Source: Akkermansia muciniphila (GTDB taxonomy: Bacteria > Verrucomicrobiota > Verrucomicrobiia > Limisphaerales > SXQI01). Taken from it: a stretch of 46,583 nucleotides of DNA. Below the pieces are notes generated by a model that was not told the DNA's origin, ran no database searches, and worked only from the letters and a program-made list of their open reading frames with translations. The position numbers and the translations under genes are program-made. This document shows, in pieces, positions 1-46,583 of this stretch (positions within the stretch are counted from its first letter, which is position 1; the number at the start of each line of letters is the position of its first letter). The stretch is from contig CAMBHS010000003.1 of the NCBI GenBank assembly GCA_945867235.1, positions 1-46,583 on the forward strand, read 5' to 3'.

Positions 1-1
1 G

Positions 2-508
2 GTGGATGTTAAAACTGATCCAGATTTGACGTGGATTGCACTTCATCAGGTATTTACAAATTACACCGATATTTTGACCTGTTTCACCCCCACAGGTTCC
101 GTCAAACGCCTAGCAACCGTCGTGATCTCAGGAAATCGTTCCGTGGAAATAATGAACACGAACCTCACACGATTTGCAGCCTTCGATGGTCGATTGGTGG
201 ATTTGAAAAATAGATCCACTTTCTCGTCCGCTTTGATTCCTTTGGTCAGCGGTTCGTGGTCTGAATCTTTTAAGTGGAAGGGGCAAGGCACGCTTCCTGA
301 TGAGGAAAAAAAGGTGCTCAAGGAATGGGTTTCAAGGATCCACAATCAAGGGCGCACCTTGAGGTTTTGGGGAGCGCCGGATGGCCCGGATGCGTGGAAG
401 GAGTTTTTCGAAGCGGGCGTGGACTGGATCAATACAGATCATATCAAACCCTTAGCGGAATTCCTTAAATCTAAAGCCAAACCGGCTATAGAGCCGCGTA
501 AACCCTGA
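2..508 (+). CDS. PLC-like/glycerophosphodiester phosphodiesterase family protein, C-terminal part (truncated at window start)
   Basis: Open from the window edge. Ends with RFWGAPD...W...GVDWINTD, typical of the last strands of PI-PLC/GDPD TIM barrels. Confidence 0.65.
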   Translation: MDVKTDPDLTWIALHQVFTNYTDILTCFTPTGSVKRLATVVISGNRSVEIMNTNLTRFAAFDGRLVDLKNRSTFSSALIPLVSGSWSESFKWKGQGTLPDEEKKVLKEWVSRIHNQGRTLRFWGAPDGPDAWKEFFEAGVDWINTDHIKPLAEFLKSKAKPAIEPRKP

Positions 509-534
509 ATAGACCACCCGATTCCAATTCGGCA

Positions 535-1545
535 TTAGTTGCGATTTCCACCGACCGGACCGATATCCTTTGAAGACAACGCGGCTGCGGAGAGCACTTT
601 GCTAAAAGTAGTCGTGGTTACCGAGTAACTGAATCCTTCTGCGCTTCCAGCGGCACCATAACGCCCTTGCTTATCCACAGCGATAAAGTTGATGCTGAGA
701 TCGGCTCCCTTGGGGTCTTTGCGAGCAATGGCCTTCACCGTTTCCATACAGGCTTCTACGGGAGAGGCTCCACGTTGCATGAAACTGACGACCTGAAAGG
801 AACCGCAATACCTCATCACGTTTTCGCCCAAACCCGTGGCTCCCGCAGCACCGACGTCATCATCCACATACAGACCGCCACCGATGATGGGAGAGTCCCC
901 TACCCGACCATTGAGTTTATAAGCCCATCCGCTCGTCGAGCAACCGCCGTAAAAATGACCATCCGGAGCCAACAAAATTAAAGCAATAGTGTCGTGGTTT
1001 TTTGCAGCGTTCTTTTCTTGATTCGATTTCCACTTCAACCATTCCTGGCGCCGCGATTCAATGGGCATTTGAGCTGTTTCTAAACCTTCTTTTAACGCAA
1101 AAGCTTTTGCCCCTGTCCCAACCAACATGACATGCTTTGTCTTTTCCATGACCTTGCGGGCGGCGGAAATGGGGTGGCGGACTCCCTCGATCGCCGCGAC
1201 ACTCCCTGCCCTGTGACCCGGTCCGGACATGATACAAGCATCGAGTTGGACTACCCCTTCCGCATTGGGAATGCCTCCCGCACCGACGGAGCCATTTCCC
1301 AGATCATTTTCAGTAATCCAGATTCCTTTTTCAATGGCATCCAATCCGGAACCACCCATTGTCAGAATTCGCAATGCTTCGTCGTTACTGGCTTTACCAA
1401 AGGGCCACGTGGATACGATTACGGGTTCAACAACTTTAGGCATTTTTTTATTCTCCCCAATAGAAAGTTTTGAAGGGCCAACCGCAGCGGTTCCGACGGT
1501 GATGACAGTGGATTGCTTCAAAAAACTGCGCCGGTTGGTAAGCAT
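535..1545 (-). CDS. N(4)-(beta-N-acetylglucosaminyl)-L-asparaginase (glycosylasparaginase, Ntn hydrolase), Tat-exported
   Basis: Twin-arginine RRSFLK signal, LDACIM, HD|TIAL autocleavage site with nucleophile Thr, and GCSTSG and GRVGDSPIIGGG motifs. Confidence 0.88.
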   Translation of the reverse strand: MLTNRRSFLKQSTVITVGTAAVGPSKLSIGENKKMPKVVEPVIVSTWPFGKASNDEALRILTMGGSGLDAIEKGIWITENDLGNGSVGAGGIPNAEGVVQLDACIMSGPGHRAGSVAAIEGVRHPISAARKVMEKTKHVMLVGTGAKAFALKEGLETAQMPIESRRQEWLKWKSNQEKNAAKNHDTIALILLAPDGHFYGGCSTSGWAYKLNGRVGDSPIIGGGLYVDDDVGAAGATGLGENVMRYCGSFQVVSFMQRGASPVEACMETVKAIARKDPKGADLSINFIAVDKQGRYGAAGSAEGFSYSVTTTTFSKVLSAAALSSKDIGPVGGNRN

Positions 1546-1554
1546 AAAGTTTTC

Positions 1555-2733
1555 CTATTTATTGGTCTTTAACCCTATAGAACTGCTGCGTTTCGCGATC
1601 TTGCGGCTGGTCTTGATTTTGTCAACCGTTCCTGTCTTGAGATATTGGACACGAACTTTTTCCAAAATCTGATCACGTCGATCATACAGTCTCTTGAGTT
1701 TTCGTGGTTTGACTCGGCTAAGACAGTAAGCCGTGAGTAATGGCAGGGAGATCGTGGTATCGACGTAAGCCACCACACAATCAGGAAGGTTGTTCGGATC
1801 TATCTTGCCCCAACTCACCGCTTCAGCAGGGGTCGCACCGCTCAAGCCACCGGTGTCCGGTCGCGCATCGGTGCATTGCAAAAAGTAATCATGTCCCTTT
1901 TCCTTAATCCCCATGACTTCCTGAATTTGCGGTTCTGTTTGGAGCATAAAATTTTTTGGAGACCCACCCCCAAGAATGAATACAGAGGATTTATGCCCCG
2001 TAGATTTCGCATCGTAAACAATTCCTGCCGTCTGATTCACATCGCGGTTCACATCTGGCAGAAGATTGGAACCCCGCAACGCCATCGCGGCGACATTCAT
2101 GCCGATGGAACTATCCCCGGGACTGCTCGTGAAGATCGGGATCCCAGTTTCGTAGGCCACTGCCAGAACTGAGGAATCCTTTAGTCCAAGCTTACGTCCC
2201 CGCTCGGCAACATATTTGCCGAGGAGGTAATGAAATTCATCCGTTCCCATCGTTTTTTGGAACTCCGATCCTTGGATCACTTCACGGACGAATGCGTCGG
2301 TGTCGAGAAGCACATTGTAATCGAACAACACATCGTAAATTCGGATGACCCCATCCTTGTGCAAATCCACATCGTTTAAAAATGGGGATCCCGCGTAGAG
2401 AACCATATCAAGCCCGTAGTGCAAATCATGATAGAGATTGGCTCCGGTGGAAACGATCCAGTCGACAAACCCAGCTTTCATAAGCGGGATAAGGCAGGAC
2501 TTACCCAATCCTGCAGGAGTTAAAGCTCCGGTCAGGCTCATCCCAATAAATCCGTCATCGGGCAGCATTTTTTTGACGAGCAAATGAGCTGCCTCACGAA
2601 GACGGCCGCCATTATAAGCCATGAAGGCTTGATCAATCAGATCAGCAGCGGAAATGTTCTTCCCGATTCCAAATGGATTAAGTCTGGGGTAAGCGGCAAA
2701 TTTGCCAGCCAACTTCGCGTTTTTACTCATCAC
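1555..2733 (-). CDS. Deoxyhypusine synthase-like protein (bacterial DHS; possible homospermidine synthase)
   Basis: [29 protein letters not shown] and [18 protein letters not shown] (catalytic Lys present). Confidence 0.9.
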
Positions 2734-2811
2734 GATTTATCTTGGTGAAATCGTTGAATGCCGCAATCTGTTTTTGCAGCTTTGCAAGAGATCGCGGATC
2801 AATTGGGTGGA

Positions 2812-3912
2812 TCAAATCCCTTCAGCAATCGTCGGAGGCATCTGGTAAGTATACGCTACTTCCGAACTGAGCGGTCCGCTTTGACTCGCCAATACACGGT
2901 ACTTCCGGATTTGCAATGACACCTCTTTACCATCATCCAGTCCAAGTTGGGAGTATTCCTCTTTCGTCATGCGAGTGCGAATCACCAATCCAGAGTTCAT
3001 TTCCAATTCGAGCCGCAACATAATCCCAAGGAAAAAAGTGTGCTTGATAACGGCGCGATACCGGTAGCAAGCGAGGTCGGTGGAGACTTGCACATCATAA
3101 GGCCGGAACCCGATCCGAGCGGGACCATCAAGAGCGCTAGAGGTCGGAAATTCCATTTCTCCCACACGCGCGATCCCTGAGGTGACATTAGCCTCTAGGA
3201 CATTCATCACACCGATGAACCGAGCGACATATTCATTGGAGGGTTGTTCATAGACTTCGCGAGGAGTGCCAATCTGTTCGAGGGTTCCTTTTGCAATGAT
3301 GACAATTCGGTCAGCCACCTCCATCGCCTCCTCCTGGTCGTGAGTCACGAATAAAGTTGTGACGTTCAAGTCGTGATGTAAGCGCACCAACCACTCGCGA
3401 AGTTCCTGCCTGATTTTTGCGTCCACAGCCCCAAACGGTTCGTCCAAAAGCAGAACGCTGGGCTTGGATGCTAGGGCTCGGGCAATCGCCACGCGTTGCC
3501 GTTGTCCGCCTGAAAGCTGGTGAGGGTAACGTTTTTCAAGACCATTTAATTCCAGGAGATTCATGAGCTCAGCCACCCTGAAATCGATATCACTCTTCGC
3601 CCATTTTTTGATCTTGAGTCCGAAAGCGATATTCTTGAAAACCGTCATGGTCTTGAATAAGGCATAACTTTGAAACACGAACCCAATATTGCGATGACGC
3701 ACGGAGACGTCATTGACCCTTTGGTTCTGGATAAAAATGTCACCACTGGAAGGCATTTCAAGGCCGGCAATCATCCTTAGGACGGTGGTTTTACCGCCGC
3801 CGCTAGGACCCAGCAACGCCACCAGTTCTCCATGCCCGATGGAGAAACTCACGCCCCTCACCGCGATAACGGCACCAAATTGTTTTGCAACATTTCTAAG
3901 TTCGATACTCAT
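2812..3912 (-). CDS. cysA: Sulfate/thiosulfate ABC transporter ATP-binding protein
   Basis: Walker A GPSGGGKT, signature LSGGQ, Walker B LLLDEPFGAVD, C-terminal TOBE-like region; follows cysW. Confidence 0.93.
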   Translation of the reverse strand: MSIELRNVAKQFGAVIAVRGVSFSIGHGELVALLGPSGGGKTTVLRMIAGLEMPSSGDIFIQNQRVNDVSVRHRNIGFVFQSYALFKTMTVFKNIAFGLKIKKWAKSDIDFRVAELMNLLELNGLEKRYPHQLSGGQRQRVAIARALASKPSVLLLDEPFGAVDAKIRQELREWLVRLHHDLNVTTLFVTHDQEEAMEVADRIVIIAKGTLEQIGTPREVYEQPSNEYVARFIGVMNVLEANVTSGIARVGEMEFPTSSALDGPARIGFRPYDVQVSTDLACYRYRAVIKHTFFLGIMLRLELEMNSGLVIRTRMTKEEYSQLGLDDGKEVSLQIRKYRVLASQSGPLSSEVAYTYQMPPTIAEGI

Positions 3913-3950
3913 GTGAATGATTCACCCCATCAGGCTCATGTCAAATTTAC

Positions 3951-4859
3951 TTATGCCGAATTTGATTCGGAACGTTGAGCTAAGGCATACGCGCGCTCCG
4001 TTCGCCATTCCAAATAACTTTTGATCACCAAGGTCAATAATGCGAGAAGAGCTAACAAGCTGGCGACGGCAAAGGAGGCAACTCCTGCCGCAGAGGTCGC
4101 ACTATGAAACAGCTTGTCCACGCGCAATGGAATCGTTTCCGTTTGTCCTGCGATCGCACCTGACACGACGGAGACGGCGCCGAATTCACCCATAGCACGT
4201 GCATTACAAAGAATGATTCCATAAATCAGACCCCATTTTGAGGATGGCAAGGTCACATACCAAAAGGTCTGCCACCCGTTAGCACCCAAAGTTAACGCCG
4301 CTTGTTCCTGGTCAGTGCCATTAGCCTGCATGAGAGGAATCAACTCACGAGCCACAAACGGAACTGTAACGAAGGTGGTTGCCAACAACATCCCCGGAAG
4401 AGCGAAGATAATATGAATGTCGTGTGCATCCAACCAATTCCCTAAGAAACCTTGTCGCCCAAACCAAACTACGAACACCAAACCCGCCACCACAGGGGAG
4501 ACGGCAAAAGGAAGATCAATCAACGTGATCAATAATGCTTTTCCACGAAACTCAAATTTCGCCACAGCCCATGCAGCAGCCATACCGAAGAACGCATTCA
4601 TGGGGACAGCAATCAACGTGATCACTAGGGTTAGTTGAATGGCAGATAAGGTGTCAGGCTCGCGTAACGATTCAAAATAGAAACCAATACCATTGTGAAA
4701 CGCTTGATAAAAAACGTTAATCAATGGAAGAACAAGGAATACACCGACAAATCCGAGGGCGATGCAAATCAGAAGCCACTTGATAAATGGGGTCTCTTCA
4801 CTACCTCGCTGTGATTTAGCTGTGTCTCCTCGTAGAGGTCTAGTGGTTAACCCAGCCAT
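3951..4859 (-). CDS. cysW: Sulfate ABC transporter permease
   Basis: [21 protein letters not shown] (EAA loop), [15 protein letters not shown]. Confidence 0.93.
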
Positions 4860-4924
4860 AGGAACTGCGATGAACTGACGGTTGATTGATGGAGGCTATT
4901 AGGAATGAATTAGACATCAAAGGA

Positions 4925-5746
4925 TTATCGGTGAAAGTGGCTGACCCAGCGTTCTAATAGATTGATTGCTGCGAGCAAAAGGATGGAGATCACCAGAAGA
5001 ACAACCGCAATGCTCATCGCGGCCGAGTATTCGAATTGTTCGAGCAACGATACAATTAGCAAGGGAGCAATCTCAGTTTTATACTGCATGTTGCTCGAAA
5101 TAAAAATCACGGATCCATATTCTCCAAGAGCGCGAGCGAATGAGAGCACAAACCCCGTGAGAACAGCGGGCAACAAACTCGGAGCAACGACACTTATAAA
5201 AGTTCTGAATCGGCTTGCTCCCAAAGTTGCCGCTGCCTCCTCCACTTCGCGTTCCATTTGCTCAAGAACTGGTTGCAATGTGCGCACCACGAACGGCAGG
5301 CTCACAAAGATTAAAGCTAATACGACTGCGAGTTGACTGTAGGCTCCTTTGATTCCTAACGGCACAAGAAACTGTCCGAGCCACCCATTTGGACTGAATA
5401 AATTGGCCAATGTCAATCCAGCCACCGCTGTGGGAAGGGCGAAAGGAATATCGACTAGGGCATCCACGAAACGCTTACCTGGAAATGAATAACGAACTAA
5501 AACCCAAGCCAGCAGCGTGCCGAAGATTGCGTTCACAAAAGCCGCTAAGAATGACGCTCCAAAACTGAGGCGGTAGGCGGCCAATGCACGAGGGGTGGTC
5601 GCGTGAGCCCAAAAATCTCCCCAGCTTAATTGGAAGACTTTGAAAATCATTCCACCTATGGGCAATAGAACGAGCACGCCGAGGTAGAACAGCGTGAAAC
5701 CCATGGTGCGCCGAAACCCCGGCATGGCGTTAAAATGTTGCGACAT
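4925..5746 (-). CDS. cysT: Sulfate ABC transporter permease
   Basis: DIPFALPTAVAG, EEAAATLGA, ARALGEYGSVIFI. Confidence 0.93.
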   Translation of the reverse strand: MSQHFNAMPGFRRTMGFTLFYLGVLVLLPIGGMIFKVFQLSWGDFWAHATTPRALAAYRLSFGASFLAAFVNAIFGTLLAWVLVRYSFPGKRFVDALVDIPFALPTAVAGLTLANLFSPNGWLGQFLVPLGIKGAYSQLAVVLALIFVSLPFVVRTLQPVLEQMEREVEEAAATLGASRFRTFISVVAPSLLPAVLTGFVLSFARALGEYGSVIFISSNMQYKTEIAPLLIVSLLEQFEYSAAMSIAVVLLVISILLLAAINLLERWVSHFHR

Positions 5747-5907
5747 CTTTATTGGATTGGACGCTACTCAATATTTCCTCGGGGTCGCAAGTCTCGCCCA
5801 CCTAGGCACTCCTCACGAACCAAAATTGTTTTAACTGTTCTTCATCATGACAATCATCGTCTCATCGACATCGACCTCCTGAATTGTTTCTCCTCGAAAT
5901 TTCCTGC

Positions 5908-6996
5908 CTAACGACCGGCTGCGGCGGCCGTAATTTGGTCGAATAAACCGCTTTCTTTAAAATGCCGTTGGTGCGCCTGCGTCCATCCGCCAAACATTTC
6001 CTCCACCGTGAATAATTTCATATCGGGAAATTTGATTTTGTTTTTTAAAATAATTGGCTGCGAACGAGGTCGGAAATAATGCTTCGCACAAAGTTCCTGA
6101 CCTATTTCTGAATACAAAAATGTCAGATAAGCTTCTGCGACTTCCTTGTTTCCTTTTTTAGTGGCAATCCGATCCACCACCGCCACCGGAGGTTCTGCGA
6201 GAATGCTCCACTCGGGTCGAATCAATTCAAATTTGTTGGTGCCATTTTCCGCCATAATCAGGAGAGCTTCACTTTCCCATGCCATGAGGACATCCCCCAT
6301 TAAGCGTTTTACAAAAGTAGTCGTGGCTCCTCGTGCTCCGGAGTCGAAAACGGGAATATTCTTTAGAAATTGTTCCAGATATTTTTGCGCCTCTTGTTCA
6401 TTCCCCGGGTTTCGCTTCAGTACCGCACCGTAGGCTGCCAAGTAATTCCACCTTGCCCCCCCCGAGGTCTTGGGATTGGCCATGATGATTTCGGTGCCAT
6501 CTTTTACCAAATCGATCCAATCATGGATTTTCTTTGGGTTACCGGCACGAACAAGAAACACGATCGTTGAAGTATAGGGAGCACTTTTATTAGGAAAATG
6601 CTGCTGCCAATCGCTTGGGAGCATTTTACCCTGCTTGGCGATGACATCGATATCGTAACCTAGCGCGAGAGTGACAACGTCGGCATCCAATCCCTCGATC
6701 ACCGCGCGAGCCTGTTTCCCTGACCCCCCGTGGGATTGGGCAATTTTCACAACATTCCCCGTCTTATCCTTCCAATTTTTTGCAAAAGCAGCATTAAAAT
6801 CGACGTAAAACTCCCGGGTAGGATCATAGGAGACGTTGAGTAACCGAATGGTATCGGCCATCGTTCCCGACATTTCCGAGAAGAATGCTAGGAAAAAAAC
6901 CACCCAAACAAGCCAACGACTCCCACCCAACCTCGGGTTTTCCCCAAGGCGTTGGGGCTTGCAGGAGAACTTGATGATGTTATCCAATGCATCCAT
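5908..6996 (-). CDS. sbp: Sulfate ABC transporter substrate-binding protein (start codon uncertain)
   Basis: LLNVSYDPTRE, QSHGGSGKQARAV, NPKTSGGARW, DSGARGATTTF; hydrophobic signal-like segment. Confidence 0.93.
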   Translation of the reverse strand: MDALDNIIKFSCKPQRLGENPRLGGSRWLVWVVFFLAFFSEMSGTMADTIRLLNVSYDPTREFYVDFNAAFAKNWKDKTGNVVKIAQSHGGSGKQARAVIEGLDADVVTLALGYDIDVIAKQGKMLPSDWQQHFPNKSAPYTSTIVFLVRAGNPKKIHDWIDLVKDGTEIIMANPKTSGGARWNYLAAYGAVLKRNPGNEQEAQKYLEQFLKNIPVFDSGARGATTTFVKRLMGDVLMAWESEALLIMAENGTNKFELIRPEWSILAEPPVAVVDRIATKKGNKEVAEAYLTFLYSEIGQELCAKHYFRPRSQPIILKNKIKFPDMKLFTVEEMFGGWTQAHQRHFKESGLFDQITAAAAGR

Positions 6997-7112
6997 GGAT
7001 TCAATTGTTCGGCTATGAAGCGTTGGCTTCGTTATTAATTAACAACTATGAGAAAACCTGAATAAATTCGCCAAAAAACCGAGTTAATCCACGAAAAACT
7101 GCTTATCTTAAG

Positions 7113-7137
7113 TAACTCGACTAAATTACTATGGTAT
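7113..7137. promoter_or_regulatory. Candidate Rrf2-family (IscR type-1/CymR-like) operator
   Basis: TAACTCGACTAAATTACTATGGTAT matches 20 of 25 positions of the IscR type-1 consensus ATASYYGACTRWWWYAGTCRRSTAT (manual alignment). It overlaps the -10 box and predicted start site. Confidence 0.5.
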
Positions 7138-7159
7138 TCATATAAACTTTGCTCGTCAA
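7131..7159 (-). promoter_or_regulatory. Sigma70-type promoter of the sulfate ABC operon
   Basis: Minus strand TTGACG (7159-7154), 17-bp spacer, TACCAT (7136-7131) in an AT-rich intergenic region. Confidence 0.65.
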
Positions 7160-7275
7160 AGGAAAACCAACAGCGTTAAGGGGTGCAAGGGCGCGAACTG
7201 CATTTCTATTTTTTATTGGGAGCCCTTGAATATTCGTTAGTTTATCGACATCTTTCCTGAATCCATTTTGCAGCC

Positions 7276-10197
7276 ATGAACTTATTCTCTCCACTGCACC
7301 TATTAATTTTATCAGCCACGTGCCTTTTTGCCGAGTCTGTGCAAGTCCTGACTACAAACGAATTACCTCGATTAGCCGCGACGGAGCCGGTCGCCTCTTT
7401 ACAAAAATTTAGCACCAAGGAGGGGTTTCGAATTGATTTAGTTGCTGCGGAACCACTCGTTGTCGATCCCGTCGCGTTTTGTTTTGATGAATTCGGGCGA
7501 CTTTTTGTCGTTGAAATGCGCGATTACTCAGAGCATCGATCTGAAAATCTCGGACGTATCCGTTTATTAGAGGATACTGATGCGGACGGAGTTTTTGATA
7601 AATCATCCGTTTACGCAAAAAATTTGACTTGGCCAACGGGCATTATCTGTTCCGCAGGCGGGGTCTACGTATTAACAACCCCCGATTTACTCTACCTTAA
7701 GGATACGGATGGCGATGGGTTGGCAGACGTGCGTGAGGTGGCATTAACCGGCTTCGGGTTGGGTCAGGAAAAACTTAATGTCCAATCGCTTCCCAACAGT
7801 TTGTCATGGGGACCGGATAATCGCATCCACGGGGCTTCGGGTGGGGCGGGAGGAATCCTTCGAAACCCCAAGCTTTCCAACGCACCCACTTTGGATGTGC
7901 GCAGCCGAGATTTTTCATTTAACCCAGCAACCCGCGAGGTTCGGGCTGAAACGGGTGGCGGACAATATGGGATCGCGTTTGATAATTGGGGGCGTAAATT
8001 TGTTTGTTCGAATTCGAGCCATGCACGGACAGTGCTTTATGAGGATGCCTATTCGAATCGAAGTGCGATAAGCGCGTTGGCATCAGCCGCAATCGATATT
8101 GCAGTTGAAGGTCCTGCAGCCGAAATCTATCGAATCAGCCCCGATGAAAGATGGCGGGTGATTCGCACCCAATGGCGCCTCGATGGAGTTTTTCCGGGAT
8201 TGCTCGAAGGCGGGGGACGAGTTTCTGGTTATTTTTCAGGAGCGACTGGGCTCACCATTTTTCGAGGAGATGCTTGGGGATCTGGATTTGTGGGGGATTT
8301 ATTTGTGGCTGATTGCGGTGCCAATATTATCCATCACAAAACCCTGACACGCACGAATGGTTTGCCCTCAGCCTCACGCCCTGCTGATGAGCAGAAACGC
8401 GAGTTTATCGCCTCTCGCGACAACTGGTTTCGACCTGTGCAACTGGGTAACGGTCCTGATGGCAATCTTTATGTGGCCGACATGTATCGCGAAGTGATCG
8501 AACATCCGTGGAGCCTCCCCGAGCCGATCAAAAAACTAGTGGATTTAGACAGTGGCAATGATCGCGGGCGAATGTATCGGATTGTTCAAAAGGATTACGC
8601 TTATCATCCGCCGGTTTTTCCCGGTCGTGTGACCTCATCGGAACTCTTTGATCTGTTAGATCATCCTAATGGATGGCACCGAGACACGGCATCTAGGCTC
8701 ATCCTAGAAAAAAAACCGCAAGATACAGAAACCGGACTTCATCAGTTCTTAAAACGAGCCGCCACGCCTTGGGGAAAGATTCACGCCTTAAACCTCTTGG
8801 TAACCTTGGGAATTCTCCACCCGCAAGAAATCAGCACTGCCATTCAAGACACTCATCCGGCTGTGCGTGTACACGGGATTCGAGTCTCCGAGTCGATTTT
8901 ACGAAGTAAGAATCCAACGCTCAAGCTGATGGAAGAATTGACGGCATTAGCAATCGACAAGGAACCCGAAGTTCGCATTCAACTCGCACATACGGCCTCC
9001 TATTTTCCCTCTCACGAGGCCGAGCAAATTCTAGCCCGATTATTCGCGCAGGAAAAAGGCAACAACTGGCTGCTCAATGCGATTATCATGTCGGCTCACC
9101 ATTGTGCCGACCGACTTTTGGAGACCAGTTTACTAACTCCTTTTTGGAATGAGGGGGATCTCCAATTTGCAACCCATCTCGCACAAATAGTATCCGCTCA
9201 AGCCACAGCCGATCACCTGATAAAATTGATTCAAAAGTTTCCTGCAACCCTACCCTCCAACCATGCCTTGGCATTAACCAAATCGCTTTTAGGCAATCGC
9301 TCCATCGCTCAAGGAAGATCAATTCTGGAGAAGACAACTCTCCTATCAACCTCAAAATCCAAAGCGATGACGCGTTCGGCGTCAACATCGGAACGAGCCA
9401 TCGCCATCCAACTATTGGCTTTTCAAGATTGGGGCAGCCTGCAACCCATATTCAGTGATTTGCTCGCCGAACCCCTTCCGACAGCCTGTTTGAAGGCAGC
9501 GATCTTGACGCTTCACCAGATCGACCAACCTTTTTCTCTCCAATTGATTCTCACAAACCTTGCCCAGTTCGACACCCCGAATCGCACCGTTGCGATCGAC
9601 CCCTTTCTGCGACGACCCGAAAAATTTGCTTTGCTCGATGCCCTGCTGCAAACCAATAGTCCTTCAGAATCATTCACGGTCACCGAGCTTTCATTGATCT
9701 CCGATGCTCGCAGGCGTTTTGGAGCGAAACAGAAGCAAACCACTCCGGATGACAGGTCTGCGATTTACAATCAATACGCGACCGCGCTCAACCTGAAAGG
9801 AGATTCCTTGAAAGGTCGCCAAATTTTTGAGGAACGATGTGCCGTTTGCCATCGTTTCAAAGGCATCGGATCCGCAGTCGGCACCGATCTTTCCGGAGTG
9901 AAATCGAATCCTAGGGAAGTTATTCTCAATAATATCGTCGATCCAAATCGGGAAATTGCAGCGCGTTATCAAACCGTGGAGGCAACGATGAAGGATGGGG
10001 AAATCTTGCAAGGACTGATCGTTGCCGAAACTGAAAAAACTCTCACTCTGCGAATGCCGGGGGGCTTGGATTCCACGGTGCAACGCGCTGATATCAAAGG
10101 GATACAGATTCGTCCCGAATCCCTAATGCCGAGTGGACTCGAATCCGGACTGGATCTTTCCGCAATGGCCAGTCTTATCGAGTTCATCACCAACTGA
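7276..10197 (+). CDS. PVC-type membrane-bound dehydrogenase-like protein with C-terminal c-type heme domain
   Basis: Signal peptide, AAEPLVVDPVAFCFDEFGR and FRPVQLGNGPDGNLYVADMYR propeller motifs, HEAT-like middle region, CAVCH heme motif, GxDLS and SLMPSGL. Confidence 0.85.
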   Translation: MNLFSPLHLLILSATCLFAESVQVLTTNELPRLAATEPVASLQKFSTKEGFRIDLVAAEPLVVDPVAFCFDEFGRLFVVEMRDYSEHRSENLGRIRLLEDTDADGVFDKSSVYAKNLTWPTGIICSAGGVYVLTTPDLLYLKDTDGDGLADVREVALTGFGLGQEKLNVQSLPNSLSWGPDNRIHGASGGAGGILRNPKLSNAPTLDVRSRDFSFNPATREVRAETGGGQYGIAFDNWGRKFVCSNSSHARTVLYEDAYSNRSAISALASAAIDIAVEGPAAEIYRISPDERWRVIRTQWRLDGVFPGLLEGGGRVSGYFSGATGLTIFRGDAWGSGFVGDLFVADCGANIIHHKTLTRTNGLPSASRPADEQKREFIASRDNWFRPVQLGNGPDGNLYVADMYREVIEHPWSLPEPIKKLVDLDSGNDRGRMYRIVQKDYAYHPPVFPGRVTSSELFDLLDHPNGWHRDTASRLILEKKPQDTETGLHQFLKRAATPWGKIHALNLLVTLGILHPQEISTAIQDTHPAVRVHGIRVSESILRSKNPTLKLMEELTALAIDKEPEVRIQLAHTASYFPSHEAEQILARLFAQEKGNNWLLNAIIMSAHHCADRLLETSLLTPFWNEGDLQFATHLAQIVSAQATADHLIKLIQKFPATLPSNHALALTKSLLGNRSIAQGRSILEKTTLLSTSKSKAMTRSASTSERAIAIQLLAFQDWGSLQPIFSDLLAEPLPTACLKAAILTLHQIDQPFSLQLILTNLAQFDTPNRTVAIDPFLRRPEKFALLDALLQTNSPSESFTVTELSLISDARRRFGAKQKQTTPDDRSAIYNQYATALNLKGDSLKGRQIFEERCAVCHRFKGIGSAVGTDLSGVKSNPREVILNNIVDPNREIAARYQTVEATMKDGEILQGLIVAETEKTLTLRMPGGLDSTVQRADIKGIQIRPESLMPSGLESGLDLSAMASLIEFITN

Positions 10198-10225
10198 CGC
10201 CTTTATTTAAGAAGGCCATCAGGCT

Positions 10226-11242
10226 TCATTCCAAACGACCTATTACTGTCGAACGATCCGTTGGTTTATGAGGTAACGACGCGGTTTTCTTTTTATCACC
10301 AGTGGTGCCAGTGATCTCACGATAGGCTTGAGTCACTTGGTCTAAAAAGAAGGAACCGACATACCGTTGGAGGCGATCTTGTTTTTTCAATGAAGCTTTG
10401 ATCGCATCTATTGATTCCTTCACTTGTGCTTCTGTTTTTCCCTCATTCACTAATTTCTTTACCTCAGCCATCAAGGAATTAAAAAAAAGAATTTGATCCG
10501 CCAACACCGTTCCGTCCCCGGACGGTCCGTGGCCGGGGCAGATTGTCGTTGCGCCCAGCTTCTGGGCAATCAACAGAGTTTTCTCCCATGCTGTGATATT
10601 GCCGTCGCCTGTGTAATTATAAGGACCATTCACGCAGGCATCTCCTGTGAACAAGATTTTCTCTTTTGGAAGCCAAGCAAAGCCATCGCCACGGGTATGT
10701 GCTGTTCCGAAATGAAGCAATTCCACCCTATGCTGACCATCGTCAAAAATCATTTCGTTACGGAAAAGAAGCGTCGGCGGTTTGAGTTTGCTGTTGGCGA
10801 CATCCTCACGGTTTTTCGCTGTGTCCTCCCAACGACCAGGAACGGAGCCGAACAAGCCGGTTTCATATTTTTTCATCTCCATCAAGGCTCCTTCATGCGC
10901 GACGATGGTGGCACCATTCTCGAACCAAACTTGATTGCCATAGGCATGGTCACCATGGTGGTGGGTGTCGAAAGCGAATCGGATCGGTTTGTCCGTGATG
11001 GCTCTGATTTTGGGGATTACTTCCTTTGCTCCTGAAGGAAAATTTGCATCCACCACCAAGACAAAATCTTTGAAAACAATCCAACCATTATTGCAATGTC
11101 CGCGACGCCCAACGTCACCCTCATGAAAATAAACCCCAGGGGCAACCTCCTCCGTTTTATTAACCTCAGCATTCAGATCCGGAAACCACCCAAGACTTGT
11201 TATAAAAAGAATTGAGGTGATGGTGAAATAGGTTTTTATCAT
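10226..11242 (-). CDS. Secreted metallo-beta-lactamase-fold hydrolase (cyclase-like)
   Basis: THHHGDH (HxHxDH), AHTRGD, LFTGD, PGHG. Probable start ATG at 11242 (MIKTYF) before a signal peptide; the ORF extends to 11284. Confidence 0.85.
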   Translation of the reverse strand: MIKTYFTITSILFITSLGWFPDLNAEVNKTEEVAPGVYFHEGDVGRRGHCNNGWIVFKDFVLVVDANFPSGAKEVIPKIRAITDKPIRFAFDTHHHGDHAYGNQVWFENGATIVAHEGALMEMKKYETGLFGSVPGRWEDTAKNREDVANSKLKPPTLLFRNEMIFDDGQHRVELLHFGTAHTRGDGFAWLPKEKILFTGDACVNGPYNYTGDGNITAWEKTLLIAQKLGATTICPGHGPSGDGTVLADQILFFNSLMAEVKKLVNEGKTEAQVKESIDAIKASLKKQDRLQRYVGSFFLDQVTQAYREITGTTGDKKKTASLPHKPTDRSTVIGRLE

Positions 11243-11285
11243 AGGTTGTTTAGAGCGATTAAGACAAGATTGCCGAAATGGCAAA

Positions 11286-11312
11286 CTGAAAATTTGGCTG
11301 AAAATTTGGCTG
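11286..11312. repeat. 12-bp tandem direct repeat (CTGAAAATTTGG x2 + CTG) in the divergent MBL/gmd intergenic region
   Basis: Read directly at 11286-11297, 11298-11309 and 11310-11312. A related CTGAAATTTTCC lies at 11347-11358. Confidence 0.8.
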
Positions 11313-11404
11313 GATAGTTTTTAGATGACACAGTTTGCGCCAATACCTGAAATTTTCCTCGCTTGCGCAGGAGGTTGGCTTCTCACATTCTGGTTGCACC
11401 AAAT

Positions 11405-12394
11405 ATGGCGAAGCGAGCACTCATCACGGGAATAACAGGACAGGACGGATCCTTTCTGGCGGAATTACTGCTGGCCAAGGATTATGAGGTGCATGGCGTT
11501 GTCCGCCGCACGAGCACCTTGGAACGCACGCGCATCGACCATCTCACGTCCAATCCTGAAATCTACAACAAGTCCCTGTTTTTACACTACGCTGAGTTGA
11601 GTGAACCGATCGCCCTCCGGCGCGTTATCGACAAATCTGCTCCCGATGAAGTTTACCATCTTGCGGGGCAGTCGCACGTTGGAATTAGTTTTGAAATTCC
11701 AGAAACCACGTTGGATATGACAGCCACAGGGACGCTGAGGCTTCTCGAAATGATGAGAGATTATTCAACTCAAATCCGATTTTTTCATGCGTCCTCCAGT
11801 GAGATTTTTGGACGCCCGGATCATTTCCCTCAAAATGAAACTTGCCCTTTCAAACCAGTCAACCCCTACGGTTGTGCCAAAGCTTATGCGACCTTGATGA
11901 CTGACGTTTACCGAGAAACTTACGGGCTTTTTGCGTGCAACGGAATTTTATATAATCACGAATCGCAGCGACGCGGGGAAAATTTTGTCACCCGAAAAAT
12001 TTGCCGAGGAGCGGCGCAAATCAAAGCCGGGTTAAAGGATTATCTGACCTTGGGTGATGTGACGTCGCTGAGAGATTGGGGGCACGCTGAGGACTATGTG
12101 CAGGGCATGTGGCTGGCATTACAACAAGATGCGCCCGAGAATTACGTATTTGCTACAGGGGAACTCCACAGTGTGGACGAGGTTGTGCAGACTGCTTTTA
12201 TCGCAGCAGGACTTGATCCAAAAAAGTTCATCCGGCAGGATCCGCGATTCATGCGTCCCAGTGAATCCACCCGTCTTGTGGGGGATGCATCCAAAGCCAA
12301 GAACAAATTAGGTTGGGCTCCGAAATGGACATTCACAGAAATGATCGAAAGCATGACCCGACACGAAATCAAATTGATCTCCCAAGGAAAATAA
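11405..12394 (+). CDS. gmd: GDP-mannose 4,6-dehydratase
   Basis: ALITGITGQDGSFLA, HLAGQSHV, ASSSE, NPYGCAK (YxxxK), NHES, RDWGHA. Start placed at ATG 11405. Confidence 0.95.
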   Translation: MAKRALITGITGQDGSFLAELLLAKDYEVHGVVRRTSTLERTRIDHLTSNPEIYNKSLFLHYAELSEPIALRRVIDKSAPDEVYHLAGQSHVGISFEIPETTLDMTATGTLRLLEMMRDYSTQIRFFHASSSEIFGRPDHFPQNETCPFKPVNPYGCAKAYATLMTDVYRETYGLFACNGILYNHESQRRGENFVTRKICRGAAQIKAGLKDYLTLGDVTSLRDWGHAEDYVQGMWLALQQDAPENYVFATGELHSVDEVVQTAFIAAGLDPKKFIRQDPRFMRPSESTRLVGDASKAKNKLGWAPKWTFTEMIESMTRHEIKLISQGK

Positions 12395-12441
12395 AACCGA
12401 GTCGCGACCTTGATCAATAATCTGTCAGGAATTAAACGATC

Positions 12442-14565
12442 CTATTTTTTCTTCTGAACGGTCTCTGTCGAGGGAGCGGATTTGAGTAAGCCGACATAAT
12501 CGGTCAGAATGGCGATCGTCTCGTCCAGTTGAGGATCGAACGGTGAATCAGCTTCGAGATCAGGATCAAGGGCAACTCCAACCTCCTTCGGTGTCACAGG
12601 TTCGACATCCTTCTCCTTTTTTGCGACCACCACCAGCGTCATGGGTTCGCCCTTGTCGATGTTTTCCAATGTCAGATCAAAAGTGCGATTCTTGGATGGC
12701 TTCCGCGAGGCTCTCTCCTTTTTACGAGCGTCAGCCTGATCCTTTAAACCCTTCTTTTCGGCGAGTCGTTTAGTTTCGTTCAGGGAGATTGTTTTATCCT
12801 CCTGCCGCTTTTTCACATCGGCGATATCTTCGCGCAGATAACTAAAATCCTTACTGGCATCCACCCGAATCTTGGATCGCCTAGACAATTCTGGGACATA
12901 CTTTTGAACCCGATCCAGACGGGTATAACTCACGGGTGTCGTGCCACCTGCAGGGAGACAATTTTCTAAACTCGACTCACCGATATCGAGGTAATCATAA
13001 AGCGAAGGAAGAACAATCTCCGGAGTAACGCCTTCCTTCTGGGTTGTTCCTCCGGCAACTCGATAAAACTTAGAAACGGTCATCTTGAGTTTGCCGGGAT
13101 TGGGAATGTCCTCCAACGCTTTATCGAGTGATAAAACCTGTTGGACGGTGCCTTTTCCATGGGTCGTCAAATCCCCCACCAGCAAGGCTCTGCCATAATC
13201 TTGCAATGCCGCAGAGGTGATCTCGGACGCGGAGGCACTCAATTTACCTTCCAGCACGACTAGAGGTCCGTCGTAGGCAATCTTGGGATCGCTATCATCC
13301 ATCACCCGCGTCTCCTTATGATCTTTCACCTGAACGATGGGACCTTTTTTGAGGAATAATCCAGTGAGTTTTATGGATTCCTCCAAAATTCCACCGCCGT
13401 TCCTTCTTAAATCCAAAATCACTCCTTCCACATTCTCCTTCTTGAGACGCTCCAACAACTTCTCCACATGATCCGAACAATTATCGTAGAATTGCGGGAG
13501 GTTGACGATCCCCAGTCGATGTGTTTTGCCTTGAGAATTAACATGTTCGATCACCTGCGCCTTCGCGTGTTGGTCCTTGAGCTTGATTTCGTCGCGAACC
13601 AAGGTGATTTCTTTTTTAACGTCAGGAGCACTGGCAGGAATCACGGTCAAACGGACTTTGGTGGAACGATCGCCTCGAATCATTTGGACAACCTTGTTGA
13701 GACGCATCTCAACCACATCCACCATTTCGCCTGATTCCTGACCAACAGCCACAATCTTATCATTGGGCTTCAGGAGCTTTGATAAATCAGCGGGGCCACC
13801 GGGAACCAGACTCCTGATCTTGGTGTTTCCATCATCCCATTCCAACTGCGCTCCGATGCCGCTTAACTTTAAACTAATGTTCTGGATTTCAAAATTCGAA
13901 GCCTCGGTTGGGCTGAGATAATCCGAATGCGGGTCATAAGTATGCCCGAGTGCTGTGAGGTAGCTTTGAAGGATATCTTCCGCATCATACTCCCTCATGG
14001 TTTTCTCAAGTCGAGCATAGCGCTTGCCGATCAGGCGAGACGTTTCTTCCGGCTTTTCTTTATTAAGTTTACCCTGCAACAGCTCATACTTTACGCGCGC
14101 TTTCCAAAGTGCTTCGGATTCATTTTTATCCTTGGGCCATGCCGCTTTGTTGCGACTGGCTAGGAAGCTCTCATCCTTGGTGAAATCAAATTGTTCTAGA
14201 AGTGCTTTGTCTACAAATCGACGACCTTCCGCGAGGCGTTGCAAATACCGGTCAAAAATTGCAAATGCTGGCTCGGAGGTTCCTGCCTTCAACGCATCAT
14301 CCAGCTTGGTTCCATAAATTTTCTCAAAATCATCCACATCCGATTGGAAAAAAATCAAGTGGTTGTAATCCAACGTGTTAAGATAGTTCTTGAGGAATTG
14401 TTGGGAGAGTTGATCGTCAACAGTCGATTGGCGATAATGGTATTTCTCGAGTAATTTTGAAACCGCGAAAGAAATGCGACCCGACTGGGTTGCCGTAAAT
14501 TCTTTGGACTGTGATGACCACGGCAAGATTGCACACACGGCCAAGGCAGCAATTATTCGTTTCAT
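12442..14565 (-). CDS. prc: Carboxy-terminal processing (tail-specific) protease, S41A, with PDZ domain
   Basis: DPHSDY, GIGA, GGPA (PDZ), DLRRNGGG, SASASEI (catalytic Ser), GKGTVQ (catalytic Lys), TQKEGVTPEI. Start placed at ATG 14565. Confidence 0.92.
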   Translation of the reverse strand: MKRIIAALAVCAILPWSSQSKEFTATQSGRISFAVSKLLEKYHYRQSTVDDQLSQQFLKNYLNTLDYNHLIFFQSDVDDFEKIYGTKLDDALKAGTSEPAFAIFDRYLQRLAEGRRFVDKALLEQFDFTKDESFLASRNKAAWPKDKNESEALWKARVKYELLQGKLNKEKPEETSRLIGKRYARLEKTMREYDAEDILQSYLTALGHTYDPHSDYLSPTEASNFEIQNISLKLSGIGAQLEWDDGNTKIRSLVPGGPADLSKLLKPNDKIVAVGQESGEMVDVVEMRLNKVVQMIRGDRSTKVRLTVIPASAPDVKKEITLVRDEIKLKDQHAKAQVIEHVNSQGKTHRLGIVNLPQFYDNCSDHVEKLLERLKKENVEGVILDLRRNGGGILEESIKLTGLFLKKGPIVQVKDHKETRVMDDSDPKIAYDGPLVVLEGKLSASASEITSAALQDYGRALLVGDLTTHGKGTVQQVLSLDKALEDIPNPGKLKMTVSKFYRVAGGTTQKEGVTPEIVLPSLYDYLDIGESSLENCLPAGGTTPVSYTRLDRVQKYVPELSRRSKIRVDASKDFSYLREDIADVKKRQEDKTISLNETKRLAEKKGLKDQADARKKERASRKPSKNRTFDLTLENIDKGEPMTLVVVAKKEKDVEPVTPKEVGVALDPDLEADSPFDPQLDETIAILTDYVGLLKSAPSTETVQKKK

Positions 14566-14743
14566 AGATGCAATCAATTTGTCTCTAATCCAGATTTTAT
14601 CAACCACTATTATGTTTTTCTGATCGGAGCAAACTTTAGATCCCTAGCTTTTATTTTAGACCTTCCCCTCGCCAACACCGGTTCCCCGTAAAATTCACAT
14701 GAAAAAGGTTTTTCCAACTCGGAGGGGTTCAGCATGAAAACCA

Positions 14744-14777
14744 AAAGCCCACCCTAAACAAATTTAGGGTGGGCTTT
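14744..14777. terminator. Intrinsic terminator hairpin downstream of the DUF1328-like gene
   Basis: Perfect 15-bp inverted repeat AAAGCCCACCCTAAA-CAAA-TTTAGGGTGGGCTTT; U-rich tail on the minus strand. Confidence 0.8.
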
Positions 14778-14802
14778 ATTCAAAGCATATTTGGCGAAAG
14801 CG

Positions 14803-14970
14803 TCATGCTTCGACGTTGTCGTCGATTCCATCCAGTAATCGGGAAATAAAGAACGCAATGAAAAAGGCTCCGAACAAGGCCTTTCCAGTGCCGGAAACAT
14901 AGGGATTTCCACCCCCTACAAAACCTACAATCAAACTGACAATCGCGAAAAATAAAAAAGCTTTACGCAT
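14803..14970 (-). CDS. DUF1328/UPF0391-like small membrane protein (55 aa; absent from the ORF track)
   Basis: Manual translation MRKAFLFFAIVSLIVGFVGGGNPYVSGTGKALFGAFFIAFFISRLLDGIDDNVEA*: two hydrophobic helices around a Gly-rich linker, followed by a strong terminator. Confidence 0.75.
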   Translation of the reverse strand: MRKAFLFFAIVSLIVGFVGGGNPYVSGTGKALFGAFFIAFFISRLLDGIDDNVEA

Positions 14971-15066
14971 AAAAATCTACTCGATCAAAGTAGTAAACTA
15001 ACGAGAAGATTTCAAGACTTTTGATGGTTTTTACGTCTAGTGAGTCATCTGAGGCGATGGAATTGA

Positions 15067-17601
15067 TCAATGCCTAGGAAGTTTCAACTTATGGTCGATC
15101 CGGCGAGTTTGATAATGCTCCAATGGTGGAAATTCTCGCTGAGTGGGAGAGGCGACCTCATTCAACATATCTTTCGCAAAACTTTGCAAGGCTGTCCACC
15201 GCGCCCCTTCCAGAGAAGGGGCGTGGCTGATCTGGCGTAACACACTGCGCCATTCGATAATCATCCGGTCAATATCACCCACTCCTAGGATCGGGGTGAC
15301 CCATTTGTATTTAGATTGAGGCAATTGGTGCACCGCCGCGACGATTTCTGCAGCGCCATACCCGTATTTAGGAGGTATGCCGTTCTCCAAATACCCAGGA
15401 ATGCTGACAAGCCCGTAGGCTTTATTGCAAACTTTTGCCAATCGCCCCATATAACGATTTTCGTCCCCACAAAACCGAAATCCTCCATCCAGATTTGCCA
15501 GATCATAAACCAAATCAGGGATCGGGTAATCTGCATCCTCCAAGGCAGCGGCAATCGCCAAACCATCACCTTGCGAAAAAAAACTTACGATCTGCCCTTT
15601 CAAGGTGGGGGTGCCCGTTTCATCCACAAGATTCAACCTTCGCCATTGCAACGCAGTCCCGGTTGATGTCGGGAGAGCTTGGCAATCAGTGACCAACGAG
15701 CATTGGGAGCAGGGCACCGGAATGGCCTCACGCTCAGAGGGTCGCCATAAGGCTACTCCTGCATCATCTATCGGCACACGAAGCGATTGCTCAGCCAAGC
15801 TGACCTCCGCGACTATTTTAAGAGGGTGTTCCTTGAGTCTCACGAGGGGTGTTTTTTCCATCGCAAGCTTTTCTCCTAAAAGTAGGATCACTTTACCGTT
15901 CCATTCATCGACAGAGACTTGGCGTCTGGGCCACAGAGTCAGGCGGCGCACCCATTTGGTGAGAAGAATCTGGCCGTTGTTCAACCGTTCTGCGACGGTC
16001 ATTTCGCGTCCGTAAACTTTGACCCCATCCTCCTCAGACACGACACAAAGGTTTCCAAACCCGATTTTTTCGAGTGCTACCGGTTCGGTAAGCACACTTC
16101 TCAAGGCGATAGGCTCACCTGATTCACCCTTTGAAAGGGTTGCATTTGGTGAAAAAAATACCTTTCCTGCAGCTACGAGTGTTGGCTCCGGTTTGGGCTG
16201 CCAAAGTTGCCGGCTGTTGAACATTTCCCGAACTCGCTTACGCACCAATCGAGCTCGTTCTGAATCGGTTCGAAGTCCGCAAGGAGTAACAGGGTTTTTA
16301 AGAGATTCCTCGACTCCTAGAAAAATTCTCTTGTTAGTAAATAGTCGTCCTTGGACACGGACGGCCTCGGCGTAGGGGTTAAGCCCCGCCCGAGAGGCTT
16401 CGCTCATAATTCTAAGCAATGTCCCCCAATCCACCAATGCTCCGCGTGACAATGATGCAAGGCTCGCATCGATCAACCGTAGGCCGTTGGAGGTCACCAA
16501 AGCGAACCCAGTTTCGTCTAAACCTCGGCGTCCCGCGCGTCCGAACATTTGCAGGATTTCATCCGACCGGAGGGGTTGTTCGACCTGTTCCCGTCGATAG
16601 GATTCGCCCGAGAGTGCGACACTACGCAAAGAGAAATTGATCCCCGCAGCCAACCCCATCGTCGCGACCACCACTCGCAACTGCCCTGCTTTGGTCAACG
16701 GCTCGATAATCCCAGCACGGCAAGCATAACTTAATCCACTATGGTGGTATGTGATCCGACTTTTGAGCAGCTTTGCGAGGTGCTCACCTGTGATCATCCG
16801 CTGTTCCGGTGTCAAGTTGAGCGGATTGGGATTCGGCAAATATTTCGCCAGTTCATTGGCCATGATCTCGGCAGCTTGGCGACGGGGGGCAAAAATAAGG
16901 ATTGGCCCTAAATCCTCTGCCAAGGCTTTTGCTACAAGGCGTGGCCAATATCCTTGGATATCGTTTGGCAGATGGTAACTGAGGTTGTTTGCCTGTATTT
17001 CCTCCAATGGCACAGGTCGGTGGTCATAACGAATCAACTGAGCCGTTCGACCCAATCGATTAAGCCATTGAACGATGTGGTGAGGATTAGCCACACTGCC
17101 ACTGAGTAACAATAACTGGGTTTGAGAAGGTGCCAGTGCGATGGCCAGTTCATAATTGAGACCTCGATCAGGATCGCCCAACATTTGATACTCATCCACC
17201 ACCAGCAAAGAAGGACCGTCACCCGCAATTAAACGTGCTTTCTGCGTTTCTAATGTCGCAACGATAACAGGAGCACTTAGGTTGTCGGAAATATCTCCGG
17301 TTGCAATTCCAACATTCCAACCTCGAGCTCTCCACTCCGCAAGCTTGTCATTGGCCAGAGCACGGGTTGGCACGGTGTAAATCGCTTGCCCACGGTTTTT
17401 TCCTTGATTGGACCACAGTTCAAAAATCAAGGTCTTCCCTGCCCCTGTGGGCGCATGAACCACCACATCCTTTCCGGTGCGCAGAGCTGCAACAGCCTCT
17501 TGTTGCCAAAGGTCAGGAATGGTTACCTGCTGAAGTCCCTGCAACCCATCCCAAGAATCCTGCGTATTAAAATGAATTCCTGCGTTAGAGAGCATGGGCA
17601 A
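15067..17601 (-). CDS. Ski2/HelY-like SF2 (DExD/H) helicase
   Basis: APTGAGKT (I), PTRALANDK (Ia), DEYQ (II), SGS (III), ATMGLAAGIN (V), QMFGRAGRRG (VI); long C-terminal extension. An ATG at 17595 is an alternative start. Confidence 0.88.
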   Translation of the reverse strand: MPMLSNAGIHFNTQDSWDGLQGLQQVTIPDLWQQEAVAALRTGKDVVVHAPTGAGKTLIFELWSNQGKNRGQAIYTVPTRALANDKLAEWRARGWNVGIATGDISDNLSAPVIVATLETQKARLIAGDGPSLLVVDEYQMLGDPDRGLNYELAIALAPSQTQLLLLSGSVANPHHIVQWLNRLGRTAQLIRYDHRPVPLEEIQANNLSYHLPNDIQGYWPRLVAKALAEDLGPILIFAPRRQAAEIMANELAKYLPNPNPLNLTPEQRMITGEHLAKLLKSRITYHHSGLSYACRAGIIEPLTKAGQLRVVVATMGLAAGINFSLRSVALSGESYRREQVEQPLRSDEILQMFGRAGRRGLDETGFALVTSNGLRLIDASLASLSRGALVDWGTLLRIMSEASRAGLNPYAEAVRVQGRLFTNKRIFLGVEESLKNPVTPCGLRTDSERARLVRKRVREMFNSRQLWQPKPEPTLVAAGKVFFSPNATLSKGESGEPIALRSVLTEPVALEKIGFGNLCVVSEEDGVKVYGREMTVAERLNNGQILLTKWVRRLTLWPRRQVSVDEWNGKVILLLGEKLAMEKTPLVRLKEHPLKIVAEVSLAEQSLRVPIDDAGVALWRPSEREAIPVPCSQCSLVTDCQALPTSTGTALQWRRLNLVDETGTPTLKGQIVSFFSQGDGLAIAAALEDADYPIPDLVYDLANLDGGFRFCGDENRYMGRLAKVCNKAYGLVSIPGYLENGIPPKYGYGAAEIVAAVHQLPQSKYKWVTPILGVGDIDRMIIEWRSVLRQISHAPSLEGARWTALQSFAKDMLNEVASPTQREFPPLEHYQTRRIDHKLKLPRH

Positions 17602-17703
17602 AACTTAGCTGATGTTACCTGAAGCGGAAGATCAGAGTTGATGCGGACCCGCATCCTCCCTTTTTGATCTCCCTCGTCATCATCGGTTCCTTCAACCCTA
17701 AGA

Positions 17704-18666
17704 TTAGTCGTTCATAAGAGTTTGAACATGGCGGGCCGATGCACTCGCAAGCCCGCTGAGGTTGTAACCCCCTTCCAAAATTGAGACGAGCCTGCCACCA
17801 GCGTGCTCACGCGCGATGCTTAATACCACTTTGGTAAGGTCCGAAAAATCCTCGTCGGTTAGCAAAAATTCTCCCAACGGATCGCCTACTCGTGAATCGA
17901 AACCCGCTGAAATAAGAACCAATTCAGGTTTGAAAAGGTTGGCAGCCTTTACGAGGCGATCCTCAAAAACACCCAGTATCTTCTTCCGCCCTGTTCCCGC
18001 TGGAAACGGATTATTTTTGATACACCCTAGCCCTCGACCGGTTCCCGTTTCCGAAGCGTCGCCTGTGCCTGGATAAAGCGGGTGTTGATGGGTGTCAAAA
18101 AATAACACGGATCCGTCGGCATAAAAAACGTCCTGAGTCCCGTTGCCGTGATGGACATCCCAATCTGCGATTAAAATTTTCCCCAACCCTAGTTTCTTTT
18201 GAGCATGCCGAGCTGCGAGGGCGATGTTATTGAACAAGCAAAAACCCATCCCCTTGTTGCTGGATGCATGATGACCGGGTGGCCTGACAATACAAAATGC
18301 ATTTTTCGCTTTCCCACCTACAACTTCCTCGACCGCTCGAATCACCCCACCGGCTGCCAATACAGCAACGTCGAAAGAATCTGAACTAATGTTCGTATCC
18401 CCCGTACTCAGATAGGGAGCCCCACGCGCGACATCCTCGCGAGCCGTGGTCACATAACTAGGAAGGTGCACGCGCTCCAATTCGGCAATTGTCGCCCTTC
18501 GTGGTTCCTTCCAAACCAGTTTTTTGTCGACGTCCATCCGCAGCAGAGCCTCGCTCACTCGTTGGGAACGAGCTGGACTCTCGGGATGCCCCGCCCCGGT
18601 CTGATGCTTCTGATAATCCGAGGAAGAAATAATTGCCGTTGAATTCATGTCCTCTGCATACCACAT
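17704..18666 (-). CDS. Zn-dependent histone deacetylase-family (AcuC/HdaH-like) amidohydrolase
   Basis: HPESPAR, RPPGHHA, GFCLFNN, DWDVHHGNGTQ, SAGFD, LEGGY. Confidence 0.93.
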   Translation of the reverse strand: MWYAEDMNSTAIISSSDYQKHQTGAGHPESPARSQRVSEALLRMDVDKKLVWKEPRRATIAELERVHLPSYVTTAREDVARGAPYLSTGDTNISSDSFDVAVLAAGGVIRAVEEVVGGKAKNAFCIVRPPGHHASSNKGMGFCLFNNIALAARHAQKKLGLGKILIADWDVHHGNGTQDVFYADGSVLFFDTHQHPLYPGTGDASETGTGRGLGCIKNNPFPAGTGRKKILGVFEDRLVKAANLFKPELVLISAGFDSRVGDPLGEFLLTDEDFSDLTKVVLSIAREHAGGRLVSILEGGYNLSGLASASARHVQTLMND

Positions 18667-18713
18667 GGCGTTGGAAAACTGAAGGAGTGAATACTAGGTT
18701 GAGGCAAAGATTT

Positions 18714-18727
18714 ATAGCCTTGGCTAT
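18714..18727. promoter_or_regulatory. Candidate MntR box upstream of mntH
   Basis: Palindrome ATAGC-CTTG-GCTAT, identical in core and 4-nt spacing to the enterobacterial MntR box (CATAGC-N4-GCTATG); about 80 bp upstream of mntH. Confidence 0.65.
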
Positions 18728-18806
18728 TTTTAGTAGTTGATCCTAATTAAATTTGAGATAGCTTATTGTTCAACAGTGATTCTCGGAATCCCATTTTGTC
18801 GATTTT

Positions 18807-20201
18807 ATGCCTTCTGACTCAGCTCCGACCTTAGTTGACCCTAGTTCCCCACAGGAAGATCGTGGCTGGCGGCAAGCCAACACCACGAAGAGCCTTCAAG
18901 ATGTGCATCGCAGCGTCTCCATTCCCAAGGGGCTTGGATTCTGGGGTAAGTTACTTGCCTTTTCTGGACCGGGCTACCTCGTCGCCGTGGGTTATATGGA
19001 TCCAGGCAACTGGGCCACCGACATCGCTGGAGGTTCTGCCTATGGATACAGACTTCTCAGCATTATCTTGTTGTCGAATATCATGGCGATCATCCTGCAA
19101 TCGCTCTGCGCCAAGCTCGGGATTGTCACTGGCAGAGATTTAGCCCAGGCCTGTAGGGATCATTACTCCAAACCTATTGCGATGGTACTCTGGGTGATGT
19201 GCGAAATCGCAATCTGCGCCTGCGATCTGGCAGAGGTTCTCGGATCGGCCATTGGCCTCAATCTGTTATTCGGCATCCCCTTAGCTTGGGGGGTGGGAAT
19301 CACGATTCTCGATGTCTTGGCAATTCTTTACCTTCAAAACAAAGGTTTTCGATGGATCGAAGCTCTGGTTATTGTTCTCATTTTGACGATTGGAGGATGT
19401 TTTTTTGCGGAGATTATGTTCTCCAAACCTGCCTGGGGAGAGGTCATGTCGGGATTCATTCCGCGTGCTGAAATATTACGCAACCGCGAGATGCTCCTGA
19501 TCGGCATCGGAATTTTGGGTGCCACGGTGATGCCGCACAATCTTTACCTACATTCCTCAATCGTTCAGACGCGAAAATTTGAAAGAACCAGCGTAGGAAA
19601 ACGGGAAGCGATCAAATTTGCCACGATCGACTCCACAATCGCCCTGATGTTCGCACTTTTCATAAACGCAGCGATCCTCATCGTTGCCTCTTCCACGTTT
19701 CACACACGTGGTCAGTTCGAAGTTACGGAAATTCAAGAAGCTCACAAGATGCTAAGCCCGCTTCTTGGCGTATCGATTGCCAGCGGACTTTTTGCGGTGG
19801 CACTGCTGGCTTCAGGTCAGAGTTCCACGCTGACTGGCACACTTGCAGGTCAAATCGTCATGGAAGGTTTTATCAACATCCGCATCCGTCCTTGGCTCCG
19901 ACGGCTTATCACGCGCCTGATAGCCATTATTCCAGCGTTGATCTGCATCCTTATTTATGGGGAGGCGAGTGTCACCCGTCTGTTGGTAATGAGCCAAGTC
20001 ATTCTGAGCCTCCAACTTTCATTTGCTGTCATTCCATTGGTCACATTCACAAGCAACCGGGAAAAAATGGGGGAATTCGTCAATTCCGCTTGGCTCAAAT
20101 ATACCGCGTGGACGGTCGCCCTCGTAATTGTGAGCTTGAATGTGAAGTTTTTATTGGACACCTTCGGTCTAACTGGGGCGGCCACTGTGGCTAGTCACTA
20201 A
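18807..20201 (+). CDS. mntH: Nramp-family Mn2+/Fe2+ transporter
   Basis: [10 protein letters not shown] and [10 protein letters not shown] signature motifs; multiple TM helices. Confidence 0.96.
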
Positions 20202-20214
20202 GAAAGTATCTGAT

Positions 20215-20640
20215 ATGTACTCGAACATTCTTGTTGCCCTTGAGAACACCCGCACTGACGCCTCATTAATTCCGCACATCGCACGGTTGGCGACCTTGCT
20301 GAAATCACGGTTGTTATTAATTCATGTCGCAGACGGTTGGGCAGCGCGGAATTTTGATCACCTCAAATTGACGGAGTCCGAGGAAATGATGAATGACCGC
20401 CAATACCTTGAAAGGATCGCTTCAGAATTGCGAACTCAAGGTTTGGAAGTTGATATTTCATTGGCGCGGGGTGAGCCGTCGAAACAAATTCTGTTAACCG
20501 CAGAACGGGAGGGTTGCGACCTGATTGCCATGACGACTCACGGTCATCGGTTTCTCGGGGATCTCATACACGGGAGCACGATCAGCGAGGTGCGACACCA
20601 ATCCCGCATTCCACTGCTGTTAGTCCGTGCTCTCCCTTGA
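20215..20640 (+). CDS. Universal stress protein (UspA family)
   Basis: YSNILVAL, LLLIHV, DLIAMTTHGH...GST...VRH...PLLLV. Confidence 0.9.
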   Translation: MYSNILVALENTRTDASLIPHIARLATLLKSRLLLIHVADGWAARNFDHLKLTESEEMMNDRQYLERIASELRTQGLEVDISLARGEPSKQILLTAEREGCDLIAMTTHGHRFLGDLIHGSTISEVRHQSRIPLLLVRALP

Positions 20641-20655
20641 CCGAAAGCATCGGGA

Positions 20656-22773
20656 CTATTCCAAGTTGAGGTTTCCCAAATACTCATCCAACGCGTGCTT
20701 TTGTTTCCCTTCCGTGTCCTTTAAACCAGATATTTCAATGCGAAACTCCTCTAAAGAGGTCTCTTGAGCATCGAGCTTTTTGACGTAACGAATGTGCAAT
20801 TCTGAATTATCCGTCAGTCGGGCCATGTTCTCACGGATGCGTATTTGTTCTTGAGAAATATCCACCACCTCCTTCTCCCGCCGCGTACGTAACGCCGTTG
20901 TGCGATCCAGTTCTCCACGCATTTTCATCACGTTCTGCAACGCTTGGAGTATTTTCGGGGTCGCCTTTTGACCTTTGATGATAATAGAAATAAAGTCATT
21001 GGGAGAATTATTTAACGCCGTAAGTTCATCGGTAAGCGTCTCCTCCTTGACCACCAATTTCTCAGTCTTTCCGGCTTCAACCACGACAGGAAACCGGTAA
21101 ACTTCCCGAGATCGTTCTGGCTTGTTCGTCGGCTCTAGGAGCACCCAATCACTGCGGTAAGGATGCTCGATTAAAACGGTTTTCTTTTTCTGGTCGCGGT
21201 TGCGAACTGTGTAGGTCATTTCTTGAACCATTTTCCGGGTCAGGACAATGGTGCCTTGCTTGATAATGATCTTGGTCACCTCCCCCATCTGAGGAGTAGA
21301 TCGTGGCTCCACCTCGGCGTGGAGGTCGATCCCGTAACTAATCAATCGATCCTGGCCGGGAGCCAAATCTTCGATCTTCGCATCGCCGGCATAGGTATTG
21401 GCGTCGAAAACAGTGACTGGACCCTGCATTAGATGCAAACCCGTGGTGTTCTTGAAGCGCAAACCATTCAATGGATACTTGGCCTGGACACGTGAATTGT
21501 AAATCGAGAGCTTGGTGCCCGTTACTGAATCGTTGATTATGGGAAGCATGGCCGATTTTTGCCGAACTAAACTTACTAACGATTTGATGCGGTATTGAAA
21601 AAGTTCACCTGCCTTTTCGCCATCGGCCGCCGCACTGACCCCTGAAAAAAACCAATCATTTAGACCTACTGTTTCTGCGAGTTTGCGTTCGCCTTTATCC
21701 AAGCTTTGAAATTCCAACGAATTTCCTGACTGTCGCCCCAGCCCCAACTGGTTAGCCCCACCGGCGAAGCGACTTGCATCCTTGCTACGAACCAACTGAT
21801 CCGCGGCACCCGGTTTACCGGCTATCAAGCTTTCGCTGTAAACTTGAGGTCGTAGTGAAAGGTAAAGTTCAGGCTCCACCACGGGACGGGACGTATAAAG
21901 GGGTTGATAAAGATCCATGGTGAAGGATATGGGACGTCCAGAAATGAGGGAGAGATCTACATTGTCCCAATCCTCATCAGAGGTATTTTCCACAATGGCC
22001 CATCCTTGTAAAAACGCTTTGTCATTATCCTCCAGAACCAAACGATAACTGGTTTTCCACACGGGGGTTTGTGCGATATACCCCACGCTGACATTGCGTT
22101 TTCCTTGACCATTGAACGTTATGCTGACGGTTTTTTTCTGGGTATCATGCCCCTTCGCAAGCACACCCAGAGCCTGCATCAACTCCGAGTTAATGCTCTC
22201 GTTCAAAAGTTTAATTTTTTGAACCTGCGAAAGTGCTACGGATTGCAAACCATCGGCTGTTACCAAATTCAAATGCTCCGTCTCCACCACTTTGTTCTCA
22301 CCCACTGTTTGCGTTTTTTTCTCCACCCCCAAGATCAAACCGGTAATCAGATTGGGCCAGTGAATTTCGGCCTGCTCTCCACGCATTTGATCAAGTAACT
22401 GACCCAGTGTCGGGTTCGATGTGAGGTCAATGCCAAAACTTTTCAGTGTCTTCGTGATAGGATCCCGCGATCCGTAGGTAACCGTTTGCACCTGCCCCCC
22501 GTCGAAGTCCTGTACCACCATGCTTTTCAAGAGATCGTTGATATCATCGACCTTGAATCGAAGTTCCACTTCCGCCTTTCCTTCCACCACGCCTTTGCGC
22601 TGAAAATACCCCACACCGCTGGAGTAAAGGGTCAACCGTGATAAGGGTAATTTTGAAGTCGTAACCGCCGGATCAGCGACTTTCTTCGGTTGTGCCGTTG
22701 TCGCCAAGTGTGCCAAAAACAAAGAGAAGAGAAACGCAAACCACCGTGAACCCGAAGCGCGTGTGAAATTCAT
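20656..22773 (-). CDS. DUF4139/DUF4140-like exported protein
   Basis: Signal peptide; LYSSGVGYF, DLLKS, WKTSYRL, WAIVENTSDEDWDNVDLSLISGRP. Start placed at ATG 22773 (MNFTR). Confidence 0.72.
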   Translation of the reverse strand: MNFTRASGSRWFAFLFSLFLAHLATTAQPKKVADPAVTTSKLPLSRLTLYSSGVGYFQRKGVVEGKAEVELRFKVDDINDLLKSMVVQDFDGGQVQTVTYGSRDPITKTLKSFGIDLTSNPTLGQLLDQMRGEQAEIHWPNLITGLILGVEKKTQTVGENKVVETEHLNLVTADGLQSVALSQVQKIKLLNESINSELMQALGVLAKGHDTQKKTVSITFNGQGKRNVSVGYIAQTPVWKTSYRLVLEDNDKAFLQGWAIVENTSDEDWDNVDLSLISGRPISFTMDLYQPLYTSRPVVEPELYLSLRPQVYSESLIAGKPGAADQLVRSKDASRFAGGANQLGLGRQSGNSLEFQSLDKGERKLAETVGLNDWFFSGVSAAADGEKAGELFQYRIKSLVSLVRQKSAMLPIINDSVTGTKLSIYNSRVQAKYPLNGLRFKNTTGLHLMQGPVTVFDANTYAGDAKIEDLAPGQDRLISYGIDLHAEVEPRSTPQMGEVTKIIIKQGTIVLTRKMVQEMTYTVRNRDQKKKTVLIEHPYRSDWVLLEPTNKPERSREVYRFPVVVEAGKTEKLVVKEETLTDELTALNNSPNDFISIIIKGQKATPKILQALQNVMKMRGELDRTTALRTRREKEVVDISQEQIRIRENMARLTDNSELHIRYVKKLDAQETSLEEFRIEISGLKDTEGKQKHALDEYLGNLNLE

Positions 22774-22937
22774 ATGTGTAGAACAATTTAGTCCAACGCA
22801 TTGGCTTTGTAAACCTCTGCGGATTTCCTTTAAAATTAATAAAAATGAAAGATTTTGATCGAAAGCCATTCACACTAATAAATTCCGGCTGACGAAGGAA
22901 ATAATCCCAATTACTATGTGGGAAGGATCGATCCGTT

Positions 22938-23285
22938 ATGCTAGAGAACAAAAAAGGAAAAGAGTCTCCACCTACGAAAGTCGCAAAGCTGGGTTTAGTT
23001 CTGGTCGCCAAAACAACAAGTCGCAATTTTACCCATTTGTTGCGGATTGCTGATTCGGCACTCGATAAACCCGTGGAGGTGTATGTGTATTTGCTCCATG
23101 AAGGGGTTCGTGGAGCCGATCACAAAGCTTGGAATAAAATGGTCGATCGTGGCTTGAAGCTTTTTGCGTGTGCTTATTCCGCCCGACAGCGAAATGTTCC
23201 TCTGTGTGAACCGGCGACATGGGTTGGACTCACTCTGTTAAATGATCTGCTCGTGGAATGCGATCGAGTCTTAACCTTTCCGTAA
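22938..23285 (+). CDS. DsrE/DsrF-like (TusD-type) small protein
   Basis: VYVYLLHEGV and LFACAYSA motifs, C-terminal LLVECDRVLTF. Confidence 0.65.
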   Translation: MLENKKGKESPPTKVAKLGLVLVAKTTSRNFTHLLRIADSALDKPVEVYVYLLHEGVRGADHKAWNKMVDRGLKLFACAYSARQRNVPLCEPATWVGLTLLNDLLVECDRVLTFP

Positions 23286-23304
23286 TTAGCCCATTTTTAT
23301 TGGG

Positions 23305-24195
23305 TCAACCCACCCATGCACGAAGGTTAGGGTAATGACTTTGGAGATGTGGTAGAAAAGATGAACCGCGAACCAGCAAGGCGGTCGAAAGCGCATCCGT
23401 TATCGTGGCGGAAGAATGCATAACAGCCGCAAATTGTGCTGCCTCTGTGGGTTCACCTGTATGAGGATCGATAACATGTCCAAAGGTTTTGCCTTCCTGA
23501 GTAAACGACTTCCCCCAGCAAGCGGAGAATGAAAGTGCAGATTCGTGTAGTTCGACAGTTTTAATCTCTCGTGGTGAACACCCAGTCGGTGCTGGAAGCG
23601 CAACTTTCCAAATCTGGTCGTCTATCCCGTGCCCCATCGCAATCACCGTGCTCGTGCCACCGTGAAGAAGAGCTGAATGGATTTCATGGTCGTGAAGAAT
23701 CCCTGCCGCACAATCAATGGCATAACCTTTACCAATGGACCCCAAATCAATCTGAACTGATGGGTGGGTGAATCGCACCGTTTGGTTTTCCTCGTTGAAC
23801 AATAAATGGTGACAACCCACCTGCGATTTGGCTTCGGAGAGTTGGTCTGCGGAAGGGATGCGACTTGCCCCGCCTGAAAAACCCCAGATACGAAGCAACG
23901 GTGCCACGGTGATGTCAAAGGCTCCAAGAGTCTGGGCGGAAAGTTGGACAGCCAATTGAAGGAGACGAAAAACCTCCAGATTGACACGGACAGGCCGCAC
24001 GCCCGCCTCGCGATTGAGGGCACAGATCTCACTGGTGGGGCGGTAATAACTGAGTTGCCCTTCGATGCGTTCGATTTCATCGAGTGCTTCCTCGGCAGCA
24101 GCCTGCAAGCCCGGCGTGACTTTCCCAGGAAGGACAAGTTCAAACCGAGTCGCCATGGCATTCCGAGCGGCTTTTAATGAGGTTTCAGTTTCCAC
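23305..24195 (-). CDS. apbE: FAD:protein FMN transferase (ApbE family)
   Basis: AMATRF, SEICALN, GAFDITV, DLGSIGKGYAID, HVIDPHTG, DALSTA. No N-terminal signal or lipobox. Confidence 0.9.
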   Translation of the reverse strand: METETSLKAARNAMATRFELVLPGKVTPGLQAAAEEALDEIERIEGQLSYYRPTSEICALNREAGVRPVRVNLEVFRLLQLAVQLSAQTLGAFDITVAPLLRIWGFSGGASRIPSADQLSEAKSQVGCHHLLFNEENQTVRFTHPSVQIDLGSIGKGYAIDCAAGILHDHEIHSALLHGGTSTVIAMGHGIDDQIWKVALPAPTGCSPREIKTVELHESALSFSACWGKSFTQEGKTFGHVIDPHTGEPTEAAQFAAVMHSSATITDALSTALLVRGSSFLPHLQSHYPNLRAWVG

Positions 24196-24229
24196 ACATA
24201 GATCAAAGTCGCTCAGAAACTAGGGAATC

Positions 24230-24262
24230 AAAAGAAAAAGGTCCAAGTTTGCACCCGGACCC
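24230..24262 (-). terminator. Intrinsic terminator after the Gfo/Idh/MocA gene
   Basis: Minus-strand RNA GGGUCCGGGU-GCAA-ACUUGGACCU forms a 10-bp stem (with G-U pairs) and a GNRA tetraloop, followed by UUUUCUUUU. Confidence 0.75.
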
Positions 24263-24285
24263 TATCGAAAGAAACAGGCTAAGGA

Positions 24286-25674
24286 CTATGAAAGATCGGT
24301 CCAGCCGTAGGAGATGGGTTTCAACTCGGTGACGGGCATAACCTTGCCGTCGCCGGTGGTGATTTTGCGTGTCTTTGGATCGAATTTGCAAGCCACTCCA
24401 AGGCGTTCGGACATTTCTCCCAGCGAGATAACTGTCTGCACCTTTGTGGCCAAATCGATATTGCCATTAGGAGACTTGCCGTCACGGATACAATCGAACC
24501 AGTTCTTTTCATGAACGGCAACAGATTCACCTGGCTTGATTCCGGGGATGGTTTCCGGTTCGACTTCTTCGGCAAATTGCCGTTCTGGTTTGAGTTCGAC
24601 GCGGTTGCCAGACATGTAAAGCGTTCCTTTATGTCCATTAATCTGCTCGATCAGACCCGATTCACAAACCGTGCTGGAAATCATGACCAAAGTCAGGCCA
24701 CTAGGAAATTCAGCCAATAATTCGACATGTTCTGGCACGTCGCGTTCGGGAGTCCCAGGAGTGTTTTTGTCGCTGTGAACGCGTTTTGTGGCGATGCTTA
24801 CGACGCGTGTAGGATATTCAGGATTGCCTGAAGCGAGCATATAAGGATGCAATCGGTGAGGGAAAAGATCACCCAGCAACCCACCGCAATAGGGGTAATA
24901 TTTGCGCCAACGGAAATAATGATCGGGATTGAATGGGATTTTTTTGCTAACCGGTCCCAACCAATTTTGCCAATTCAAATTTTCGGCTTTGGCATTGGGG
25001 TCGATATTGTAATTCCATTCCCCCTTGGGGTTATTACGAGGGTAGGAACCTTGAGCCATAACCAACTGCCCAATTTTGCCAGCCTTGATCAACTCGGCGG
25101 CTTTGTGCCACTTCGCATCCGAGCAACCCTGTGAGCCAACCTGGAAAACGATTTTGCTATTCTTGACGGCGTCGTGAATTTGAAAGGCTTCCCCGAGATA
25201 CCGCGTCATGGGTTTCTCGACGTAAATGTGTTTGCCTGCTTGGATGGCATCCAACGAACATTTGGTGTGCCAATGATCCACTGTAGCAATGGTGACAGCG
25301 TCAATATCCTTACGTTCCAATAATTTCCGATAGTCGTTGAAACCTTGGCAATTGGCTCCGATATAGGTTTTCGCCGAGTCGATTCGGTTTTGCCAGACAT
25401 CGCAGGCAGCGACGAGTTCGACATTATTGGCAGCGGCATCTTCCTTCTGCGAACGGACGTGGGACATACCTTGTCCTCCCACGCCGATGAATCCGACTAC
25501 GATGCGTGAATTCGCGCCGATGACTCGCCCTAGCGAAGGGGCTTGGTTTTGCCCATAAACCGGGGTTTTAAAAATGTTTATGGCGGCCACGGCGGCAGCC
25601 GCAGTCGTGGTCTGTTTGATAAAATTCCGACGGGAGTTCGGGTCGGAAACTTTTGGGCTCTGGTTTTTTTGCAT
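24286..25674 (-). CDS. Tat-exported Gfo/Idh/MocA family oxidoreductase
   Basis: SRRNFIK twin-arginine signal, GFIGVGGQG, ACDV, IATVDHWH, HIYVEKP, QVGSQ. Confidence 0.92.
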   Translation of the reverse strand: MQKNQSPKVSDPNSRRNFIKQTTTAAAAVAAINIFKTPVYGQNQAPSLGRVIGANSRIVVGFIGVGGQGMSHVRSQKEDAAANNVELVAACDVWQNRIDSAKTYIGANCQGFNDYRKLLERKDIDAVTIATVDHWHTKCSLDAIQAGKHIYVEKPMTRYLGEAFQIHDAVKNSKIVFQVGSQGCSDAKWHKAAELIKAGKIGQLVMAQGSYPRNNPKGEWNYNIDPNAKAENLNWQNWLGPVSKKIPFNPDHYFRWRKYYPYCGGLLGDLFPHRLHPYMLASGNPEYPTRVVSIATKRVHSDKNTPGTPERDVPEHVELLAEFPSGLTLVMISSTVCESGLIEQINGHKGTLYMSGNRVELKPERQFAEEVEPETIPGIKPGESVAVHEKNWFDCIRDGKSPNGNIDLATKVQTVISLGEMSERLGVACKFDPKTRKITTGDGKVMPVTELKPISYGWTDLS

Positions 25675-25877
25675 AAAACTCTAAGATTTATTGGGTAACG
25701 CTTGCAGGATAATCAAATTGCAATAAGGGTCAATCCCCAACCGACACCCGCAACGCGTTATTGCGAGGCAAGTATCAGCAGCTCTATTTGACTCCGCAAG
25801 ACACCTAAACATTCAGAGCGAATTTCTACGAATACCGAGACTGCCTCGCATGAAATTTCTCGCCCAGTAGGGTCGAA

Positions 25878-27956
25878 TTGATGAGGATGGGGGTAGCAAT
25901 ATTAAACTTCATGACACCTGACGAAGCCCAGCATCGCCATAACCAAATCGCCGACCGAATCAGGATGCATGACGAGGCTTACTACATTCACGATCGACCG
26001 ACGATTTCGGATCAAGAATACGACCAACTGTATCGTGAATTGCTTGATTTGGAAAAAGTGTTTTCCAATTTGGCTGGCATCGATTCACCCAGTCAACGGG
26101 TGGGGGGAGCCCCTTTAAGTTCGTTCGATTCCGTAAGACACCGAACACCACTTCTCAGTTTGGACAACACCTACTCGCACAATGAAGTTGGGCAGTTTAC
26201 AGCGCGGTTGCAACGACTATTGCCTAACGAAAAGTTAGATTGGATTGTCGAACCTAAAGTGGATGGATTAGCGATAAACCTCCGTTATGAAAATGGCAGG
26301 TTGTCGGTTGGCGCAACTCGGGGAGACGGGGTTGAGGGGGACAACATCACAGCCAATCTCAAAACGATACGCGGCCTTCCACTACAAATAAAAACTCCAC
26401 TTCACGGGAGTGTTCCAAAATGTTTTGAAGTCAGAGGTGAAGTTTTTTTGCGAAAAAAAGCATTCGCCAAACTCAACTTAGACCGTCTGGCTTCAGGTGA
26501 AGAGGCATTTGCCAACGCTCGGAATGCTGCCTCTGGTTCGCTCAAACAACTGGATCCTCGCGAGGTGGCGAAAAGACATCTCGATCTGATCATTTACGGT
26601 CTTGGTTTCATCGAGACCGAGGGCGAGCCTCCTTTTAGAACACATGCCGAGGCCTTGCGTTGGTTGACCGCGTTAGGATTCAAAACTCCCGAACGCACCT
26701 GGGCATGCCAAGAACCCGAGGAAATAATATCGGCACTGAACGCACTCGACCAAATCAGAAAATCTTTCGATTACGAAACAGACGGAGCCGTGATTAAGCT
26801 TAATCATCTAGGCTTGCGTGAACGAGCTGGCTTCACCTCAAAAGCACCCCGCTGGGCGATGGCGTATAAGTATGCTGAGGAAAAAGCGGAAACCAAACTC
26901 ATTGGGATCACAATCCAGGTAGGAAGAACCGGAGCCTTGACGCCGGTGGCTGAATTGCAACCAGTCCTGCTCTCCGGCAGCACCATCAGTCGAGCGACAC
27001 TTCATAACGAGGACGAGTTAAGGCGCAAGGATATCAGGATTGGCGACACTGTGATTATTAAAAAAGCGGGCGAAGTGATCCCCGCCGTAGTAGGTGTTGT
27101 TATTGAAAAACGAACAGGGAGCGAAACCCTGTTTGAATTTCCAAATGCTTGCCCCGAATGTCAGGGATCTATCGAACGGACGCAAACCCCAGATGGGACT
27201 GGAGTCGTTTGGCGATGTAAGAATCTGGAATGCCCCGCACAAGTCCGAGCACGTTTTGAGCATTGGTGCTGCCGAGGGGCAATGGACATCGAAGGGGGCG
27301 GTGAAGTTTTGGCAAAACAATTGGTAGCCCATCAAGTGGCTCGCGACGTTTCTGATCTTTATCAAATTTCATTGCCTCAGCTCGCAGGACTGGAGCGCAT
27401 GGGAGAAAAGTCGGCTGGGACCTTTCTTGAAGGATTGGAGGCCAGTAAAACCCGTGATCTCTGGCGGTTGCTTTTTGCGCTGGGTATTTTGCATGTAGGA
27501 ACCAGAACTGCCAAATCATTAGGTCTCCATTTTTCAACCCTTGACGATCTCGCTTTAGCTTCGGTTGAGCACTTAGAAAAGTTGGATGATATTGGAACGG
27601 TGATCGCCGAAAGTTTGACAAAATGGTTCTCGGATGAACGAAATCAAGCCTTGATCGAACGATTGCGTCTAGCCGGTTTGAATTTTTCCTCTGAACTTTT
27701 CCGATCGGAAATTACGGGGAAGGCGAGACCCTTGGATGGAATGACCTTTGTCCTGACGGGGTCTCTTCCCACCTTGACGCGTGAGGAGGCGACGGCTCAA
27801 ATCGAATCCGCCGGCGGCAAAGTAAATACAAGTGTGAGTAAAAAAACAACCTATGTCCTCGCTGGCAAGGAAGCTGGGTCGAAACTGGATAAAGCGCAGA
27901 AACTGGGCGTAAAAATAATCGACGAACCAAGTTTCTTAAAGCTCATGGGTGAATAA
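25878..27956 (+). CDS. ligA: NAD-dependent DNA ligase
   Basis: EPKVDG (adenylated Lys), ATRGDG, EVRGEV, TDGAVIK, PRWAMAYK, Zn finger CPEC...C...C, HhH repeats, BRCT (SVSKKT). The true start may be 25911. Confidence 0.97.
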   Translation: MMRMGVAILNFMTPDEAQHRHNQIADRIRMHDEAYYIHDRPTISDQEYDQLYRELLDLEKVFSNLAGIDSPSQRVGGAPLSSFDSVRHRTPLLSLDNTYSHNEVGQFTARLQRLLPNEKLDWIVEPKVDGLAINLRYENGRLSVGATRGDGVEGDNITANLKTIRGLPLQIKTPLHGSVPKCFEVRGEVFLRKKAFAKLNLDRLASGEEAFANARNAASGSLKQLDPREVAKRHLDLIIYGLGFIETEGEPPFRTHAEALRWLTALGFKTPERTWACQEPEEIISALNALDQIRKSFDYETDGAVIKLNHLGLRERAGFTSKAPRWAMAYKYAEEKAETKLIGITIQVGRTGALTPVAELQPVLLSGSTISRATLHNEDELRRKDIRIGDTVIIKKAGEVIPAVVGVVIEKRTGSETLFEFPNACPECQGSIERTQTPDGTGVVWRCKNLECPAQVRARFEHWCCRGAMDIEGGGEVLAKQLVAHQVARDVSDLYQISLPQLAGLERMGEKSAGTFLEGLEASKTRDLWRLLFALGILHVGTRTAKSLGLHFSTLDDLALASVEHLEKLDDIGTVIAESLTKWFSDERNQALIERLRLAGLNFSSELFRSEITGKARPLDGMTFVLTGSLPTLTREEATAQIESAGGKVNTSVSKKTTYVLAGKEAGSKLDKAQKLGVKIIDEPSFLKLMGE

Positions 27957-28021
27957 ATGGTTCCTGTGAATAACGAGAGCATGGAAATGACGAGTGGCGT
28001 TTTTCAGACTGCTAACAATCA

Positions 28022-31000
28022 ATGGCAGAAACTTTTTTCATGAGTTCCACGATGCCAATTTCGGTCATTTTTAATCTGACTGAACGGATTAGACTTATGC
28101 TCCGCGTGTTTCTTCGTGGATTGTGTTTGGGTTCCTTTTTTTTAACCCATGGCATGGTGGCTGAAGGAGTAGCAAAACCACTGGGTGGGGCGATACATGG
28201 CAACGAGGTTCTTGTCAGGATGCACACATCCTCCCGCACCGCACAAAGCCTGACTCCCTCGTTTCCCGGTGCTATATCCGCTCGCCGGTTGTTATCAGGG
28301 ACGGTTGCAAATCTAAATGCGGCCGCAGATCAAGATCAATTGCGACACGAGTTGTATCTCCTGCAACTGAGACCGGGTCTGGATGCAAGATCCGTCGCGG
28401 CCGAACTCGCTCGCCGCTCGGATGTCGTCTATGCGGAACCCAATCTACGGATACAACTCGACACTCTAACTGATGGGATGAGTCGAAAGATCCCTAATGA
28501 TTTTGATTTCAGTGCCCAACTTTCATTGCAAAATACAAATTATTATTTTGGCAAACTGGGGGCGGACATTGCTGCCCCTCAGGCCTGGATGTTTGCAACG
28601 GGAAGTCGCGATGTTCGCGTGGCGGTGATTGATACTGGGATCGATTATTTGCATCCCGATCTGGCGGCGAATATCTGGATCAATCGAAAGGAAATCCCCG
28701 GCAATGGTTTGGACGATGACGGGAATGGGCATGTGGACGATGTGCATGGTTACGATTTTGTTTCGCATGACAGCGATCCAATGGACGATCACTTTCACGG
28801 CACTCATGTCAGCGGCATTATCGGAGCTGTGGGAAACAACGGCATCGGCATATCGGGTGTTTGCTGGGAAGTCTCGATGATGGCGGTGAAAGCCTTCGAT
28901 GAAACAGGAAGCGGCAATGTCGCGAATGCCATCGAGGCCATCGATTACGCCCGAAAAAACGGGGCACAGATCATCAACGCCAGTTGGGGATTGGACGAAA
29001 AAAGCCGAGCCTTGGAGGATGCTATTCAAGAGGCACGCGCTGCGGGGGTGATTGTGGTGGCGGCTGCGGGCAACAGTCACACCTCCAACCTGCGCTATCC
29101 TGCAGCCCTCGCAGGAGTCATCGCCGTCGCGTCCGTCAGTCCGATGAACGAGAAATCTTTTTTTTCAAATTTCGGCACGAATGTATTTGTCGCTGCACCT
29201 GGGCAGGACATTTTTTCGACGACTCTCAATGGCGGATACCAAAGCTTTAGCGGCACCTCGATGTCCACACCGCATGTCTCAGGCGTCGCGGCTTTGGTTC
29301 TTTCCCTCCATCCTGATTTTACAAGGTCGGATCTTGAGAACATCCTCAGGAATAGTGTCGATCCCGTTGCGCCCGAAAGTGGAATTGGAGGTCGCATCAA
29401 TACGACGCTTGCGGTGGCAGCTCACCCCACGGCTCCCCCCATTCCTCATTTGGAATTACCTTCGACCATGGTTGGTTCAATCATCATCCACATGGGTGCC
29501 GCCGTCTCAAAACCATTTCAGGGAGTTCTCGAAGTGGGCTCAGGGCTTAATCCCAACCAATGGGAAACCCTCACCAATATCGGATTAACTTCGGTAAATC
29601 TATCCCACTCAGTCACCGTGGATTCGACACGGCTCATGGAAGGCACGAACACCTTCCGTCTGAGTCTAAGCTCCCCATTAACAAACGGCCTCATTCAAAC
29701 AGTGTCCACAAAAGCCACGTCCACAATTGCGAATACAACAATTCTTTCACCACAGAATTCTGATATCCTTCGACATGGTGAAGTGATTCAAATACTAGGA
29801 ACGGCTTTTGGTGCCGAAGCCCAGGTTACACTTGAGGTCGGCGAAGGGATCGTGCCGACACATTGGTCCACTCAAGGGATCACATTTCATCCCCGTGGAA
29901 AGGAAGGTTGGATCAACGCCCCACTGGCACAATGGGACACTTCAACATTGGCTGCTGACCGCTATTATTCCTTGCGATTGACGAGTTTTAATTCAAGAGT
30001 CGGAACCAGCCAAACCAACCCTGTCGCACTCCTTTTTCTCGATTCCCTCTTGAAGAAAGGATGGCCCCAGGCCGTGAACGTGCGCGGAACAGTTTCCGAT
30101 GAGGACTGGCGCACGCTCCAAGTGGCAGATTTGGACAGCGACGGACGAAAAGAAATCATTCTTGTCACCAACGGCTCGGATCAACCGCCGCGCCTCATGG
30201 TGTTGCAAGCCGATGGTTCACAGCTGTGGGAGCGGGAGTTGCCTCCGGATGGTTATGGGGCAGACACTCCGGTTGTGGGTGATTTGGATGGTGATAAAAA
30301 ACCTGAAATCATCGTTGAATCTGGATCGTCACTTTTCGCGTTTCATGGCGACGGCAGTTCCGTGGCCGGATCTTGGCCCATCAGAATTGAACTGGGCCGC
30401 ACGGGAAAAGTCATCGCCCCACTCCGCGAGGATGGCACCAATTTTTTGATCACTCTCTCGAACATGGCTGCAAATCGCCAGAATCAGGATGTGGCGGATG
30501 TGTGCGTTTATAATGGAGCCGGACAGCGTCTGCGATCTTGGGAGGTTCCCATCTGTTTTGGCACAAATAATGTGATGAGGCAATCCCCGGCGGTCGCGGA
30601 TCTATTACCTGAAATTCAAGGACTGGAAATCATCGTTCCCGGGGGTTGCGGAGGGTTGTCCTGCTATAACTTTGATTCGAGTCCGAATCTGGTTTGGAAT
30701 TCGTTGACCCCTGCTACCTTCCTGATTTCGCCGGTGGTTGGCGATTTGGATGGTGACGGATCCTTGGAGATCGTTATCGGTTCTGTCAAAACGGATGCTC
30801 CTGCTTCTGGGGGACTTTATGTTTTCGATGCTCAAGGGAAAAAATGGCCATTTTACCCCATCTTGCGAGACGAATCCTTCGAGACCCCATTGGCATTGGG
30901 AGATGTCCTCGGCGATGGTCGCCTCTGTATCGCGGCGGTTGGGAGTGCCTCACGCCGGATTCATTTGATCGAGTCGGATGGTTTCGAAGTGCCGGGTTGG

Positions 31001-33049
31001 CCGAGCGAGCGGATTGAGAACCGGTCTGTCCGTGCTGGTCCAACTTTGGTCGACGTAGATGGGAATTCGCAGCCTGACATTTTATTGCCGTTATTGGGGT
31101 ATTCCAATCTCGCGTTGCGTGAGAATAGCGAGGCCTACCTAGGAGGGATACAAGCCTGGAACCACGAGGGGATACCGATAAAACTGCATTCAAATTCGGG
31201 ATCACACTTATTTCCCATCGAATCCAATACCTCAGGTGTCTATCATAAATCCTCACCGATTATCGCCACCGATATGGAAGGTGATGGCAACCTAAACCTT
31301 CTCGCTGTTTCCATCAATGACCGCACCTATGCGTCTAAACCCAATGAATCGGGTCTGAAACAAAGACACCAAATTTACGCATGGCAATTATCCAGCACAT
31401 TCTCGCCAGCGAATGCTCCTTGGCCGAGCCTAGGAAATAATCCTCAGATGACTGGAAAAGCTCCTGCTTCTCTTGTCAGACCCGCCCGTCCACTTCCAAC
31501 GATGCGAAGACTCGGTAACGAGGACACACCGCTCGCCATTGACATCGCTGGTTTCATCCAAGGGGACATTACTCGAGCCATTGCTGGCAACCCTGGAAAC
31601 CTCATTTCAATACCTTCGCCAACAACGGTGCTTTTTCAGCCTCAAACAAATTTCAACGGATCAGAAAATATCCACGTGGATACACTCAGCCCCGATGGAA
31701 TCACCCATTCCATGGAGATTGAGTTGCTGATTCAACCCCGCAACGATGCTCCCCAGGGAACTCCAATCCATTTCACTTTCAACAAGAATAAGCCGGCCAC
31801 GGTTTTTTACGCCGCAACCGATCCCGATGGCGATCCTCTAACCTATCGAATCACCCGGGCACCCTTGCACGGTTCGGTCCTGAATTACCCATCGATCGCC
31901 ACCTACACACCTCACTTTAATTTCAGCGGTAAGGATTTTCTTATCTATGTGGCGAACGACGGAAGAATCGACAGCGAACCCATCTTGGTCTCCTTCCATG
32001 TCACCGCGACCAATAATGCGCCACAGGTTGTGAACTTCACGCGCACGACGGCAACCAATCAAACCACCGAGATTGAATTCTCTGGAACGGATGCCGATGC
32101 CAATCCTCTCGAGTTTGAAATTTTAAGCCAGCCGACTCAAGGGACGTTGCAACTTGAAGGTGACGTATGGCACTACAAGCCTTTCATCGGTTTTTCGGGG
32201 AAGGATTCCTTCAACTATCGAGCGTTCGATGGCTATAGTTATAGCCCCTCCGCCCGCGTCACCCTCGTTGTGACAACCAAAAACACGTCACCAACCGCCC
32301 TGTCTTCAGATTTTAATACGTCAAAGAATGTTCCATTGATATTAGCTCTCAAAGCGACAGACCCAGAGTCGAATCCTATAAGGAATGTGATCCAAATGGA
32401 ACCGATCCACGGCAGTATTTCGACCAATAATCAGCGATGGACTTATACGCCCCATCTGGATTTTATTGGGCGCGATCGTTTCAGTTTCACGGCGCAGGAT
32501 GGATCGCTGACGAGTGCTCCTGTGTTTGCCACGATCACCGTAATCCAGACCAACACAGCTCCACTGTCAATTCCTGCGACCTATACTCTGACAAATGCCC
32601 TTCCCTACCCCATTCGTTTGCCGGTAGTGGATGCGGAGCAGACACCCCTGACCGCGACCATTCTAAAAGGACCGACTCATGGTCAACTTTTTGGGACAGG
32701 TCTCGATTGGGTGTATCATCCGGATCCCGATTACTCCGGTGTGGACACATTTACTTTTAAAGCATGGGATGGTCAGACCTACGGGGATATTTCCACTATC
32801 ACCATTCAACGAATCGACCCGTCCGCTCCCCTGCCCTTGGCGATCACCACGGTGCATTTGCAGGAGGCGGAAAAAAGCTTAACGATGCAAATTACTGTGC
32901 CTAGCCTTCGATTGATTCGCGTTGAAGGTTCGCATGATTTCGAAACCTGGCTCCCATTGAAAGAGGTGGTCCCGACCCATGTGACCTTTGAACTGACGAT
33001 CCCAATTCCTCCCGAAGCCCCATCCTTTTTTCGTCTTGTAGCTCCTTGA
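28022..33049 (+). CDS. Large secreted S8 (subtilisin) protease with FG-GAP/VCBS-like repeats and tandem Ig-like (Big_9/cadherin-like) domains
   Basis: Triad VIDTG, HGTHVSG, GTSMSTP; oxyanion AAAGN; about six D(L/V)DGDG-type motifs; NDAP/NNAP/NTSP/NTAP-linked repeats with GxDxFxY/F..DG. Likely start at ATG 28097. Confidence 0.9.
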   Translation: MAETFFMSSTMPISVIFNLTERIRLMLRVFLRGLCLGSFFLTHGMVAEGVAKPLGGAIHGNEVLVRMHTSSRTAQSLTPSFPGAISARRLLSGTVANLNAAADQDQLRHELYLLQLRPGLDARSVAAELARRSDVVYAEPNLRIQLDTLTDGMSRKIPNDFDFSAQLSLQNTNYYFGKLGADIAAPQAWMFATGSRDVRVAVIDTGIDYLHPDLAANIWINRKEIPGNGLDDDGNGHVDDVHGYDFVSHDSDPMDDHFHGTHVSGIIGAVGNNGIGISGVCWEVSMMAVKAFDETGSGNVANAIEAIDYARKNGAQIINASWGLDEKSRALEDAIQEARAAGVIVVAAAGNSHTSNLRYPAALAGVIAVASVSPMNEKSFFSNFGTNVFVAAPGQDIFSTTLNGGYQSFSGTSMSTPHVSGVAALVLSLHPDFTRSDLENILRNSVDPVAPESGIGGRINTTLAVAAHPTAPPIPHLELPSTMVGSIIIHMGAAVSKPFQGVLEVGSGLNPNQWETLTNIGLTSVNLSHSVTVDSTRLMEGTNTFRLSLSSPLTNGLIQTVSTKATSTIANTTILSPQNSDILRHGEVIQILGTAFGAEAQVTLEVGEGIVPTHWSTQGITFHPRGKEGWINAPLAQWDTSTLAADRYYSLRLTSFNSRVGTSQTNPVALLFLDSLLKKGWPQAVNVRGTVSDEDWRTLQVADLDSDGRKEIILVTNGSDQPPRLMVLQADGSQLWERELPPDGYGADTPVVGDLDGDKKPEIIVESGSSLFAFHGDGSSVAGSWPIRIELGRTGKVIAPLREDGTNFLITLSNMAANRQNQDVADVCVYNGAGQRLRSWEVPICFGTNNVMRQSPAVADLLPEIQGLEIIVPGGCGGLSCYNFDSSPNLVWNSLTPATFLISPVVGDLDGDGSLEIVIGSVKTDAPASGGLYVFDAQGKKWPFYPILRDESFETPLALGDVLGDGRLCIAAVGSASRRIHLIESDGFEVPGWPSERIENRSVRAGPTLVDVDGNSQPDILLPLLGYSNLALRENSEAYLGGIQAWNHEGIPIKLHSNSGSHLFPIESNTSGVYHKSSPIIATDMEGDGNLNLLAVSINDRTYASKPNESGLKQRHQIYAWQLSSTFSPANAPWPSLGNNPQMTGKAPASLVRPARPLPTMRRLGNEDTPLAIDIAGFIQGDITRAIAGNPGNLISIPSPTTVLFQPQTNFNGSENIHVDTLSPDGITHSMEIELLIQPRNDAPQGTPIHFTFNKNKPATVFYAATDPDGDPLTYRITRAPLHGSVLNYPSIATYTPHFNFSGKDFLIYVANDGRIDSEPILVSFHVTATNNAPQVVNFTRTTATNQTTEIEFSGTDADANPLEFEILSQPTQGTLQLEGDVWHYKPFIGFSGKDSFNYRAFDGYSYSPSARVTLVVTTKNTSPTALSSDFNTSKNVPLILALKATDPESNPIRNVIQMEPIHGSISTNNQRWTYTPHLDFIGRDRFSFTAQDGSLTSAPVFATITVIQTNTAPLSIPATYTLTNALPYPIRLPVVDAEQTPLTATILKGPTHGQLFGTGLDWVYHPDPDYSGVDTFTFKAWDGQTYGDISTITIQRIDPSAPLPLAITTVHLQEAEKSLTMQITVPSLRLIRVEGSHDFETWLPLKEVVPTHVTFELTIPIPPEAPSFFRLVAP

Positions 33050-33090
33050 TTTTCCTAGAGAATTTTACGCTATTTACAAACGGTCTGGGC

Positions 33091-33118
33091 TTGCCTCTGG
33101 GCTTCCTGCGCATAGGTT
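33091..33118 (+). promoter_or_regulatory. Putative sigma70 promoter (leaderless-type) for the LbH gene
   Basis: TTGCCT, 16-bp spacer, TAGGTT; ATG 33125 begins 7 nt after the -10 box. Confidence 0.45.
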
Positions 33119-33124
33119 ATCCCC

Positions 33125-33811
33125 ATGTTTAAACCTTCCGACTTGTTTGATCTGACCCAAACAGACCATGCGGCTTTATTCGAGGGTTGCGAGGATGCTT
33201 GGGACACCTTGAAGCGTTTAAAAGAATACATTCAAATCCATTTAAAACCGGGTTTGCACCATCGATCGGAAGGGCAACCTTTTATCGGTTCCTTGGTGTT
33301 CATTGGGGAAGGAACCGTGGTCGAGCACGGCGCGATGATCAAGGGACCAGCGATCATTGGACGCAATTGCCAGATACGGCACAATGCCTATATCCGTGAG
33401 AATGTCATCGTGGGGGATAACTGCGTTGTGGGTAATGCTTCTGAAATCAAACATTCCATGCTCTTCAACGGTGTGGTCGTTCCGCATTACAATTATGTGG
33501 GCGACTCGATACTGGGTCACAAGGCTCACCTTGGAGCGGGTGTCAAAATTTCAAACGTCAAACTTGTCCCCGGAAATGTTTACGTGGAAAAAGATGGAGT
33601 TCCGTTCGATACAGGATTGCGCAAGTTCGGAGCACTCATCGGGGACGAGGCGGATATCGGTTGCAACGCCGTCCTCAACCCTGGAACGGTCCTAGGACGA
33701 CATTCCGTCATTTACCCCAACATTAATTGGCGTGGAATTCTCCCCGACCATTTGATTGTCAAAAATACGGCGACGCAAGATGTTGTCATTCGTCGTCCTC
33801 GTAGCACCTGA
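33125..33811 (+). CDS. Hexapeptide-repeat (LbH) acyltransferase resembling the acetyltransferase half of archaeal-type GlmU
   Basis: IKGPAIIG, IRHNAYIR, VGNASEIKHS, HYNYVGDSILG, HLGAG, RKFGALIGD, IGCNAVLNPG; no NTP-transferase domain. Confidence 0.8.
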   Translation: MFKPSDLFDLTQTDHAALFEGCEDAWDTLKRLKEYIQIHLKPGLHHRSEGQPFIGSLVFIGEGTVVEHGAMIKGPAIIGRNCQIRHNAYIRENVIVGDNCVVGNASEIKHSMLFNGVVVPHYNYVGDSILGHKAHLGAGVKISNVKLVPGNVYVEKDGVPFDTGLRKFGALIGDEADIGCNAVLNPGTVLGRHSVIYPNINWRGILPDHLIVKNTATQDVVIRRPRST

Positions 33812-33832
33812 GCAGAGCCTCCTTCTCCTTGA

Positions 33833-35929
33833 ATGATTTCCACCCTCGATCCACAAACCTCCGACGGCGACCTTGTTACGCAGGTCGAAGAAATTTTCTC
33901 CGAGAATGGTCTTCTGTCCAAAGCAAATAATTTTGAGTATCGGTCGGAGCAACAGCAGATGGCGGTCGCGGTTGCGCGTGCACTACAACACCGACGCCAC
34001 CTTCTTGTCGAAGCCGGTACGGGTGTCGGCAAAAGCCTTGGTTACCTTATCCCCGCGATTCTTTTCAGTGTTGCGAATAAAAAAAAGGCAGTCATCTGTA
34101 CCAACACAATCAATCTGCAGGAACAACTGATCGGCAAGGACCTGCCGATGCTCTCCCAGGTGTTACCTGTGCGCTTCAGCTACGCCATGTTGAAGGGGCG
34201 AGGCAACTACCTTTGCACTCGTCGCCTACACAAAGCGTTTCTCCAAGCCGATAGCCTTTTCACCTCTCCAGAAATCGAGGAACTGAAACGGTTGATTGAT
34301 TGGTCAAAAAAAACGGAGGATGGAAGTCTCTCTGATTTTGAGATGGAGCCAGATATGAAAGTTTGGGCGCAAGTGTGTTCCGAACGCGGGCTCTGCTCCA
34401 CCAAACTCTGCGGGCACGGCTCGGAGTTTGCTGAACAATACAGCCCTTGTTTTTTCCAACGGGCACGCAGTCGTATTATGGCTGCTGATGTGTTGGTGCT
34501 GAATCACACGCTTTTTTTTACATTGCTCGGTTCCAGCGAGGATGAACTCGAACAGGGCATCCTGTTTAAAAACGATTTTGTAATTTTCGACGAGGCTCAC
34601 ACGGTGGAACAGGTGGCCTCACGCCATATCGGAACCTCTGTTTCGGGTGCACAGGTTCGGTTTGCCGTTCAACGTCTCTGGAATCCCACCACGAAAAAGG
34701 GATTGTTGGGGCTGTTACTCCAAGGTCAGACCACACACCAAGTCGAACAGTTGATTCTCAAGGCTCATCATTTTTTTGCCGAGATTGAGAAGGCTTGCGA
34801 CTCGTTATACCAGCAGCACACCAGCTCATGCCTTGTTCCGGATGCAGATCCAGGGTTCCATGCGACCCGTCAATGGAAGGAAATCCGGATCCGCCGACCG
34901 AACCTCACCCAAGATACAATCAGCTCCGCTTTACAAATCCTCCGTGAATCGATCAGCGAATTAATCAAATCCACCCAAGATAAGGACACAGGACAGGAAT
35001 TGCTTGAGGCAAATCGGCGTCTTGGAGAACTGCAGGACGGCATCAAGGTTTTTCTCAGCCATGACGAAGCTGATTTCGTGTATTGGGTGGAACGCTCTGG
35101 AAAGGCATTCAATAACCTGACGCTTCACACCGCTCCGATCGATGTCGCCAAATTCCTTCGGGCCCATCTTTTTATGGCGGACACCTCTGTCCTCATGACG
35201 AGTGCCACCCTATCCATGGACGCCCAACAAACCGGACCCGGATTGAAAGCCCGCGCCGGTCTTGGCTATTTCGCACGACGGGTAGGGGGAGCCGATGCCG
35301 ATCAACTCCAAGTCGGATCACCTTTCGACTACGAAAAACAGATGAAACTGTATGTGGTCAATAAAATGCCTGAGCCTCGGGATCCCAGTTTCCAACCTGA
35401 GCTTGCCCATTGGCTCCGTCATTTTATCCGCCTCACCCACGGCAAATCGATGGTTCTGTTTACGAACTACCGATTGATGCATGACATGGCTGAGGCACTC
35501 CAACCTTTTTTCGACGAACTGGGAATTGAGTGTCATGTTCAAGGCTCTGGCACGCCGCGAACATTGCTCCTTGAACGATTCAAGGCGGACATCGACTCCG
35601 TCCTTTTTGGCACCGATAGTTTTTGGCAGGGGGTGGATGTTCCTGGCGAAGCCCTTTCCAATGTCATCATTACCCGCCTCCCCTTCGCCGTTCCCGACCA
35701 TCCCTTGATTGAGGCACGGATCGAAAAAATCGAGGCAGAGGGAGGCAACGCGTTTTTCGACTTTTCGCTCCCCGAGGCTATTCTTAAATTCCGTCAAGGG
35801 GTGGGGCGACTGATTCGCACGAAAAGCGATTCCGGCATCGTGGTTGTTTTGGATAATCGCGTGGTGACCAAGCGTTACGGGCAATCCTTTTTGAAAGCAG
35901 TCCCCCTTTGTCCCGTCACTTTCGTGTAA
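33833..35929 (+). CDS. DinG/YoaA family ATP-dependent helicase (Fe-S type)
   Basis: YRSEQ (Q motif), EAGTGVGKS, KGRGNYLC, further Cys residues, NH, DEAH, TSATL, SPFDY, SFWQGVD, LPF, QGVGRLIR. Confidence 0.93.
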   Translation: MISTLDPQTSDGDLVTQVEEIFSENGLLSKANNFEYRSEQQQMAVAVARALQHRRHLLVEAGTGVGKSLGYLIPAILFSVANKKKAVICTNTINLQEQLIGKDLPMLSQVLPVRFSYAMLKGRGNYLCTRRLHKAFLQADSLFTSPEIEELKRLIDWSKKTEDGSLSDFEMEPDMKVWAQVCSERGLCSTKLCGHGSEFAEQYSPCFFQRARSRIMAADVLVLNHTLFFTLLGSSEDELEQGILFKNDFVIFDEAHTVEQVASRHIGTSVSGAQVRFAVQRLWNPTTKKGLLGLLLQGQTTHQVEQLILKAHHFFAEIEKACDSLYQQHTSSCLVPDADPGFHATRQWKEIRIRRPNLTQDTISSALQILRESISELIKSTQDKDTGQELLEANRRLGELQDGIKVFLSHDEADFVYWVERSGKAFNNLTLHTAPIDVAKFLRAHLFMADTSVLMTSATLSMDAQQTGPGLKARAGLGYFARRVGGADADQLQVGSPFDYEKQMKLYVVNKMPEPRDPSFQPELAHWLRHFIRLTHGKSMVLFTNYRLMHDMAEALQPFFDELGIECHVQGSGTPRTLLLERFKADIDSVLFGTDSFWQGVDVPGEALSNVIITRLPFAVPDHPLIEARIEKIEAEGGNAFFDFSLPEAILKFRQGVGRLIRTKSDSGIVVVLDNRVVTKRYGQSFLKAVPLCPVTFV

Positions 35930-36031
35930 CCGATCCCTGCGGACCGTGAGGACGCAGTTGGATAGATACTGCGGAAACGATAAAAAATAATGCAGCGGTT
36001 TTCCGGCGGGCAAACTCCGCAACTTTGCAGC

Positions 36032-36307
36032 CTAGGAATTCCGAATTTTCTCTTTTTTCTCCTCGAGATCAGCACTCAGATTTTTGCGGTCGCTGATGAG
36101 TTGCCTTTGAAATTGGGGGATGGGCTCGTAATCCCCTTTCGCCATGGCTTTCTGGATTTCGCCTTGGAGAAAGAGTTCGCGTTCGGCAATCTTTGCGGCG
36201 TAAAGGGAGTCGAGTTCGGCAAGTTCTTTTTTCTGGCGGGCACTGACTTTGGAGGCCGGAGATTTTTTATTAAGGCGTTCCATCGCCAGTTCGTAAGCGG
36301 ATTTCAT
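36032..36307 (-). CDS. Conserved hypothetical helical protein (MKSAYELAMERL-type), 91 aa
   Basis: ATG 36307 overlaps the Rieske stop (ATGA). Charged helical sequence. The upstream extension to 36421 overlaps the Rieske gene and is unlikely to be real. Confidence 0.7.
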   Translation of the reverse strand: MKSAYELAMERLNKKSPASKVSARQKKELAELDSLYAAKIAERELFLQGEIQKAMAKGDYEPIPQFQRQLISDRKNLSADLEEKKEKIRNS

Positions 36308-36627
36308 GGGTGGTGATTGAGTCGGATCTGGAGTTCGTTTCCTACGGTGCGCACTTCGTGGATGACGACAGGTTTGTGTGGGGCTTCGGTGCAGGCACCG
36401 GTGCGGAGATTGAAGGTCCAACCGTGCATCGGACAGGAGACCTGACCGTAAGCGCAGTTCCCTTGTGACAGCGGGGTTTTCTTATGGGGACATTCGTCGT
36501 CGATGGCGGACCATTCTCCCTGATGCAGAAAAACAGCCACGGAACGTCCGTGAACCACCACTTGCAATCCATGATCGGGGAGAATCTCGGACACCTGGGC
36601 GACGGTAACAAAAGCGGTGGTGGTCAC
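36304..36627 (-). CDS. Rieske [2Fe-2S] ferredoxin (NirD/dioxygenase-ferredoxin-like)
   Basis: CPH...CPMHGWTFNLRTG. Start placed at GTG 36627, which overlaps the TPR stop (GTGA). Confidence 0.9.
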   Translation of the reverse strand: MTTTAFVTVAQVSEILPDHGLQVVVHGRSVAVFLHQGEWSAIDDECPHKKTPLSQGNCAYGQVSCPMHGWTFNLRTGACTEAPHKPVVIHEVRTVGNELQIRLNHHP

Positions 36628-37064
36628 GGGGAAGGAGGGCTGTTTTTTTTCTTCCACGGTTGGTCGGGGAATTTGGCGGGAGGAACCATTTTAGGCTTGG
36701 CTATCTGGAGTTCAGGATCACCGGCTTCGCTGCTGCCAGGTGAAGGAACAGGAAGACGCCACGAGGCGATGCGTGCCTGAAGTCCGTGGTGTTCGGCTGT
36801 TTTTTTGTCGCCTGCCTTCATGTAAAACAGGGAGAGATTGGTATGAACCAATTGTTCGTGAGGTTTGAGTAATTCGGCTTTGTGACCTTCGGCGATGGAG
36901 AGCGGGTAATTGCCCAAACGATAATGCGCCATTCCCAAGGCTAGTTGAGAATCGAAATGGGCAGAATCCTCCGCGAGCACGGCTTGTAGCTTTTTGATAC
37001 AACCATCATAATCGGCACTGCTGAAATCAAACATAGCATCATCGTATTGGTCTTGGAGTGACAT
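36624..37064 (-). CDS. Small tetratricopeptide-repeat protein
   Basis: Helical repeats (LGMAHYRLGNYPLSI; LVHTNLSLFYMKAG) and a Pro-rich tail. Confidence 0.75.
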   Translation of the reverse strand: MSLQDQYDDAMFDFSSADYDGCIKKLQAVLAEDSAHFDSQLALGMAHYRLGNYPLSIAEGHKAELLKPHEQLVHTNLSLFYMKAGDKKTAEHHGLQARIASWRLPVPSPGSSEAGDPELQIAKPKMVPPAKFPDQPWKKKNSPPSP

Positions 37065-37140
37065 GTTGTGTTAGTATCCGTCAATGTGGCGTATGCGGTT
37101 CACTCTGCGTGAGTGGTCGCTAGGTTTAGCATATAAAACG

Positions 37141-37932
37141 ATGTCCTTGCCAATAAAGATTATTTCAACAGATTTTGACGGCACCTTGCATAGCGAAAAT
37201 GAGGTGCCACGTGTTCCCAAGCACCTGGAATTATTGATCGCACGACTGCAACACCAAGGCGTGGTCTGGGTGATCAATACGGGTCGCGACTTGAATCATT
37301 TGGAGGCGGGCTTGAGTCTGGCAGGAATGTCGATCCGACCGGACTACGTCGTGGTGGTAGAACGGGAGATTTACAAACATGTGGAGGGGCGTTGGGATAG
37401 CGTGGAAGCGTGGAACACAGAGTGCTCCCGGGCACATGAAATTTTATTTCAACAAGTGAAACGTTCCCTTCCCATCGTGGTTGCGGAGATCGAGAATCGA
37501 TTTCAAGTCACAATTTATGAAGATCGTTATTCGCCTTTGTGTTTTATTGCAGAGGATGTGGAAACCGCAGCCGAGATCCACAAATATTTGGATGGGGTTT
37601 TCCGTGACCTCCCTGAATTGACCGTGGTTCGGAACCATGTTTACGCGAGACTCAGCCACCGAGCCTACAATAAAGGCACTGCGCTCGCCGAACTCGGTCG
37701 TTTGTTAAATGTGTCACGAGATCATATCTTCGCGGCGGGGGATCATTTGAACGATCTGCCGATGCTCTCGAAAGATTATGCCCACTGGGTGGTCGCTCCA
37801 GCCAATGCCGTCCCGCTGGTTAAGGAAGCGGTGTTGCGCGAATCAGGTTGGGTGAGCGATTTGGATTGTGGTCATGGCGTCGCGTGGGGATTGGAACGCG
37901 CACTGGCAATGCACGGATTGACCTTTGAATAA
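37141..37932 (+). CDS. HAD superfamily IIB (Cof-like) hydrolase
   Basis: DFDGT (I), NTGR (II), NKG (III), GDHLND (IV). Start placed at ATG 37141. Confidence 0.88.
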   Translation: MSLPIKIISTDFDGTLHSENEVPRVPKHLELLIARLQHQGVVWVINTGRDLNHLEAGLSLAGMSIRPDYVVVVEREIYKHVEGRWDSVEAWNTECSRAHEILFQQVKRSLPIVVAEIENRFQVTIYEDRYSPLCFIAEDVETAAEIHKYLDGVFRDLPELTVVRNHVYARLSHRAYNKGTALAELGRLLNVSRDHIFAAGDHLNDLPMLSKDYAHWVVAPANAVPLVKEAVLRESGWVSDLDCGHGVAWGLERALAMHGLTFE

Positions 37933-37972
37933 CCTTAAAACACTGAGCACAAATCAAATGAAAAAAAACTCA

Positions 37973-38668
37973 ATGACACGAGTAGCCTGTTTTTATGATG
38001 GGTCCTACTTCGTCCGAGTCAGCAATTATTACAAACACTATCACCGACGGAATAGTTTTTTAAGTTTTGCAGGGTTTCATGATTTTGTCCGCCAGTGGAT
38101 TGCCCAGGAATATGACCTCATGGTGAATCACTGCCAGCTGGTGCAAAGTCATTTTTTCCGGGGTCGGTTTTCATTACAGGCAGCCAAGACGGCAAACGCG
38201 TTGGAGTCGGACCGTTATTTTGATCAACTGCTGATGTTTGCAGGGATCACCAGCCATTACTACCCCATGAATGAAGCGGTCAATCCGCCTCAGGAAAAAG
38301 GGATCGATGTTTGGATGGCATTGGAGGCGTATGATGTCGCATTACACAGCGGCTGCGATGTGATAGTGCTTTTTATAAGTGATCAGGACTTTTTGCCGTT
38401 AATCAGAAAACTGCACGGGATCGGGGTTCGAGCATTGGTGGTGGCTGTGGATATTCGATACACAGATACTGGCGGGCTAGACCGCTCGCTCGCGACATCC
38501 CAACAATTGGTGCAGGAGGCAACCCATGTTTTATGGCTGGATCAGGAGATCGAGGCATCAGACGATGGCAACTCCGATTCTGTGGATGGTTTGTTTGCGA
38601 TCCACCACAAAAACGTCTCCGCTAAAACCTCGATGAACCCATCAAAACCAAGCACGCTAGACCGTTAA
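37973..38668 (+). CDS. NYN-domain (LabA/DUF88, PIN-like) protein
   Basis: FYDGSY, QEKGIDV, SDQDFLP, GVR acidic active-site pattern. Alternative starts at 37925 and 37958. Confidence 0.82.
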   Translation: MTRVACFYDGSYFVRVSNYYKHYHRRNSFLSFAGFHDFVRQWIAQEYDLMVNHCQLVQSHFFRGRFSLQAAKTANALESDRYFDQLLMFAGITSHYYPMNEAVNPPQEKGIDVWMALEAYDVALHSGCDVIVLFISDQDFLPLIRKLHGIGVRALVVAVDIRYTDTGGLDRSLATSQQLVQEATHVLWLDQEIEASDDGNSDSVDGLFAIHHKNVSAKTSMNPSKPSTLDR

Positions 38669-38732
38669 AAAATGGGAACCTCACCCAGCCAAGTTTTTTG
38701 TGGCGAGATTAAGGAAACGAAAAAACTGAGGA

Positions 38733-39503
38733 CTATTCTTCGGAACGACCTGGAGATTCGCCACCGCGTTGGGTGATTTGTTGACCCCGATGCAGATTAT
38801 GGAGCGCATCCTTGAGCGTTTCGATTTCCTGCTCGGTCAACTCTTGATCGTGTTCAGCTTGGGAAAGCAAATTGCTGAGTTTTTCGAGCTCAGCCAAGAC
38901 GGATTCCAAATCACGCCGGATGCGTTCCACCTGCACACGGGCGTTGGAATAAAGTTGGGAAAGATGCCGAGAACGCTCCCGTGTCGCACGGTCTGACGGT
39001 TGATTGTGCTGTGGGCGTTGCTGTCGGTTTTCTTGGATTCGTCGATGCGGCTGACCCTCCGGTGCAGAATCACTCGGTTTTCTAGAAGCGTTACCTGCGG
39101 GAATGCCGGCTTCGATAGCAGACTTGGACGGAGAGTTGTCCTCAGGCGATTGTTCGCCGAGCGACGGAGGCGCGGATACTATTTCCAAGTTCCCTTGATC
39201 CGACGATTCAGAAGGGGGCTGAACCGATGATGGAGAGGATTCGGATTGCGCTGGGTGGGCACCGGGTCGCTGAGGGCGCGTTTCCCCGGGGGGGCGGCGA
39301 TCTCTTCCAAAACGGCGGCGAGGTGGTGGGCGTCGAAATCTTCTCCGCTGGTCGGCTTGGGATGGGGATCCGGCATTGTCTGACCCCGATGCAGGCATGC
39401 GTTCGGGAGCCGCCGAGGGAGGCGGCGGGACATCTTGGTGAGATGTAGCTCCGGGTTCGTTATCCACAATACGTAAGGTGCCGAGTTTTACATACGGGGT
39501 CAA
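38733..39503 (-). CDS. Hypothetical intrinsically disordered Pro/Ser/Arg-rich protein with C-terminal coiled coil (start uncertain)
   Basis: 256-codon ORF filling the gap between NYN and glcD; low-complexity N-terminal region, then a heptad-patterned helix. Confidence 0.6.
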   Translation of the reverse strand: MTPYVKLGTLRIVDNEPGATSHQDVPPPPSAAPERMPASGSDNAGSPSQADQRRRFRRPPPRRRFGRDRRPPGETRPQRPGAHPAQSESSPSSVQPPSESSDQGNLEIVSAPPSLGEQSPEDNSPSKSAIEAGIPAGNASRKPSDSAPEGQPHRRIQENRQQRPQHNQPSDRATRERSRHLSQLYSNARVQVERIRRDLESVLAELEKLSNLLSQAEHDQELTEQEIETLKDALHNLHRGQQITQRGGESPGRSEE

Positions 39504-39644
39504 TACTATTGGCTGCGTAATGTAGCCGCCCTACGAGAATGGTTCCAGAGGAGGAACACAATCGTTCACTCCACAACAATCGCCGATTCCCATCCTCAAT
39601 GGGCTTGAATGCGAGGTGCAAAGCGGATTAGATCAGCATGTATT

Positions 39645-41027
39645 ATGGGATTGGCTGAACGAATATTAATCGAACTTCGGGGCTTGCTTGGCGCGGAAAA
39701 TGTGTTCACCTCGCGTGAAGACCTGATTCCCTATTCGTTTGACGGGACGGCCGCCTTGCAACAAATGCCGGCGGTTGTCGTTTTTGTCCGCACCACGGAC
39801 CAAATCGCGAGGCTACTGCAACTTGCCAACAAGGAAAAACTTGCCTTGGTCACGCGAGGCTCCGGCACGGGGTTGAGCGGTGGAAGCGTGCCAAGCGAGA
39901 ATTGCATCGTGATGTGTACGGTGAGGATGGATCGCATTCTCGAATTGGATCGCGCCAATTTAACCATGCTCGTCGAACCCGGGGTGACGACATTGCAGAT
40001 CGCCGAGGCTGCGATGGCGGCGGGACTATTTTATCCCCCTGACCCAGGATCGATGAAAATCTCGACGATTGGCGGAAATGTGGCGGAAAATTCCGGCGGA
40101 TTGCGTGGTTTGAAATACGGGGTTACACGGAATTACGTGATGGGAATGGAAGTGGTGCTTCCAGAAGGAGATGTGATGTGGCTGGGTAACAAATGCGTCA
40201 AGGATGTCGCCGGTTACTCGCTTAAAGATATTTTTGTGGGTTCTGAGGGCACATTGGGAGTGATCACCAAGGTGTTGCTACGACTGATTCCAAAACCAAG
40301 ATCGAAGAAAACAATGGTGGCGACATTCGCAGCCATGGATGTTGCCGCCGAAGCAGTGTCAGCCATCATCGCGGCTCAAATCATCCCCTGCACGTTGGAA
40401 TTTCTTGATCGCACGACGATTCATTGTGTAGAGGACTACGCTAAAATTGGCCTCCCTTTGGATTGTGAGGCGCTGCTGCTCATCGAATCAGATGGACACC
40501 CCGCCGTCGTGGCCGAAGAAGCGGAGCAAATGGAGATGATCTGCCGCAAACTCGGTGCCATCGAAGTGCGCGTGGCAAAAACTGACGATGAGGCCAACAA
40601 ATTGGCGAACGCACGGCGATCCGCCTTTTCAGCCCTCGCTCGGGTGGCACCCACCACGATTTTGGAGGATGCCACCGTGCCCCGAAGTGAATTGGCAAAG
40701 ATGATCCGCTTTGTGGGAGTGATCGCTCAAAAATATCGGCTGCGGATCGGGACTTTTGGGCACATGGGGGATGGGAACCTGCATCCTACCTTCCTGACGG
40801 ATGAACGCAACAAGGACGAGATGCACCGGGTCGAACTAGCGTTCCATGAAATTTTTGATGAAGCCATTCGACTCGGAGGGACGATCACCGGCGAGCATGG
40901 GATTGGATTGGCGAAAAAGTCCTTCCTACCCAAATTCGCAGGAGAAGCCCAGATGCGGGTGATGCGGGAACTGCGGGGCGTTCTCGATCCGAACCGAGTG
41001 TTGAACCCAGGAAAAATGTTCGATTAA
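39645..41027 (+). CDS. glcD: FAD-linked oxidase, glycolate oxidase subunit GlcD / D-lactate dehydrogenase family
   Basis: RGSGTGLSGG, YPPDPGS, TIGGNVAENSGG, GSEGTLGVIT, GHMGDGNLHP, GEHGIG, NPGK. Start placed at ATG 39645. Confidence 0.88.
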   Translation: MGLAERILIELRGLLGAENVFTSREDLIPYSFDGTAALQQMPAVVVFVRTTDQIARLLQLANKEKLALVTRGSGTGLSGGSVPSENCIVMCTVRMDRILELDRANLTMLVEPGVTTLQIAEAAMAAGLFYPPDPGSMKISTIGGNVAENSGGLRGLKYGVTRNYVMGMEVVLPEGDVMWLGNKCVKDVAGYSLKDIFVGSEGTLGVITKVLLRLIPKPRSKKTMVATFAAMDVAAEAVSAIIAAQIIPCTLEFLDRTTIHCVEDYAKIGLPLDCEALLLIESDGHPAVVAEEAEQMEMICRKLGAIEVRVAKTDDEANKLANARRSAFSALARVAPTTILEDATVPRSELAKMIRFVGVIAQKYRLRIGTFGHMGDGNLHPTFLTDERNKDEMHRVELAFHEIFDEAIRLGGTITGEHGIGLAKKSFLPKFAGEAQMRVMRELRGVLDPNRVLNPGKMFD

Positions 41028-41209
41028 AGCCGTCTAAACGATCCTAAAACGCCCCATTCTTGTGCTCCATTCCGACACCACGGGTGATCCAGTTCATACA
41101 CTATTAGTTGTTTGCATCCTTTTGCAGCACTTGCATCTGTCCCAATCGAAAAATGATTACCGTTACCTCCCCCAACTAGGTTTTGAATGATTATGCTTTA
41201 TGCTTTCGT

Positions 41210-41241
41210 TTCCTAAAAAACCACATTCCTAAAAAACCACA
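41210..41241. repeat. Perfect 16-bp tandem duplication TTCCTAAAAAACCACA x2, directly abutting a TTGACA -35 box
   Basis: 41210-41225 and 41226-41241, TTGACA at 41242-41247. A TTATGCT x2 repeat lies at 41191-41204. Confidence 0.85.
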
Positions 41242-41287
41242 TTGACAGGGCGAGACTCCTCCTGCACTTTCTTATGCAATATATTTT

Positions 41288-41698
41288 ATGGCTGAAGATA
41301 ATCCGATTGTGCCACCGTCCGGAACTCCGGCGACACCCGTTGCTTCCATTCCAGTCGTCTCGATTGCGACCGCTATCCCCCGTCCGGCTGAAGCCGTCAA
41401 GATTCAACCGAAGAAGGAAACAGTCAGAATCAATCTGCCACCTAAACCGACTTCTGCGCCGACCATAAAAATACCGACACCCGCCGCTGCAGTCCCCTCT
41501 GCGGCAGCAGCCCCTGCGGCTGCACCTGCTGCGGCACCCGTTGCCTCCGTTTCCGCTGCACAAGCGTCCGCTCCATCACTCCCCCGCCCCAAAACCGCCC
41601 TTCCCATTCAGACCAAGGTGGACAATGTGAATGTGGCACTCGCCGTCGCCGCCGCTGTAGCAAGCGTCGCCACGTTGGTACGTGTGCTCATGCTTTAA
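41288..41698 (+). CDS. Pro/Ala-rich hypothetical protein with C-terminal membrane anchor
   Basis: Low-complexity PA-rich body with a KKETVRINLPPKP motif and a hydrophobic C-terminal helix. Confidence 0.65.
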   Translation: MAEDNPIVPPSGTPATPVASIPVVSIATAIPRPAEAVKIQPKKETVRINLPPKPTSAPTIKIPTPAAAVPSAAAAPAAAPAAAPVASVSAAQASAPSLPRPKTALPIQTKVDNVNVALAVAAAVASVATLVRVLML

Positions 41699-41751
41699 GG
41701 AACAGTTGTCATTTTTTTATATCCGCCTAATTCCTGTTTTTTTGACCCTCT

Positions 41752-42084
41752 ATGGCCGCTGCAAATATTGTTGAGCTCAACGAAGCTAATTTCCAAACTG
41801 AAGTAGTCGCCTCCGCGACCCCAGTTTTAGTCGATTTTTGGGCTCCTTGGTGTGGTCCCTGCAAAATGATTGCCCCCGTTTTGGACGAACTCGCGACGGA
41901 ATTTGAAGGTCGCGTTAAGATCGGTAAAGTCAATGTTGACGATAATCAAAACCTCGCCGTTGAGTATCGAATTTCTGGAATTCCTGCTCTCCTCGTTTTC
42001 AAAGGAGGTCAACTCGTTCAGCAGATGGCCGGAGCCCGCAGTAAACGCGATATAAAAGCCGCCTTGGATCAAGTGGTGGGCTGA
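41752..42084 (+). CDS. trxA: Thioredoxin
   Basis: VDFWAPWCGPC, KVNVD, GIPAL. Confidence 0.97.
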   Translation: MAAANIVELNEANFQTEVVASATPVLVDFWAPWCGPCKMIAPVLDELATEFEGRVKIGKVNVDDNQNLAVEYRISGIPALLVFKGGQLVQQMAGARSKRDIKAALDQVVG

Positions 42085-42090
42085 TCGGGA

Positions 42091-43110
42091 TTGGGGAATT
42101 ATATGCCCCTCATCCTTACTCCAAGTTTTCTGGAAGCTCAATCGGCGTTGTATGCCCAAATCGGCACCTTGCAAAGGGCGGGATTGGGTTTAATTGCGTC
42201 TCTTCAAACAGTCTGCAAATCCCCTCCACAACGTTCTGTTGCGAGCTACATTCCGTTCATCATCGCTGAGTTGCAACAAGGTCAGACGTTTTCCGATTCC
42301 TTACAAAAAGCGGGCAGATCGGTGCCTGAGTTGGATCGGGCTCTGCTTGAAACAGGCGAAAAAACTGGGCGACTCGATCACGTTTTTCTCACATTAGGAA
42401 AATATTATTCTGATCGCGCGAGACTTCTACGCAAGGTTATCTCGGGTTTTGCGTATCCCGTTTTCGTCTTTCATTTTGCCCTACTCATTTTCCCGACATC
42501 AGCATTGTCCGGATTAGTTTGGAAAGGCGAGGTGTTCCCATTTATTCTAGGTAAACTCGCGGTTTTAATCCCGATTTACCTCATAGTCCTCATCCTGTTT
42601 GCATTAGGAACTGGTCGTTGGGGCACTCACTGGAAGGGTTTATTTGAATGCTTATTGAATGGAATCCCACTTCTGGGTGAGGCACGACGGAGCATCGCTT
42701 TGGCTCGATTAGCCTTGGCGATGGAAGCCTTGTTGGCTGCTGGAATAAATATAGCGGATGTATGGATCATGGCCAGTCGTTGCAGTGGGTCACCCCGTTT
42801 AATCAAAGCAACGACCGGATTCCCCACGGGGATTTCGGCAGGAAGAACCCCCGCTGAAATGTTACCAGAAATCAAGGCGATCCCAACTCTGTTTTGCAAC
42901 CTGTATCAAACGGGTGAGATTAGCGGAGATCTGGACAACACGCTGAATCGATTGCAGGTGTATTATCAAGATCAGGCGACGCGCCAATTTGAGACCATTG
43001 TGGAATGGTCTCCACGAATCCTATATCTTGTCGTGGTTCTCTTTGCGGCCTGGAACATTGTTTCTTTCTACGCAGGATATATTGGAGCAATTGGCAGTGC
43101 CATGGACTAG
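42091..43110 (+). CDS. Type II secretion F / type IV pilin assembly PilC family inner-membrane protein
   Basis: Two T2SSF domains (GEKTGRLD; GEISGDLD) each followed by TM helices. Likely start at ATG 42103. Confidence 0.85.
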   Translation: MGNYMPLILTPSFLEAQSALYAQIGTLQRAGLGLIASLQTVCKSPPQRSVASYIPFIIAELQQGQTFSDSLQKAGRSVPELDRALLETGEKTGRLDHVFLTLGKYYSDRARLLRKVISGFAYPVFVFHFALLIFPTSALSGLVWKGEVFPFILGKLAVLIPIYLIVLILFALGTGRWGTHWKGLFECLLNGIPLLGEARRSIALARLALAMEALLAAGINIADVWIMASRCSGSPRLIKATTGFPTGISAGRTPAEMLPEIKAIPTLFCNLYQTGEISGDLDNTLNRLQVYYQDQATRQFETIVEWSPRILYLVVVLFAAWNIVSFYAGYIGAIGSAMD

Positions 43111-43376
43111 TGAAATACAGTCATAAAATTTTTTACGGATTGGGAAGTGCGATCGCACTATTGACTCTGACATTCTGGTTTTTTGGCGGAATGCACCTCG
43201 GTTGGACGCACTCAAACGAGACCCGGATGGAGATCGATCCTGTGACCAGTCTTGAATATCCCGTTATCGAAAAGAAATTTACTCCGGGTGTCGATTTTCT
43301 AACGGTCGGGTTGTTGGCTGTTGGCTTATTTTCTATTGTAGGTTACGTTCTAAAACGAAAGATAGGTCCTCAATAA
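43110..43376 (+). CDS. Small two-TM hypothetical membrane protein (88 aa)
   Basis: GTG 43110 overlaps the pilC stop; two hydrophobic helices flank GWT...IDPVTSLEYP. Confidence 0.65.
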   Translation: MKYSHKIFYGLGSAIALLTLTFWFFGGMHLGWTHSNETRMEIDPVTSLEYPVIEKKFTPGVDFLTVGLLAVGLFSIVGYVLKRKIGPQ

Positions 43377-43379
43377 ACC

Positions 43380-43994
43380 ATGAAAATTGTATTCGCTCTA
43401 GCAATCAGCTTCCTCTCGGCTCACATGGCGTGGTCCGCCCCTATTGCCTTCGATTTCAAAGATCCGAAAGGTGTCAATAACGCGGTTTTTAAGTTGGATG
43501 CCTTGCTGGAATCCATCAATGGCACCGCTAGCGGCATTTCAGGAACGGTTCTCTTTGACCCGAGTTCACCAGGAGATTTGACAGGCAAAATTATTGTAGC
43601 TGCTTCGTCCCTCAACGTGGCTAATGCCATGATGAAAGAACATCTTTTGAGCGATAAATGGCTCGATGCAACAAAATACCCTGAGATTACTTTTTCTCTC
43701 GAAAAAGCGGGGAATGTAAAGATTTCCGGAAATGAAATCACCGTCGATGTTACAGGCGGCATGACGATCAAAGGCATCAAAAAATCGATCACGACACCGG
43801 TGAAAATCACGTATTTGAAGGACAAACTCAAAGCCCGCCTTCCGCAACTCGAAGGGGATCTCTTGGTCATCCGAGTCAATTTCAAATTGAAGCGAAGTGA
43901 TTTTAACATCAACCCGGGACAATCTGAGGACAAGGTATCCAATGAGATCGACATTTCTTTGAGTCTCGCGGGACAGGCACCCAGAACCAAATAA
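43380..43994 (+). CDS. YceI-family polyisoprenoid/lipid-binding periplasmic protein
   Basis: Signal peptide; WLDATKYPEITF, GGMTIKG, KRSDFNI. Confidence 0.88.
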   Translation: MKIVFALAISFLSAHMAWSAPIAFDFKDPKGVNNAVFKLDALLESINGTASGISGTVLFDPSSPGDLTGKIIVAASSLNVANAMMKEHLLSDKWLDATKYPEITFSLEKAGNVKISGNEITVDVTGGMTIKGIKKSITTPVKITYLKDKLKARLPQLEGDLLVIRVNFKLKRSDFNINPGQSEDKVSNEIDISLSLAGQAPRTK

Positions 43995-44005
43995 TTGTTC
44001 TCAAA

Positions 44006-44410
44006 GTGACTCCTACCAACCACCTCATTGAACTGCCCGGACTAGTGGTCACGGTTGATCGTGTCATGCATCAACCGCACCTAAAAACCCCGCCAGACCT
44101 ACCCAATTGCTTCGTCTATTATATTTCCATCCACAACAATTCGAATCAGATTGTCACGATCAAAGGTCGCAAATGGGTCGTTCGCAACGCGAATGGTGAA
44201 GTGACCGCAGTCGAAGGGGATGGCGTCGTGGGACAATTCCCAACCTTGGAGCCGGGTCAATCTTTTAGCTATAACAGTTTTCATGTTTTCGACACAGAAT
44301 TCGCCGTGGCAACAGGCAGTTACCTTGGAGTCACCTCCGAAAATCTACGAGTGATCACTCGCATTCCCAAATTCGAAATGCGGGTAGGCTCCATCAAACA
44401 ATCACTCTGA
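44006..44410 (+). CDS. apaG: ApaG-domain protein
   Basis: YYISIHN, RKWVV, VEGDGVVGQFPTLEPGQSFSYNS, GSY. Confidence 0.9.
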   Translation: MTPTNHLIELPGLVVTVDRVMHQPHLKTPPDLPNCFVYYISIHNNSNQIVTIKGRKWVVRNANGEVTAVEGDGVVGQFPTLEPGQSFSYNSFHVFDTEFAVATGSYLGVTSENLRVITRIPKFEMRVGSIKQSL

Positions 44411-44475
44411 CCAACCGTTTAATTCCAAAACATGGCGAAAGAATTCCCAAGTATCACCTTTGACAAATACCGCGC

Positions 44476-44769
44476 ATGCTGAGGAAAGACCCTGTTCTGA
44501 TCGGTTGGACACTGACATTACTAGCGGCGGTGACGATTACTGCTGCTTTTTGCTGTTGGTATCTAACCTGCTCAAGGCAATTACAAAACCTGCAACGTGA
44601 AATTGTCGCCATCAACCGAAACCGTGCCATCCTTCAAGCCTTGGGGAACGAATGCATTGAATACTCCAAAAATAATCCTGCCATTAACCCTATACTGCTA
44701 AAGGTTGGGTTGAAGGGTAAGCTTGATCCATCAGGTTCTGCATCACCCAACTTAAATGCAAAACAGTGA
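44476..44769 (+). CDS. Hypothetical single-TM coiled-coil protein (paralog A)
   Basis: N-terminal TM helix, amphipathic helix, EYSKNNPAINPILLKVG. Confidence 0.7.
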   Translation: MLRKDPVLIGWTLTLLAAVTITAAFCCWYLTCSRQLQNLQREIVAINRNRAILQALGNECIEYSKNNPAINPILLKVGLKGKLDPSGSASPNLNAKQ

Positions 44770-45145
44770 TCCATCGACAGGGACACCCGCTGAAAACAAA
44801 GCGCAGGAATCCGCCGATCTGCAGTCTATTGTTCGAACACTTCGAAACGCACTCCTTTTAACCATCGCTGCCCTGCTTCTGCTCACCGGCACATTCTGCA
44901 TTTACCTTTATCGCGAAGTCATTTTAATCCGACGCCAAACCGACGAACTCGCCCGGATTGTTATCGATTATCAGAAATCGGCTTTACCACAATTGCAGGA
45001 TTTCAAATCGAAACTTCACGAGTTCGCCAAAACCAATTCGAATTTCGCGCCCATCCTCGGGAAATTTTTCGGAACCAACGCCTCCATAACGCTTCCCTCA
45101 GTGAACAGCATTCCCAGCCTACCCTCTCAGCTAGGCACACCGTAA
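44756..45145 (+). CDS. Hypothetical single-TM coiled-coil protein (paralog B)
   Basis: TM helix, amphipathic helix, EFAKTNSNFAPILGKFFG; overlaps the previous gene by 14 bp. Confidence 0.7.
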   Translation: MQNSDPSTGTPAENKAQESADLQSIVRTLRNALLLTIAALLLLTGTFCIYLYREVILIRRQTDELARIVIDYQKSALPQLQDFKSKLHEFAKTNSNFAPILGKFFGTNASITLPSVNSIPSLPSQLGTP

Positions 45146-45243
45146 AACACGTTCAAGTTAACTGATCATTGAATAGGTTCCAGTCGTTCGCCAGACTTTG
45201 TGATTACCGAATTAATGGAATTATTTTGATGGGAAGTAGTCGA

Positions 45244-45259
45244 GGAAGAGGAGGGATTT
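45244..45259. repeat. 16-bp exact copy of the tRNA-Ser 3' end (att-like direct repeat)
   Basis: GGAAGAGGAGGGATTT at 45244-45259 is identical to 45914-45929 within the tRNA. Confidence 0.85.
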
Positions 45260-45317
45260 TCCCGTTTGAATAAAACCCCCGCTGGATGCGTCCCCATTAA
45301 AGAGATATTCTTACTCT

Positions 45318-45737
45318 ATGAAACCATTCACCATTGCAATCTTTTTATTCACGGTGACCGTCAGTTCGCTGTTTGCTGCTGATGCGAAAAAGACACCAGT
45401 GCCCGGCACCGATGACTTGAGCCGTTATACTGCCACTAAAGCAGCCGCCAGTGGAGGCACACGCACCACCTTTCAAGACAGCTCAGGTCGGTCGACCGGA
45501 AGCGCCACGGTTATTGGCGGCCGAACAGTGTTTCGTGATGCTTCAGGACGGAACACAGGGGCAGCCTCCAGCACAGGCACGCGCACGACCTTTCAAGACA
45601 GCTCAGGTCGGTCGATTGGCAGTTCCACGGTAATTGGTGGTCGAACTGTATTTCGTGATGCTTCAGGACGCTCGACTGGCTCCAGTTCAACCACAGGAGC
45701 AAAACAGCCGAGTGCCACGAATCAACGAGGACGCTAA
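45318..45737 (+). CDS. Small secreted protein with four 20-aa Gly/Ser/Thr-rich repeats
   Basis: Signal peptide (…SSLFA|AD); repeats RT(T/V)F(Q/R)D(S/A)SGR(S/N)xG. Confidence 0.75.
   Translation: MKPFTIAIFLFTVTVSSLFAADAKKTPVPGTDDLSRYTATKAAASGGTRTTFQDSSGRSTGSATVIGGRTVFRDASGRNTGAASSTGTRTTFQDSSGRSIGSSTVIGGRTVFRDASGRSTGSSSTTGAKQPSATNQRGR
45462..45701 (+). repeat. Intragenic tandem repeat, 4 x 60 bp with 120-bp higher-order period
   Basis: CTTTCAAGACAGCTCAGGTCGGTCGA recurs 120 bp apart (about 45470 and 45590); TTTCGTGATGCTTCAGGACG recurs about 45531 and 45651. Confidence 0.88.
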
Positions 45738-45872
45738 ATATTGGATGAATGCGGGAGCCTGGGTCAGAGGGCTGGCCAGTTAGGTTGCTTCTGAGCCACG
45801 ATCCAATTGGATGGTAGCTTCTTCAGAAGGAACAGACTGTCGATTGCAACCTACAGTATAGGTGCCAGCGCG

Positions 45873-45906
45873 AAAAAATCTTCGTCCGCCAAATTTTGAT
45901 GCGAAG
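45873..45906 (-). terminator. Probable terminator after tRNA-Ser
   Basis: Imperfect hairpin CUUCG...CGAAG followed by AUUUUUU on the minus strand. Confidence 0.45.
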
Positions 45907-45909
45907 CCA

Positions 45910-45999
45910 TGGCGGAAGAGGAGGGATTTGAACCCCCGGTACCCTTGCGAGTACGCCTGATTTCGAGTCAGGTGCCTTCGGCCACTCAGCCACTCTTCC
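45910..45999 (-). tRNA. tRNA-Ser (anticodon CGA), 90 nt with encoded CCA
   Basis: Acceptor stem GGAAGAG/CTCTTCC, discriminator G, CCA; anticodon arm CCTGA-CTCGAAA-TCAGG; long variable arm; T-loop TTCAAAT. Confidence 0.97.
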
Positions 46000-46116
46000 A
46001 AACCAAAATTTTTGCACGGAACCGTGTGCTAAACAGGACGGAACTCTAACGGGGGATCCATAGATATGTAAAGGAATGTTGGTTTTTTTCAAATCATTCC
46101 ATTTTTTACGCCTTGG

Positions 46117-46145
46117 TTGCCAGCGGCTCGGCTTTTCTCTAGGTT
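46117..46145 (+). promoter_or_regulatory. Putative sigma70 promoter (leaderless-type) for the PQQ dehydrogenase gene
   Basis: TTGCCA, 17-bp spacer, TAGGTT; ATG 46152 begins 7 nt after the -10 box. Confidence 0.55.
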
Positions 46146-46151
46146 TAGCGC

Positions 46152-46583
46152 ATGCCTACCTTTGGGATTTTTCTCACCGCGATTCTTTCGCTTGCCACCC
46201 TTTATGTTAACGCGGCGGATGTGAACTGGGGCGTATACCTAGGCGACAAGGCCAGCAGCCATTACTCGACACTTAAACAGATCACGCCTAGAAACGTCGC
46301 CAAACTGGAGATCGCCTGGACCTATAAAGCGGGAGGATCGGATGCAAAAAACCGGACGCAAATCCAGTGCAGCCCGATTGTCATTGACGGAGTTATGTAT
46401 GGCACCACACCCGATCTGCAGGCGTTTGCTGTTAATGCGGTGACAGGTCAGGAGTTGTGGCGTTTTGATCCCGCTTCGGACAAGAGTTTGTCAAAAGGTG
46501 GGGTGAATCGTGGATTGGTGTATTGGGAGGATGGCAAGGATCGACGAATCTTATACGCGAATGATCATTTTCTTCACGCTCTG
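46152..46583 (+). CDS. PQQ-dependent (quinoprotein glucose) dehydrogenase family, N-terminal part (truncated at window end; absent from the ORF track)
   Basis: Manual translation: signal peptide, then WGVYLGDKASSHYSTLKQITPRNVAKLEIAWTY, QCSPIVIDGVMY, AVNAVTGQELWRF, NRGLVYW. Confidence 0.88.
   Translation, partial: MPTFGIFLTAILSLATLYVNAADVNWGVYLGDKASSHYSTLKQITPRNVAKLEIAWTYKAGGSDAKNRTQIQCSPIVIDGVMYGTTPDLQAFAVNAVTGQELWRFDPASDKSLSKGGVNRGLVYWEDGKDRRILYANDHFLHAL

Follow-up and report, generated by a model that had tools for sequence, protein, structure and literature searches.

A single-gene islet bounded by a direct repeat of tRNA-Ser(CGA) in a Limisphaerales genome: a candidate remnant of tyrosine-integrase insertion

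The tRNA-Ser(CGA) locus and its direct repeat

The stretch of DNA analyzed here, which we call the window, is the entire 46.6-kb contig C3 of a metagenome-assembled genome that comprises 2.72 Mb in 199 contigs. The host is an uncultured bacterium of freshwater or soil that belongs to a Pedosphaera-like lineage of the Limisphaerales (Verrucomicrobiota). ARAGORN calls a single tRNA in the window, an intact 90-nt tRNA-Ser(CGA) gene on the minus strand (45910 to 45999) with an encoded G73 discriminator and CCA end. Rfam agrees with this call (tRNA, 55.3 bits) and returned nothing besides this tRNA between positions 44900 and 46250. The gene is 97% identical to its counterpart in a sister species.

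Facing the tRNA is one cargo gene on the plus strand (45318 to 45737), identified from the list of open reading frames, whose 139-aa product begins with a signal-peptide-like segment and contains repeats of ~20 aa. Between these two convergent genes lies an imperfect long hairpin (45777 to 45840, assigned to neither strand) with the core palindrome ATCCAATTGGAT; it carries no T-run, and its fold is not significant (z = -1.5). The initial annotation had also placed a probable tRNA terminator between the repeat copies, a proposal that our analysis does not bear out: a terminator consensus scan at this site found none, and the fold there is no better than that of shuffled sequences (z = +0.87). 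On the far side of the cargo gene, adjoining the distal repeat, the native flank consists of two overlapping plus-strand genes for small membrane proteins of 97 and 129 aa (44476 to 45145). This pair is kept in 9 of the 13 other genomes of the family, and tRNA-Ser is absent from the ~1.5-kb flanks examined in them. The genomes that have the pair belong to other genera of the family; none of the three congeneric species was found to have it.

The segment between the tRNA and this native flank is bounded by a direct repeat. A 16-mer, AAATCCCTCCTCTTCC, occurs exactly at 45244 to 45259 and again at 45914 to 45929, both in tRNA sense, and represents tRNA positions 71 to 86, which make up the final four T-loop nucleotides and the 3' strands of the T-stem and acceptor stem. 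The initial annotation had described this 16-mer, duplicated 670 bp apart, as att-like and very unlikely to have arisen by chance. Both statements stand, and the repeat proved longer than claimed. At the same spacing of 670, it spans 37 nt with 31 of 37 positions identical, extending 21 nt past the exact 16-mer in the same register. The proximal, attL-like copy (45893 to 45929, minus strand) comprises tRNA positions 71 to 90 and 17 nt of downstream flank, while the distal, attR-like copy (45223 to 45259, minus strand) has TCGA in place of the GCCA of the tRNA. Together the copies enclose 633 bp of unique sequence. The arrangement is thus that of an att-type duplication, in which the 3' part of a tRNA, from the T-loop onward, recurs in direct orientation downstream of the intact tRNA. 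The identity block begins at position 4 of the T-loop and ends short of the discriminator and CCA; the T-loop is listed in the literature among the canonical sublocations for tRNA-targeting integrases, together with the anticodon loop and the 3' end.

With up to two mismatches allowed, no third copy of the 16-mer is present in the window, and none of 100 shuffled windows gave two matches (0.03 matches expected, against the 2 observed). With up to one mismatch allowed, no further copy exists in the whole 2.72-Mb assembly, so the 16-mer is neither a chance match nor a dispersed repeat. We also considered a longer homology beyond the 37-mer and rejected it, since similarity on either side was not above that of shuffled controls (P ~0.4). 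This is therefore a short repeat that encloses unique DNA, not a segmental duplication. The distal junction is 100% identical in an ENA assembly and in an independent Logan assembly of run ERR5863117.

The mismatches between the two copies are unevenly placed. Read in tRNA sense, the repeat consists of 16 exact nucleotides, then 7 nt with two matches, then 14 nt with 13 matches. The 7-nt block reads GCCATGG in the tRNA copy (the discriminator, CCA, and three nucleotides more) and TCGACTA in the distal copy, which accordingly lacks both discriminator and CCA; identity resumes in the downstream flank. All six mismatches fall within 12 nt between two clean blocks, a clustering that we estimate to have a chance probability of ~0.01, so plain decay of a once-perfect 37-mer does not account for the pattern. 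The repeat looks more like two related sites that were never identical than like a perfect repeat that has decayed. It may, for instance, have arisen from an attP whose version of the tRNA end was imperfect, if the crossover took place in the downstream block. In another species of the genus (G001), the tRNA-Ser(CGA) discriminator is U (TCCA), and we speculate that a single substitution in such an allele could have produced the distal TCGA. The distal copy also bears the acceptor variant CTCTTCC which, among 12 tRNA-Ser(CGA) genes compared, is found only in the host and its closest sister. The duplication is therefore younger than that substitution, and so relatively young.

The cargo gene, its candidate promoter and its distribution

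That a single gene lies between the copies, as first annotated, was confirmed. An internal tandem duplication of 2 x 120 nt at 82% identity (45441 to 45680, plus strand) makes up part of it, and the Logan contig breaks inside this duplication. A Pfam search with the protein returned no family, even at E <= 10. An AF2 model, built from a three-sequence alignment, contains eight beta strands at residues 49 to 124 (pLDDT 70 to 82), arranged as beta-hairpin repeats. A fold search of the PDB with this model gave no match at E < 0.01, and its best hits did not include a YD protein. We therefore rejected membership in the YD/Rhs group, as neither profile nor fold supports it, and the "YD-like" character of the cargo is a resemblance only. 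The cargo is predicted to be an exported beta-hairpin-repeat protein of an uncharacterized family. Its GC content of 55% is driven by second codon positions (GC2 0.69) and hence by amino acid content, and GC3 (0.47) and codon usage are within the genome range (0.53 +/- 0.06). A foreign composition of the gene was rejected on these grounds.

The initial annotation had noted a candidate promoter for the cargo gene, which our analysis supports and refines to an ECF-sigma-type motif, TGAAT-N17-CGTC (45267 to 45292, plus strand), conserved upstream of homologues. It starts 8 nt after the distal repeat and is followed by AAGAGA at 45300 to 45305 and by the ATG at 45318. The same TGAAT-N17-CGTC, followed by T(A/G)AAGA at equal register, occurs in five sequences of the cargo family from different families (the window, L018, L020, L022, and L024). 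We take the motif to have the form of an ECF-sigma promoter, with a (G)GAAC/T-like -35 box, a CGTC -10 box, and a spacing of 16 to 17 nt. We infer that it acts as an ECF promoter of the cargo gene.

A TGAAT-N16-CGTC match lies immediately upstream of an ECF sigma/anti-sigma pair in the same genome (contig C70:6350-6992). Genome-wide, the motif has 54 hits compared with ~41 that we estimate to be expected by chance, so the link between the motif and the C70 sigma factor is no more than suggestive. The N16 site on C70 ends only 6 nt before the ATG of the sigma gene, and the mRNA may therefore be leaderless. Other motif matches precede genes for signal-peptide proteins, from which a small ECF regulon is possible.

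The cargo gene was found in none of the 13 other genomes of the family, three species of the same genus included, which suggests that it was acquired somehow. Among ~290 genomes sampled from other families of the order, 17 carry it. Searching 5.8 billion clustered proteins with the cargo recovered only two relatives, and a scan of a genome-contig collection with the cargo alignment found nothing. Judged from this distribution, the segment between the copies looks acquired. The homologues have no neighboring genes in common, every one of them residing in different surroundings, and none of nine homologues from other genomes or contigs has a flanking repeat of at least 12 nt. One homologue lies 212 nt from a tRNA-Met, between ftsH and tsaD, and has no repeat; another shares its examined locus with a tRNA-Arg and has no tRNA-derived repeat.

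Relatives, integrases and other tRNA scars

An islet that entered by insertion should have an empty counterpart, and the initial annotation had proposed that it be sought in close relatives. DNA and six-frame comparisons with 40 relatives matched only the tRNA-Ser(CGA) gene itself. Synteny with the host is lacking in all three congeneric species both upstream and downstream of this tRNA, and no empty-site allele was found among them. Neither the 129-aa flank protein nor the 37-mer pattern gave a hit in metagenome scans, which may miss near-identical records, and the other assemblies retrieved by exact-protein look-ups are 100% identical, with the site filled. Partial matches to the tRNA-Ser 3' end in relatives, considered as att scars, turned out to be other serine isoacceptors. 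In the closest sister, G002, clpC-mcsB-mcsA lies upstream of tRNA-Ser(CGA) and unrelated DNA lies downstream, with 59% GC compared with 49% upstream. This downstream DNA, probably another island occupying this slot, encodes a helicase-C-terminal/zinc-ribbon-like protein (L015, G002:C158, 5565-6994).

Integrases do adjoin this tRNA elsewhere in the order. Genes for tyrosine integrases that are 49% identical to each other lie directly downstream of tRNA-Ser(CGA) in G027 (C50) and G200 (C42), and more distant members of this integrase family adjoin tRNA-Arg, tRNA-Lys, and tRNA-Pro. G200, which belongs to another family than the host, carries its island at L059/L068 (G200:C42, about 23795-25302) and, on a different contig, an orphan perfect 61-nt copy of tRNA positions 30 to 90, CCA included (L167, G200:C4, about 1956-2016). 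This copy illustrates the form of an intact att at tRNA-Ser(CGA) in the order. No attR of the G200 island was found within 25 kb on the contig of the integrase; it was located instead on C4. On the evidence of these gene arrangements, tRNA-Ser(CGA) is a real integrase target in Limisphaerales.

The host genome contains five PF00589 matches, none of them on contig C3. A tblastn search of the islet with a tRNA-Ser-linked integrase, which would detect an integrase remnant, gave only noise. The cognate tRNA-Ser-targeting integrase that the initial annotation had suggested looking for in the genome did not emerge, as no homologue of the tRNA-Ser(CGA)-linked family of the relatives was found there. 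The genome has tyrosine-integrase genes on C90 (~1078-2333), C41 (~17116-18340), and C24 (~25109-26110). These start ~40 to 90 nt beyond the 5' ends of opposite-strand tRNA genes for Thr-UGU, Ala-CGC, and Arg-UCU, respectively, and are divergent from them, unlike the integrases of classical islands, which lie downstream of the tRNA 3' end.

When tRNA fragments were surveyed across the same genome, four further orphan 3' pieces emerged, from tRNA-Ser(GGA) (26 nt), tRNA-Pro (24 nt), tRNA-Thr(UGU) (46 nt), and tRNA-Arg(CCG) (26 nt). All four, as well as the G200 scar, extend through the CCA end. The 46-nt piece of tRNA-Thr is located at C22:26823-26868, and a 40-nt 5' half of tRNA-Arg(UCG) is located at C10:3219-3258.

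The tRNA-Arg(CCG) piece belongs to a second integrase-less islet, of 1.2 kb (C91:5317-6722), in which the tRNA (5317-5393) is followed by a 26-nt copy of its end (6613-6638, one mismatch, CCA included) and then by ileS. The cargo of this islet (5796-6524) consists of a PIN toxin gene (Pfam E = 1.2e-9) and a weak CopG-like partner. A short open reading frame in the islet was considered as an integrase N terminus and was not confirmed as such. In two sister species, homology ends at the 3' end of tRNA-Arg(CCG) and resumes ~40 nt past the 26-nt repeat, just upstream of ileS; the tRNA and ileS are on separate contigs in these species, and the intervening segment is absent. Taken together, the patterns at C91 and in G002 indicate that tRNA flanks are hot spots for insertion and rearrangement in the genus, which could explain why an empty site was not recovered.

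Origin of the repeat and of the islet

The reading that we favor, with slightly more confidence than doubt, is that the repeat and the islet are an inert scar of a tyrosine-integrase insertion at tRNA-Ser(CGA), similar to a cis-mobilizable element (CIME). In this scenario, a past site-specific insertion of the tyrosine-integrase type into the 3' end of the tRNA gene, with crossover at or after the T-loop, would have left the attL/attR scar, and the 633 bp between the copies would be the remainder of the inserted DNA or its original whole. The islet would be a self-contained unit in which an ECF-type promoter drives transcription, toward the tRNA, of a single gene for a small exported beta-hairpin-repeat protein. 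As it has no recombinase, it is now most likely immobile, and the tRNA would have been left intact by the insertion. The repeats may still permit loss of the segment, whether catalyzed by an incoming integrase or caused by slippage or recombination of the copies. The attP of the parent integrase-bearing element would be expected to contain AAATCCCTCCTCTTCCTCGACTACTTCCCATC. That an integrase created the repeat, and that the cargo came with it, are steps that we infer. Our confidence in the insertion scar is not higher because there is no trace of an integrase or of an empty site, because the distal copy is missing the discriminator and CCA, and because the mismatches are clustered. The initial annotation had left the choice between a decayed island with one retained gene and a minimal single-gene cassette mobilized in trans; the decayed island fits the data best, and the cassette is unsupported.

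The strongest competing explanation, which we consider unlikely though worth serious attention, separates the repeat from this insertion. The distal copy would be the remnant of a second tRNA-Ser, or an orphan att fragment joined to the locus by rearrangement or deletion, and the arrival of the cargo could be a separate event. Gene order around tRNA genes has indeed been reshuffled within the genus, as in the comparison of the tRNA-Arg(CCG) islet with the sister species, and the mosaic structure of the 37-mer and its missing CCA are compatible with different pasts for the two copies. The native-like composition of the cargo is another point in favor. Against this explanation, the distal copy has no residual similarity to the tRNA body upstream of the 16-mer (P = 0.38). 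In addition, the 14 nt of downstream flank within the repeat match at 13 of 14 positions, which indicates that both copies share one origin, flank included. The absence of the cargo from the whole family, hence its probable acquisition, also argues against this explanation.

We regard it as very improbable that the islet is a working minimal cassette, made of att ends, a promoter, and one gene, and moved in trans by an integrase specific for tRNA-Ser whose gene would reside at another locus of the cell or on an incoming element. Several features have the look of such a cassette: both att-like copies are kept, with the 16-nt core perfect; the unit is compact, with its promoter 8 nt from the repeat; and the genome contains another islet without an integrase, at tRNA-Arg(CCG), as well as three tRNA-adjacent integrase genes (C90, C41, and C24). 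Against these stands the fact that the islet is present in a single copy in the genome, and that none of the nine cargo homologues has a flanking repeat of at least 12 nt; the homologue near tRNA-Met and the one sharing its examined locus with tRNA-Arg show no tRNA-derived repeat. Moreover, the only tRNA-Ser(CGA) integrase family found in the order has no homologue here and uses a 61-nt att, and the discriminator and CCA positions of the distal copy are degenerate. The broader version of this idea is that the islet is a live member of an unrecognized class of miniature, recombinase-less att cassettes, shuffled in trans among Limisphaerales by T-loop-type integrases of co-resident elements. We find this highly doubtful; if true, it would account for the presence of an ECF-controlled secreted-protein gene in different surroundings in each genome.

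Finally, chance or faulty assembly as the source of the repeat is scarcely credible: although the contig comes from a metagenome-assembled genome in 199 contigs, the number of matches (0.03 expected, 2 observed) and the 31/37 extension at the same register exclude chance, the ENA and single-run Logan assemblies are 100% identical, and repeats of 16 nt are not long enough to confuse k-mer assemblers.

Read as an insertion scar, the islet can be set beside several known systems. Classical tRNA-linked islands and islets, such as the pathogenicity islands at selC and leuX of uropathogenic Escherichia coli, are bounded by 16- to 20-bp direct repeats of the tRNA 3' end. The islet shares with them a short direct repeat of this kind, an intact tRNA at one end, and a patchily distributed cargo that looks acquired. 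Unlike them, it has neither an integrase nor a pseudo-integrase, shows no compositional deviation, and has a repeat that is interrupted at the discriminator and CCA. The islands of G027 (C50) and G200 (C42) have the same target tRNA within the same order and, as in our islet, inserted DNA downstream of the tRNA 3' end. In those islands, a tyrosine integrase of ~420 aa adjoins the tRNA, whereas the islet has none. The repeats differ as well: that of G200 is a perfect 61 nt from position 30, in the anticodon stem, through the CCA, while that of the islet is exact over 16 nt and has its start at position 71, in the T-loop. The tRNA-Arg(CCG) islet on C91 is similar in that both are short, lack an integrase, have an intact tRNA on one side and a direct repeat of that tRNA's 3' end on the other, and are equipped with self-contained cargo. 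It differs in its 26-nt repeat with one mismatch, which covers the whole T-arm and the CCA, and in its PIN-toxin/antitoxin-like pair.

CIMEs are elements that have lost their integration and transfer genes and still possess attL and attR (Guedon et al. 2017, PMC5704250). Like a CIME, the islet has direct att-like repeats at the 3' end of its target gene, no integrase or transfer genes, and accessory cargo only. It is far smaller than a CIME (0.67 kb, one gene), and its att copies are imperfect (31 of 37 positions identical, with the distal CCA end lost). A further difference is that neither a parent ICE/IME nor a cognate integrase was found for it, the one tRNA-Ser(CGA) integrase family found in the order using a 61-nt att. 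Most likely, then, the islet is a very small new example of a common and known type of genomic leftover.

If this reading is true, the islet, with one gene in 0.67 kb, is among the smallest documented tRNA-linked insertion scars, and its host lineage, the Pedosphaera-like Verrucomicrobia with their streamlined 2.7-Mb genomes, has received little study. It would also mean that the decay of an island can leave behind one self-sufficient, host-regulated gene. Our understanding of tRNA-targeted integration is left unchanged by the finding. The more useful by-product is the cargo family itself, predicted to encode an exported beta-hairpin-repeat protein and patchily distributed in the order with a conserved ECF-type promoter; export, promoter, and patchy spread together make it a tractable candidate member of an envelope-stress regulon.

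Two minor observations concern the tRNA genes of the assembly. The tRNA-Ser isoacceptors called are CGA, GGA, and UGA only; tRNA-Ser(GCU) was not called, probably because the metagenome-assembled genome is ~96% complete. On contig C112 (5396-5473), ARAGORN calls a 78-nt tRNA with anticodon UUA ("tRNA-Stop"), which may be a suppressor-like tRNA or a false call.
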